Part shown: one piece after another, positions 1 through 64,000 of the stretch
Layout of the letters: the number at the start of each line of letters is the position of its first letter
Position numbering within the stretch: position 1 is the stretch's first letter
Assembly (NCBI GenBank): GCA_965603825.1
Contig: CBFDEM010000037.1
Span: forward strand, 186,001-250,000
Source: Blepharisma stoltei ATCC 30299
Lineage: Eukaryota; Protista; Ciliophora
Direction: 5' to 3'
DNA: 64,000 nt
Position numbers and translations under genes: made by a program
The notes under the pieces: generated by a model
What the model was told of the DNA's origin: nothing
The model's database searches: none
What the model saw: the letters and a program-made list of their open reading frames with translations, nothing else

Positions 1-1
1 G

Positions 2-142
2 ATGGCCAAGCTGGAAAAAGAAAAGGTCGCTCATCTGTCAAGTATTTTACAGTTTAAGAGAGTAAAAATAACAGGGTTCTCGGCAGGCACAACTGATGTG
101 AGAAGAGTCGTCAAGGCGAAGAAAAAAAACAAACCAAATTAA
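2..142 (+). CDS. 3' end of a gene truncated by the window edge (basic C-terminus ...RRVVKAKKKNKPN*)
   Basis: Open frame from the window start to TAA at 140-142, followed by an AT-rich spacer. Confidence 0.5.
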   Translation: MAKLEKEKVAHLSSILQFKRVKITGFSAGTTDVRRVVKAKKKNKPN

Positions 143-204
143 ATGTTAAGGATTTTAATTTTATTAGCAAGAGTCATGAGCAATATATATAACTTAAATA
201 TAAA

Positions 205-1251
205 ATGGCCAGGCCTAAAGGAGTCCCAGAATCCGTAGAATACATATCCCTTCCTTTCTATCCTCTTTTATCAGGTGGAATCACAGCATTTCACAGGCCT
301 TCAATTCGAGGCATTTCTATCCTAGCCCAATCCACTCCATGCACAACAGTATTTACCCTCCAATCTGAGCACGAATGCCCACATGAAATTGAAAAAGCTT
401 GCTTAGACCACGGTCTTAAATGAGTATGAATTTGCTTACAAGGCGCAAATAAAAAATTATTAGAAGGCAATAAAGCGTCGACTGCAATTAGATCTGGGCT
501 ACTTGATGCTAGAAAAAGACTAGACAAAGGTGAATTTTTATACATTCATTGTGCGGCTGGAATACATAGGACAGGGTTATTTATTTATGCTTTGATCAGG
601 ATTTGTGGGTATTCGAAGCAAGAGACTTTGAATATTGTGAAATCAATTAGGGTAGCTACATATGAAAAATGCGGAAGCATGAGATTTGATTTAGGTGAAG
701 GGATTGCTATAAATATATTAAATGGGACTGTTGGCAAACAAATTGAAGGGCTGGAAAGCTTGAAAAGTGAAGAATTCATAGAAAGTCCTTTTATGTGGAT
801 AAAACTGATACCAACTCATCAGGAAATGATCAGATTTGAATGCATTCTGACTGACAAAGAGCTTAATAGATATGTTTTAGGAAGTGTGGTGAGCTTGAAA
901 ATAAATTTTAAATATTTGTTAAAAGAATTAGGGGAGAAATGAATGCAGGCTAGAGATGTTTTGTATTCACCAGAACAAAATTCAAAGAGCTTCAAGCCTT
1001 ATTTAAGAGAATTGACAGATTTTTGTATTGAAACTTTTGGTAAATCGAAAGCTCAATTGATTGGAAAAGATGTGTATATAGAAAAACAGTTTATTGACAA
1101 ATTTTGGCAGCCTTTGAATGATCATCTATGGGAAGAACCAATAAATTTGACATCTATTGAAATAGCATTGGGTTTAGAATCAAATGTTAACACAAGTCTT
1201 GTTGAAGATATTTTATATTTTCGACATATAAAAGATACTTATTTTATTTAA
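205..1251 (+). CDS. Cysteine (PTP/DSP-fold) phosphatase fused to a degenerate oligoribonuclease (Orn/REX2)-like domain, 348 aa
   Basis: Single frame when TGA=Trp (421, 427, 940). HCAAGIHRTG P-loop at 547-576. C-terminal half aligns by eye with Orn (FMWIKL, ILTDKELN, QLIGKDVYIEKQFIDKFWQPL, INLTSI, VEDI). Confidence 0.75.
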
Positions 1252-1382
1252 TGTTATATAATTATAGCTCTGCTCTATGTTTTTTTTAATTTAAAAAATT
1301 TTAGCAGTCTTATCTTAAGATCTCATTTCACAAAAATCTAATAGGTTAAAAATAATGAAAATAATTAGTATAATTAGAAGAT

Positions 1383-1832
1383 ATGGATCTCTATAAAAAA
1401 CTCGAACAATACATATTTGAAGGAGAAATGTATCAAGCAGCCATGTACGACCTTCAAAACAAAGCATCCCTCAGCATGATCGAAAAACAAAAATTAAAAA
1501 AAGCATACAGCCAAGGCTGGTGGCTTGGAAATTTAATTCAATGTTCAATCTTAATAGGCTCAATGATGCTTATGGATAAAAAATTAGCAAAATTTACCAG
1601 AGAAAAAAAAGCAGCATTTTATATTGTAGGAATTGGGATGTATTATTTCGCCTTCATACTGACAAAATCATTCGGATGGCATCATAGCTTTTCACAAGTT
1701 GAACCAATAGTTAGACAATATGTCGAAGAGGCAACTCCAGAGGAGATAGCAAAACTCCAAGGAGAAATACCAAAATCAATTAAAACTTTGATTTCAAAGA
1801 AAAATGATAGCAAAGAGAGTCAAAAAGAATAA
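1383..1832 (+). CDS. Hypothetical protein with two predicted TM helices, 149 aa
   Basis: ATG-TAA ORF flanked by AT-rich spacers; two hydrophobic segments. Confidence 0.7.
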   Translation: MDLYKKLEQYIFEGEMYQAAMYDLQNKASLSMIEKQKLKKAYSQGWWLGNLIQCSILIGSMMLMDKKLAKFTREKKAAFYIVGIGMYYFAFILTKSFGWHHSFSQVEPIVRQYVEEATPEEIAKLQGEIPKSIKTLISKKNDSKESQKE

Positions 1833-1957
1833 ATTAACTAGGCTTATTAATCAGTCAATTTTTGCTTAAATTATAAGGGTGATACTACTTAGATAGCGCT
1901 TTAATTATGAACCTCTAAAATTGATTAAATTATATAAAAATTAAAAGAATAAATTAA

Positions 1958-2894
1958 TTAAGAATCATTATCTCTTTGAAGTTCAACCACTTTTTGTGTT
2001 ATTCTTTGAGCTTCTTGAATAGGAGAGCTTAAATAGAAATCTAAAGACAGAAAAGAAGATATAAGCGCACACATGTAAAAAGCTCTAATTCCAGCTCCTT
2101 TAAATAGTGCGAAAACCCCTTCTTCACTTATAAGCTGATTAAAGTGAGCTCTTAGCGGTTTATGATCATGAAGAATGTCAGTCATAACTCGAGTTTTCAT
2201 AATATCAAAAGGTGTTGATAAAATAGCTGCTGTTATCGTCGCTATTGTGTTCATCCATTGAAAAGCTTTGAATTGTGCAAAAGCTTGGGCCTTTTGCTTT
2301 CTTTCATAACTGGCAGAGTCATTAAAATATTCTCGGTAGTTAGCTCTTTTTTGCTGTTTAGTAAAAGTTGGCGTTCTTTTCTCTCTTTCTTGGAGGTATG
2401 AGAGAATTCCGAAGCGAATTGTGTTAAATGCTACTTCTCGACCTAGATAGACTGAAAAGCCACTCCAAAGGCCAAGGGGTCCTTTATATCCTAAGATGTC
2501 TTTATATAAGTCTTTTATAGAGGAATACATGCCTGTTTGGAATTGCTGCCTTCAATGCTCAGTTGGGCAGCGAATAATGCAGGAAACGATATCTGCAAAT
2601 CCAGAGACCAAAAAAAAGGTAGTAAACTGTGATAAGCCAACTAAATAGAGAATTACAGCGATTTTGGACGATTGGATGGGCTACATCACAGACCTTGAGC
2701 CTAAATAAAAATGCTGGAAGTGATGTGACTATGCTGCCAACTCCGTAAAATGATGATAAAGGTTGTTTTAAAGCTAGGATATTGAGGTTATTTGTTTGGA
2801 TGCGTGTTAGTATTGAGCTCACAGGATATAATAAAGATTCTGCTAGTATGATACTTGCACATTTTACAATATCCTTAGAATTATCTTGCGACAT
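1958..2894 (-). CDS. Mitochondrial carrier (SLC25) family protein, SAM-carrier-like
   Basis: Carrier signatures PVSSILTRIQ, PTEHWRQQFQ (TGA=W) and PFDIMKTRVM; frame restored by 16-nt intron 2641-2656. Confidence 0.8.
2641..2656 (-). other. 16-nt spliceosomal intron GTAATTCTCTATTTAG
   Basis: Removal joins the two carrier ORFs in frame; A at -6. Confidence 0.85.
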
Positions 2895-3114
2895 TATATT
2901 TGTCTTAATTTATTCATGCCTTAAACAACTTATAATTATCATTGTAAATATTAGGATAGCGCACTTTAGTCTTTTTTAGTTATTAAATATAAAACAATGA
3001 AATTGAAAAGTTGTTTCAAAAATTAGTAAAAGATAAGAGACTTTAGACTGAGAAATATTCAATTTCACAAATTTTATTAATAAAAATATAATTAATTGGC
3101 TAAGCAATTTTATT

Positions 3115-4008
3115 TTAAAAGTGCTGGGTTTCAAGCCAATCCAAGAATTTATGTCTAGCTGTGTACCCATAAAGGTCTTTTAATCTCTTTGGAACATATA
3201 TCTGATTAAATGTTTGCCCAAAAAGATAAGCGCCATAAGCGCTCATGTATGGAGAAATATCCTCAACTCTTTCAATATTTTGAATGCCAAGGACTTGTGA
3301 CAACTTTTCAACCAAATCATCAATATACACTGGCTCTGGCTCACTAGCTAGAAATAGCCCACATGCTCTATTTTCCATAACAATTCTGAACATATCTGCA
3401 AGATCTTCTCTGTTGACAAAACAATTAGCATTATTCGCTTTGCCTGCCACAATCTTATTGCTATTTTTGCAAGCCACAATATAATTGTGGACATAGCTAT
3501 TTCCATAAATACAAACTGGCCTTAAAACTGCCCCAAATAAATTCCCAGCTGTTGCATTAATTACTTTTTTCTCAAAAAGTATCCTTTTTGCTATCGGAGG
3601 CCATGGATAAGATGTATCATCATGATCCTCATCCATAGGACCGTTGGTATTTCCATTTGCCATACTTCCTGAAGTAGTGATGATTGAAACAGGCTTTGTT
3701 TCGGCTGTTTTTCTTGCAGCTGAAATAAAGGAATCTGTTACAATTTCTTCAGTTATGATCCCTACTTCAGAGAAGTTAAAGGCAGTGTGGATGATAGCAT
3801 CATATCCTATGCATATTTCTGATAATTGGGAAGCAGTTGAAGGGTTTAAGTCAAAGAGAATTGTATGAGCTGAGGGGCCTTTACTAGAAATTTCTTGGGC
3901 TTTTTGCTCAGTTCTAACTGTGCAAGTGACATCATGACCATGGGCTAGTAAATTATCGAGAATTGAGCTGCCTAAAACACCTGTAGTACCTGTTAAAAAA
4001 ACTCTCAT
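3115..4008 (-). CDS. NAD(P)-dependent epimerase/dehydratase (extended/atypical SDR), 297 aa
   Basis: MRVFLTGTTGVLGS Rossmann motif, DAIIHTA, LRPVCIYG. Confidence 0.85.
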   Translation of the reverse strand: MRVFLTGTTGVLGSSILDNLLAHGHDVTCTVRTEQKAQEISSKGPSAHTILFDLNPSTASQLSEICIGYDAIIHTAFNFSEVGIITEEIVTDSFISAARKTAETKPVSIITTSGSMANGNTNGPMDEDHDDTSYPWPPIAKRILFEKKVINATAGNLFGAVLRPVCIYGNSYVHNYIVACKNSNKIVAGKANNANCFVNREDLADMFRIVMENRACGLFLASEPEPVYIDDLVEKLSQVLGIQNIERVEDISPYMSAYGAYLFGQTFNQIYVPKRLKDLYGYTARHKFLDWLETQHF

Positions 4009-4539
4009 ATTTATTAAAATAATTTCACTTCCATTCCTTTTATCAATAAATTGGATTAAGGATATTATTATATTTGCAAACCTAAAAAATTATTTTGATG
4101 ATTTTAATTTAATAATATAATAGAAGCCGTAAAATGTAGACCTGAAAATTGTTTTTGTAATTTCAATAGGCTAGCGTAAATTTGCAAAAATATGTTTCTC
4201 TATATCAATTAGAATTTTATTAAGATATTTATCAAGTCAATACCCAATAAATGCAGAGTCGTATCTCCTTACAGATTACATTATATTTATTCTTCCTTTT
4301 CGAGAAAGCAAAATTCTCTGCTCTCTTCTTAAAGGGGGAAATTTTAATTTATTCGATCTTCCTTAAGACATTCAAAATTCAAGAAAATATTCTTCTCTAT
4401 GATGCATTGGGTTTTAATATAATCTTTCATTTTACAATAATCATATTATGCAGTCATATCTTCTGAAAATTTCTTTTTCTGAATTTTAAATGACAATTTT
4501 ATTCTTAAATCAGGCATATTTAAAGATATTATACAAAGG

Positions 4540-4860
4540 TTAGCTATGACTGGTTATGTCTTGATATATAAACTTGGCGATCTTCAAGTGAGTTGCAGCC
4601 CTGCAGGGAGTAGAATTAGGAGATACTGGCGTCAATCCTTCTATTTCTCTTATAAATGAAGCTAATCCAAGCACACCATCAAGACTTCTTGAACTTGATT
4701 TCATTTTTAGCTTTTTTGGTTTCTGGCGATAGTGTTTGGTGCTGATTTTTGCTAATCTATAGTGGACAGTCCCATATATATCTTGCAGATCCTTGAGGAT
4801 ATCATTTGGGTTAAATTTGACTCTGTCAGACTTGCGAGAGAAAGTTTCTGGTTTTTTCAT
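4540..4860 (-). CDS. Hypothetical basic protein, 106 aa
   Basis: ATG at 4860 to TAA; GC higher than the flanks. Confidence 0.55.
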   Translation of the reverse strand: MKKPETFSRKSDRVKFNPNDILKDLQDIYGTVHYRLAKISTKHYRQKPKKLKMKSSSRSLDGVLGLASFIREIEGLTPVSPNSTPCRAATHLKIAKFIYQDITSHS

Positions 4861-5374
4861 TATTTTAATTAATTTCAACTGACTAGAAATGCTTAAAGTT
4901 TATAAAGTATTTTCTAAGAAATTGATAAAGAAAAATAATGATTATTATGAACTTTTGATTAGTGATTTAAATAGTTTGAAAATGGTAAAGGAAATCACTG
5001 GCGAATTAGAAAAATTTTATAAAAATTAAAATTTCAAGATTTCAGAATGAAGAAAAGCCTTAGAGGTTTAAAGCTGTACAATTACAGATTTTTTTAAATT
5101 TTTAGGAAAAAATTAATAAAGTCAACTTTTACAAAAAGTCCAAATAATTTAGCTAATTTTACAATAAATGAAATAATTACATTTATAGCATCACCAGCAA
5201 AAAATCTCAATTTCTGAGCTTAAAATACATTTTTATAAAAACCAAATTTAATTCAGAATTTCGGCTGAATTATTTTTTCGCTTTTAGAAATCATGGATGC
5301 TGATTATTGCCAATTTATAGGCTGCCAAAAAAGTGCATTAATGTTCAATCAACTTTAATCTGAATTTATATAAA

Positions 5375-6470
5375 ATGGAAGGGAAAAAGCGTCCAAAATT
5401 AGAGACCAATGCCCTTCTCCAGCTTAAAAGCGTAATATTCTACTCAGATGACCACTGTTGTAGCCGATACAGGCGACTTCAACCAGATCAAGCAATTCTC
5501 TCCTCAAGACGCTACTACAAATCCCACCTTAATTTTAGCTGCAGCTCAAAAGCCTGAATATGAACATCTCCTTCACGATGCTATTTTATTCGCAAGAAAT
5601 AAAGGATCACAAGGAGATGATCTAATTAAGGACGTGTGTGACAAACTTGCAGTGAATTTTGGTATGGAAATCTTGAAAATCGTCCCTGGCTATGTATCTA
5701 CAGAAGTTGATGCAAGACTGAGCTTTGACAGAGAAGGAACTATTGAAAGAGCCAGAAAAATAATAAAGCTTTATGAAGATGCTGGCTACGGTAAAGATAG
5801 AATTTTAATAAAGATTGCAAGCACATGGGAAGGAATCAAAGCAGCAGAAGCATTAGAAAGTGAAGGAATCCATTGCAACCTGACTTTATTATTCGGCTTT
5901 TACCAAGCCGTTGCCTGCGCTGAGGCTAATGTCACTTTAATTTCACCATTTGTAGGAAGAATTTTGGACTGGCATAAGAAAAACAGTGGAAGAGACTTCA
6001 CTGGCCATGAAGACCCAGGCGTGCAGTCAGTAACAAGGATTTACAACTATTTCAAAAAGCATGGGCACAAAACCATCATTATGGGTGCCAGCTTTAGAAA
6101 CACTGGAGAAATCATTGAGCTTGCTGGATGTGACAGACTTACTATTGCTCCTCAGCTGCTTAAAGAGCTAGAAGAGATGGACGACCCAAGCTTTACCCTT
6201 CAAAAAAGGCTTTCTACAGAGGATGCTGCCGATATGACAATTCCAAAGGTGGAAAATCTTGATGAAAATAAATTCAGATGGGAGCTAAATGAAGACCAAA
6301 TGGCGACTGAAAAGCTGTCTGATGGAATTAGAAGATTTGCAGCTGATTTGAGGAGTTTGGAAGAATTCGTGAATAAAAAGCTGCAAGAGTATCCTATAGA
6401 GCAGCATCATGGAAAGACTGAGCATGGACATCAAGATCATCATGGGCACCATGGGCATCACCATAAGTAA
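5375..6470 (+). CDS. TALDO1: Transaldolase with N-terminal basic (NLS-like) patch and His-rich C-terminal tail
   Basis: [27 protein letters not shown] (catalytic Lys), [15 protein letters not shown]; first exon [19 protein letters not shown] joined through intron 5432-5447. Confidence 0.95.
5432..5447 (+). other. 16-nt intron GTAATATTCTACTCAG
   Basis: Restores [17 protein letters not shown], matching the transaldolase N-terminus. Confidence 0.9.
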
Positions 6471-6534
6471 TTTAACGGTATTTAGCTTAGCTTGTTTTAA
6501 TAAAAGGCACCCGGATTATAATAACCCGCCAAAA

Positions 6535-9500
6535 ATGGAAATCGAAGAGATCCCTGAGGAGCAAGAAGTGATTAATCTTAGTGAGTCTGAAGAATCTGAT
6601 GAGCTCGTGGAAGAAGTTCATTTAGACCCCAAAGAAATTAATGATTTGCTGTTTTTAGTGCAGAGTCTTGGGTGCACGAAAACAGTTGGAAATGTGGAAA
6701 CATACATAAAAAGCCAAGAGTGTGTTGAATTCTTAAAGGAGCTTTATAAAATATTAAGGAATGAAAATCCTGACAGCACACTTAAAAGATTAGAGCTTGG
6801 GGAGTGAAATGTAGTTGAGAGTGATCTATTAAAATTGCTTGTAAGTTATCCAGAAGACAGACAACTCGCTTTTTACTGCATTATTGTACTTGTATCTCTT
6901 ACTGAAAAGCCAGATAAATCGAACTATAACCAACAAAAATATATTGAGTCTTTACAAAACTACAAGCTTTCAGTGATAACTTCTAAAGACGCAATAAAAG
7001 TAATAGTCAACCATCTTGCTGAATGCTTATCTAAGCCGACAGACCAACGAAACGAGCAGCATGATCAAATGCTTGAGCTTATCGTATATCTTTTTCGAAA
7101 TTTATTGGCTGTTCCTGATAAAACTTCTCATGTTTTAAAAGCAAGCAAAGGGATCGCGATTTATAATTCTAGAGAAGACAATATGAAAGACCTACAAACG
7201 AGATTTCTACATAAACTTGCTGATGAAACTGTACTTGAGGCGATTGTTTATCTTTGTCAAGATTTCACGAATCCAGTTGTGAAAAAATTAAATTTGTGCT
7301 TTTTGGAAATTTTTTATCATATATTTAAAAATTTTCAGCCAGGGTCAATGTGAGCTAAAGAAGCACCAGTTTCTCTTCTTCAAGCTTTAAGAGAAAAAGA
7401 AATGGAAAACCAAAAGCTGCAAATGAAAGAGCTTCCAACCCGTCACTCAAGATTTGGAAGTAGCTATAAAGTTCAGAGATCCATGGACAAAACAACATTA
7501 GTATATCATAATCCCTTCAAAGAAAGAATAGAAGCCAATAAAATCCCAGGCCAAATGAACCGGGCTCGACCTCAAAGAAAAGAAAATATGATAAGTCTCC
7601 CAAGTAAAAAAAGTGAGCAAGAGCTTGCAAAAATTGATAAATTCTTACTCGAAAAAATCAGGAAATTCGCTGAAGAAGTGCTTGACCATTGTTTTTCTCC
7701 TCTTGTCGAAACAATTTTTGTCGAATTTTACAAAGAATCAGAGAGGCTTGAAGACGAGGACAAGACTTATTATTTTTTATTCCAAGCTTTTATGTTTGAA
7801 TTTTTAAGAAAAAAGCATGCTTGCAAATCGGAGGTATTGGACATTGACGTCTCACCAATTGCTGAAGCTTTAAAGCTTCCTAATTTTGAATATCTTTATA
7901 GGTCATTTCTATATGAATTTAAAAAAACCTCGAAAAAGGAATTCAACACAAGAGAACTTCATGCAGCGTTAAAATTTTGTACTGAGTTTTTATATATTAT
8001 TCGTGACATGAATAACTCACAGACAGAAACCACGAGAAGAAATGCACAAATTTTAATGCAAAATGTTTTTTACCATGAAATTTCGAGAGTATGTAGGAAG
8101 TCGTTTGAGTATTGGAAAGCTGGGGTTAATGATAAAGAATTTTTAGAAGATATAGTTGAATTTACACATATGACGTTTAAAATTCTTGAAGAATACTCAC
8201 AAGGAAAAGCTCTGACTGTAAGAACTGATAAACTGTCAAGAAAAAAGAAAAAAAAGGAAAAAGAAGGCGAAGAAGGCGAAGAAGAAGAAGATGAAGAAAA
8301 TCAAAGCCAAAATGAAGAGGACGAAGAAACCTCTTATCAAGAAAGGCAGCTTAATTTTGTTGTAGAATTTTCTTTACTGATTGACCATGATGTGATTTCA
8401 AAATATATTTTCTTGCTGAAAAGATTCAAAGAAAATACAGACATGGTAAATATACATGTGGTTTCATTTTTAGACAAAGTAATTAATGAGTGCATGGCGG
8501 ATTGGGTTTTATTCCAAATGGAATACATAAATATTTTTGATGAAATTTTGAATGATAAAACGTCAAAAAACAACCCGAAATATAAAGATATCTATCATTT
8601 AGTTAGTACTATTGTGACGAGATTTTTCGCCCTTTTTGAGAAAAATAGACTTTTAGTGGTGGAAAGCTTGTTCAAAATTAGTGATAAAAATATTAAAAAT
8701 CAAATTTTGAGCAATTATGAAGGAATTTCAACTACGAATGCAGAAGACCAAGATATGGATGAAAATATATATTCTCAGCCAAATAAGGAAAAAAAGACAA
8801 AATGGGCTAGGGAAGAAGATGAAATTTTGATTGATAATTGGAATACTTTTAAAGATCTTGAAAGTGTTTATGAAATATTAGCAGGCCTTTTAAAAGACAA
8901 AACTGCCCAGCAAGTCCAAAAAAGAGTCAAAGTATTAAAGCTGAACAAAGGAATTGAGAAAGCAAAGCAAGCAATGAGAGAAATTTACTGTGAAGAAGAT
9001 ATCTATGACCTTCGAGACGCAGTCCCAAGAGCCTATAACAAATACGGAAAAGACACAATTATATCTGCAATTGAAAGCATTATGAAGGACTACCAAGTTT
9101 ATTTAGAAGAAGTCAAAACTGGAGAATATGCTATCATTCCTATTACTATTGACCAATTCGAGCTCTACAACGACAAAGATTTTGGTGCTCTTTTAGTAAG
9201 TTTAGGTGCCAGGCCTCCAACTCAAGGTGAGTGGTGCTGGAGAGTTTCTAACAGCCTTGACGAAATTACTCATGCCTTTGAGAATCTAAAACTTATTAAT
9301 GAAACCCAAGCTGAAGAAGAAAACGAAGAAGAATACACGTCAAACACAAATAATCTCATTTATTCCCAATTAATGTCACAAACTGAAACAGCTGCCTCAA
9401 CTTTAGAAGCAAACGCAGAAAATCTTGAAAAAATTAAAAAAGATAAAAAAAAGAAGAAAATTATGAAGGAAAAGAATAGAGAAAGGGAGAAAAATAATGA

Positions 9501-9795
9501 AAAAGTGAAAGAGAAAAAGAAGTCAGCAAAAGCGTTGAGGAGAGAAAGAGCACAAATGATAGAAGGCGAAGAAAATGGGGGAAATTTGCACGAAAAAATA
9601 GAAGAAATGATGGAAGAGAGCCCTGAAGAAGAGAATTATGAAATTCCAAGCGAGAAAAGAGAGGAATCTGATGGTGAAGAAAATGAATATAATGCAGGAG
9701 CTATGGCTTCTCTTTTTCAGAAAAGTAATCCAAGTCCTAAAAAGAGCGACTCTGAAGAAGAATGCACATATGCACCTGGAAGCTTGTTCAATTAA
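6535..9795 (+). CDS. TIMELESS: Timeless/Tof1/Swi1 replication-fork protection protein, 1086 aa
   Basis: TGA=W at 6805 and 7351 joins three ORFs. SLG..YIKSQECVEFLKEL, ESDLLKLL, RNLLAVPD, TRHSRFG; Myb-like KWAREEDEIL. Confidence 0.85.
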
Positions 9796-9851
9796 TGCCC
9801 TAATTACTATTTCTATATAATAGCCAATAGAAAAATTAACTATAACTTCCA

Positions 9852-11930
9852 TTATCTTAACCCAAATCCTTCAGCGTTTTCTATTGCTAGCAATACCAAT
9901 CTCCTCATCCTTTCTATATTCCCATACGCTGGCAACAATAAATGATTATAACAAGTCATGGCAGTCATCAGCCTTTCTGAGTCTCCCCCATTTCTTGACA
10001 CCACAAATTTCATTGACCCAAGTCCATTAATTGGCGCTCTATCAGACCCTGTCACAAATTTCAAAAACTGCTTCTTTTGGTTCTCGTTAAATGAATGGAC
10101 TACTTCCCAGAACATCTGAATGGTTTCTGAGTCTCTTGAGTATCCTTCATATTCAGTGACTTTTTCTAATTCATGGAAATCCAGCACTGGGTTTCCACAA
10201 ATAAGTAGCTCAAGCTCTTCTGGCTTGAACCATTGAATGACTTCTCCTCCACATACTTTCAGAAATCCACGCCTAAAAGCTTCGAATTTGTCTTTAATTC
10301 CGTCGTTAAGCCATCAGTTTGCATATTTCTCTACATATTCAGCCTTGTTTTCTTGGGTAACAAGAATTGAGCTGCCTCCTGGTATTAGCTCTTGGATGAT
10401 TGGATGTCCAAAAGAAAAGGTTTCGACGGTAAAAGTTCTGCAGAAGGTTTCTTCCACGTTTCCTTCAAATTCCAATAGCTGCTCTAGCCCTTTGACTAAA
10501 TCAGGGTCAAATTCTCGTAAATCTTCAATAGATGTAGCCTTGTTAAGAATTTTCTTATAGAGAGTTAGTGGTAGATGAAGGTCGAGGATGATGGAATTGT
10601 ATATAGCCATCCCCAAGATTTTGCCTATAAGTTCAAAACTTGTATTTGGCTCAAGTGTGTTTGGATTGAGCCAAAGCAGCCTTTGGCTTTCATAATAGTT
10701 AAACATAGCGAAGCCAGGGCCGAATAATTCTTTTATGATCAATTGAAAGAATTCTTTGCGGACTCCGCCTTCATCTACACCATCTTCGCCTACAAAGTGG
10801 ACTTTCAAAGGCTTTTTGATATTTAAATCTCCGCTGCTTAGTCTTGTCAATGCGTCTTCTATTAAATTATCTCTGCGGATTTCTAGATGAATAAAAGGGT
10901 CATCAAGCCCAAGCACGTACATTAATGAGCCCATTTCAATTTCTCGCAGCATTTGCTCTTTGCTTTCAAGCTGCAGAAATATTGATTTTGAATTTGAATC
11001 AAAAATCCATGGATAGCTTGCAAATGTAAATTCTTTGTCAAAATTCGGTTTATTTTTATTTTTTCTCTGTTTTGTTCAATATTTATATTCATTTTTTAGG
11101 TTAATTTCTTTATTGACAACTTCATTGTAAAATTCTTGATAATTAATTCTTTTGTATTTTTCATTTGAATTGTAAATTGTCTCCATAACTCTTATAGCCC
11201 AGGAAATCTCTAAAAGGTCTTTATTTCTAAGGTTTCTTAGGATACGAAGAGATATGAATTGTTGGAGATGCCATAAAATAACTTGTAGGATTCTAGAATC
11301 TAATGTGTCAATAAGGTGTGAAAAATTTTCTAATAATTGTGGAGAACTGCATAAAACCGCATTGAGAAATATAAGAACGTGGTAGTTATCGATTTCTAAA
11401 CCTTCTGGGACTGTCAGAAGCATCAAAGCTACACGTGGGTAATAAAGATTTCTATAAGTTGTCAGTGAGTATTTCTTTACAGCACCCATTAGCCAATTTT
11501 TCGGCAAAACTCCTTTCTGTACAAGTCCATTCATTTTTGAAAGAATTTCATGAAATCCGACCCAATCAACGTTTGGATTAGTCTCAGTAATATTTTCATT
11601 AATATAGAAGCTTAGGCCTAAAGATGAAATATCACTAAATACGTCAAAAATAGTTTGCGGGTCTTGATTTATTAGTTCTGACGCAGAAAAATAAGGGGTA
11701 AAAGTTTCGCAGAATATAAAGTCAGTCGATTTTTCTAGATCTCCATCAGGAGCTTGTTTTGCAATGTTTAAGAGATTTAAAGCGGTCAGGTTTGGGTTAG
11801 TTCAGAATCCTTTTCTTATCTGATTGCAGTATTTGTTTAAACACATTTGTCGTCCGCATCCGTTTGTGGCTTGGATGAATGCTCTTTTGAAATTCGCTGC
11901 AACTCGATCTTTTATTTCCGCTTCTGACAT
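9852..11930 (-). CDS. HECT E3 ubiquitin ligase, E6AP/UBE3A-like, with N-terminal AZUL-like Cys cluster, 692 aa
   Basis: Four same-frame ORFs joined by TGA=W. FVGEDGVDEGGVRKEFF, FVTGSDRAP, TAMTCYNHLLLP; N-terminal QATNGCGRQMCLNKYC. Confidence 0.9.
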
Positions 11931-12213
11931 TTTATTATAGAATAGATTAAAATTATAAATGCCCTGAATTTTATTTATGAATAAAAGCAATGGATTTAAG
12001 AAAAATCCTTTAAAAAGCCTAATTTTTATTATATTATTCATCAAAAATGACTTAATAAAGTAGTAATATAATATTATAGAACCCTAATTGACTGCAATTA
12101 AAAAATAAAGTTCTTTTATCGGTTATTATCTATGAAAAACTAATTAAAACGAAAACCAATTAATTAGTTGCTTTATATAAATATTTCAAGCCCAATTGCC
12201 TAGCGCTTTAGCT

Positions 12214-12864
12214 TTACAACTCCTTTGCAGGGCATTTTTTAGGCATCTTTCCTTTTGTTATAAATGATATTTTTTCTTGAACTTGCTTATAATCCTGGAC
12301 CGCCATATCTTTTTCACTCTTTTCTAAAAACAAAAAGCTCTTATTTTCTTTTTTACGTGAATTTTCAAATAAAGATCTCGCTTTTTGATGATACTTTTTA
12401 TACAGCCCAATAGCGTGACTTGATTTTTCCTTTTCATTTTTCACGACTGCAGATATTTTATTGATGCAGTCTTCGCTTTTTAATATTTTTTCTAATGAAT
12501 TTTTGGTTTTTAAATCTCGTGTGCTATCATTTGAGGAATTTCGAGAAGAACAATCTCTCTCACATGAGTTATTAAGGTTATCATCAGACCTAAAGCAAAC
12601 AGACTGAGGGCGAGATGACAGTCTAGCTTCTCTTAGCTTTTGTCTTGCCCTTTCAGGAGTCGGCTGGTTATAGACTTTAGATATGTGAAGATATGGAAGC
12701 GGAGGCCGATCAATCATCTTGATTTCAGGGTATTTTTCTTTTTTCAGATTATAAGGCTGAAGCTTTCTGGCACGATAAATTATATCATCTGGGATTTTAT
12801 TTGGATTGGCTTTGATTGTTTTAGCGAGATCGCGAAAAGAGTTGTTCATGTCTCTATTAGCCAT
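12214..12864 (-). CDS. Hypothetical basic protein, 216 aa
   Basis: Clean ATG-TAA ORF. Confidence 0.7.
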   Translation of the reverse strand: MANRDMNNSFRDLAKTIKANPNKIPDDIIYRARKLQPYNLKKEKYPEIKMIDRPPLPYLHISKVYNQPTPERARQKLREARLSSRPQSVCFRSDDNLNNSCERDCSSRNSSNDSTRDLKTKNSLEKILKSEDCINKISAVVKNEKEKSSHAIGLYKKYHQKARSLFENSRKKENKSFLFLEKSEKDMAVQDYKQVQEKISFITKGKMPKKCPAKEL

Positions 12865-13148
12865 TTACAATTATAATTGCTCAGTTATTTAATGCTAATC
12901 AAATCTGAAAAATAAGACAAAGAATAGTGATATATGTTTGTGAGCAGACAAAAGTAATTATTAATCGCCACATAAACTAATAATTTACATTCTTTTTAAG
13001 TTAGAAAATCTTAAATAGCCAGCTAAAAATAAAATTGTTTTAGCTTATATTTTGCCCAGAAGAAAACATTATAAATCATACTTTTTCAATATTTTATCAA
13101 AACGAAAAGAAATCTTAATAAACCAAAAAATAGATTCAATTTGAGTCT

Positions 13149-13565
13149 TTAGTTTTTAGAAGGCTTAGGCTCATTAAGAACTTCTTCTACAGCACGCTCA
13201 AGTGCTCTTCTAGTGACTGGATAAAAATTAAGACGCTCTTCCAAACTTAGTCTTCTTGAATTTCCGACTGGAACATCATCCCCATGCCAAATAAGCAAAT
13301 AAGTGCAAGGGACTGCTGTCAAAATTAAGGAAGAAAGCCATCTCTGAGCTTTAATTCCGTTTCTTGTACAATAAGCATAGCTCCAAAGTCCGAATCCATA
13401 GCAGAGAGCCATCTTAAAGTTAAACCAAAATCCTTTGGTACTATCTTTTCCGTAATACTCATTTCCAGTGTAATATTTTACTTCCCCCATACCGCGAAGA
13501 CCTTCTACAACTTGCCCTTCTTCACGGTTTGATGGCCTGGCATATAGTTTCCAAATCCCTGACAT
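13149..13565 (-). CDS. Small two-TM protein, 138 aa (possibly a lineage-specific mitochondrial inner-membrane subunit)
   Basis: Clean ORF with two hydrophobic segments; the function is only a guess. Confidence 0.6.
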   Translation of the reverse strand: MSGIWKLYARPSNREEGQVVEGLRGMGEVKYYTGNEYYGKDSTKGFWFNFKMALCYGFGLWSYAYCTRNGIKAQRWLSSLILTAVPCTYLLIWHGDDVPVGNSRRLSLEERLNFYPVTRRALERAVEEVLNEPKPSKN

Positions 13566-13761
13566 TTATTATATAAAAATTTTGAAGGTATAAGAATCAA
13601 TAATGAAAATTTGCCTGGAAAATAAATAATTTAAGCGCTTTATCTAATTATGTTACTTAAATACAAGAAAATAAATAATGATCTTATATATTTGATTTTT
13701 TATTATAAAATAATCAATTTTCAATCATTTAAATTAATCGCAAAATAATTATTTTGAACAA

Positions 13762-14680
13762 ATGAAGCTGAAGAAAAACGGTTTTAGCCCTCCTTATCAT
13801 ACTTTTCAGCTTTCCAGCTGAGTAGCAACTACTTTAGAACTATTAATATCAAGCCTATGTATCGCCCCATTTCTTAGCAAACCTTTGACTTATGTATTTT
13901 GTTTTTCCTATTATCCAATTCAGATCCTTGAAATTATTATTGGGATCTTTGCAACCTTATCAGATCCATCAATTAATAAAGAATCGTAAACTTCAAATTA
14001 GTTCAACTTTGACTAGAACAAATTTCTATTGCACCATATGCAAAATGCATGTGAAGGAGGATACAAAACATTGCGCTACATGTCTCAGATGCGTTGATAG
14101 ATTCGATCATCATTGCAAATGGTTAAACAACTGTGTTGGAAGAAAAAATTATAAGATTTTTATATGTTTGCTGCCAGTTGTAAGCTTGACACTTGTCGAT
14201 TTGATAATTTTTAAACTTATAGTTATTGTCAATGGATTTTTATATGGAGTTGGAATTGACCAGAATCTTGAAAATTTAATTTTGGCTGTGCTTGTTTTAT
14301 TTTTAATTATAGATACATTGGGGCTTATTGGAATTATTTATCTACAAATGCTTCATTTTTGACTTTGAGTAAATGGAATGACTACATATGAGTTTATCGT
14401 TAAAAAAAAGAAAGCGAAAAAGATTCAAAAAGTGAAACCGAAATCTTTGACATCTGAAAACAGCTTAAATGATTATGAGTCTGCAAGAAGCCATCATAAA
14501 GAATCCAATATCCCTGAATTGGAATTTCTTTATTTACAACATCAAAAGAAAAATCAAACTTTTCAAGAAGGCGGTAACGACACAAGTTATATCGAAATCA
14601 AGCCACCGATGAGCACACGATATAGTGCTGGAAAAGGCTTTCACATCCAAGACCCAGACTTAAATGATACCATAAATTAA
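13762..14680 (+). CDS. DHHC palmitoyltransferase (ZDHHC1/11-like)
   Basis: KKNGFSPPYHTFQ N-terminus, CTIC...KHCATCLRCVDRFDHHCKWLNNCVG, MTTYEF; intron 13986-14001; TGA=W. Confidence 0.9.
13986..14001 (+). other. 16-nt intron GTAAACTTCAAATTAG
   Basis: Removes an in-frame TAA and joins the N-terminal TM region to the DHHC domain. Confidence 0.85.
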
Positions 14681-14715
14681 GTTTCCAAATCAGACTTTTC
14701 AGAAGGTTATTATAA

Positions 14716-16989
14716 TTACCCATCATAAGGTCTTCCGCTAAGAGCTTCCTGCTCTTTTTCTTGTTTAATTTTGGTCTTTATCGCGACCCAATCAATTTCG
14801 ATTTCTCCGAACTGTTTAAACTTTTCTAGCATTTCCTCTCTTCCAGAAGACTCTAAAAATTTCTTTCGGTACCCAATGACAGTGTCTATATGCTTTTTAT
14901 TTGCTAGGGCTATTTCTAGAGCTCTTTCCCATTTAAACAACCTTATATTCATTTTAATAGCTCTGTAGTACAGTCTTGCCTGCAATAAAATTTGTTCAGC
15001 TTCTTGTGACCTTTTACAAAATAGCGCAAGCTCTGCGTTCCTGCCAGCTTCTGAAGGGATTGTTTTCACATAATTTATAAACTGGACTTTATCAACTTCA
15101 TCTATAGCTGCTAAGGCAATTTCAGCTGTATTTAATTCTCTTGCATGAAGTGACATAGCCCCTAAGCATGCCCAAAGTGTTGGGTCTTTCACAAATCTGC
15201 AGAGTCTTATAGCTTTTTCCCATTGACCTCTGTCACTGTTCTCATATAATAAAGCTGGATAAGGCGAAACGGAGAGTGTGGCAACTCTACCATCAATTCT
15301 TCTTACAGTTATCAAAGACCCTGTAAAGCTATCAATCACACACATTTTTCCGACTTCATTTGAAACGTCTCTTGAAAATCGTGAAAGTTGAAGTAAGTCT
15401 TTATCAACGTAAACTACATTAGGATAATACCAAACATAAAGTTTTCCATCAGCAATTGCTGCTAGCATATCACTTTTTTCATTCCATTTGAAAGAGTCGA
15501 CCATTGAGCACAGTTTAGTTATTTCACTTTTGTGGACTGAAGTAAGCAGCAAGTCACGATTGCTGTCCATAATGCAGAGCTTGCGCTCTGCAGCGTGATC
15601 TACTTGATTGGCAGCCACTTCAAGGATTTCTAGATTATGCTCAATGTTTTGGGAGAGGGCCTTGCCTGAAATAAGGTCAAAAAGTCTAAGCATCTTTGCG
15701 TTTGCAGTATCTACTACAGTGACTATATCTGTTGAAAGCGATATAGATTTATTGCTCAAAAACTCAACTCGGAGTCCTTGAAACTTAGGGCTGCTCATCT
15801 GACGTGCTTCATAGTTATATATTTGTATCCCGTTAACTAAATCTACCAGTGCGAAATACTTACAGCCTAGCACAATCAAGCTTGCAGGCTCTCTAATATC
15901 AAATCTGCTTGGAGTCTGCCAATTCTGTACATCATATATTGAACATTGTGTTGTTGTAGTCACCACCAAATGCTCATATCCCAAGGCAAAATTGATAACC
16001 CTATCTCTAAACTCAAGCTCTTCACTGATCTCATGAATAACATCCACAACGTATATTTTATTATCTTCCTGCAATTGGATTTCCACATTCTGCCAGGATG
16101 TCTTTTTATCTACTAGATATCCAAAAACAGTTGCCCCATTACCTCCTCCACCTGCCAGCATAGTCCCATCCCAGCTCCAAGCTAAATTCATAATCGACCC
16201 TGTCTTTGGCTTAACCAGAGAATAAGTCCACCCAGTTTTATCACAAAGTCTCAGCATATCAAAAGCCCCTACCGCAAATAAATCTCCATTAGGCGACCAC
16301 GAAACAGAAGTAATTACATACTCATATGGTGACGAGCTGAATAAGTTTCTGCCAAAAGTGTCCCAAATTTTGTATTTGCAGTCCTCCCCTCCAGAAATAA
16401 TTAAATTGTTGGAAGGATTCCAGTCAACCTTGAGCACGCAGCCTTCATGAGCTTTCCATTGAAGCTGCTTCTGTCCTGCTTGGATATGCTTAATATAAAT
16501 GTTTTTATGGGAGGAGTACAATACTTGGTCTGATGCTGGAGACCATGCCAGAGAAAACACCGACCTGTCAGTCTGTGCAATAGCAGACCTCAGATTTCCA
16601 GTTTTGGCCCAGATTTTGACTTGGCCGTCTTCTCCTGCTGTAGCAATGGTAGAAGCGTCATAGCTTCATTTGATTGCAATGACAGCTCCCTTGTGAGCTT
16701 CCGTTACGTGTCTTTCAACTCTTCCAGTTTTGCTGACGATTTTAAAACTACCGTCAACACATGCGATGGCTAGTGTTTCTGAGCTGCCTCTAGCTGCTGG
16801 CTGCCACGAAATATCATTAACAGGGATGTCTAATGAAAAAGCTATGTTTAAAAACTCTCCATTAATGTCTCAGACGATAACAGTGTTATCGTCTGAACAT
16901 GTATAAAGCTCATTTGACGAAGTCCAGCCGACTGCAGTCACCATTTCCTTGTGCCGGCTGTTTTCGGGTTGCTTGATTTTCAATCTCAT
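14716..16989 (-). CDS. IFT80: Intraflagellar transport protein 80, 757 aa
   Basis: MRLKIK...HKEMVTAVGW start, WD40 repeats with TGA at Trp positions, WEKAIRLCRFVKD, HIDTVIGYR C-terminus. Confidence 0.93.
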
Positions 16990-17019
16990 GCCGCCTATTT
17001 ATTATAAGCCTATTTAATA

Positions 17020-17682
17020 TTAAAGTATTGCTAAGTCTACTAAAAGTTTTGTAACGAGCACAAGGATTATTGAAAAAGCCCCTTCAAAAACCAAAGAGCC
17101 CCAGATTCCTATAAAGTGTTTTATAAGCAGCACTTCTTTTGAAAGAGGAAAAATCAGGACTTTGACTGATATGAGAAGCCAGGCAATTAGTCGCTCTGGC
17201 TTGTTTCCATTGACAGTGACCCACACTAAGCACGCAAATGCAATCATTTGGCCGATTTCGCAGTTAGCAAGAATTGATTTTTGGATGAAATCTCATGAAA
17301 ATTCACTTTCTTTGGAAGTTGAGATGATGCTTATTAGATATCCTGCAATAATTTTAGCAGAAGCCCAGCCTAAGCCTGCGCTTATCATTTTGATGTTCTT
17401 GTCACCTATTTTTGTTGACCTCCACGAAAAAATCGCTTGCAGAATAAAAACATCAACGAAACCTGCTAAGCCTGTAATTAATTCTGCATAAATAGGTCTT
17501 GATTCTTTTAATTTAGTATTAAAATCAATAAAAATCAAGCTAAACATTGCACTTATTATATATCCGACAAACCCAGATATCAAAGTTCGAACCCCATATA
17601 ACCGAAGCCTTGTTGTTCTAAAAATAATAAAAATTGGTCCAAAGCTGAGAATAAAGCAATTAATTAGGTGCAAGACGTCCAT
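17020..17682 (-). CDS. TMEM147: TMEM147 (BOS complex subunit) homolog, 220 aa
   Basis: HLINCFILSFGP, AGLGWASA, EFS(W=TGA)DFIQKSILAN. Confidence 0.8.
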
Positions 17683-17780
17683 ATTATTTTTATTGTAAGC
17701 GGAAAAAATAAAGATCACTTGATTTTAATAGGATTTATTTATATCAAATTTAAATAAATCAAATTCATCATGAAATATAA

Positions 17781-18815
17781 ATGATACTTTCTCGAAAAGC
17801 TGAACTTGAAAATCAAAAGAAATTGCAGGCTGAGCTAATGAGAGCTGAAAAACTGCATTTAAAAGAATCAAGGCAGAGAGAAATGAATGAAAGACAAGCA
17901 GAAAAAAGAAAAAACCTTGAGAGAATTCAAGCTTTGGAAGATGAGCTTTTGAGAGAACTTGAAAATAAAACTAGAAGGTCACGAAATTCAAATAGCAAAC
18001 AGAGCACAAGCCGGTCGCTGTCTGATACAAGAAGCACAGGAGATTCTCATCTTCAGCAAATGAGGGATTTGCAAGCAAAGGCTAAACAAATGATGAAAGG
18101 GAAGTTATACTTAGAAGAAGATTCAGAGACACCTTCAATTCCTGACCAAAATCAAGAATTTTTGGGCTCAGACGAGAAACAAATATCAATTCCAGTCTAC
18201 ATACCCCAGTCCATGATGAGAAAAGCACAAAGAATTCCTCCTCCAACAATTCCTCACATCACTAGAAATGGCGACGTTTTAAATGTCCACATAATATCTG
18301 ACCCAACTTACTCAGACCCATTAGTCAGAGCCGAAGCCCAAGTCGAGCGCTCTGAAATTGAAGAATTTGCGAAGCAAATGAACAAAAAATCAATAAAAGA
18401 CGTAATAACAGATATCCAAGCACAATTCGAGTCTGGGTACAAGCTATCTTCTTCGCCTACAAAATCTCAGTCACTTTCTCCAAAAAAAAGAAAAGAAAAG
18501 CCTAGAGAAGAAACCTTATACTTGCCTAAGCCTGATGATTTGCCTGTTGTGAGAGAGCAGGTAACTCCAAAAGGGAAACTGAGATATCATTTGTTTCGAG
18601 AAATTCCTTTAGATGAAGTAAAGCACGAAGCTCAAAGAGTATGGGTCTCAGAAAGGATGAAACAATACTCCACCATTGTGAAGCAGAATTTTACACCTAA
18701 GCCTGATGAAATGAAGCAAATCGAGCTGCAGTTATTAAGGGAGAAATCCACAACAGCCAAGCCTAGATTCAGTGAAAGAGTTAAACTTACAAGTCTTTCT
18801 TTCAGCTCAATGTAA
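17781..18815 (+). CDS. Hypothetical coiled-coil protein, 344 aa
   Basis: Long ORF with N-terminal charged coiled coil. Confidence 0.75.
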   Translation: MILSRKAELENQKKLQAELMRAEKLHLKESRQREMNERQAEKRKNLERIQALEDELLRELENKTRRSRNSNSKQSTSRSLSDTRSTGDSHLQQMRDLQAKAKQMMKGKLYLEEDSETPSIPDQNQEFLGSDEKQISIPVYIPQSMMRKAQRIPPPTIPHITRNGDVLNVHIISDPTYSDPLVRAEAQVERSEIEEFAKQMNKKSIKDVITDIQAQFESGYKLSSSPTKSQSLSPKKRKEKPREETLYLPKPDDLPVVREQVTPKGKLRYHLFREIPLDEVKHEAQRVWVSERMKQYSTIVKQNFTPKPDEMKQIELQLLREKSTTAKPRFSERVKLTSLSFSSM

Positions 18816-18900
18816 GCTTAATTGTACACTTTGTATTTAATTCTACTTCAGGCGAAATATTGCCTTCATCTTGTTAAAATGTCTAATAATAAGACACATC

Positions 18901-19563
18901 ATGATCAAAAAGTTCAGCCAAAAATTTTTGTATTATCTTTTTTCCTTTGGCTTGCTCTCATTGATATATTCTTGGGTATTTATAATTTAGCATGCCATAT
19001 GCTTTGCGCTCAGATTTTTTTGGTACATTCTTTACATCAAGATTTACTATAAGTGCAATGAAAAACAATTTTTTATGACTCATCGGCTATCAAGAGTTCC
19101 GAAGCACCTGACAGTTTCTTTTCAAGAAGAATTGCCATCAGAAAAATGCTTACAAAATATAGTAAACTGGTGCACTTATCTTAATATTGAATATTTAACT
19201 TTCTATTCTCCAGGATTCGCGAAAAAATACGACTTACAAATAAATGAACAGCAAATAACAGTGAGGTTTTTAAATACAAACCATGGGATTGAACAAATTT
19301 TAAGAATTACTAAAGAAATCTCGGAAAAGTGTAAAACAATTAACAGGGCGGAATTAGCAGAGAAGCTTAACAGAGGGTTGCCATTATCTGAGCTAGTAAT
19401 ATCGATTGGCAAAGGAGATGGAATGCAATACAAAGGAATTCCCATAAGCTATATAAGTTTATCGGAGCTTTATTACTTGGGAAGGTTCTCAACACACACA
19501 GTTATTGATTTCTACAAGTGCTTATTTAAATACTCTATCAGTGAACAAAGAGTTGGAAAATAG
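18901..19563 (+). CDS. NUS1: NUS1/NgBR-like cis-prenyltransferase subunit
   Basis: N-terminal TM, RVPKHL, IVNWC..LNIEYLTFY, C-terminal EQRVGK (RxG motif); intron 18976-18990. Confidence 0.75.
18976..18990 (+). other. 15-nt intron GTATTTATAATTTAG
   Basis: Contains an in-frame TAG; removal links ATG 18901 to the NUS1 body. Confidence 0.8.
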
Positions 19564-19584
19564 ATAAATAATTACTTTTTATAG

Positions 19585-19720
19585 TTAGGCCTTTTTTTCC
19601 TGATCACTTCTTTGTTACTAATGGTCATATCTTTTTCTAATATCAGCAAAAGCATCTATTTTTTATTATAGCGCAGAAAAGTCATTCAGTCTTTTATAGT
19701 GCTTTCTTTTTGCTACAGCC
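19585..19720 (+). ncRNA. Candidate box H/ACA snoRNA
   Basis: Hairpin, then ATATCA (ANANNA, 19640-19645), then hairpin (AGCAAAA/TTTTGCT lower stem), then ACA at 19715-19717 plus 3 nt; 136 nt; stems are AT-rich and weak. Confidence 0.3.
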
Positions 19721-19778
19721 AATTTAATTCATAATAAATTCATAGCAATTTTAATAAATATAAACACACCATTATAAA

Positions 19779-20705
19779 ATGACTGAAGATATAATCTCAC
19801 TCTCAGACACAGAATCAGAGTCAGATTCAGACTCTGAAATGCCAGAAATCTTGGACCTTCCTTCAAAAATCCCTCAGATTGAAGTATCCACCCAAATAGA
19901 AGAAGATGTGGACAGTGACAATGATGTCCCCGAAATTATTCAGTCAATAATCAATAGCAAGTCAAAAAGACGCAGGACAGTTATTTTAGATGCAGAAGAT
20001 GAGCAGATCATTGACAATATGATAAAAGAAATGGAAAAAGCTGCCAATGACGACATTGAAGCAAATCTCAAAGGTCTTCCCGCTTTGTATAAGCTTAAGA
20101 TACTGAACAAAGTCGCGAAATTTTTAAAAGTGGCGAAGTATCACATGCTATTTTTGAGCATGAATGGAGCCTTTGTATTAGGAAAGTGGCTGGCAAGGCT
20201 TCCTGATGGTTCTTTTCCTTCAACACCATTGAAGCTTTCACTGTTAGAGTCCATTCAAGATATTCCTATCGAGACTGAGCATCTTAGAAATAGCGAGCTT
20301 GGAAGAAATATTATGATAATTTATCATAATCCTAATGAAACTCAAACTGTAAAAAGACTTTCTAAATTTCTAATTGAAAAGTGAAGCAGAATGATATACG
20401 AAATTGATGTTGATTATACATTTCTCGAAAAAACTGAGGTTGGGAGTGATGAAAATCTAGCCCCAAATATTCCAAAGCCATTATTAAGCTTGGAAAAAAT
20501 TCAAATGAGAGGAGGCAATAAAAACTCAGTAAGGGACCCTCCTAAAGGAATTTTTGATTTCAAATATCGGCCGACTTCCAATTCAGAAGAAGCACAAGCT
20601 GCGAGAGGTATTGATAAAGATTCAGTTTACAAAAGACTTTTGAAGAAAAAGTCAAAAGTAAAAAAACAGAAATGGATGAGTGTTGATGGCAGAACATTGT
20701 ATTAA
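19779..20705 (+). CDS. IWS1: IWS1/Spn1 transcription elongation factor
   Basis: MEKAANDDIEAN..PALYKL, WLARLPDGSFP, LRNSELGR, LIEK(W=TGA)SRMIY. Confidence 0.88.
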
Positions 20706-21013
20706 TTAATTTTTCCTGTCAATTTTCTAATTAATTTCTGCGCTTTTAAATTATTTTTTGGCTCCATCATGAATATTTTATTTGCATAAAAATGAAATCT
20801 CAGTTCTACATTCTGAATAGTCTTATTATAGTGTGATACTCTGCAATTTTCAATAATTCATAGAATTAATTTTTAAAAATCATAAATTAAGGATAGTTTA
20901 GGTTTTTAATTTTTCCACTTTTTTATCATTGGCAACAAAAATAATCAAGAAGCTAACTGATTATTTATCAATTAAATTTAAAAAAAGATAATTTAAAGCT
21001 GCAGATAGCATTT

Positions 21014-21598
21014 TTATAAATGCTCTAAGAAATTCGGGACTTGTTGTTGCTGTTGTGCTTGTGCGCTATTTGATCCAAAGGATTTAATGAATGATCTTAT
21101 TTTTAGAACATCAGGACTTTGATCTTTAAACGATGAAACCATTGTTTTAAATCTGGCCATTCTCCTCTGCGGCAAAGTGTCTGCTGAGTCTCTTCGATGA
21201 GGAGGCTCTGTATTATCAGCAAATGAAATTCGTTTTTTCTTTTCCGATTTTATTATAACTTCTGATTCTTTTTGTTCTTCATTGTGGTGTTTAGTCACTT
21301 TTCTTTTCTTTCTTTTGCTTCGTTTTATTTTAATCTCTATAGTGTTCCCATTTGATATTTTAATTTCGTGAGCGGCCGAGGGACTGTTCATTTCACTGGA
21401 TTTCGAATCGTGCATAATTTGGTCGTGAGTCTTATCTAATTGAACGCTTTCTATTTCTATTTCTAGAGGCTTTTCTGAGGAGCTGACTACTTCATAAACT
21501 TTAGACGAGTCTTCTTTGGAAGGAGATTTATTAGCTTCACCTTGATCATTTGGACTATCTGTGAAACATCTTAGGCATCAACTGTGAAGAAAATTCAT
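21014..21598 (-). CDS. Hypothetical low-complexity protein, 194 aa, with RVxF-like KKRISF
   Basis: ATG 21598, TGA=W at codon 7, open to TAA. Confidence 0.6.
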
Positions 21599-22416
21599 AT
21601 TAACAATTTTATGACAGATTTTATCCACTATTTCTGATGCATTTTAAAGGCATAAATAAGATTCAGTAAAGATAGCATAAATATAATGGCATTTACTTGT
21701 ATAAAATTTAATTCTGATTTTAATTTTTTAAGGAGTTCAAAAAAAGTTTGAAAATAATAATGCTTTGAATTAAAAAATATCATGATATTATTTATAAATT
21801 TTAAAGATATATATAACATATTGCAGTTTTTGCATTTATTTTAAACTGGGCATTGAATACGATAATCCAAATATTTGTTAATTTAAGAATTTTATGTATG
21901 AAAGCATTTTTACCTATCATAGGCGGGTTATAAATACCTTAAGAATTCATTTTTTCAAAGTCATAGTTGAAAATATTAGAGCTGATTTTTAAAGAGTAAT
22001 ATTCTATTATTCAAGTGACAAAAAAATAAACTGCAATTAAAACAAGTTAATTTTAAATATAATTATAGGTTTATAATTATAAAAAATGCTTGACAAAAAT
22101 AATAAAATATTTGCTTAAAGATCTGGATTTTTTACATCCGAAAAATTTAAAAAATTAAATATAAAACATTAATCTGCAAAACTTCAATCCAAAAGCTTTA
22201 CTCAGCACTTATACATGTTGAATATTTTTAATTTATTCCAATGCCTATTTTTAGTTTTAATAGACTTCAATAAAGGTCTTATTGAAGTTTCAAACACTCT
22301 TATATTATAAAAGATAATATTAGAGTCTTAAATCTTTAAATAAATCAAATCAATAGTTAAAAGATTTGAAGCGTTATTTAATTTGCTCCGAATTACAAAT
22401 ATATAAGATTTATAAT

Positions 22417-23464
22417 ATGGAGCCCAAAGTTCAAAGTCAGATCCGATTGCTTAATTTTCAACTAAACCAGGCTGAAGAATCTCTCAATTGGGAAATTAAC
22501 GAAGCAATTGTCACTAAAAATCAATTTAATCAAAATAATGATAGCCTTATATTATCTCCTCAGGAGCTAAGATCTAAAAGATCTATCCTTTTAAGCAGAC
22601 CCAATAATCCAAAAACAGAAAGAGAGTTCAGAAAAATTTGCAAATTTAATAAAGTAAATGCTACCTCTAACCCCCAGCTTAACGAGGCTTATCAAGAATT
22701 TGTCAATACTTACAGCCAAATCACTTCCCTTTATATTACTAAATGAAAATTTTGATTATTTATGATACTGAAAGTGGAAAAGAAAGAATGAAATGACTAA
22801 ACGTTCCAGAAAGATTAGATGTGGGTACAAGCATAACTCAACTTCCAAATGGAGAATTATTCTGCTATGGAAACTCTACATATTCGGGGATTACCTTAAT
22901 AATTGATTGCAATTTTAAATATCGATTGCTGCCATCTGGAAAGCCTGGCTGAAGCTCATCAGCTATCTATTTTAATAGAAATGTTTATTGCTTTGGTGGA
23001 TATGATTATCATTGCCAAGCTACATATCTATCTAGTAGATTTGATTTAATTAAAAAACAATGGGTCAATTTAGCCCCTATGCCGCAAGCTGATTTCAACT
23101 GCCATAGGTAGAATTTAATGGAAATATTTTAATTGCTGGAAAGTTAAATAAGAATCTTTTGGTCTATTCAATTGAAATTTGCTCTTTCTCTGCTGTTCCT
23201 TATGATTTTACTGAGAATAAAAGAAAGATCCTAATCAGAGCAGAGAGATTATATTTGATTGAGTGTGACCGCCAATGGACAGTCTATGAAAGCCAAATTG
23301 GAGACGAGTATACGTGGGAACAAGTAGCATGCTCTTCAATAGGCTGTTTGCCTGTCCAAGTGTATTGCTCATATAATAAAGGAGGGTTCTATATTTATAT
23401 CTGCCCCTTTAATGAGAGCTTGAAATCGTTTTGAAATAGATGATCAAAATTAATTGAAATCTAA
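22417..23464 (+). pseudogene. Frameshifted paralog of the Kelch-like beta-propeller gene at 25124
   Basis: Same motifs (TQLPNGELFCYG, SAIYFNRNVYCFGG, PMPQAD, ERLYLIEC, YNKGG) split by frameshifts near 22745 and 23107. Confidence 0.75.
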
Positions 23465-24680
23465 GATTTATTGACAAAACTATACTATAGTATCTCCAGC
23501 TTATTTCATGCCTTGACACTTCTTCTCTGAGGCTTGGAGAGTTGATGAGCAACCTAAGGTGGCAATTAAGCTTCAAGTAGCACATCCTGTTGAAAGGACA
23601 TGCTTTTGTCCCTTTAGATGGCTCCTAAATTCTTCAAAGTAAGGAGAAGAACGTAGTAAGCGCGCAGAAGATATAGATAAATTGATATAGAAGGTTTTAC
23701 AGATAGTTAAGGGCTATCAATTGCCTTATTGGCGAGTCCCTTATTTTTCTATTTTAATATCCCATATCTCTATAATATAGTCCATCTTTATTCTAAAACT
23801 AAAATAAGTCAAGATTATGCTGCTATTGGTGCACTGGAACAAGAAGAGCTATCTTTCGCTTTATTGGCATGCCCTTCTAGCAATTTTTATTTTTTCCACT
23901 TACTATTTCTCCACAATAGACTCCATCTTCATTTTAAGAATCAAAGACAAGGCCAAGATTATCCTGGAGATTTTTAATACACCTATTAGAGTACTGCCAC
24001 ATGAAGGGCTATCAATCACCTTCCTGACAAATCGCATATTAACAAATAATAATGATATTCAAAATTGCCACTTCATAATGATTGAGCATGAAAGCAGAAA
24101 ATTAAACATTTCCCAAGGTATTAAAAATATTATCAGTTTTTTAAAAAATTTGATAGCTGAGTCAATTAAGGAACTCAACATCTTTCTCTTTACTTTTTTT
24201 AAATATGTATGCGATCAAAATAGGCTTCATCCTTTATTTAAATTCTCTGGCTTTTAAAGCAAATGAGGAAAAAAAGCTATAGAAAGATCTAAGTAGAGAA
24301 ATTGTGATAAAGCTAATAATATTTTATATAGCTCAGCTCGTGAATAAACAAGACTCGAAATGTTTTATTAATTAAATATCACCCTATAAGAGCAGAAAGA
24401 CTGTATTATGTGTCATTTGAAGCAGGGGTGATACGCGACAAAATACGTCAGATTTGATTTAAAAGAAAAAGTTCTGCTTGAATTGAGGAGTTAAATACCG
24501 AAATCTTTTAATTTTAATGGTTTCCATCATTCTCTTCTATATGAGATTAATTAGAATTGATATAATTTTAAAGAAAAAATATGCTGGATGGGAGAAATTA
24601 CGATACTGTCTTTGCAAAAATACTTTATATTCTTAAAATATTTCTACATATATTTAATTGAAATATATAATCGTCCTGAA

Positions 24681-25123
24681 ATGGATGGTATTTATATATT
24701 ATAAATAGAGATTAAGCAATGTTTTATTACATAGTGCAAACGTCAAGCTGAGTATGTACACAGATGCAAATCTAAGAAACTTATTAATGCAGCGATCACT
24801 TAGAACTGCATACTGAGGAACCTTATAGAAATCATGCAGGATTTTTTTTCAACTCCAACTAATGGATCAAAAGATACAATTCTTGCCTTTCTCAGATACG
24901 AAATGCAAACAAGAAGCTAAAGATAGAGCTTATGACATCTTTAAATCATCTTCTTTTTGATGTAATACCAAAAACAAAAACAATCCTTATGAAGAATGAT
25001 TTTGATATAAAAAAACTAAATAATTATTTAGGTGAATTTAAGAGTAAAGACTGACTTCGATTCCCAAAAATATGCACGTAAAAAGTTGTATTATTTTATT
25101 AGACAAGCTGTCATTATTTTATA
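24681..25123 (+). pseudogene. Decayed 5' part (Cys/His zinc-finger-like plus coiled coil) of the Kelch-like gene
   Basis: Fragments KQCF..CKRQAEYVHRC and CSDHLELHTEE..NH in shifting frames with TAG/TAA. Confidence 0.4.
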
Positions 25124-26146
25124 ATGAAAATCAACAACAGAGACAAGCTCAATTTACTAAATACTCATCTTGACTCTGCTGAAGCCCTTAAAAATATTGA
25201 TTATCAATCATTGGATCCTACACTATTAAAACTTAAAACATCTGCGATCTTGAGCAAAGCCTGCAATGATGCAGAAACAGAACAAGATTTCAGAAGAATT
25301 TGTTCTATATATGGAAAACAGAGCCCTTCTTCTAATTCAAAACTCATTGAAGCTTACCTAGAATATATTTCCGCTTACCATAAAATCACAACTCTTCACA
25401 TTTTTGGTGAATCTAGTGAAGGAACTAATTTGATTGCTTATAACACTGAAAATGAATTAGAAAACATCAAATTGCTCAATACCACAAGCCCATGAGACTG
25501 CTCGACATGTATTGCTCAGATTCCGAATGGCGAATTATTTTGCTTTGGAGCGTATTATCCAGATTTAGGGAATGCACTACTAATTAAGAAAAATTATGAA
25601 GTTAGAGAAGAATTGCCATTTGGAAAGTATTGCTATGGATCATCTGCTATTTATTTCAATAGGCATGTCTATTGCTTTGGAGGAGCATGCCTAGGTAATG
25701 ATTTAACTTTATCAAATAAATTCGATCTTGATAACAATAGATGAATTGAGCTTGCTCAAATGCCACAAGCTGATTATATGTGCAAGAATGTGATATTTAA
25801 TGGAAAGATCGTGATTTCTGGATGGAGAAATGCAAATCTATTGGTTTATTCAATTGATATTGATTCTTTTTCAATAATTCCTTATGATTTTGAAGAAAAT
25901 AATTTCAAGATCGTGGTAAATTTAGAGAGATTGTATTTGATTGAATGTGGCAGAAATAGATTTATCTATGAAAGTGAAATAGAAGATGAATATACTTGGA
26001 AAAAAATCGCAAAAACAAACATTAATTGCGATATTTATGAATTAAATTATTTATATAACAAAGGAGGAATATATATCATAGTCTACCCTGAAAAAAGATA
26101 TTTCAAATTTGATTTAAATAAAAAAACTATTACTGAAATAGAATAA
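25124..26146 (+). CDS. Kelch-like beta-propeller protein (probably N-terminally truncated member of an expanded family), 340 aa
   Basis: Open with TGA=W at 25493 and 25742; IAQIPNGELFCFG, VYCFGG, RWIELAQMPQA. Confidence 0.7.
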
Positions 26147-26530
26147 AATTATTTATTAAAAGAAAGTGCATTATTCTTGTAGATATATAAGTTCTTTAAA
26201 ATTGTAATAGTCTAAATTATCTATAAGCTAGGTTATTGATAAGATATAACCATATAGCAATAAATCTTCTCTTGATTTAAATACTAATTTTAAGTTATTG
26301 TTAACTTTATTATAATGGTAAACTCAGAGATAAGCCAAAACAAGCCATTGAAAGCTCCTGCATTCCTATCATTTTCAAAGGCTGCTTACAAAGGCTAATA
26401 CTTGAATAATAAAAAATTATTTTATGGGCTACCTCAGTGATTATTTACTTCTCCAAATCATACCTAAGTCCCTATAACTGTTAAATTTTATCATTAAATG
26501 AAAAAACTTTAATTTATGATACCAAAGGAT

Positions 26531-27166
26531 CTATGCACAAGATTTATTAGGACTTTGTGGCTTTGTTCTTTTCCCAGTGCTTGATGACCTCAAAATCCCT
26601 ATCTTTTTCATGCTTCTGTTTCCAGTAGGAGTTCTAAATGACGCTGATCGTTTTTTAGTCCCATGCAAGCTGCTGGCATCTTTAATTTTAATTGTCCAGT
26701 TTGCTGCATAAGGCGACTTCGATCTCTTCATATTTAATGGGCTCAGCTTCTTTTTGCTTCTAGATCTGCTGAGGTCATCATAAAAGACATAATGTCTTGT
26801 ATCGTTATCATCGATTTCGATTTCAGTTGGGAGGAGTCTATACGACTTCGCCCTTAGAACTTGTGAAGGGTCTCTTTTCATTAAATTCTTGGTGCTTTTT
26901 GAGCTTAATGAAATCATCTTCGAATTTAGGAATGTCCTAAACCTTGGGGTGCTATCAACTATTGTAAACGGATCATAAAGTTGGATTCCCACATGCGAGA
27001 GGTTTAAATTCGCTTCTGTTAGCGAGTAAGAAAGGCGAGTGCTTAAAAATTGGTCAAGTTCAAGAGCTTGAGCATTTTCTTGAGGCTTGATTTTACGCTG
27101 TCCTGGCTGTTGGTATTTTTGCTTGGCAATTAAATTTTTATCAACACTATGCAGTTTAGCTTTCAT
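26531..27166 (-). CDS. Hypothetical basic protein, 211 aa (gene A of the duplicated pair)
   Basis: Clean ORF; degenerate copy at about 27640-28035. Confidence 0.7.
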   Translation of the reverse strand: MKAKLHSVDKNLIAKQKYQQPGQRKIKPQENAQALELDQFLSTRLSYSLTEANLNLSHVGIQLYDPFTIVDSTPRFRTFLNSKMISLSSKSTKNLMKRDPSQVLRAKSYRLLPTEIEIDDNDTRHYVFYDDLSRSRSKKKLSPLNMKRSKSPYAANWTIKIKDASSLHGTKKRSASFRTPTGNRSMKKIGILRSSSTGKRTKPQSPNKSCA

Positions 27167-27261
27167 TTTGTTATAATTATCTTATTGCAGGCATTTATTG
27201 TTTTTCTTAAACATGCAAAGAATCTATAGAGAAATATTTATGAAAATTAAGGACCCAAATC

Positions 27262-27390
27262 ATAGCCGATGATCTTTGAAAAGTAAAGTAACTCTCAAGC
27301 CAAAATCCATTGAGAGCTTTTCAACAAATTAAAAGCATAAATCAGTGAATAAAGCTTATAAACTGTTATTTTAATGCAAACAAATTGCCT
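27262..27390 (+). pseudogene. Degenerate copy of the 5' end of the FYVE-like gene
   Basis: CATAGCCGAT vs CATGGCCGAT (ATG mutated to ATA); ATAAATCAGTGAATAAAGCTTATAAA vs ATAAATCAGTAAATAAAAAAGCTTATAAAA. Confidence 0.6.
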
Positions 27391-27639
27391 ATAAATTTAA
27401 AAGTGCAGAGTTAGATTATCAGTTAAAATATTAAAAATTCATTAAAGTCATCAAGTAGCAAATAAAGTATCAGTTAAAGTGCTTCTCTTTTTATAGATAG
27501 GATATAAAACTAAAAAATTTCTTTTATTTGACATGTGACTTATTTCGCTACAAATCTATAAAATCCTTCTCTTCTCGCTACTTGATGATCTTAATATTGC
27601 TTTCCTTTAGTACTTTTATTTTTAGAGAGATTTCGAAAT

Positions 27640-28035
27640 GACACTGCCTTTTTGGGTTCAATACAAGAAGCATCTTTAATTTTAATTGTCCAGTTTGCTA
27701 CATATGACGATTTCGATTATTTCATGCTAAATGAAATTGCTTCAAGATCTATTAATATCATTGTACAAAACATAACTCCAAGTATCGTATTATCAATTTC
27801 TATTCCCGCTATCAGAAATCTATATGATTTCGCTTTCAGAACTTAAGATATCCCCACTTATTAAAAATTTTGGTTGATCCTCTTTGTTTTTCGAATTGCC
27901 TTTAACTTAATACATTATCAACAATTGAAAATGGCCTTAAAGTTAGTTTCTAAACATGCAATATAAATTAACCTCTTAAAACAGGTATAAAATAGAGCGC
28001 TAACACTTAATATGTCTCAGAGGCTTGAGCACCTT
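27640..28035 (-). pseudogene. Degenerate copy of gene 26531-27166
   Basis: 30-nt identity GCATCTTTAATTTTAATTGTCCAGTTTGCT (26676-26705 = 27670-27699) with continued colinear similarity and indels. Confidence 0.75.
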
Positions 28036-28063
28036 TAATTATAAGAATTAATAATCCATAACC

Positions 28064-28759
28064 ATGGCCGATTTTTCCGTGCAAGATCTAAGCAGCTCTC
28101 AAACCCAAAGTTCTTTACAAGCTTCTCCCCAAGTTGTCTTAAAAGTATCAAGCATTGATAAATCAGTAAATAAAAAAGCTTATAAAACACAAAATAATTG
28201 TGTTATATGCAATGTGAACTTTGCAAAAGGTGGCCCAGTTTCTGTCCAAAAGCATACTTGGTAGTGTTTATTCAGCCGTTTCTGTTATCAAGCAGTGTGT
28301 TCAAGCTGTTCTCCTCTGACTGCAATTCATCCCAGCACCAATAACTTAGAACGTATTTGTATCCCATGCTATACCCGATATCTCAAGGAAGAAATTGAAA
28401 GGGAAAATGAAGCAGAAAAACAAGGAGTGATCAGTCGAGAAGTGGAGCTGCGAAAATCATTGAACTCTGAAAAAATGAAGCTTGAAGAAGAGCTAGATAA
28501 GGTGAGAAATGAACAAATGGGATTAAAAAGCCAAGTGTTAACCCTATCAAGCGAGCTAGAGTGCTTAAATCATCAGAAAATAAATGTTCAGACGAGTGAA
28601 AATAAGAATGATAGCAGTGTGCCGATTAGTGATCTTTTGGAAAAATTAAGAGAGCAGGAGATGGAAAATGCGAGACTGCAAAAAGAAGTACAAACGTTGA
28701 AAACGAGCTCTAATTCAAGACCTTCCTCTAGTGCTTGTGAGCATTGCAGTGTTCAGTAA
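28064..28759 (+). CDS. FYVE-like zinc finger plus coiled coil plus C-terminal CaaX (CSVQ)
   Basis: CVIC...KHTCRFCYQAVCSSCS...RICIPC after removing intron 28261-28275. Confidence 0.85.
28261..28275 (+). other. 15-nt intron GTAGTGTTTATTCAG
   Basis: Removes TAG and restores HTCRFC. Confidence 0.9.
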
Positions 28760-28804
28760 ATAAGCAGTTGGTGGTATTTTATAGGAATAAAATAATAACT
28801 CTAA

Positions 28805-29323
28805 ATGGCAACAATAGCATCACGAAATTATATGGATAGCGATGTTGTTTTGATGAAAACTCGGCACGATGATATGCTGATGCACAAATTCAACATCAAG
28901 AATGCAAGAAAAGCTATCGATAATTCTACCCCTCAAAGTTTCAAAAAGTCTCCATCAAAGCTTCGCTATAAGCTGCTTGAAATTTCTAAATCTAAAGGAA
29001 ACTACAATTTTGGCAGCTTAACTCCAATAAAATCACTGAATTTGGAATACCGAAAAAAAGAAGCCAAGAAAATTGATGATGAAAACTATAACTTAGCAGC
29101 TCGGCTTATCACAAAAGAATCACAACTTAACTTTAAGAAGCTTGATGAAGAATATAAAAATTCAATTACTTATCGAGATAGAATATCTCGAGTCACTAGA
29201 ATTAATCTCGCTAAAAAGCTGGTCGAGAAAGAATGACCAATTGCAACAACAGAGAGATCATGCTCTGTAACTTTAATTTAGAATTTTCGAAATCTCCAAG
29301 AATCGAAAAGAAGTCTTTCTTAA
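28805..29323 (+). CDS. CFAP97D/hemingway-like ciliary protein
   Basis: H..NIKNARKAIDNSTP and KIDDENYNLAARL resemble the KIAA1430 domain; TGA=W at 29234; terminal 15-nt intron 29267-29281. Confidence 0.55.
29267..29281 (+). other. Probable 15-nt intron GTAACTTTAATTTAG
   Basis: Matches the local consensus; its TAG is the stop codon if the intron is retained. Confidence 0.6.
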
Positions 29324-29364
29324 TAATATTTATATAACGATTTTTCAGAAAATTATTATTTACA

Positions 29365-30420
29365 CTATGGCTTGCAGGAGTACTTGACGGTGCCCCATTC
29401 CACTAGTTTTTTGGCTTCAATCCACCTAGCGTCCATAGACTTTGAATTTAGTAAAACAACGATCATTCTTGTATCTTTTTTAAAGCTAGCACATAAGCAC
29501 GGGCCAGCTTTGTTGGTAACTCCGGTTTTTACACCTTCAAACCCTTTATTCAAAAGTTTATTAGTGTTTTCCCATGTTTTTTCTCTCCTCTCCCCATTAT
29601 TTCATATATCTGCAGTATATATTTTTGTGCCTACGATTCCTCTGAACGTTTCATCTTTCATAGCTACACTTGCAAGCTTGCAGACATCTCGTGCTGTTGA
29701 CAGATTTCTTTTATAAATAAGCCCATGAGGATTTCCATAAGAAGTATTATCAAGTCCAAGCTCTCTCGCAGTTTTATTCATTTCACTTAAGAAATGAGAA
29801 ACTGGCTTAGAGGAGTTCGGATTCAAAAAACTTCCAAGAAATTCTGCAAGTGCCCAAGCTGCATCATTTCCTGATGGCAGCATGAGGCCGTGCAATATAT
29901 CTTTAACAGTGATTTCGTCGCCACCCTTTAGTTCTGCTGAGGTTCCAATCATAGATGCGGCTTTTTCACTAACTTTGATAACAGAATCCATTGTAACTTT
30001 GTCTGTTTTCGCAAGTAATTTCAATACAACATAGCAAGTCATTATTTTTGTTAAACTAGCAATTTCTCGTGGCTCTATATCACAGTGTCCATATACGACA
30101 TGTCCTGTATGTGCTTCCATTATGCATCAGGCAGCAGCAGATACTGCAGGAATATTGTTCAAAATATGATAGCTTTTTCGGGTTTCTGACGAAGATCTTG
30201 TTCGGATTCGGCTCGTGGATTCAGGGGTGTCTCGATGAGAAGAAGCTGATGAGGACGAGCGAGTTGAAGTAGAAGAGTTCAAACTTGTGATTGAAGGAGA
30301 TCTCCTAGGGTTTGGTAGCAAAGGCTTTTTTGAAGAAAAAACTGCCTGAAGCAGTGCCTTGGAGCTCATTCGAGGAGGCAGAGCTGGTCTGAGATTGCTT
30401 CTGGGCCGAGGGGTTTCCAT
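29365..30420 (-). CDS. Serine-type D-Ala-D-Ala carboxypeptidase (peptidase S11, PBP5/DacB-like) with Ser/Arg-rich N-terminal extension, 351 aa
   Basis: SxxK (IASLTKIMT), SxN (PSGNDAA), NPHGL, STARD, KTG (GVKTGVTNKAG); TGA=W at 30127 and 29602. Confidence 0.92.
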
Positions 30421-30501
30421 TTTAAATTTTGATTAATAACGATAATTTCATCAAAAAAACATCAAAAGATTCTTAATAAAATTGACTCACTTAAAAATCA
30501 A

Positions 30502-31503
30502 ATGGCAGAATCAGAACAAGCTTCTCTTCGTCAAGTAGGGAAAGGAGCAATTGGCAGAGTTTTTAAAGGAAGCATTGCTGATGCGTTCAACCGAATTTCG
30601 CAACCATCAATACCGACTCCGAATGATAAGTATTTGAGCCCGAAGTCAAGCGTAGAAGCTTTTGGGGCTTGCGCTGAGAGATTTGCTAGGGATGTCTCAA
30701 AAAGTCCTGGCCCAGGGGATTATACAATGACTCAATCAGAAAGTCCGTCAATGAGCAAAAAAGGCTACGGAGGGTTAGTGAATCGAACAGCAAGGTTTAA
30801 GAAGTTCCAATATAACACGCTTGCCCCTGGGCCAGGGTTTTATTCAGTTCAAGCTCAAAATAGCGAGAAATCTATAAGTTCAATTTTTATTACACCGAAA
30901 AATGCTTCACTTATTAGCAAAACAGAATCTCCTGGGGTTGGGCAATATGACCCAGTCTATCACGATACAATTTTGAAGAGTGGCTTTACGTCAGTGTTTA
31001 AAAGCAAAGCGAAAAGAATGGAAATCAGCAACTCTGAGTCTCCCCCTCCTTGAAAATATAATACAGACAGTTTTGTGGAACAAAAAGATCAGACCAAAAA
31101 CTCCGCTGCATTTTGCCAGCCAGTCAATGCAAAGCGTTATCCTATTAATTTATATGATCCTCATGGCAGAATTACAGATAGTGTATCTCCTGGTCCTGGC
31201 GAATATGAAATCAGCAGAGAAAAGTCAAAAGATAAGGGGTCTTTTATGTTTATCCAAGGAGGAAATGATAGATTCGGGAAGCCAATTCACAGTAGAAAGC
31301 ACGAAATAATAGTGCCTGGCCCAGGTTCTTATGAGCCTTCTGAAAGTGTTCATAAATTTCCAGCATCAAATGCAGTGTTTAGAGATGAAAGCGAAAGAAA
31401 GTTTTTTGATTTAAAGCGAACACCAGGGCCAGCATTTTACAGCCCAAATCTTGTGCCAGCCAAAAAATCATTCCATATGAATTTTTCAACAACTTGGGTA
31501 TAG
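30502..31503 (+). CDS. SHIPPO/PG-rich repeat (ODF3/STPG-like) axonemal protein, 333 aa
   Basis: Repeated PGPG.Y motifs; TGA=W at 31051. Confidence 0.85.
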
Positions 31504-31660
31504 ATTTTTTGAGCAGAACGCCAGGACTTAAAAATTAATTAATTCCGTATAATAATGCCCAAAACTACCGTTTTGCCTGGTTTTAAATTAGGGCAAACTA
31601 TTTTTTATCAACAAATAAATATGAAACATTTAGTTCACTAGTTTTAGTATTAATTGTAAT

Positions 31661-32608
31661 ATGGAGGTTTACACATACCTGATCCTAGGACTATTGCTGA
31701 TATTGGCTATTTACTTTCTTAAGTCCAAAAAATCTAGTCCAATTATTGTCACAGATATAATCTGCTACCCTATTAAAGGATGTGGAGCAATCCACCTTAA
31801 TGAGGGAAAAATCTCAAAATATGGATTTATTGAAGACAGGAGATGGTTTTTAGCTAATGATAAGTTGGAAAATATCACCCAGCGTGAAAATCCACAAATT
31901 GTTAAAATTCAGCCAAGATTAGTTTACAGTGAGGAAGGTAAGCTGACAAACATGATTTTGAGCTATGAAGGAATGCCAGACTTCAATCTGGAAATAAAAG
32001 AGCTTAAAAGCGAGATAATTACTGTTCCAATATGGAAAAATCCTGTTCAAAGTCAAGACGAAGGAGAAGCAGTCAGCAACTGGATATCAGATGCTCTTAA
32101 GCTTGATACAAGATACCATCTATTCAGATGTGCAGGTGAGTGGGCCGTGAATAAGCGCAAAGAATATGAAAGTGCAGTATCTGATGATTTTAAAACAATG
32201 GCGCCTGATGCAGCCCAATTTTTGGTAGTCTGTGAAGAGACTTTTGCAGAAACAGCAAGCAAGCTTCCTGAATACAAAAGAAATGATATTAATATACACG
32301 TTTTCAGACCAAATATTATTGCAAGAGGAGCTCCAAGACCTTTTGATGAAGAGTGGTGGGAGAATTTCAAGATCAATGATGTGAACTTTCAAGGAATTGG
32401 GAGATGCGCAAGATGCAGAGTTACAACAATTAGCCCAAAAACTTTGGAATTTGATTATCATGGCGAGCCTGTTTCAACATTGAGAAAAATCAACGGGAAT
32501 GGCGTGAAAGGCTATTTTGGAATGCATTGTGTTAAGCTAAATCATGGAACTGTGAGACTTGGAGATGAGATTCAAGTCATATCAAGGCGCAAGTTTCCTG
32601 ATATTTAG
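31661..32608 (+). CDS. MOSC-domain protein (mARC-like) with N-terminal membrane anchor
   Basis: YPIKGC, EDRRW, FRPNII, CARCRVTTI, YFG. Confidence 0.9.
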   Translation: MEVYTYLILGLLLILAIYFLKSKKSSPIIVTDIICYPIKGCGAIHLNEGKISKYGFIEDRRWFLANDKLENITQRENPQIVKIQPRLVYSEEGKLTNMILSYEGMPDFNLEIKELKSEIITVPIWKNPVQSQDEGEAVSNWISDALKLDTRYHLFRCAGEWAVNKRKEYESAVSDDFKTMAPDAAQFLVVCEETFAETASKLPEYKRNDINIHVFRPNIIARGAPRPFDEEWWENFKINDVNFQGIGRCARCRVTTISPKTLEFDYHGEPVSTLRKINGNGVKGYFGMHCVKLNHGTVRLGDEIQVISRRKFPDI

Positions 32609-32803
32609 ATAAATATAATTTTTAGTTGGTTTATTTATGATCATTCTGCTTTTATACATAATTGCTCTATCTTTATGCTAATATTAATCTGACTATTTAG
32701 CAATAAGACACTCTTAGCTATTTATCTAAGACAAATATTCTGCCTGAGATCTTTACTTTACTTTTATTTTATTCATATTCCTTTAATTTAGCTAACATAT
32801 TAG

Positions 32804-33364
32804 TTAGTGACTACGAGTAAGAGGTCTTGCTGCCACAAAGGTTGATCTCAAGGCTTTAGAAGGTGCTCTCACTGTTTCGTGCAATAATGGGAATCTGATC
32901 TTGGAGTTGTAAAATTGTCCTGTAGTTGAACGCTTGACCTGATCATAAGTATGTAAGACCTTGGTGTGGACGATGTGGATGGTTTCTGGTCTTGCTCTGT
33001 GGCGGCCAGCCATATCCATATAGAGTCTTCCAATTGCACCACACAATGAGGTTTCTCTGTATTCTTTGTACATGTTGGTGACTCCAGTCCTGGTCTCATA
33101 CCTTAAAGTGATCCCATAGGTCTTGGCGTGGAGAGTTCTTTTTTCCTTGATTTCTTTCACAGAAACGATTTCTCCATGGGAAGGCTTGATTTTGTTCATT
33201 CTCTTGACGAAATACCAAAATCTCGATTTAGCTTTGACCTCATCACTTGCGAAGATTCTCATCCTGTAAATGGTAGGGTTCTCGTCCTTTTCTGATGGGA
33301 GTCTTCTGCCTGCAATCACGTATTCTCTGATGTGCATTGCGAGTGTAGGGTCACTTTTCACCAT
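32804..33364 (-). CDS. RPL18A: 60S ribosomal protein L18a (eL20)
   Basis: IYRMRIFA..VKAKSRFWYF, NMYKEYR, MAGRHRAR. Confidence 0.96.
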   Translation of the reverse strand: MVKSDPTLAMHIREYVIAGRRLPSEKDENPTIYRMRIFASDEVKAKSRFWYFVKRMNKIKPSHGEIVSVKEIKEKRTLHAKTYGITLRYETRTGVTNMYKEYRETSLCGAIGRLYMDMAGRHRARPETIHIVHTKVLHTYDQVKRSTTGQFYNSKIRFPLLHETVRAPSKALRSTFVAARPLTRSH

Positions 33365-33596
33365 TATTTATTATTCCAATTGGCTTAGATAATTAGCTGA
33401 GTTCTAATCTTTTAAGGATTAGAGCTCTAATTTTGATTATTTAATTTTAAGTCTAGATTTTATCTTACTCCTATTACTTTAGTTATTGAGCAAGGGGTTC
33501 ATTTAAGACTTATCCTTAATATTGGGTATTCATTTATCTATCTTTTATTTTTAATTGCTTTCTCGTTTATTATTGAGAGTAACAGTAACATCAAAA

Positions 33597-34868
33597 ATGC
33601 TGTCAAGACTTGTAAAACGCACAATAAGCATTTCAGCATTTAGAGGATATATCGCAAATCCAGAACTCGCAAAATATATAATTTCTCCTCCCTATGATGT
33701 CCTTGACAGCAATGAAGCTCGAATTATGGCTCAAAATAACAAATGTTCATTTCTGCGTGTCAATAAGCCAGAAATCGAGCTGAGTCCTGAAACTGATCCA
33801 TACTCTGAAGCTGTTTACTTAAAAGGATATGAAAATTTACAAAAATTCATAAGAAGAGGATGACTTATCAGAGAGCCTGTAAGGCGACTGTATATTTATG
33901 AATTAACGATGAACTCAAGAACCCAAATCGGAATTGTATCAGAGTCCTCAATTGATGACTACTCTAACAATTTAATTAAAAAGCATGAACTCACAAGAGC
34001 CAAAAAGGAACAAGACAGAACTAAATTGACTGAAACGCAGAAGGCTAATGTAGGACCTGTTTTTCTTACTTATAAAGCAAAAGCTGAAATCGATAATATT
34101 GTACAGCAGATTATACAAAAGAAACCGCATATTGATGTAACCACAAATGATGAGGTAAGGCACAGGCTTTGAAAGTGCAATACAGGAGAAAACAGAAAGA
34201 TAATAGATGAGTTTAAGCTGATTGACAAGTGCTATATTGCTGATGGGCATCATAGAGCAGCTTCTGCTTATAATGTGGCAAGAAAATTCAAAGATCAAGC
34301 TATTAAAGAAGGAAAAGACATTACAGGTGATGAAGATTTCAATAGCTTTTTGTCGATTCATTTCCCTCACAATCAGCTCAAAATTTATGATTATAATCGT
34401 GTTGTTAAAGATCTTGGAGGGAAATCAAGTAAAACCCTGATTTCTGAGCTTTCAAGTAGCTTTGAAGTGTCTGAAATCATTGACCCCAAGCCTCAGAGAA
34501 AGCACATGTTCTCGATGTTTCTTGAAGGGAAATGGTGGGGACTAAGGCTAAAGGCAGAAGTAAATGAGCAGAATCCAATAGAGAGGCTTGACTCTCAAAT
34601 TCTGACAAATTTATGCTTGAAACCAATTTTAGGAATTGATGATCTTACGAAGAGCGACAGAATTGACTTTGTAGGAGGGATCAGAGGTTTGAAAGAGCTT
34701 GAGAAAAGGTGTCATGAAGATTGCCAAGTGGCATTTGCGCTTTATCCAGTTGATGTTGAAGAGGTGATGGCTGTGGCAGATGCAGGGTTAATTATGCCTC
34801 CAAAGTCGACCTGGTTTGAACCAAAACCAAGGTCAGGACTTGTTGTTAGAGTGTTTGACTCCAAATAG
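33597..34868 (+). CDS. DUF1015 family protein with predicted mitochondrial presequence, 423 aa
   Basis: SPPYDV, IKKHELT, YIADGHHR, RIDFVGG, MPPKSTWFEPKPRSGL; TGA=W at 33861 and 34170; starts MLSRLVKR. Confidence 0.88.
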
Positions 34869-35157
34869 CATAATATAGTGACTTAATGCTATTAATGTAA
34901 CTGGCTCTTTAAACGCTATATCTTTTATTCTTCATGCTGCTTGCAATATTATATATTATGGATAGAAAAGATCAGTTTAATCAGTTATAAATTGAGATAT
35001 CATATATCAGGAATAGAAAAAATCAGTTTCATCAATTTCAAAATAAAAGAATTATATTATACTTATTAGACTATTAACTTCATCAATAAAATTAAATTAA
35101 GCTTATTTTATCTAGAGGATTTTGTGTTTACAATAATTTCAACTTCAAATAATAAAA

Positions 35158-38100
35158 ATGTCTCGAGAGCCAATTGCCGTCTATTTGCTCAGCATTCCAT
35201 TTAACTGCGCAGTTTTTCTCACCAAATCTTCTGTGAAGATCCTATCTGTTCTGCTGACAAATTTTATAGAAGTATACATAGTTCTTCTTCAAGCAATAAA
35301 CTTCAGACGAAGCTTTATCGAATGGAGCATTAGTGGAATTCTCAAAACTGGACTCATTTTTGTGACAGTTTTTGCGTATTTATGACTGTGAATTCTAGCA
35401 ATTTATCTATTATGACACCAAGAACTGGCTGCTTTATCCTTGGCCTTCACAGTTTTAGAAATTATAGTTACCATCTACTTAATACAAAAGAGCTTATCTC
35501 TAATCCCATCGCGCAGAAAAACAGAACTCAAGAATTTAATTGTTTCAGGCTTAAAAGACTTCACTTCATTTATCCTGACAATAGTGGCTGTTTTTTCAGT
35601 GCTTGGGATTTTCCATATGAATGGAGTGCCGAAGACTGCTGATGCATATTTTCAGTTCATCTTGAAGGTAATCAAAGAAGAAGTAATTGATCTTGCGAAA
35701 TCTCCATTCCACATCATTCTATTAATCTTCCCTTGGAGATATTATTTATACATTAATGACAAGAGGACTTTGTCTTTTTTTGAGACAATCAGATTAGCTG
35801 TTTATCATTTTTTCCAAGGAGCCATTGATTTGCCTTTTATTGTTATGCTTGCAATTGAGCTTTGCTCAGTGATTCAATCAGGAAGAGCATATAAGCTCAT
35901 TAGTCAGCAAAAGTTAAGTAGAGAAGCAATTTTCAAAGGAATGGTGAGGCTAGTTTTATTGATCGTTGCATTTTTGCTATCTATTGTGATTATCTGCACT
36001 ATTGTCAGATCTATTGCATTTTTTGCCACTTTTGGCATAGATAAAAGAAAGCAGAAAAAGAAAGAAATTGATTACTTCTTTGAAATCTGCAGCCACGCAT
36101 TTGACATTTTGCTTTTCCCACTTATTCTATTTGAGGCCCTGATTGTTATAATTCCTTTTTATAGACTAAGCCAGCTGGAATTCAATTTAAGTAGCTTCCT
36201 CAGCAAGAGCGAGAGCTACCGAAAGACTGCAGGAGACCTTTTTAAAGAAGTAAAAAATGAGCTAAAAGACCTTTTTTGTCTTTTCTTATTTATGCTAACT
36301 TTGCCTCTTTTATGAAGGTCATTGCCATTTATTTTCAAGAAAAAGCAGGAAAGCTGAAGAAAGGAGGTGCTAAGCTTAGCTAGAATCTGTTTTTTTGATT
36401 TATTTGGCTTTTTTCTATTCCTTATTATACTTGGAACGCTATACAGGATCAGATTGATATCTAAGAGGCGAAAATCTTATAAAGAAAAACACTTTTTATT
36501 TTTAATGAAGGCAGTATGTTGGGAAATTTACCAAGACATTCTTATTTCTCCATATATCCTTATTATGATTCTGACTCCTTGGAGACTTTTTTACACTTTT
36601 TCATTTATTTTTGGCATCAGTAACCTCAAGAAGCAAAGACAACATATAAAGGAGAACGGATTTCGGCCTATTGAAGACTATTTGACCTTGATATTTAGTA
36701 TAATCCTCTTTCTCTCCGTTTGGCGAACAGCAGAAATTGCATCAATCATAATAACTCACATCAGACAAATTTGGCACGAAGAGCAAGTTACTTCTTCCCT
36801 ATTCCGAAAAGTCTTCAGGAAGTTTGTGCAGCTATTAATTGACGTGATGATGTTTTTTATCATATGCCTTATCTTTCTGATGCTGATTGAAATCCCAAAC
36901 CTTTTTAGGCGAATTAAGATGTTCTGCTTACTATACAAAGACAGAAGAGGAATCATCCTATTCAGCTACGTCAAGTCACTGCTACCTAAACCAAAAAATC
37001 AAGTCGCCAAGAAAAGTGTGGTCGATAAATTGAACAAAAACGTATTTTTCAATGTCTCATCATTTTTAGACATAGAAAGCTTGGGCAATGTTGCTCAGGC
37101 CAATAAGAAGTTCCATGATTTAACAAGCTTTGCACCAGTTTGGAAAAATCAATATGAAGCATACTGGAAGCCACACTTGCCAGAAAGCTCGGTTAAAGAG
37201 ATTGAGTGGGAAGATAACTATAAGAGGCTTGCAGTGGAAGGATTTTTGAATTATAAAGAGCAGAATAGGATGGTGAACTTGTCTGAGCAAGAAAGAGATT
37301 ACAGGATGGGAGCGAGGGCGATTATTTTAGAAGAATTCGTTATGAGTCTATTCAGATTCCCTCACTTATTGGTGCTACCACTAAAGCTAACTACCTATCT
37401 TCTTTTGAAGAAAGACTACAAAGCTTATTTTGCTAATCCAAGATACCCATTTCTCCAGTACAAGCTTTATATGGGCTATAACTCTTCCGCTGATTATGTC
37501 TCATCAAGGATCATCGCAAATTTCGAACCAAATGTGCAGAATTCAACGAGTTTCCACAAGATTCAGTTGAATTTTCCATATGGAGCTTCCATGCTACTGC
37601 TAATTATTGTAGAGCATTTTGCATTTATAGTGTGCACTATTGATTTTTGGATCTTAAAAGCTTTATCATTTGGGTCAGCAATTCCTCTGCAAGGCTTAGT
37701 GATGGCAACAAATCCTCCAAAATACAAGTTCATAGCCTTTTTCTTGCAGTTGATCATGACTATTATTATTGTTCCTACAAAGATATTCATAGTCTTTTCC
37801 CCCTATTTGCTTGCCTGGCATTTCAGGCCTGATTTTTACGAGCTATGGTATCCTTGTTATAATCTATCTTTTGCTTTTATTGTTGCAGTAATGTGAACCA
37901 ATATCGCTACAGTGGCTGTCTACATGCCTCATTTCCCTTATTTCAGGCCTCATCTGACCTTCAAATATCTCTTCTATTTTTTCATCAAGATCACATCAAA
38001 AATCTGCAAAGTGCTAGAAATTTTTTATCGTATAATCAAACCAAGTGGGAAAATCTTCGGAGCTTATAAGAAAATTCTAATAATCAGTGGTAGCTTTTTA

Positions 38101-38298
38101 AAGAACTGGGGACTTCTCGGAGATTTGATTTATTCTCCACTTGTGTTCATATGAATTTTTTGGCCTCTCACAATTCCCTACTTTTTCAATAACTGGAACT
38201 ATTTAATCCCAGCTATGCCAGCAACAGTTTTTCTGCTCATAAAGGGATACTCCACTGCTAAGAATACCTGGACTGGCAGTGACAAAAAGAATAATTAG
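35158..38298 (+). CDS. Polytopic membrane repeat protein with internal F-box-like motif, 1046 aa
   Basis: Single frame with TGA=W joining four ORFs; about 10 D-(hydrophobic)-[WY]R repeats; LNKNVFFNVSSFLDIESLGNVAQANKKFHDLTSFAPVW. Confidence 0.75.
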
Positions 38299-38319
38299 AT
38301 TTAAATTAATTACTTAAAT

Positions 38320-39331
38320 ATGTTCTGGCTTTTCATTACTGGAGCACTTGGAGCTTCAATTCTAGGAGTCTCTCCAAAAAGTAATTGCGATTTAGTGCAA
38401 TCTTTATATCAAGCAGAAGTCTTTAGCTGCCTGGATGGCTCTTTAGACGTCCCAGCAACCTTTATTAATGACAATTTCTGCGACTGCACTGATGGATCTG
38501 ATGAGCCTGGCACCTCTGCTTGCAAGAATGGGCAGTTCTACTGTGCTGAGGACGGATACAGCCCTTTTACAATCCCTTCTTCAATGGTCGGCGACTCAAT
38601 TTGTGGTATGACTTATCTAGGATTGCTGTGATGGATCTGACGAAGAACCAGGAAAATGCCCTCACAACTGCAAGGATAAAAAGATGAAGTCTCAGGAAAA
38701 TTTAAGGCAAAAATATACAGAGTGGCAACAAGGACTTGTAGCAAAATTAGCTGTAATTGCTCAGGCATCAGTAAATTTGCAGACAAAGGAGTATGAAATT
38801 AAGAAACATAAAGAGCTGAGAGAAGCTGGAGAAAAACAGAAAAAGGCTGCGTGGACTGTCGTTAAGTACTTGAATGAGCACCAAGGATGCAGTGAAGGGT
38901 CAGAAGAAAAATTTGAGTCAATCGGAAACACAATGGATGAGATGGTTGTGTCAGCTACTAACAAAATCAAAGATCTGGAGGACGAGCTGACTTATGATGT
39001 TGGAAAAGAAAAAGAGTTCTGGAACTTAATTGGGCTTTGCACTGATTATAAGGAAGCTAAATACACGTATACAGTCTGCTTTTATAAGGATGCTGTGCAA
39101 AAAGAAGGCTCAAGCCAGTTTCTCATTGGCAGGTGGAATGGGTTTGCTGAGGATTATCAGAAGATTTCGTTCACTGGAGGAGACAGATGTTACTCTGGGC
39201 CAGAGAGATCGCTGACGTTAACATTGGAGTGTGGTCCTACAGTCAGACTTTATGGGCTTGAGGAGCCTGAAAGGTGCGTTTACACAGCGAAGTTGGTTGT
39301 GCCTGGAGCTTGCAAGCTGGACCAATATTAA
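38320..39331 (+). CDS. PRKCSH: Glucosidase II beta subunit-like (LDLa-like Cys domain plus MRH domain)
   Basis: Signal peptide, INDNFCDCTDGSDEPGTSAC, ICDCCDGSDE, YTYTVCFY, GDRCYSGPERS, EPERCVY; frame requires a 16-nt excision at 38606-38621. Confidence 0.85.
38606..38621 (+). other. Intron that must be spliced as 16-nt GT...GG (GTATGACTTATCTAGG) to keep the frame
   Basis: The canonical 15-nt GT-AG version (38606-38620) gives a frameshift. Confidence 0.6.
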
Positions 39332-39917
39332 ACTAAACTCTTCAGTCAATAAAATAGAGGCTGAGTAGATATAATTTATGATGCAGCCTAGGTGATTGCT
39401 GCTTAAAACTAAGCCTAATGCTTGAATCTAAATCGCAGATCTATTTGTGTCCTCAAGCCTTCAATAATTTTTGGTGCTAAGACAGTAAATTTTAATACTA
39501 ACTTTAAGGCAGCAAAGGAATCTTAAAAGTTATATAGAGAATGCCAAATTGATTAGGCTTTAACATGAATGCATAAAGTATCAGAAGGACCCACTTGTCT
39601 CAGCATGATATAAGATAAGTGATTCATCATATAAAAGCCATAAATATATTTATTATAATGGCCATCTGAAAATATCGAAAGCAAAAGGAAATGCATATTG
39701 ATAATTATTTTATTATTCTATCGGACAAACTTTGCTTGTATTGATTAATGATGAGGTCCTGACTAAATGATCATCGCTTCTTTTAGAAAGCAAATCTCTC
39801 TCTGATAGCTCATGACTATTCTCCAGGCTTTTTTCTAAAAAAATGGCTAAAGTGAAGAATCGGCTTGGAAATTCAGGGTCAAAGATATATAAAAGGACCA
39901 ACTACTAACTAATAAAT

Positions 39918-40075
39918 TCAGCTTCAGCATCAACTACAGCAAAAACTGCAGCATCAGCTTCAGCTTCAGCTTCGACTTCTTCATCAACTTCCACATCAAC
40001 TTCAGCATCAACTTCCGCATCAACTTCAGCATCAACTTCAGCATCAATTTCAGAATCAACTACATCAACTACTAC
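39918..40075. repeat. Imperfect 6/12-bp tandem repeat (CATCAACTTCAG)n
   Basis: Directly visible; reads SAST or QLQH on the + strand and DAEV on the - strand. Confidence 0.85.
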
Positions 40076-43000
40076 AAATATAATAACATCAACAAAACAA
40101 AAACACAACACAGAGCTCTTCAATGTTGCAAAAGCTGAGTTTGTTTTTCCCAGTGAATCACCAATTTGCATTCCTCCAAGATTGGCCATCAGGAAATCAC
40201 CCATCTTCAACTCTCCAAGCTCCACAAATAAAAAATACTTTCTTTTGATATTTGAGGCATCTTCATGTGGAGATCTTCTCTGTTGTTTTTAATATTTTCC
40301 AATTCCTGCATCCTTTGCCTTTTGTGTGCTATTTTATTGCACACTCCTTCATAAAATCCCATTAAAAACCCTCCAGCTTGAATAAGCCCAGAGATTGCTC
40401 CTAAAAGACTGCTAATCAAAGCAAAAAAGCTTTGCTTATAATTTCTTGACGTCACTAACCCTGAGTCACTCAAATTCAAAAGAATTTTTGCTCTCAGCGA
40501 GGTTTCAACGTGAATCCTGAATATGACTTACTCTGCCACCTTATGTGTAACTCCTTCTACAGGGCTAACTGGCATTGAGACATGATATCCTGTTTCTCCA
40601 TCTTTTCAGTTAGAAGAATCTGTAAGAAAAACAGAAGGGATCATTTGGAAAGTAAATTGAGATGGAGTATGGCTTCTAAAGACCTGAGAAATATCTGACG
40701 GGTATAATAGCTTATAGACTTCACTTGATTCATTAGGAATTGAAGAAGTAGAGGAAACACTTACAGAAATAGCACTTGAATAACTGTTTAATTCTTCTAG
40801 AATTATATAAGCTGAGGCACCAGTGTCTAAAATACAATCATTACAAGTGAATGATATTTTGCAATCTGCACCTTGTGTCTCACAGACAGGGCCATGAAAT
40901 TTTCCTTTCATGTTTTCTATTTGATAGGAAAGCTCGTTTACACAAGAATTATTACTTGTGCAAAAACCTCCATAATATAAAAATGTAGTTACTATTTTAA
41001 TGTCTCCAGAAAAAGTGCTATATGTATTTACAAGGGACACAAGTGGAGCGAGTGCTTTGGATTCAGTCATGTTATCATAAGAGTAGCTTAAGATACTTAT
41101 AATTGCAAATAAGATTGATAGCAGAATGAAAGCAACACTGAAGAAGCCACCAGTCGAAGTTTGTTTCTTATAGATTGGCTGATAAAGCTCAACATCATGC
41201 TTGTCATCATAAAGATCAAGTTTATGAAGATGCTTTCTGACTGATCTAAAAGAGACTGCCACAATGCAAATAATTCCTATAAAAACTCCAAATGCAATTT
41301 CAAGCTCAAGAGTTATTTTGTCTGAAAATTCATATTTGGGCTTATAAAGACTAGGCTGTGAGCTACTATAAGATTCTGAATGAGCTCTTATTCGAGGTTC
41401 AACCGTTCCTACAGGGCAAAACATCCCAGCTGGACATACCTTGCAGATGCTTGATCCTTGTTCTGAAGAAAAAGTCCCAAATAAGCAGGGATAACACTCT
41501 TCAGTTGCAGAGCAGCCTTTAGAGACACCGAAAGTCCCAACTGGGCATGGAACACAAGCTGCAGAGTTGAGAAGAGAAGAATAAGTTCCTTCAGGACAAG
41601 GTATACAATCATTTAAATATGTGCCCGTGCTACATGGTATAGTAAAGGGATCTGATGCATTGAATATAATTTCATAAAAAGAATTTCGTGCTTTATAAGA
41701 TTGGACTTCTCCAAATATGGAGTCTCCTCCCCCATATAAAAAAAGCCGATCTCTAAAATGAGCAATTTCAGCTGAAAAAATCGGGGAAGGCAGGTGTCCA
41801 AGCTCAGTCGGACTTTGACTATTATCTAAATCTACAAGATAAATAGCATCATAAGCCCCTTCCATTCACTGTTCTCCTCCTACAAGGATCATATAGTTTT
41901 CTACATTTATAACTGCTGCCCTTGATAACGAAAAATTCCCAAACCCTTCATCTAGAACCACTTCTCAGGCACTTGACTGACAATTGAATCTCTGGATAGC
42001 TCCTATTGGATATGATGCCTCCCCTTCTCCTGAGGCAATATAAAAATACACAACATTATCTATTTTCCTAATAAAGCATTTATTGTACATCTGAGGCTGC
42101 AAATTGTCCTTACTCCCATCATCAAGAAGTGTAAATTGATATGTGTTGATATCAAATATCCATAACTCACTCGTCAGTCCAGATATTGTTAGGCCTCCAA
42201 ATATGAAAAACTGTACCTCTGAAGCAGCGCCACAAGCTCCAGCTCTAGGACTTGGATAGTAGTTATCAATCGGCACAACCTGCTTTCATACATTTGCATA
42301 GATTAAATACTCATAAAAATCATTTAAATATCCAGTGCTGTCTATGCCTCCGAATACCAAGATTGTATCCAACATTAAGCTTGAAGCGTGACTGTGTCTT
42401 GGAGATGGAATTGATCCTGAAGGATTGATTTGGGTTCACTTATAGCTTGATAAATCGAATTTTCAAAAATCGTTCAAGCTAATTAAAAGTTACTAAGTTT
42501 GGTCTGAGTTTATACCACCAAATAGTCATAGATGATCTTGCTCTACACAAAATGTGTGCATCATTCTGGCACCTGGGCCAATTGTGTTTGGAGATTCAGT
42601 TACCCACGCAACTGGTTCGATAGAAATATCAAATGAAATCATCATATTAACTGACTTTGTCAGCTGGGTTCCAGAGAATTCGTAGACTGTGGAGTTTATT
42701 AGTACATAGCCGCCTCCACAAGGGACTTTTTGTGAGTTCTCAAATGGAACTTTTATTCATTTCTCTGGCAGGTTGAGATTTACCTTTCAAATATCATTAT
42801 AATACTCTCCTTTGCTCCAGTCATAGCCAAGTATAACGTATAAGAAATTGTTGAGTATATAGATTGTGTGAACAGCTCTTCCTTCAGGCTTTTCTCCTTT
42901 AATAGAAATCTCGAACCAATAAAAAGAGCTTAAATCATACCTAAACAGCCTTGTGTCATGGAATGGCTTACCATCACGATTTAAACCTCCTCACATATAA

Positions 43001-43632
43001 ATCGAGTTATTATAATAAGTAATACTTGACCATTCTTGCGCTAAAGGAGGGTTTCCATTGTTGGCCAGCTTCGTCCAAATCATAGAAGTTCCATTTAAGC
43101 TGAATGCTAATTACATGTATAATGTATTATCTATACCTGATATATCTAGTCCTCCAAATATAGCATAATAAGAAATTCCATCTATGATAAAGGTGGTATA
43201 TGCAGAATTTGCCCTGACGCCTGGAGTTTCTCCTTGAGGTTCAAGCTCTTTTCAAGCCATTAACCTCAAATTGAAGCATCAAAAATCTCCAGCTATGCCA
43301 GCAGCTGTTTTTCCTCCATATAATAGTATTCGCTGATTTTTAGAGTCAAAAAATAATGCAGTTGACTGCCGAGGATCTGGGACAGTAGATGTATATGGAA
43401 CTATTGATTTTCAAGTTTTTTGGGTCAAATCAAATGATGCGAGGTCATTTGTGTAAGGTTTAATTATAGAATTTCCGCCAAATGTAAAGAGTTGATTGTG
43501 GTCTGGGTCATAAACTAGACTGCTTGAGAATTTTGTATCAGGCGGGAAACCGGTAGGAGGAATCAAGTTAATTTTCAGCGAGACTGCTTCTAGTATTATC
43601 AAAATTAAGACATTCTTTTTAATTGTGTTCAT
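40072..43632 (-). CDS. Large cell-surface protein: signal peptide, many Kelch repeats, Cys-rich (GCC2/ephrin-receptor-like) repeats, three TM segments; about 1170 aa
   Basis: Continuous frame with many TGA=W at Kelch Trp positions and three 15-nt introns; CPEGTYS/CPVGTF repeats; 3' end uncertain. Confidence 0.8.
40517..40531 (-). other. 15-nt intron GTAAGTCATATTCAG
   Basis: Removes an in-frame TAA. Confidence 0.85.
42479..42493 (-). other. 15-nt intron GTAACTTTTAATTAG
   Basis: Removes stops and restores the Kelch motif YLNDFW. Confidence 0.9.
43100..43114 (-). other. 15-nt intron GTAATTAGCATTCAG
   Basis: Removes an in-frame TAA and restores NTLYIL. Confidence 0.88.
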
Positions 43633-43939
43633 TTATATAACTCATTGATTTCAATATATATAAATGAGAGATTTTGAAAATTCCCATAATTAATGAAATA
43701 TAATCGAAAAATTTAACGAATAAAATATAGCTCTTTTGGCAAGTTCTATGGGATTTTAAGAAAATTCAAATCTTTAAGGGTTTTTGTTGAAATGGATATA
43801 GCTAATAAATCATCAAAAATGCTAAAATTTTATACTATCAATATAGATTTTAAAATAAGATTTTTAAATAGGCTTTTCTCAAAAATGCTGATTATTTTAT
43901 ACGAAATTAATAGAAAATTTGGTATCAAAGAAAGTTAGC

Positions 43940-44212
43940 TTAAAGGATTCCTTTCTTGCTGCGTTCTAAGAGTTCATCTAGTACAGGCTCATAATTTCTC
44001 CTAGGCAATGCCGCTAGGAAGTCTTTAAATTCTGTAATTGCCTCTAACTAAGTAACAATTACCAATTCTTTAGAAGGCTGAGGTTGGTAATGTTTGCCAT
44101 GCTCAGCATGTGCTTGCGCATCATCTAATTTAAACTTACACAGAACTTCTCCTCCATAAGCTCTTAAAGGCGCTTTGGCTAGTACTCCAATTGCTCTTGG
44201 TATACGCAGCAT
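43940..44212 (-). CDS. 80-aa micro-protein with mitochondrial presequence-like N-terminus (not in the ORF track)
   Basis: MLRIPRAIGVLAKAPLRAYGGEVLYDAQAHAEHGKHYQPQPSKELLEAITEFKDFLAALPRRNYEPVLDELLERSKKGIL after removing two 15-nt introns; GC-rich relative to the flanks. Confidence 0.75.
44048..44062 (-). other. 15-nt intron GTAATTGTTACTTAG
   Basis: Consensus match; removes an in-frame TAG. Confidence 0.8.
44125..44139 (-). other. Probable 15-nt intron GTAAGTTTAAATTAG
   Basis: Consensus match only; contains no in-frame stop. Confidence 0.65.
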
Positions 44213-44248
44213 AATTTATTATGATAATAATGGCAAATATTAAATCAT

Positions 44249-45130
44249 TTAGCTTTTAAAGATACCACTTAGAAAACCACTTGAAACATAAATTGTAACA
44301 GGGATCTCTGGCCCAATGTATTCTTCTTCAACAACGGAGAAAAATCTGAAGGCGATTTCATATTTCCCACTTTGTCCCGTAATTTTTCCTTCATAGTCTA
44401 ACTGACGAATATCACAAAGCTCCATATCTACATCAGCTTCTTTTTGGTTGAATTTAAACGGCGGTAACCCTTTGGTGATTATCATCAGCATTTTTTTAAT
44501 TTTTTGCGTGCTAAGGTTCTGTATCACAAAGGTAATTTTAAAATTGTCACCTTGCTTGTATCTTCCTGACGGCTTATTTAAAAATGTTTCTACACGGATA
44601 TCGAATGGAATAATTGGTTCAACATTGGCATGATTGTGCCCTTTTTCTTTGACGCAGCCATGACAATGATTACAATTGCATTCATTACAGTGATACATGA
44701 CTCCTTTGATAGGACTTTGCAAGCACCCTACGCAGTTTTTTCCTTCATGTGACTTGTTGGTGGTAAAAATGAAGAATTCAGAATGACAATGAGGTGTTGA
44801 GTTTCTGCATTTTTGGCATAAATCGTAGTCAGCACATTCCTTGCATTTGTATCTGACACCTATAATAGGAAAAGCGCCGCAGCCATCACAAGCAACGGTT
44901 TCATGGTCGAAGTCTTTGAATAGCAGGAGTTCTGGCTTATCTTCTTGCTTTGCTTGTAAACTTTGAGTGGACTCAAGCAGGAATTGGATTCTTTTGTTTT
45001 GTTGGTAAATCACTTTTTTAAGAGAAATAACAGCAGTTCTTAAAGAGTGGAGACAAGAGTGGCCTTCTTGTGCTGGAAGATTGCACATAGGACAGACGTC
45101 ATCACCTTTTAATGTTTCGGCAGCTTCCAT
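44249..45130 (-). CDS. ZZ-type zinc-finger protein (coiled coil, two ZZ domains, NBR1-FW-like Ig domain), 293 aa
   Basis: CDGCGAFPIIGVRYKCKECADYDLCQKC; CVGCLQSPIKGVMYHCNEC; C-terminal FKITFVIQN...GKYEIAFRF...IGPEIPVTIYV. Confidence 0.75.
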   Translation of the reverse strand: MEAAETLKGDDVCPMCNLPAQEGHSCLHSLRTAVISLKKVIYQQNKRIQFLLESTQSLQAKQEDKPELLLFKDFDHETVACDGCGAFPIIGVRYKCKECADYDLCQKCRNSTPHCHSEFFIFTTNKSHEGKNCVGCLQSPIKGVMYHCNECNCNHCHGCVKEKGHNHANVEPIIPFDIRVETFLNKPSGRYKQGDNFKITFVIQNLSTQKIKKMLMIITKGLPPFKFNQKEADVDMELCDIRQLDYEGKITGQSGKYEIAFRFFSVVEEEYIGPEIPVTIYVSSGFLSGIFKS

Positions 45131-45343
45131 ATCTTTAATTAGATAACTTCAGAAATATTAATTTTATTTTTCTTAAAAATAAGTACTTCTTAATGTGTAA
45201 ATATTCCTAATCCAAATTAAATTAAAGCTTATTTTCAATAGTAAACTTTTTCTTATCAAAATATTTGAGCTAGATCAAAAGAGTTTTGCATTGAAAAAGT
45301 GAAAACATAGATCATTTAAGCAACAGTTTATAAAAATTTATAT

Positions 45344-46462
45344 ATGGAAACAATTTCATTTCTCAAACTTAGCACTGAAAATCCTCCAGAGCCCAGGTTT
45401 TGCTGCGCAGGAGTCTATGTCCGAGAATATAACAGTATTTTCATACATGGAGGGACAGGTATCAACTCTGACTTAAAAGACTTTTACTCTTTCGACCTTG
45501 AAACTTCAAAATGGTATAAGCGAGGAGCCACTCCAGAATGCTTAACAGGGCATGCAGCAGTCGAAATTGACAGCAGGATCCTCATGTTCGGAGGTTGGAA
45601 TGAACAAGAATACACCAATTCCTGCATCCTTTATGACCCTGAAGACTCCTCACTAAGAAAAGGAAATGACCAAAACATGATAGACGAGTGAAACTTGCCA
45701 GCCCAAAGACGAGACCACTCCTTCACCAAAGCCAAAGACTGCATTTATTTACTGGGCGGCTGGGATTCCTTTAAGTGGAATAACACAAATACAAACCCTA
45801 AAAACAATATTAACCAAATCACTTATACACAGCTGTGGAAACTCACTGATCTTTGGAAGTGGCAGGTTTGTGAAGTGTTTGGGGAGCCTCCTATGTCTAG
45901 AAGAGGCCACTCAATGACGTATTTTGAAGAGCAGGACTATTTGGCAGTTTTTGGAGGAATTTATGGGTTTTCTAGGCTTTTGGATGACTTGTATATTTTT
46001 AATATCCCACAAATGATGTGGGTCAAAATCAACGCAAATAATTCGCCGAGTAAAAGAGCATGGCACTCAGCAGCCTGTTTAGACAACAAAATGTATATTT
46101 TTGGAGGAGTCACTGAAAACAATGGAATTTCAAATGAGCTGTTTTCTTATTCGATTCTTGAAAACATGTGGGAAAAATATGAAATCAACAGTCTGCCAAG
46201 TCCTCGATGTGGACATATTTCTTTGGCTATTGATGGGTTCATCATGATTTTCGGAGGAAAAACGACTCATGATGTCCCGCTTAATGAAGTCTATGTTTTG
46301 AATTTCAATAGAAATTATGAAGAATATATCACAAGAGTCTCAAACGCCCAAATCAAGCAGGAGCTCCATGATCTTAAAATAGTGCCCCCACCTATTCCAA
46401 TAGGTCTTACAGTGTCAAGATATTACAAGCCAAAAATAAGCTTTAATCCCAATAACTTTTAA
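45344..46462 (+). CDS. Kelch-repeat protein (Rab9-effector/KLHDC-like), 372 aa
   Basis: Six PxxRxxH..FGG repeats; TGA=W at 45689. Confidence 0.88.
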
Positions 46463-46473
46463 TCTAAGAACCC

Positions 46474-48894
46474 TTACTTATCGATTAAATCTCTGCAGCC
46501 TTCCCACTCGAGAGGCGCTTCGAAGTTGCTTTCTTTCATAAAAGAAAGCAAGGTCACTGTTGGGCCATCTCCAGGCTTCACAAGTAGAGCTGCCTCAAAA
46601 AATCCTTTTGCGTCTAGCCAATCGCCTTTTAAATAGGCCTCCAGTCCTTTTCTATGCTTATCATAGAATTCTTCGGTAAAGGGTTCTTTTAATGCAGCGA
46701 CTTCTCTGGAATCCTCAAAAAGTTCCCAAGACTCAAGCTGGCCTCTATCAAGCTTGCTTTTAAGGGCTTTTCTTAGCCTGGTGGTTTGTTCTTTGTTCTT
46801 GTCGAGGCCTTCTCCTGGGAAAATATTTGATGGATCCACGTCACTTGTATAGAGTCTTAATGGGCTAGCATGGCCTTTGATCATAACAGTATCAAGATGC
46901 CTGCAATATCCTTGCACAGTAGGACTTAAAATGTCATAAAAGGCTCCGCTCAGCAGTAAAGGGACACCATAAAGTTTGGTAGTTTCTTCTAGCCGTCCTG
47001 ACATGTTTACATGAGGTGAAAGGTAGCTAGCGTCAATTTTAAACTCAGAGCCAATAGCTCCTTCTATAGACCAGCCTACATGCAATCCAAATCCCATTTT
47101 GACAGCATAATTTGGCATTCTTTTGATAAGTCTGCCATGATTTCTATATTTAAGCATTTTTGGGTCTTTATTGATTTTTGCAATGACTTTTAAAAAGCTT
47201 AGCAAAGCTAAATCTCCCAAAAATCCAGCCTTTCTTGAGTTATGGTTCAAAACCAATGGATCGTCTAATTCAAGGACATCATCTTCTCCAAACTTCCAGA
47301 CAATCAGAAAAGCATCACCAATATTCTTATTAGCAGCCCCCATCAATTGATGAGTGACTGTATGCACTATATATGCAATTTCATTAACAAATACCATCAC
47401 ACTCTCTTGCAGCTCTTCAGTCGTATCAGTAAAATTCCTTATATCACAAAACCCATAAATCGCTGCAATCTTATTGCCTTGCAGCACAGGGTCGACATCT
47501 CCACTTTTCTCCATATTGGTAGCGATTATTTTTGACCCTGCTTCTCCAAAGCCTAAGGCTAGAAGTGCTCCAATTTTTACGATGGTGTTTTCCAGCACAG
47601 TAGTTTCATACTCAGCTTTTTCAGCTTTGCGGCTAAAACAAAGAAATTTCTTTTTCTGATTCTCAATGCTGGACGCTGATCTGCTTTCTGAGCTTAATAT
47701 ACAAGCATTAAGAGGATTTCTCGCAATTTTTCTGATTTTTCTTATCATGCTTTCAATAGGAAAAACCACTAGATCTTCAGCATCCCTAGTGAAGGTTAAA
47801 GCTCCGAAGGTCAAAAGAATGCATACGAAGATTGTTTTGCAAATATTTAACTCAGAATCCAAATGAGTATCAGATCTCAGATCAATAATCGCTTGTGAGT
47901 GAACTTCATTCACAATGTATTTTTCTGTGTCTCTGAGATCATCTGGATTTGTGCTTGTTTTTCAAATATAGATGTCATTTCCATATGTATAAGTTAAATA
48001 TATCAGTGGCCGCCTGTCGTCTTCATGATAGTTTATATACTCATCCCTCACATTGATAAACCCATCCTGGCCTAAGAAATGCTCAATAGTTTCTAGACCA
48101 AAAGTTCAGCTTCTTTCTGGCGTCACATAAAAATCCAAATTGAAAAGGGGGATGAACGAAATCAGGATAAAAACAAGCACAATTACTCTTTTCATTGTCA
48201 AATCTGAAAGCTTTTTGCCCACACGGCTTTCCTGGGGAATCATATCAATTTCTGTGTGGACTTGCCCTTCGTCATCTTCTTCAATCATTGCAATTCTGGC
48301 GTTTTTGTACAATTTCACAATCCTAATCAGTCTGATAAGCCTTACGATCCTTACGATGCGTGAAGCTTGGTTGCCTTGGCTGGCTGTTTTTGAATACTTC
48401 ACTTTGGTTTGCCCATCTTCTGAGTCAGAATTTATTCCTATCAATGGATATCAAATCCACCCTATATCAGGAATAATCGAAAGGGTTGACAATAAATCAA
48501 GCCAAAAGTAGAAAGAGCACCTATAGTCTTTTCGGGCAATAAATGAAGCCACTAAGTCAAATGAGAACAAGCACAGAATCGCTGTGCTTATTCCAAAGAA
48601 ATAGTTGTCAGCTTCCTTGGTGCAGGCGGAGATGCGAATATCATCAGAAAATAGGACTCAAATTGTAAGGACAGATACGATAAAAACATAAGCGTGAGAA
48701 TCAAGGATCCAGCTCAAGAGTTTTACAAATGAATTAGAACTTGTAGAACTTTCCTGAGTAGCGTCAAAAATTGAGCGACTGCTTAAGGGAATTGATTCGT
48801 AGCCTTCCCCAATTTTTAAAGCACTTTCGACGTCTTGTGAAGCAGCTGGCTGGAATTCGCTTGATTGATAAGCTTGATTCGAGGACAGGTGCAT
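46474..48894 (-). CDS. Adenylyl cyclase with N-terminal voltage-sensor/ion-channel-like domain (ciliate/apicomplexan type), 806 aa
   Basis: S4-like RIVRIVRLIRLIRIVKLYK; GFCDIRNFT, NKNIGDAF, KIDASYLSPHVN.SGRLE; C-terminal TPR-like helix. Confidence 0.92.
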
Positions 48895-49241
48895 TATTTA
48901 GTGGCAATTTAAATTATTACATATCTGTGGTATGGAAGCTACTAAGTTTTTTTAAAAGAATCTATTTAATAAACACTAAACTCAATGCCTAGAAGCTTAT
49001 TGCTATTTTTTAGACTTTAATTGGGAGGGTTTTTTAAGGAAAATTCATTAAAATAAAAAAATAAAAATTTATATTATAAAAAGCTGTTGATATTTTTATA
49101 TTTTTGGTTGAATGACTGGATATTTTGTTATTGTACTCAAGTGACAATAACAGAATCAACAGAATATTTCTGAGGCATTGATTGCTAATAAATGATAAAT
49201 TAAAGATTAAGCCAATTTTTTATTATTTATTATGCGATTAA

Positions 49242-52022
49242 TTATTCTGAGTATAAACTACTAGGTGAATTCTGCACACTATCACTCTTCGACTTATACA
49301 TCATGCTTTTATATGTCTCAGAAGTCGGAAAAACAAAACTGTCTTGAACCAGCTGCGGGCAAATCTTGAAAAGATTCGGGAACGCTGACTCAAGTTTCGA
49401 CCTTAGATTTGTAGATAAACTATCATTTGATTTAAAGAGCTGCTGGATTTCTTCCTGCTCGCTTAGCATTTCATTAGTATTTAAATTTGCCATATCACAA
49501 GACCTTGACAGAGCTTCTAAAAATTCCACAAAGGACATCTCAACGTGCCGTTTCTTATAAAGTTCGTCCACTTGTGTCATCATAGCTTGAGTGAAGCATA
49601 AATCAATTTCTCTGGTCGCAAAAGTATCATTAATCAGCCCAGCTTCACTACACAGCAGCCTAAACTCTTCCAAACTCATAAAAGGCTTATACCCTGGCAA
49701 AGTCTTTTTGCCGCTGTATTTTTTAAATAATGCGTTGAGTATAGGTTTATGGGCTTTAAGGACTAAATCGACTTCTTCACAAATGTATTTCTCAAACCTT
49801 CATTTATTTGTGTCATTAGTAATCATCACCGGCATAAGATGTTCATCAAGAAGCTTTTGTATGGACTCTGACACGGTTGTGCAGATTTTGTTCCTGACGT
49901 ATCTATCATTGGCAACCCTGACTAGGATTTCCATGAACTCGTACCTTACTAATGCACTGCCTGGGTTATAAACCTGCCCTTTTTCTTTAGGGACTATACA
50001 AGAATTCCAGTTGACCCCTAAGTCACTAACTGCATAGTTTGAATCAAGAATTAAGCATTGGTTTAAAAAATCAGTCAAAACATTTGAGCCAATAGAAAAC
50101 ATCTCAGAGCCGCTGAAGGCTGATAAATATTTATAGGTCTCTCTGATGTATTTATAATGAGACCTCAAAATTTCTTTAACTTTGTCTTGATCGCCTTGGT
50201 TTTTAATAAAATTAGGCAGGCGAGAATATCGCCAGTCGAACTCAAAACAGTCGTTAAGAAGGTTTTCATCGTCAAATTTGTAGTCTTTGAATAGAGAAAT
50301 TGGGATGCTCCATGGGATCCTTTCAAGCTCCTGCTCTGGAGGGACATACACAAGTCCTGGAATTCTGGGTTTTACATCGAAATTATGGTCTTTATTGCAG
50401 ATAGGGCCTTTTGCAGGGAACACATTGATGCTGTGCATTTTTACAGTTTCAGTGAACCCAGACCAAAACTGGACTTGTCGCTGAATTGGTGTTTCCAGCT
50501 GAATGATTTTATGCTCCAAAGATTTCATAGGGCTTCCATTATGGCTGTAAAAGAATTTTACAAGCCCAGGTGGAACTGCTCGGGTAAGTTTATATGAACC
50601 ATCATGCTGTCTGGCCATAAGATCAGCTCCATAATTATCACACTCTAAATGCAAAAAAATAGGATCTGAGTCAGCTTTTCCAGAAACGTTTGGCTTCCAG
50701 GTAAACTCAACTTCTACCCAATCTTCACAAACCCAGCAGTTTATCGATTCCTTATATGAGTTGCATTTCGCTGGCTCAATAATCCTTCTAAAAAAATGAC
50801 CCTGCTCAAGCCTTTCCCCTGCTACTTGTGGAGTAATAAACCCTTTGGAATTTAATGAGCAGTCATTTCCTGCCATATGAAGCCCAAGAATCACATGATT
50901 TTCATTAAGAAAATCTCCTATGATTTTGCACTCTTCAGTAGTAAAGTAGTTATAAGATAAGTCTAAATGGTATAAAGTCTGATGGGCTTTTAGAGCTTGT
51001 CCTATTAGAGTTGCTATTTCTAAGTTGTCGTTTCTTCCTATTGCGTTTCATGATAAGTCTAACACCTTTAGCACATCATTTCCTGCAAGCCCTTCAAAAA
51101 ATAATTTTGCGCCGTCTCCTCTGATTTTATTCCAGTGCAAATCTAGCCTTTTTAGTGACTGGCTATGAAATAATAAATCATGCAAAGCTGCAGCTGACTT
51201 GTCTGTAAGGTTATTTTTTGCCAAGCTGAGTCGTGATAGTGTTTTATTATCTGCAAGAACTTGGCAGAGTTCAGAAACAGCCAAATCTGTAATTGAAGTG
51301 TTTTCTAAGTTTAAATGTCTTAGCGTTGAGTTAAAGCCTGTTAGCATTTCTATAATCTTTGATATGGACCGAGTCCCAATTTTATTGTCAGCTAGTGAAA
51401 TTGATCTCAATTTATGTGCTGGGAGTTTTGAAAGGATACTAAAACTTCCCCTTTCTGTCAGCCTGTTAGACTTTAAATTGATTTTTTCCAGCCCTTTTAC
51501 ATGCTCTATTCCTTCTGAAAATGCTTCAGCATATAAATCGCCCATACTGTAACAGTGTATATCTAAATTGTTCTCAGGGCCATTTCTCCTTACCATTCCG
51601 AATGGCTTCGGCTGCAGCTGATTTTGTTCAACTCTTTGTAAGTATGCAACGTTAGGAGAATCTTCTAGTTTCTCGAATTTGTTCCTTTGCGTTACTTTGG
51701 GTAAATTTTTGAAAGAATCAAAATACTCAAGCCTTGCTGCAGGTCCGATTGGACCGGCGTAGGTTTGCATGCTTCCTGATTCACGCCTTTCTCGAGTTTT
51801 TAAGAAGATTTGTCGAGAAATTTCTCTGGTTTCGAGGTTTTCACGAATAGAAATAGGAGGAAAGGTGGATTGGAAATTTCGATTTGGAGCTTTGTTAGGG
51901 GATAACGCTGAACTTTTAGATGGACTTTCGAAAGGCTGAAAACTGGTGAAGCCTAATGAGGTTGAACGTGGAGAGATTTTAGGCAGCAGCCCAAGGGTTT
52001 GGTGGGATTTTGACTTTTCCAT
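49242..52022 (-). CDS. RNI-like LRR protein with central beta-sandwich-like and C-terminal EF-hand-like helical region, 926 aa
   Basis: LxxLxLxxN repeats; TGA=W at 51048 and 49800 joins three ORFs. Confidence 0.8.
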
Positions 52023-52250
52023 TTAATGATTATTGAAGGAGTGTTATTTTCATTGCTTTGGCAGTTTTTTCCCATTTTATTTTGAGAAATTAGTTCATAT
52101 AAATAAGGGTAAACTAAACTAAACATAAGCAAAAATAGCACTTACGATGTTTAAAAATTTTACTATAAAATGAATCTGCTTATTTATAATAAATACTATA
52201 TACCTTTTACTAATTAAAATTATTACAAATTGAATTATTATTAAGTTTTG

Positions 52251-53723
52251 CTACTCAATTCCAAAACCAAAGGCATGGTTATTGATAACAAACTTCAAAG
52301 ACTTTTTAAGTGCTTTTTTAGAAGGATATAACGGAAGGTCTAGCCTATTGAAGCAAGTATGGGATCTTGGATAAATATTGGACTGGTTATAAGGAGTTGG
52401 CTCAATTGTAAACCTTGCCATATCTCCTCTCATTGTCCTCAATGAGCCAAAACCTTCAACTGGGAGTCGTGGAGATCCTGTTACAAACAGTAAAAGATTC
52501 ATAAGCTGTTCATGGCTAAGATTTTCCAGGACCTCCCAAAATCATTGAATGACTTGGTGGTTTCTAGTATACTCTCCTCTATATTCTGTATATGCCTGCC
52601 AGTCATCTATATCAATAAATGGAAGTCCACACATGGCAAGCTCAAGCTCTTCAGAAGTAAAATGGCAAACCAGCGGTTTCGGTACTACAGAGTAAAATCC
52701 TTGCAGCAATAAATTTAAATGTTCTTTCATTATCCCATATGTCTCGAATTTTAACCTTTTTTTTATATATTCTTCTTTATTTTCTTCATTTATCATTATT
52801 TTATCACCACGTTTTTTTAACAAAATTTTGACCATTTTCCCATTCATATTTTTTTCTACCTCAAAATTCGAATAAATTTCATCCTCGAGGTTGTTATTTT
52901 GCATATATAGTAATGAATTATAAAGCTAAATAGAGGATACCTCAGAATCTAGGAAATTCAAATCTTTCAGCTCAATTTTATCACCTATGATGTGCTTATA
53001 GATAACCTGTGACAAGGGGCAATTTATGGGAATATTCTCAAATAGGGCTTTCCCCATAAGTTTTCCAGCAAATATGTAGCTTGATATATTGGCATCTGAA
53101 AAATGGTTTGGAAAAGTATAGCTAGTAATTGAGCTTGGGGCTTTAACAAACAGCCCTAAGTCTTCAGCAAATAAATCCTTCATCAATAGTGTTATTCATT
53201 CCCTAAAAATCCCGCCTGCATCCATTCCATTTTCTCCTTCAAAACTAATTTGAAATTCCTTATGCAAATCTTCAGCTGGGGAAAACAATACTTGAGCCAT
53301 TGAGGACTGTATAAAATCCTCCCTATTTATAGTGAATTTCACACTTTCTGTCTGCCATGGGATTCGAATTTTATTAAATTCATTTTGGAGCCATTTTGCC
53401 TTGGTCTCATATGGCAGATCTTTTGAGATCTGGATATTGAGAACTTTATATTGCTGGCTTTCTCCTCGGGAGTGCCTCAAACAGGAAATCAAATGTTCGG
53501 CAAATAGCCGAATTTCAGTATTTCTTGGGAACTCCATCCTACATCTGGGACAGACTAAAGAGCTACTTTGAATATTCAAGGCCATAAGATGGTGTCCTGG
53601 CTGAGGTAGAAGGAGTTCTGGTTGAGGTTGTGGATCAGAACTGTGAGGTTCATGACTAGGAGCTTGAGACACTGGCACTGGGTTGTGAACTGATTGTGAT
53701 GATTTGCTGGTACAGCAGCCCAT
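52251..53723 (-). CDS. Compact NEDD4-type HECT E3 ligase with MGCC acylation motif and UBZ-like zinc finger, 485 aa
   Basis: GENGMDAGGIFRE(W), VIQ(W)FWEV, FVTGSPRLPVEGF, PRSHTCFNRLDLP; intron 52926-52940. Confidence 0.9.
52926..52940 (-). other. 15-nt intron GTATCCTCTATTTAG
   Basis: Removes TAG and restores the HECT motif LDSE-LYNSL. Confidence 0.9.
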
Positions 53724-53985
53724 TTGAATTATTTATTACTCAATAAAGACATAAGTGTAGAACTAATAAATCTGCTACTGATGATACAAAATATGGACTC
53801 CGCCAAAACCATGGAAAGTTTTATTATAAAAAATAATAATTTTTACTTATTAAATTTGAAAATTTAATACATTGTTTTTCTGTTGAGAAAATACAGTAAT
53901 TTGTGTGGCTAATTCGTCTGGTCAGAATCAGTGCATTTCATCACCGACAAAATTAAATGAACAATCCGTTTTCGATAATTCTAAA

Positions 53986-54645
53986 ATGGAAGCCAAAAGC
54001 AGGTTTAGTCTTCGACAAGATAGCTCCTCATTTGAAGATCTTGATGGTAAATTCTATTATTTGAACACTGCGCCATCATTGAAATCATCAGTAACGTCCC
54101 AATTTAAATCAAGCTTTCTTGATAGGAGAGAAGAATTATCATCAAAACCAAGCATTTCGAGCACCGGCCTTTCCAGTCCGAACTCACTTGAAAAAGTGCA
54201 TGCGCTCCGAGATACTGAGGCAGATTCAAGTATAAGATTTGACACTTCTGAAGATTTCTGCATGCTACCTGTTTCTCCTCAACGCTATGTAGGAAATTTC
54301 CAAAAAAATTACTTAGAATGTGGCCAGTGGCCAGATACAACTCCAGACGAGCAGACAAATTTAAAGAAAAAATACCAGCAGCTTCAAAAAGAGTGTGGAA
54401 AATCTGAAGCTGCTAGAGCCAAGCTTGAAAGTGAGCTAGAGGCGTATAAAAGAGGGAAAATCCCATGTAATAATTGCAAAATATTAAAAGAGAAAAATAA
54501 AGCGACTAAAAGAGCGTTAGAAGAGGCAGTGCAACTCAGCAATCTTTTACTAAGCGAAGTTCACAGACTGGACTCTGAACTGAGACAGCCCGAATTCTCA
54601 CCGAGAAGCAATAAAAAGGTTACATTTACAGGTTTCAAAATGTAA
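53986..54645 (+). CDS. Hypothetical Ser-rich/coiled-coil protein, 219 aa
   Basis: First ATG in the ORF is at 53986; C-terminal KKVTF (RVxF-like). Confidence 0.7.
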   Translation: MEAKSRFSLRQDSSSFEDLDGKFYYLNTAPSLKSSVTSQFKSSFLDRREELSSKPSISSTGLSSPNSLEKVHALRDTEADSSIRFDTSEDFCMLPVSPQRYVGNFQKNYLECGQWPDTTPDEQTNLKKKYQQLQKECGKSEAARAKLESELEAYKRGKIPCNNCKILKEKNKATKRALEEAVQLSNLLLSEVHRLDSELRQPEFSPRSNKKVTFTGFKM

Positions 54646-54679
54646 ATACAGAGTAACACTAATTTTCTAACTTTACTAT

Positions 54680-56005
54680 CTAAGCCTTATTTAATGGTGA
54701 AATGTGTGAAAATCCTACATATTTATGCAGACATTCTGGAAGTTCTATGGTCCCATCTTTCTTTTGGCCATGCTCAAGCAGCCCTAGTAGAACTCTTGGC
54801 ACTGCACAAGCAGTTCCATTGACTGTATGCACGTGCTTTTTCTCCCCTGATTTATCTAAGTAAAAAGAATTGAGCCTTAAAGCTTGATAATCTCGGCAGT
54901 TTGAAGTACTAGTGACTTCTCCCCAGTCTTCTCGTGAAGGCATCCAGATTTCTATATCATACTTCCTATATGCACTGGCGCCAAGATCAGTTGAGGGCAT
55001 ATCTAAAACTCTGAAAGGCAATTTCAAGCTATTTAGGAGCTCTATTTCAATGCTTAGCATTTCTTCGTGGGTTTTATCAGACTCTTCAGGGGTTGTGAAT
55101 GCAAACATTTCTACCTTAGAAAACTGATGAAGCCTATATAATCCTTTTGAAACCTGCCCTCGTCCAGCTTCCATTCTGAAACAATGGCTAAATCCTGCAT
55201 ATTTCATAGGAAGCTTATCAGCATTTATAACAGTCTCAGCAAACATCCCAGCGATTGAAATTTCAGCTGTTCCAATTAGGCATAATTTATTATCAGCTAA
55301 ATTGTACATCTGGCCTGATGGGTCTCTTGGTTGGAATCCGCAGCCTGATGCGATTTCTTGTTTGCAGATATCAGGAGTTGTGATAGGAGTAAACCCTTTT
55401 TTGACTACGTTTTGCATTGCCCAGTTTATGAGTCCAAGCTCGATCAGTGCAGCTTCGTTTTTTAAATACACGAATTTTGAGTTAGTGATTTTGGCTGCTG
55501 AGTCAAAGTCAAATAAATTGTGGAGAGCGCCTAGTTCTAGATGGTCCTTTATTTTGAAGTCAAACTTGGGGATTTTGCCATGAAGAGCAAGCTGGTGAGG
55601 CTGGTCTCCAATTGGGACATCTGGGTGGGTTAAGTTTGGGATCTTTAGGGCTTCTTCCATTAATTCATTTTCAAGCTTTTCTAAATTGGCTTCTTGGGTT
55701 GCGACTTCTTGCTTATGAACCCTTGCAAGCTTTTTGTGTTCTGCTTTTTCATCTTCTGATAAAGGTTTCCTGTGTTAAATTTACTTTTCTGAGTGCAAAT
55801 TTCGCTTTTTTCTAAGCATTTCAAGATCATGCAATTGAGTTTTGTATAGTTCCCATAAGTCAACAGTCCTCTGAGCATTGGCATTTGCAGAACGATTTTT
55901 GATATTTTGGATGTGATACGGAAGAATTTCTTTGAGGTTCTTAAAGTCAAATTTTATTGACCCATATCTGAGTTTAGAGGCTACTTGAGAAAAATGTCTC
56001 ATCAT
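54680..56005 (-). CDS. SARS2: Seryl-tRNA synthetase, mitochondrial type, 436 aa
   Basis: IPNLTHPDVP, LIGTAEI, FRMEAG, GLYRLHQFSKVEMF, EVTSTSNC, HTVNGT; presequence-like start; intron 55770-55784. Confidence 0.9.
55770..55784 (-). other. 15-nt intron GTAAATTTAACACAG
   Basis: Removes an in-frame TAA in the SerRS coiled-coil arm. Confidence 0.88.
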
Positions 56006-56030
56006 TTTATCTAATTCATATTAATTAACT

Positions 56031-58742
56031 TTATCTTGTCCTAAGAGCTCTCTGCTTGGCCCTGTTGTGTAATTTATGCAGCCAATCATTAACATACTGT
56101 GAGTCAGCACTTTGTTGGACAAATTTTTGTTTCTCAGACTCGGTCAAGCAGTCATGCGGAACTCCCACCAAAGCTTCTTTCAGCCATTCAGATGCCTCAA
56201 AAATAGTCAAAATCTTATAACAGAGATCAGAAATGCAGTCATAAATTTCTGATGGCATGACTTGGATTATAGCACCTATCAATTTCCTCAGAATTTCTCC
56301 ATAATGTACCAGACAAATCTCTTCGACTTCTGGTATATACCTATAATGTTTTTCATCAGCCAAATCAGCCAAAACTTCAAGAAATCCGTATAAGCATTTT
56401 GCAGCTTCCCCATGTTGGAGACCGATTCCAATTTTAGCAGTATTAATAATATTCTGAAAAGATGGGGAGTTTATAGTAGAGTGGGTGCAATAATTCAGAT
56501 ATCTGATGACCATGCCAAAGAAATCTTCTGTCAATTCAGGGCTGTTTACCATTGCTTCGTATGAATTTATTCTAGCAAGGGCTGACTGTGAAAGGGTATT
56601 GAAAACTTGGCTTAATAGCTCATTATACTCTTGCTTACCTCCGAAAATTCTTACGAGATTTTCAGTCATATATAAATATGATGAATGCCCGTATGTTTGA
56701 AAGAGGCTGGAAATGATTGGTAAGAAGTCAGATAAAAATTCGCCGAAGCTTTCTTTTAGCTTTTTCATTGAGTGTTTGATGATTCGGCATATCCTTTCTA
56801 TTGCGTCTGGGCTGTTTTGGAAAACTTCAATTAAGCGTTTGAGAACTGGCCACATTTCTTTGAAGAAAATGTAGACTCCTTCTTTGCTTACTTCGCTGCT
56901 CGCAGATGATTTTAGTATAATAGCTAGCTTATCACAATTTTCATTAAACACTTCTTCATTTGGTTGTTCTTGCTGGGTAATATTCTTTAATTCAGTCGCA
57001 TAGTAACTGCACAATTCAAGGATTTTTGTATGGTCTTCACATCTTCAAACTACTGATGAAACTCCTTCTAATATTTTTTCTTGTGAAAAATCTGGCATCT
57101 TATGAGAAGCTGTATGAAGCTGTAACAACGAATCGACATGTTGAACAAGCAAATAAGAATTATCTTGGCAAATTGCTTGAAACGCAGCTGCAGAGTCATG
57201 GTGGGTACCAGGCTGAGTCATGCAATTAGCCAAATAAGTCATAATTGTCGACAAAGAATCCTGTAAAATTCTCAAAGAAGCAGAACTCAGCATCTTACAA
57301 ATAGTCAGATTTAGCTGCAGAATCGGCCACACCTGCCTAGTCAGCAAAATAATTGGCTGCTGCAGGGCTCCTGCATTATCTTCTGGCAATATTTCACTTA
57401 AAGCTTGCAAACAGACAGCAATAGCTTCAATTTGACAGTATTTTTCCCTTTCGCTTTCATTGTAATTTTCTGAAAAAATTTGTTGTAAATTCTCATGCAA
57501 AATTTGAACAGTTTTGGCTTCACCAAGAACTATTGAAATGTCTTGGATTGCCCCAGACAAATGATATCTTTTATCATCAATCTCATCATCTAATTTTTTG
57601 CCTGGAATAATTGAATAAAGCAGCTCTGCGTCCAGCTTGCATTGAAGAATACAAATCTGTAAAATTCTCATCATAAACGGAGCTAAAGTCTCCTTTTTTA
57701 CACTTTGTTCTTCTACATTTAGCGCTCGTCTGAAATTTCTGCACAACTTATGCCAAAAATTAGTCACATCTTTAATCCCTTCATAAGACTCAACCCTAAG
57801 CATTTCAATCAGAATTTGTAATAGTTCATCTGATTGTCCTCTAATAATTAGCAATATATGTGTGTTCCCTAGCGTTGTAAAAATTTTGATATACCCTTCA
57901 ACAGCTTCTGTATCTTTAAACCTTATCGCTTCTAAAGCTTTTTCTCTTAATAAAAGTACCTGGTTCACTATAAGTGTAATAGTGTCTTGATATTTAGTAA
58001 AATCTTCAGTGGCTCTGATAAGTTCACAAATAATTCCAGCTGCAGTTTGAAAGTGTACTGGCGAGTTTAATGCTCCAAAGCACATCGGTAAAAGCTGACT
58101 TTTTGGCAGCTCATTAACTACATTTGGCTCAAGACCTAGCTGTAGCCACTCTAAAAATGTTTCCAGTATGGAAACTAAAAACTCATTCGGCATGGACTGT
58201 AAAAATACCAGCACGTCACTTGAGTTCCTTATAAGTAAATTTTTATACTTAATAATCGTGTCTTGGTCAGCTACTATTGTTTCATCACTACTCACTTCAG
58301 CCATACACTTCAGAATTTCAAGCATCAGTCCTGGCTTGTCTCGAAAAGCTGCATAAAGCTCAGCGAACATGGCAGGACCCCATGTGTCTACTAAGTGTAA
58401 GCCTAAAATTCCTACACACAAGGCAAGCTGCCGCATCACACGGGTATTGTCCACGAACCTTGTGCAGAGACTGAGCAGGTTAATTTTGAAGCTGGCAAGG
58501 TCTGTGTTTTTCAGCTCTTCGAAGTCAAAGGAAAGCTTTGTTTTTAGCGTTTGGGCGCTAAAGATATAGGCTGGCTCAGATAAATTTTCTTGAAGTAAAA
58601 GTTGGCCGATTATTCCCCAGGCAACTGTGGCTTTTTGAAATGATTTGAGCCATAAATCAAGTTCTTTGTAGTTTGGAAGTGGGTTTTGGCCATACATGGA
58701 GTCAATTGCTTTCAGAACATTTTCCGCGATAAACTCATCCAT
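56031..58742 (-). CDS. Importin-beta family karyopherin (transportin-3/Mtr10/importin-13-like), 903 aa
   Basis: WLKSFQKATVAW, FSAQTLKTKLSFDF, ERICRIIK, PELTEDFF; TGA=W at 57045. Confidence 0.85.
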
Positions 58743-59073
58743 TTTAACAATATAGATTGGAATAAAGATAGGAAAATAGAAAAAATTATTGAGAGGATTT
58801 AAGGTATTTATTGAAGTAATTTAATACTGATAAAATTATTTATTTAAAAATGGTAAGCTAAATTTTATGCGATATATGAAGCTAAAAGAGCATGGAGTTT
58901 TAAATAAAATGATATTGCATAGAATTTATATGTATATCATTAATAACTGCAATAAAAATAAGTTTTATTTAAGCAAACTTTAATAAACATATTCGAGTTA
59001 TGAGATTTATAAATTAAAATCAAAAACGCGCTTTTTACCTTTTTAATTTTAAACCGAATATTCGAAATTAAAA

Positions 59074-59173
59074 ATATGTGAAAGGATTATGCAAGCTTGA
59101 ATATTAGATTACAAAGCTCGCAATCCTTTCTGAGTTTTTTCAGACTTATAAGGTGCCAAGGCATCTAAGTCAT
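59074..59173 (-). ncRNA. Candidate box H/ACA snoRNA
   Basis: Hairpin GACTTA/TAAGTC, AAAAAA (ANANNA), hairpin with 9-bp GAAAGGATT/AATCCTTTC and GCGAGCTT/AAGCTTGC stems, ACA plus 3 nt. Confidence 0.4.
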
Positions 59174-59383
59174 TTGGTTTCTTCTCACCATCATTATTAC
59201 CACATTCTACCAACTCTTATCTATAAATCTGTCTTTTTTATATGAACACTCCCTATTTGAATCATTATGGGAGAGTGCATAAACTCTGAGATCTTATTAA
59301 CTTTCTGTTAAGATCAGAACATTATTATATCATCTCTTTAAGCAATGCATTTTAAGCCATTTCTATTAAATCATAAATATATT

Positions 59384-60040
59384 TTAAGTTTGTTTTATAA
59401 AAACCATCAAAACCATTTCATTGCTAACATAATAGCTCAACAAAGTACTCTCATCTTGCAATTCTTTTCCTGCAAAAAACAGCCTCACATCTGAAGCCGA
59501 AATTCCTTCTTTCTTTGCATACTCTTCTTTTACCATGCTCACTTTATTTTTGCTTTCAATTTCAATTTCCACATCCTGAGCTTTCCCAGGTCTCCTAAGT
59601 TTTAGCTTTAAAAGCTCATTTTCCGCTACTTTTGGCCTGCTTACTTTGTGCTTTTTTTCATTCACAAATGCCGTAGGGTCGTTAACAATAAATGGAGGAA
59701 TTTCATAAATATTCCCATTGGTGTCTTCACATACAGTAATGGAGCCCTCTCTAAGAGTAATATTAGCCATTTGTAGTAAAACAGCAGCGGTAGCGTGGTC
59801 AGCCTCAACAGCACTTTTGATAGCTAGCCAAATGTGTCGTCTTCCGGTGGTTCGAGTCCTTCAGAATTCTTCTCGCTTTGCTTCAAGCTGTGGACGGGTT
59901 ATTGAGGCTTTTCAAGCTATGGTTTTTTTAATTCCTTCACCAGAAGTTTGGTCTGGAATTTCTTGATAGTCTTTGCCTATACTGAATTTCGGACGAGTTA
60001 CGGAATCGTCAGGTTCGCTCCTTGCACAGAAATTACCCAT
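59384..60040 (-). CDS. UBTD1/2 (DC-UbP)-like ubiquitin-binding plus ubiquitin-like domain protein, 218 aa
   Basis: MGNFC start, QLEAKREEF(W)RT..GRRHIWLAIKSA, CEDTNGNIYEIPPF, RLFFAGKELQD. Confidence 0.88.
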
Positions 60041-60203
60041 TTTATAAGATTTTTTATTAAGATAAGCGATGTAGGAAACTAAGCTGACAACAATTTTATG
60101 ATTATTTAGTTTCTTTTTCAAATAGAGATATTATTAATAATTTTATTGAAAATTCTTTATGGTTTTTCTTATTTTGATTGAAAATATTTTTAATCTTAAA
60201 GTT

Positions 60204-60473
60204 TTATTGATTAGTCTGTTCCTTTGCCATTTCCTTTCTTATCCCGTATATTTTCTTCATCTGCTCTCTTACAGCTGGATCTGCGCTAATCTGATTCAGT
60301 TCTTTTTCAATTTCAATCATTTTTTGATCATGAATACTCCTTGAATATCGGTCAGCATTTTTAAAAGTCGCATATCCAAAGCCTATGCACGTAAGAAACA
60401 TAAAGCCAACTGCAAGAAATCTGGTATTATTGTTTGATAAAAGTTTGCTAGGAGGAAATGGAAGCCTTGGCAT
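60204..60473 (-). CDS. Small single-TM protein, 89 aa
   Basis: Clean ORF with one hydrophobic helix followed by a coiled coil. Confidence 0.65.
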   Translation of the reverse strand: MPRLPFPPSKLLSNNNTRFLAVGFMFLTCIGFGYATFKNADRYSRSIHDQKMIEIEKELNQISADPAVREQMKKIYGIRKEMAKEQTNQ

Positions 60474-60610
60474 TTATTTTTATTAATAAAGCATTTTTTA
60501 TGTAAGCGTATTTCAATACTCCAAAAGATTTCAGATAATTTCCCTAATTCTTGTATAGCCTTTTCATTAAAGAAAATCCTGATTTTACTATTATATAGGT
60601 ATTTTGAATA

Positions 60611-61447
60611 ATGGGCTGTCATTTAGGAAGAGATGGCGATTATGCTGGTAAAGAAGAAGAAGAAATTATAAAAAGAGCTGAAGACACTTTAGGATTTACA
60701 AATTTAGAATCAAAAGAGCTAGATCGAACTTTCCATCGATTTTCAACAGATTTTAAGATGACTGACAACCAATTTTTCACAAGCTTAGAAGACATAAACG
60801 TCGATACTAAGCCAATTAGAACCTATGATGCAGCCTCACCAATCTGCAAATTCTATGATGAATTTAAAGATGAAGAAAATTTTTTTCATGCACAAAGGCT
60901 TACATGTCTCGGCATTTTGCTAGGAAATGGAGCTGTTGCTGATAAAGCACTTGTGCTGTTTGAAAACTATGATATGGACACTTCTAAAAGTATCAGCCAA
61001 CAAGAGTTTTTATGCCTTCTTAAAGATCTCGTCAATATAAGCTTAGTTTGGCTTCCTAAATATGCGATGGAATTATGCCAAGGGGATGAGAAAATGAAGC
61101 TTCAGCAATATATAGAAAAATTAGCGAATATTAAAGATACGCTCGTCGTTTATCTTTCTCAGCGTGTTAATGAAATTGATGATGAGGAGCTATCGAAACC
61201 TTTGTTTTTGGTATCTTTTAAAGATGAAGAAGTCAAAAGCTTACTTCAGTCTCACAGCCTGAGGAAACTTGCATTGGAAAAATATAATGATTTAATAGCC
61301 CCAGCGACACTTGTGAGAGCTTATATGAGGGATGAGCATAAATTTAATGAGAGAATGAAAGATCCGCTGTTTAGAGATATGCTGGAAGACAAGCTAATTA
61401 GTGAAAATATGGGCGAACTTGAAAAAGAAGCTGAAAGAAAGAAATAA
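60611..61447 (+). CDS. N-myristoylated (MGC) EF-hand protein, 278 aa
   Basis: EF loop DMDTSKSISQQE. Confidence 0.75.
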   Translation: MGCHLGRDGDYAGKEEEEIIKRAEDTLGFTNLESKELDRTFHRFSTDFKMTDNQFFTSLEDINVDTKPIRTYDAASPICKFYDEFKDEENFFHAQRLTCLGILLGNGAVADKALVLFENYDMDTSKSISQQEFLCLLKDLVNISLVWLPKYAMELCQGDEKMKLQQYIEKLANIKDTLVVYLSQRVNEIDDEELSKPLFLVSFKDEEVKSLLQSHSLRKLALEKYNDLIAPATLVRAYMRDEHKFNERMKDPLFRDMLEDKLISENMGELEKEAERKK

Positions 61448-61456
61448 TGTAATTAA

Positions 61457-62719
61457 TTACTTCTTCATTGTGATATCTTGATGAACTTTTATTGTGTGAT
61501 CAAATTTATCATAAGACACTGAAACGTCTCTTGGAACTGTCCATACATAATTTTCCATTGCATGCTTAGCTTCTTCAAAACTATTTGACCAGAAATAAAT
61601 TGGCTGCAATGATGTGATAGGAAATGGGACATGGGCCGCCTTTAGAGGGTCAAAAAACCTGATTTCAGGTTTGTCTGAAACTGCATTTTTAATCTCATCA
61701 ACTGAGCTTAAACATCCAGCTCCATATACTTTTTTTTCTCCATTTGCCTTCTTAATAATCCCAAATTCAATAGAATACCAATAGCAAGTGCCTAATTTTT
61801 TTATTTCTTCATCACTAACTCCTAGTGAAGCTAGTCCAATTTCTTGTGAAAAGTCAGCAAAATCAGGATCTGCAAATAGAGGAGCATGCCCAATTAATTC
61901 ATGAATTATGTCTGGTTCTGGTGTATAAAATGGCACCGAATGATGCCTTATATATTGTGTTGACGCAAAAACTCTAAATGCCAAAAAATTCAAAAAATCT
62001 CTTTGAGATAGCAACCCAGTGATGGGCTTCAGCCTAAATCCAGTTTTTTGTATTAAATATTCATTAATATCTTGTAGCTGTGGGATATTGTCCTCCCTAA
62101 AACTGCAATGTTTTTTAAACTCTTCAACAGCTTGATTATATTCATCACATGCATACTGTTTATGCAGAGGGTCTAAAGCTCTATAAGCAGTTTGCCAGGT
62201 CTCTATTTCTTGGTCAGTATAATGGACAACAGGTACTTTTGCATCACTAAGTTTATAGCCCATGGCGATTTTCGCTATTTCTGTTCTTCTTTGTCTATAA
62301 ATTTCATCATTAAATCCTGGATGATCACTATCTAAATCGGCACCAGCAGCTAGGCAAGACTGGTCCAAATGGTCAAGGTCTTCGAATGATCTTGGGAACC
62401 ATGGAACTTCTTTGCTTTTAACAATTTGTGTTTTAAAACCAAGTTTGTCTAGGTGCTTTAGTATCCTTTTCATCTTAGGGTCATCACTTAATTCGAAATC
62501 AAGCTTAAAGTCATAGCCTTTTCGGAAGTCAATAATTTCTGCCGGGCGAGATTGAATGTGGGTAATATTGATGTTGTAAGCCGAAAAAGCTTCAAGAGCA
62601 TCTTGAAGTCTGCCTGGTCCGTCGTTTTTAACAGTTAAAATCATTGATTTGAGGTGCTCCAAAGGCTCATGGTGAGATTTTAGCTTGGAGAAAAACCGGG
62701 CTAAACGATAGCAGCTCAT
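61457..62719 (-). CDS. PAH: Phenylalanine-4-hydroxylase (ACT domain plus biopterin-dependent hydroxylase)
   Basis: THIQSRP, VPWFPR, DHPGFND, YTPEPDIIHELIGHAP, YWYSIEFG, YGAGCLSS. Confidence 0.92.
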   Translation of the reverse strand: MSCYRLARFFSKLKSHHEPLEHLKSMILTVKNDGPGRLQDALEAFSAYNINITHIQSRPAEIIDFRKGYDFKLDFELSDDPKMKRILKHLDKLGFKTQIVKSKEVPWFPRSFEDLDHLDQSCLAAGADLDSDHPGFNDEIYRQRRTEIAKIAMGYKLSDAKVPVVHYTDQEIETWQTAYRALDPLHKQYACDEYNQAVEEFKKHCSFREDNIPQLQDINEYLIQKTGFRLKPITGLLSQRDFLNFLAFRVFASTQYIRHHSVPFYTPEPDIIHELIGHAPLFADPDFADFSQEIGLASLGVSDEEIKKLGTCYWYSIEFGIIKKANGEKKVYGAGCLSSVDEIKNAVSDKPEIRFFDPLKAAHVPFPITSLQPIYFWSNSFEEAKHAMENYVWTVPRDVSVSYDKFDHTIKVHQDITMKK

Positions 62720-62939
62720 TTATAAACTATTGACTAATTTTAATGTGGATAAAATTGCGAATTAAATAATAGGATAATAATCATAAAACATTGAGAGAAT
62801 AATTAATAAAAACCTTCGAAATGACTATTTGGTACTTAGGATTTCTTTGTTAATAAAATGAGCAGTAAATAAGCAGTTGAGAAAAAAACTGATAAAACAT
62901 TAATTATACATAAATAAAATAGTTTACAGTAAACTCTCC

Positions 62940-63467
62940 ATGGAAGCTCCTCTCTCACAAAGCTGCAGGTCTTCTTCAAATTTATTTACCTTTGAGCCTA
63001 TTGATCTCATGCAAACTCAACACAGGATTGAGCATAGGCGAAAAAATTCTTATATCAGAATAAGCATAAAACAACAAAAGCCAACAAATTCAGTTGTAAA
63101 GAAGCAGCAATCTTCTATAAAATTAAAAGGCAAGCAGACTTTAACAAATGCTATGAGTTGTCGAAAACTGATTAGCTCTGATTGTCTAAGCAATAATTTT
63201 ACTCAAACATATAAGCCGCAATTATTGATTAAGAAAATTCCTTTAATTAATTCCAGGCAATTGACTGATAGAAAAAGCAATAAAATTCCAACTTATAGGA
63301 ATTCTTTGAAATTTAATTATGGCAGTCAATTCAATGAGTTTCAAAATTTTGAAGCTGAAGAAGCAAAATTAGAGATGCTTAAAATAGTTATTCAGTCGCC
63401 AAAAATTGAAAACACAGCTGAATCATCTTCTGATGAGGAAATTTATGAGCCAAAATATTCTTTATAA
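62940..63467 (+). CDS. Hypothetical basic protein, 175 aa
   Basis: ATG-TAA ORF preceding a very AT-rich tail. Confidence 0.6.
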   Translation: MEAPLSQSCRSSSNLFTFEPIDLMQTQHRIEHRRKNSYIRISIKQQKPTNSVVKKQQSSIKLKGKQTLTNAMSCRKLISSDCLSNNFTQTYKPQLLIKKIPLINSRQLTDRKSNKIPTYRNSLKFNYGSQFNEFQNFEAEEAKLEMLKIVIQSPKIENTAESSSDEEIYEPKYSL

Positions 63468-64000
63468 AACATTTTTTATGATCAGAATTTTAAGATTAAT
63501 ATATTTGGAGTGATCTTACTTTATAAGTATATGCTGCATTTTAATATTATTTAATATATAAGTTAGAAGATTGATTAAACATATCACTCAACAAATTTAT
63601 TTTATTTTTAGTAACCTTAAAATCGTGAATTCTATATATCTATTTTTTATTAAATTAAATTTTATTTTGGATAGAGCGATTGCTATTTATATCGTAAAAC
63701 TAAAATTTATTTAGAATTTTTGAGTTTCTGATTTTATTATTTCAATATTTTAAATTTAATAATTCCAAAATCAGTTTGTATAAAAATTGTTGAAGAATTA
63801 AATAAAAAGAGAATAGTCTAATTATTTTTAGATTTAAGGTTTAATGTCTTCCAAATATCATTTAAATGTGTTTATCAGCAGATTATAATTATAATAAGTC
63901 TAATTTTTTTTTCTAATTTAATAACTAATATTTATCTCTTTATATTATTATGACTCCTATTTTTTAATCATTTTAGCCATATTTTGTTTAATTTTTATAA

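What the first reader, a model, noticed from the sequence alone, without database searches (positions are those of the whole stretch)
205..1251. Cysteine phosphatase fused to an apparently dead oligoribonuclease (Orn/REX2) domain
Seen: with TGA=Trp, three ORF-track fragments form one 348-aa protein with an intact HCAAGIHRTG P-loop. Known: Orn/REX2 is a DEDDh nuclease for 2-5 nt RNAs and pGpG, with the pattern WIDLEMTG...VTD.NLN...GNS..QDRRFL..YMPEL...YLDVST...H.A.DDI. Seen: residues from about nt 787 follow this pattern colinearly (FMWIKLIPT, ILTDKELN, LIGKDVYIEKQFIDKFWQPL, PINLTSI, SLVEDI), but the ExoI D/E read K/I, the ExoII D reads E and the general-base His is missing. Inference: a pseudo-nuclease that binds nanoRNA/dinucleotides and either presents their 5' phosphate to the phosphatase (compare CX5R RNA phosphatases such as DUSP11) or regulates it. 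I do not know of this architecture being described.
Basis: partly seen in the sequence, partly recalled or inferred. Interest (0 to 1): 0.82.

Follow-up and report, generated by a model that had tools for sequence, protein, structure and literature searches.

The report
Phosphatase fused to dead oligoribonuclease domain
A ciliate (Blepharisma stoltei) gene encodes one 348-residue protein that joins an intact cysteine phosphatase to a domain clearly descended from oligoribonuclease but lacking its catalytic residues; Stentor has the same unannotated fusion, which hints at a phosphatase guided or regulated by a nucleotide-binding pseudo-nuclease.

Summary
Window 205-1251 (+) is one expressed gene of Blepharisma stoltei, where TGA codes for Trp. 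Its 348-aa product is in public data (P0168).

All three TGA codons fall on Trp positions conserved in relatives. RNA-derived contigs from four runs cross them without a gap or splice.

Residues 6-177 form a Cys-phosphatase fold (KAP and Tk-PTP, Z 17) with an invariant HCAAGIHRTG loop. Gly80 sits where the usual general-acid Asp would be.

Residues ~191-348 derive from Orn/REXO2:
- Subfamily profile against the PDB: the top 24 hits are all Orn, best E 4e-10.
- Whole-family profile: best E 3e-18.
- Domain model: Foldseek top 50 are all Orn/REXO2; REXO2 Z 12.8.

The nuclease centre is gone: D12>K200, E14>I202, D112>E293, and the His loop is deleted.

In this copy the Orn 5'-phosphate cap is also lost; the paralog subfamily keeps it. 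Even so, the old pocket holds the most conserved polar and aromatic positions of the domain, so a remodelled, metal-free ligand site is likely.

At least 24 full-length relatives exist. Only Blepharisma and Stentor are named. No database or paper I searched describes the architecture. I rate it a new variant of known kinds, with function untested. An earlier first-stage note of this scan (s1-634278) reads this same stretch the same way.

The parts
205..1251 (+). Whole coding sequence: 348 codons plus TAA stop, no intron; product = P0168
   Evidence: RNA-derived contigs lie on 208-1171 without a gap. The N terminus aligns with 23 homologues.
421..429 (+). Two in-frame TGA codons (421-423 and 427-429) encoding W73 and W75 of the conserved 'L-x-W-x-W' strand
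   Evidence: W73 is nearly invariant in A1. B. stoltei reads UGA as Trp (PMC9942806). The transcript is continuous here.
220..735 (+). Cys-phosphatase (PTP/DSP fold) domain, aa 6-177
   Evidence: VIA-align: KAP 1fq1_A Z 17.0 (163 aa, rmsd 2.5) and Tk-PTP 5z5a_B Z 17.0. Weak Pfam hits to DSPc and Y_phosphatase. Family profile against PDB phosphatases reaches 3.8e-11.
442..444 (+). Gly80, at the position of the canonical general-acid Asp of small PTPs, followed by a family-specific insertion (pLDDT dips to 63 over aa 81-90)
   Evidence: In the HMM alignment to 25xa_A, its 'PLPD' Asp aligns to the family's 'plkG'. None of the 22 full-length members has an acid in this column. Model confidence.
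547..576 (+). P-loop HCAAGIHRTG (C116 nucleophile, R122)
   Evidence: H115, C116, G119, H121, R122, T123 and G124 are invariant in 24 family members and in wider relatives.
721..774 (+). Flexible linker between the two domains (aa ~173-190)
   Evidence: pLDDT is below 50 at aa 175-178 and the 171-180 block averages 61. The region varies in length and sequence in A1.
775..1248 (+). Orn/REXO2-derived pseudo-nuclease domain, aa ~191-348
   Evidence: Profile A2 against the PDB: top 24 hits all Orn, best 4.3e-10. A1: 3.1e-18. NCBIfam NF003765 E 0.0063 for this sequence alone. Domain model pLDDT 94.5. Foldseek top 50 all Orn/REXO2. REXO2 6n6i_A Z 12.8 over 145 aa.
790..810 (+). ExoI remnant FMWIKLI: K200 replaces D12 and I202 replaces E14; the 'MTGL' loop with the L18 wedge is shortened
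   Evidence: Alignments with E. coli and B. stoltei Orn. The column is basic in 20 of 24 members.
940..942 (+). In-frame TGA encoding W246, the equivalent of Orn W61 (base-stacking platform)
   Evidence: The HMM alignment places the family 'geeW' on REXO2 'sDW'. This is the most conserved column of the domain: aromatic 24/24, rank 1 of 143. Role of W61 from PMC6613908. The transcript is continuous.
1057..1092 (+). ExoII remnant LIGKDVYIEKQF: E293 replaces D112 and D289 replaces phosphate-cap S108
   Evidence: The column is acidic in 24 of 24 members.
1126..1158 (+). Former phosphate-cap segment LWEEPINLTSI: E310 and E311 replace Y129 and R130, T316 replaces S135
   Evidence: Subfamily B keeps Tyr-Arg in 8 of 10 members.
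1189..1215 (+). ExoIII remnant NTSLVEDIL: the His loop is deleted (T330 by spacing) and D335 is the likely equivalent of D163
   Evidence: There is a ~13-residue deletion relative to Orn. The D335 placement is by eye, from 'EDI' against Orn 'DDI' at the start of the last helix (H332-346). The column is acidic in 18 of 24 members.

Best explanation
Window 205-1251 is a single, expressed B. stoltei gene for a two-domain cytosolic protein.

Shown:
- The N-terminal domain is a KAP/CDKN3-like small Cys-phosphatase of the 'PTP-SAK / Tc-R-P' kind. It has a complete C-X5-R loop but no Asp at the usual general-acid position.
- The C-terminal domain descends from oligoribonuclease (Orn/REXO2) and keeps the DnaQ fold.
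- That domain has lost the ExoI Asp-x-Glu pair and the general-base His, so it cannot run two-metal DEDDh hydrolysis.
- The architecture is old and under selection. There are two paralogous subfamilies, at least 24 full-length members and a Stentor orthologue.

Inferred:
- The former active-site pocket survives as a remodelled, metal-free ligand site. A Lys/Arg stands where the metal-binding Asp was, beside an invariant aromatic platform (W246 = Orn W61) and always-acidic ExoII and mostly acidic ExoIII positions.
- This non-catalytic module binds a nucleotide-type ligand, and/or dimerises as Orn does. It thereby targets or regulates the tethered phosphatase.
- The likely substrate is a nucleotide-derived, RNA-end or phosphoanhydride phosphate rather than a protein phospho-residue.
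For: One gene:
- Code and conservation of the three Trp.
- Unspliced RNA-derived contigs cover 208-1171 in four runs, which also show a spliced 16-nt intron next door.

Phosphatase:
- Invariant HCxxGxHRTG.
- Fold Z 17 to KAP and Tk-PTP.
- Atlas neighbours are bacterial CDKN3/PTP-SAK/Tc-R-P phosphatases, some fused to ADP-ribosylglycohydrolase.

Orn descent:
- The paralog alone hits REXO2 at 4.6e-10.
- Subfamily-A C-domain profile: top 24 PDB hits are all Orn. Family profile: 3.1e-18.
- 18 of 24 C-domains hit the NCBIfam Orn model.
- Domain model: Foldseek top 50 are all Orn/REXO2. REXO2 scores Z 12.8, against at most 10.5 for other DEDDh nucleases.

Dead nuclease:
- K200, I202, E293 and the deleted His loop.
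- No family member keeps both ExoI residues.
- D12A and R130A abolish Orn activity (PMC6613908).
- The genome keeps a separate canonical Orn with an intact DEDDh set at L005:1360-2028.

Pocket under selection:
- W246 column ranks 1 of 143.
- ExoII acid 24/24, basic at D12 20/24, ExoIII acid 18/24.

Nucleotide-type substrate (weak, by association):
- Relatives of the same phosphatase domain are fused to HIT/DcpS_C, NADAR, Thg1, His_Phos_1 and HAD and to ADP-ribosylglycohydrolase.
Against: - No biochemical data exist for any member.
- The retained Lys/Arg, Asp/Glu and Trp could be purely structural, for example a salt bridge filling the empty metal site, rather than ligand-binding.
- The phosphate-cap residues and the L18 loop are lost in this copy.
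- The model shows no confident interface between the two domains (pTM 0.61).
- The fusion partners of relatives are single cases each.
- An alternative general acid could exist, for example E87 in subfamily A, which would make an ordinary protein phosphatase possible.
- The ExoIII alignment is by eye.
- RNA contigs do not cover nt 1172-1251.
Confidence: 0.6

Rival explanations
1. The pseudo-Orn domain is only a dimerisation or scaffold module. It is kept because Orn is an obligate homodimer, so it makes the phosphatase dimeric or docks it on a protein partner, with no small-molecule or RNA ligand.
For: - Orn's active site is built across a dimer, with Y129 supplied by the second protomer (PMC6613908).
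- Most invariant residues of subfamily A's C-domain are hydrophobic or Gly/Pro, which is fold-keeping.
- The phosphate cap is lost in this copy.
- Other dead DEDD folds act as non-catalytic modules, for example Exuperantia 5l80 at Z 8.3 and ESRP1 7wrn at Z 9.0.
Against: The best-conserved polar and aromatic columns sit at former active-site positions: W61 rank 1, D112 acidic 24/24, D12 basic 20/24. A pure interface role does not predict this. Subfamily B keeps the Tyr-Arg of the phosphate cap.
Confidence: 0.25
2. One reading: the domain binds 2-5 nt nanoRNA or pGpG as Orn does and hands its 5' phosphate to the phosphatase, or is switched by it.
For: - The domain descends from Orn.
- The W61 equivalent is retained.
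- The phosphatase lacks the canonical general acid, as PTP-type RNA 5'-phosphatases do (my own knowledge of BVP, Mce1 and DUSP11). BVP 1yn9 is a fold neighbour at Z 14.5.
- Subfamily B, including paralog P0001, keeps Y129 and R130.
Against: - In this protein S108, Y129, R130 and S135 read D, E, E and T, and the L18 wedge loop is deleted.
- Two Glu in place of Tyr-Arg would repel a 5' phosphate.
- No inter-domain geometry is predicted.
Confidence: 0.12
3. There are two separate genes or products, with TGA at 940-942 acting as a stop: a phosphatase with a truncated tail, plus an independent 102-aa protein starting at ATG 943.
For: An ATG directly follows the TGA. Under the bacterial code the ORF list shows 592-942 and 943-1251 as separate ORFs.
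Against: - B. stoltei reassigns UGA to Trp (PMC9942806).
- The Trp at this column is the most conserved residue of the domain, and a relative without TGA codons encodes it with TGG.
- The split would cut a single well-predicted fold in two.
- Contigs of four RNA-derived runs cross the site.
- The public protein record is the 348-aa read-through.
Confidence: 0.02
4. The C-terminal domain is still an active nuclease or phosphodiesterase that uses a non-canonical set of residues.
For: Acidic residues persist at the ExoII and ExoIII positions. Subfamily A has a conserved Thr-His in the ExoI loop.
Against: The Asp that bridges both metals is Lys/Arg in 20 of 24 members, the Glu is not conserved, and the general-base loop is deleted. 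D12A abolishes Orn activity (PMC6613908).
Confidence: 0.05

Closest known systems
Oligoribonuclease Orn / REXO2 (DEDDh, DnaQ fold; NCBIfam NF003765)
   Same: - Fold: REXO2 6n6i_A Z 12.8 over 145 aa, and the Foldseek top 50 are all Orn/REXO2.
- The sequence is colinear over ExoI to the 'YRxxDVST' segment (E 3e-18 with the family profile).
- The W61 aromatic platform, the 'TD' strand, the 'G-x5-(D/E)-x2-F' ExoII frame, the 'F/Y-M/W-P' helix and the terminal '(E/D)-D-I' helix are all kept.
   Different: - D12>K, E14>I, D112>E.
- The H158 loop is deleted and the L18 loop shortened.
- The phosphate cap is lost (D, E, E, T).
- 16 bits against the 106-bit cut-off.
- Fused behind a phosphatase.
- The genome has a separate canonical Orn (L005).
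Small Cys-phosphatases of the KAP/CDKN3, archaeal PTP (Tk-PTP, SsoPTP), DUSP23 kind; Pfam PTP-SAK (PF22784), Tc-R-P (PF22785), Y_phosphatase3, DSPc
   Same: Fold match of Z 16-17 over 146-163 residues. The H-C-x2-G-x2-R-T-G loop and the 'IR' motif after the P-loop helix are present. Structural neighbours in the ESM Atlas carry PTP-SAK, Tc-R-P and CDKN3.
   Different: - Gly, not Asp, at the general-acid position, followed by a 6-residue insertion.
- A conserved 'HRP' and 'W-x-W' signature.
- Scores below the Pfam gathering cut-offs for this protein.
- Eukaryotic, and fused to a pseudo-nuclease.
PFA-DSP / Siw14 inositol-pyrophosphate phosphatases
   Same: Siw14 is the top Foldseek hit for the full model (6byf, E 5e-6). 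The His directly before the P-loop Arg (G-x-H-R-T-G) is shared, by my recollection of the PFA-DSP loop. Pfam Y_phosphatase2 hits 13 of 92 relatives.
   Different: The basic P-loop residues that hold inositol phosphates are Ala-Ala-Ile here. VIA-align Z is 14.5, below KAP and Tk-PTP. No specific family relation is shown.
PTP-fold RNA 5'-phosphatases (baculovirus BVP, Mce1, DUSP11/PIR1)
   Same: PTP fold (1yn9 Z 14.5). The canonical general-acid Asp is absent (my own knowledge for these enzymes). Association with an RNA-related domain.
   Different: They are no closer than to any other small PTP. No RNA-binding or triphosphate-tunnel features were tested or seen.
Catalytically dead DEDD-fold modules (Exuperantia EXO-like, Maelstrom, ESRP1 N-terminal domain, PML PXL)
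   Same: A DnaQ-fold domain that has lost its catalytic acids and is reused as a binding or dimerising module. They appear among the fold neighbours at Z 6.0-9.0. PXL is described in PMC13659232 (listed, title and abstract only).
   Different: They derive from other DEDD branches, not from Orn. None is fused to a phosphatase.

Membership tests
Orn/REXO2 oligoribonuclease | DnaQ/DEDD fold, closest to Orn among the DEDDh nucleases | tested here: met
   Domain model (pLDDT 94.5): REXO2 Z 12.8, next best Cap18 10.5 and RNase T 10.1. Foldseek top 50 are all Orn/REXO2.
Orn/REXO2 oligoribonuclease | Significant, specific sequence relation to Orn | tested here: met
   A2 profile 4.3e-10, A1 profile 3.1e-18, with only Orn entries above the phosphatases. 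The window's domain alone scores E 0.0063 against NF003765.
Orn/REXO2 oligoribonuclease | Curated family score (NF003765 cut-off 106 bits; Pfam RNase_T 24 bits) | tested here: not met
   16 bits against NF003765. No RNase_T hit for any of the 24 C-domains.
Orn/REXO2 oligoribonuclease | ExoI Asp-x-Glu (D12, E14) | tested here: not met
   K200 and I202. No family member keeps both.
Orn/REXO2 oligoribonuclease | ExoII Asp (D112) | tested here: not met
   E293. The substitution is conservative, and the column is acidic in 24/24 members.
Orn/REXO2 oligoribonuclease | ExoIII His-x4-Asp (H158, D163) | tested here: not met
   The His loop is deleted (~13 residues). T330 stands at the His spacing and D335 is likely kept. 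The alignment is by eye.
Orn/REXO2 oligoribonuclease | 5'-phosphate cap S108, Y129, R130, S135 and the L18 wedge (PMC6613908) | tested here: not met
   D289, E310, E311 and T316, with the L18 loop shortened. Subfamily B keeps Tyr-Arg.
Orn/REXO2 oligoribonuclease | Aromatic base platform W61 | tested here: met
   W246 (TGA 940-942). The column is aromatic in 24/24 members and ranks 1 of 143.
Orn/REXO2 oligoribonuclease | Homodimer with a composite active site | not testable with these tools
   No multimer prediction or model coordinates were available.
Cys-based PTP/DSP superfamily | PTP fold | tested here: met
   KAP 1fq1_A Z 17.0 (163 aa, rmsd 2.5); Tk-PTP 5z5a_B Z 17.0.
Cys-based PTP/DSP superfamily | C-X5-R(S/T) phosphate-binding loop | tested here: met
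   HCAAGIHRTG at aa 115-124. It is invariant in the family.
Cys-based PTP/DSP superfamily | General-acid Asp on the loop ~30-40 residues before the Cys | tested here: not met
   The Asp of 25xa_A 'PLPD' aligns to Gly80. The column is Gly, Ala or Tyr in all members. An acid elsewhere is not excluded.
Cys-based PTP/DSP superfamily | Pfam gathering score (DSPc 33.5, Y_phosphatase 20.9, Y_phosphatase3 22.2) | tested here: inconclusive
   The 170-aa piece scores 21.8, 20.1 and 20.1 bits, just under the cut-offs. The paralog passes DSPc with 34.1 and Y_phosphatase3 with 24.9. The whole protein could not be scanned by reference through its TGA codons.
PTP-type RNA 5'-phosphatase (BVP, DUSP11) | Closer to these enzymes than to other small PTPs | tested here: not met
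   1yn9_C scores Z 14.5 at rank 41, below KAP, archaeal PTPs, PTPMT1 and VSP.
PTP-type RNA 5'-phosphatase (BVP, DUSP11) | Activity on 5'-tri/diphosphate RNA ends | not testable with these tools
   This needs an enzyme assay.

The most novel reading that the evidence does not exclude
The Orn-derived pocket has been converted into a metal-free receptor for a nucleotide-type signal, with Lys in place of the metal-binding Asp and the aromatic platform retained. Candidate signals are RNA-breakdown dinucleotides, an ADP-ribose derivative or a similar small molecule. The receptor gates or targets the attached cysteine phosphatase. That would make this family a eukaryotic signalling enzyme that reads out nanoRNA or nucleotide pools through a pseudo-nuclease sensor. 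The two subfamilies, one with a phosphate cap and one without, would be tuned to different ligands.
Probability: 0.2. Interest if true: 0.8.

Novelty: new variant of a known kind. Interest (0 to 1): 0.6.

Why it matters
Orn/REXO2 is known only as a stand-alone, essential dinucleotide-degrading enzyme. I know of no inactivated Orn domain, and no Orn domain fused to a phosphatase, and my searches found none.

Here such a fusion is conserved in two paralogous lines and in at least two heterotrich genera. It is expressed, and it is invisible to Pfam and UniProt annotation, where the proteins are listed only as 'tyrosine phosphatase domain-containing' or 'hypothetical'.

It gives pseudoenzyme research a clean case: the metal-binding Asp is replaced by Lys/Arg while the base platform is kept. 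It also offers a concrete, testable lead on what the poorly understood KAP/PTP-SAK-like phosphatases act on. Finally, it suggests that ciliates may couple nucleotide or RNA-fragment sensing to dephosphorylation.

If the pocket proves purely structural, the finding is still a new domain architecture and an annotation fix for about two dozen protein clusters.

Tried and rejected
1. Tiny intron around the paired TGAs (421-440). No 15/16-nt GT..AG unit keeps the frame, and the RNA contigs show no gap there. Rejected.
2. Two-gene model split at 942/943. Rejected (see rivals).
3. Direct scans of the window's C-terminal pieces. Pfam gave nothing. phmmer against the PDB gave only chance hits, E about 1. 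The link to Orn came first through the paralog, then through profiles.
4. Word-index search with the paralog found only itself. The exhaustive representative search was needed and is justified because the novelty claim rests on relatives.
5. ESM Atlas search by features: no usable hit. The structure part only re-found the phosphatase.
6. Full-length model in pdb_via: the list was filled by the phosphatase domain, so the C-domain was modelled and searched alone.
7. Naming the hosts of relatives. Three cluster look-ups and two contig look-ups gave only B. stoltei and Stentor coeruleus. The rest are unnamed metagenome, Logan or MMETSP records.
8. Origin of the domain from the resident Orn gene. 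Not supported and left open. The family profile scores E. coli Orn at 51.8 bits and human REXO2 at 69 bits, but the B. stoltei Orn at only 28.7 bits. I built no tree because the sequences are too divergent for a safe root.
9. Literature: three searches for the architecture or for an inactive Orn-like domain found nothing relevant.
10. The window's protein could not be handed to tools by DNA reference because of its TGA codons. Pieces were searched apart, and the whole protein was used only as the database record P0168.
Full report
**What is there**

The window is G000:C37:186001-250000 of a 41.46-Mb, 64-contig genome. Its proteins are filed as Blepharisma stoltei. The published macronuclear genome has 64 telomere-to-telomere contigs, 15/16-nt introns and UGA reassigned to Trp (PMC9942806).

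Frame 1 from 205 to 1251 gives 348 codons and a TAA stop, with in-frame TGA at codons 73, 75 and 246. Read with TGA = Trp, the product is identical to the database protein P0168.

**One gene, expressed, unspliced**

- In an alignment of 24 full-length relatives (A1), the three TGA-encoded residues fall on conserved Trp columns: 'L-x-W-x-W' and 'G-x-x-W'.
- The third column is the single best-conserved one in the C-terminal domain.
- A relative whose gene has no TGA at all (L009) has Trp at these places, encoded by TGG.
- Four public runs hold the stretch. Their contigs leave out a 16-nt intron at 2641 in the neighbouring minus-strand carrier gene and do not cover the intergenic DNA, so they are RNA-derived.
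- On the target, single contigs lie on 208-1162, 286-1171, 213-1068 and 286-1147 without a gap, joint or base change at the TGAs.
- The last ~80 nt of the CDS are not covered. The neighbouring gene shows the same loss at its 3' end, so I read this as a coverage effect, not a finding.

**N-terminal domain**

Pfam gives only sub-threshold hits to DSPc, Y_phosphatase and Y_phosphatase3 on the 170-aa piece. The full-length AlphaFold model (24-sequence alignment, pLDDT 90.5, pTM 0.61) places residues 6-177 on small Cys-phosphatases:
- KAP/CDKN3: Z 17.0.
- Tk-PTP: Z 17.0.
- ShufPTP, SsoPTP and PTPMT1: Z 15-16.5.

ESM Atlas neighbours are bacterial CDKN3/PTP-SAK/Tc-R-P phosphatases, several fused to ADP-ribosylglycohydrolase.

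H115, C116, G119, H121, R122, T123 and G124 are invariant in the family and in wider relatives. In the profile alignment to 25xa_A, the 'PLPD' Asp of that phosphatase falls on Gly80. No member has an acid in that column, and a six-residue insertion follows.

So the nucleophile loop is intact, but the canonical general acid is absent. From general knowledge of PTP chemistry, that fits substrates with good leaving groups (phosphoanhydrides, RNA 5' tri/diphosphates). This is inference only.

**C-terminal domain**

The window's own pieces hit nothing in Pfam or by phmmer in the PDB. A paralog on contig 27 (L002; P0001, 350 aa) is colinear with the window's protein in all three pieces. Its C-terminal half hits human REXO2 at 4.6e-10.

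The exhaustive search with P0001 found 737 proteins at E <= 1e-3 and 16 at E <= 1e-30, among them many full-length ones. A word search from P0004 added more, including the window's own protein.

Evidence that the domain descends from Orn:
- A profile of the C-domains of the window's own subfamily alone (A2) gives 24 top PDB hits that are all oligoribonucleases, best 4.3e-10.
- The whole-family profile gives 3.1e-18 to REXO2.
- 18 of 24 C-domains hit NCBIfam's Orn model. The window's own scores E 0.0063, 16 bits against a 106-bit cut-off.
- None hits Pfam RNase_T, which explains the missing annotation.
- The domain modelled alone (pLDDT 94.5, pTM 0.89) returns only Orn/REXO2 in Foldseek's top 50.
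- In a Foldseek-independent scan it returns REXO2 at Z 12.8 over 145 residues, ahead of other DEDDh nucleases at Z <= 10.5.

**State of the catalytic and substrate-binding residues**

Roles are taken from the Orn/REXO2 structures (PMC6613908). Alignments use E. coli Orn (L008:5605-6150) and the genome's own canonical Orn (L005:1360-2028, intact WIDLELTG / HMDRLF / HRAFEDI).

| Orn residue | Role | In this protein |
|---|---|---|
| D12 | ExoI metal-binding acid | K200 |
| E14 | ExoI acid | I202 |
| L18 | wedge between the bases | 'MTGL' loop shortened |
| W61 | base-stacking platform | W246, kept |
| S108 | phosphate cap | D289 |
| D112 | ExoII acid | E293 |
| Y129, R130 | phosphate cap | E310, E311 |
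| S135 | phosphate cap | T316 |
| H158 | general base | loop deleted (T330 by spacing) |
| D163 | ExoIII acid | probably D335 (placed by eye) |

Across 24 members, no protein keeps both ExoI residues and none keeps the His. D12A and R130A each abolish Orn activity. The domain is therefore a pseudo-nuclease.

The phosphate cap is replaced by two Glu, whereas the paralog subfamily keeps Tyr-Arg in 8 of 10 members.

**Is the pocket still used?**

I ranked 143 columns of the C-domain alignment by property conservation.
- The W61 column ranks first (aromatic 24/24).
- The D112 column ranks fourth (acidic 24/24).
- The D12 column is basic in 20/24 (rank 19).
- The D163 column is acidic in 18/24 (rank 29).

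The subfamilies share only 14-23% identity in this domain, so the pattern points to selection on the former active site with changed chemistry. A Lys/Arg may fill the metal site and pair with the retained acids, beside a base platform. That suits a metal-free nucleotide-type ligand site, but it also fits a purely structural salt bridge. I could not inspect model coordinates, so this stays an inference.

The two domains are joined by a low-confidence linker (residues 175-178 below pLDDT 50). The whole-model pTM of 0.61 gives no reliable inter-domain geometry.

**Context and distribution**

- The genome has exactly two copies of the fusion, the window's (subfamily A) and C27 (subfamily B), plus a separate intact Orn.
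- Named hosts are B. stoltei and Stentor coeruleus (OMJ75160.1 / A0A1R2BEM4, filed as a hypothetical or 'tyrosine specific protein phosphatases domain-containing' protein).
- The other clusters come from unnamed metagenome, Logan and MMETSP records.
- The phosphatase domain alone is widespread: Rhodelphis, a euglenid, a Bacteroidota MAG.
- In single cases that domain is fused to HIT/DcpS_C (P0027), NADAR, Thg1, His_Phos_1 and HAD, and in bacterial structural neighbours to ADP-ribosylglycohydrolase. This is a weak hint of nucleotide or RNA-end substrates. The coupling of ADP-ribosylglycohydrolase to Cys-phosphatases is discussed in PMC9503650.
- The family profile is closer to human REXO2 (69 bits) and E. 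coli Orn (51.8 bits) than to the resident Orn (28.7 bits), so the source of the domain is unresolved.

**Novelty and verdict**

Three literature searches found no description of a phosphatase-Orn fusion or an inactive Orn domain. Dead DEDD folds reused as binding modules are known in other branches: Exuperantia, Maelstrom and ESRP1 appear among the fold neighbours, and PML PXL is described in PMC13659232 (listed).

I therefore rate this a new variant of known kinds. It is a real, conserved, expressed and so far unannotated architecture.

An earlier first-stage note of this scan (s1-634278) reads the same stretch in the same way. It is not independent evidence.

Noticed in passing
L007:748-2655 (-) = G000:C41; also L004:1396-2664 (-) = G000:C62: Both encode RNA 2'-phosphotransferase (Tpt1/KptA) fused to an RNase_T-type DEDDh exonuclease domain. 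L007 is 636 aa (PF01885 1.3e-59 plus PF00929 4.4e-13). In L007 the ExoI motif reads 'VDTKF' rather than D-x-E. This is a second case in this genome of an RNA-end enzyme joined to a DEDD domain.
   Followed up: partly
L005:1360-2028 (+) = G000:C23:685003-685671: The genome's canonical Orn/REXO2 gene: 222 aa, two TGA = Trp codons, intact WIDLELTG / HMDRLF / HRAFEDI. It has Phe at W61 and 'HPYK' instead of 'HYR' in the phosphate-cap segment. It scores lower against the pseudo-Orn family profile (28.7 bits) than E. coli Orn does (51.8 bits).
   Followed up: partly
window 2641-2656 (-), within gene 1958-2894: A 16-nt intron in a mitochondrial-carrier gene (PF00153). Contigs of all four runs leave it out, which also shows that those runs are RNA-derived.
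   Followed up: yes
P0027 (308 aa, unnamed Logan contig): The same type of phosphatase domain (35% identical to P0004 over 45% of P0004's length) is fused to a HIT / DcpS_C nucleotide-hydrolase domain instead of the pseudo-Orn domain. Other single relatives carry NADAR, Thg1, His_Phos_1 or HAD domains.
   Followed up: partly
window 1383-1832 (+): A 149-aa ORF covered by RNA-derived contigs (1384-1852). It has no Pfam hit and has hydrophobic stretches that suggest a small membrane protein.
   Followed up: no
L003:1426-2172 (+) = G000:C37, about 14 kb upstream of the window: A 248-aa RNase_T / Pol III epsilon-like DEDDh exonuclease (PF00929, 93 bits) with an intact 'FDVETTG' ExoI motif. It lies on the same contig but is unrelated to the fusion.
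   Followed up: no
P0010 (191 aa) and P0008 (234 aa): Close relatives of the fusion's phosphatase domain (43% and 35% identical to P0001). They end before or inside the pseudo-Orn domain, so they are either stand-alone forms or truncated gene models.
   Followed up: no
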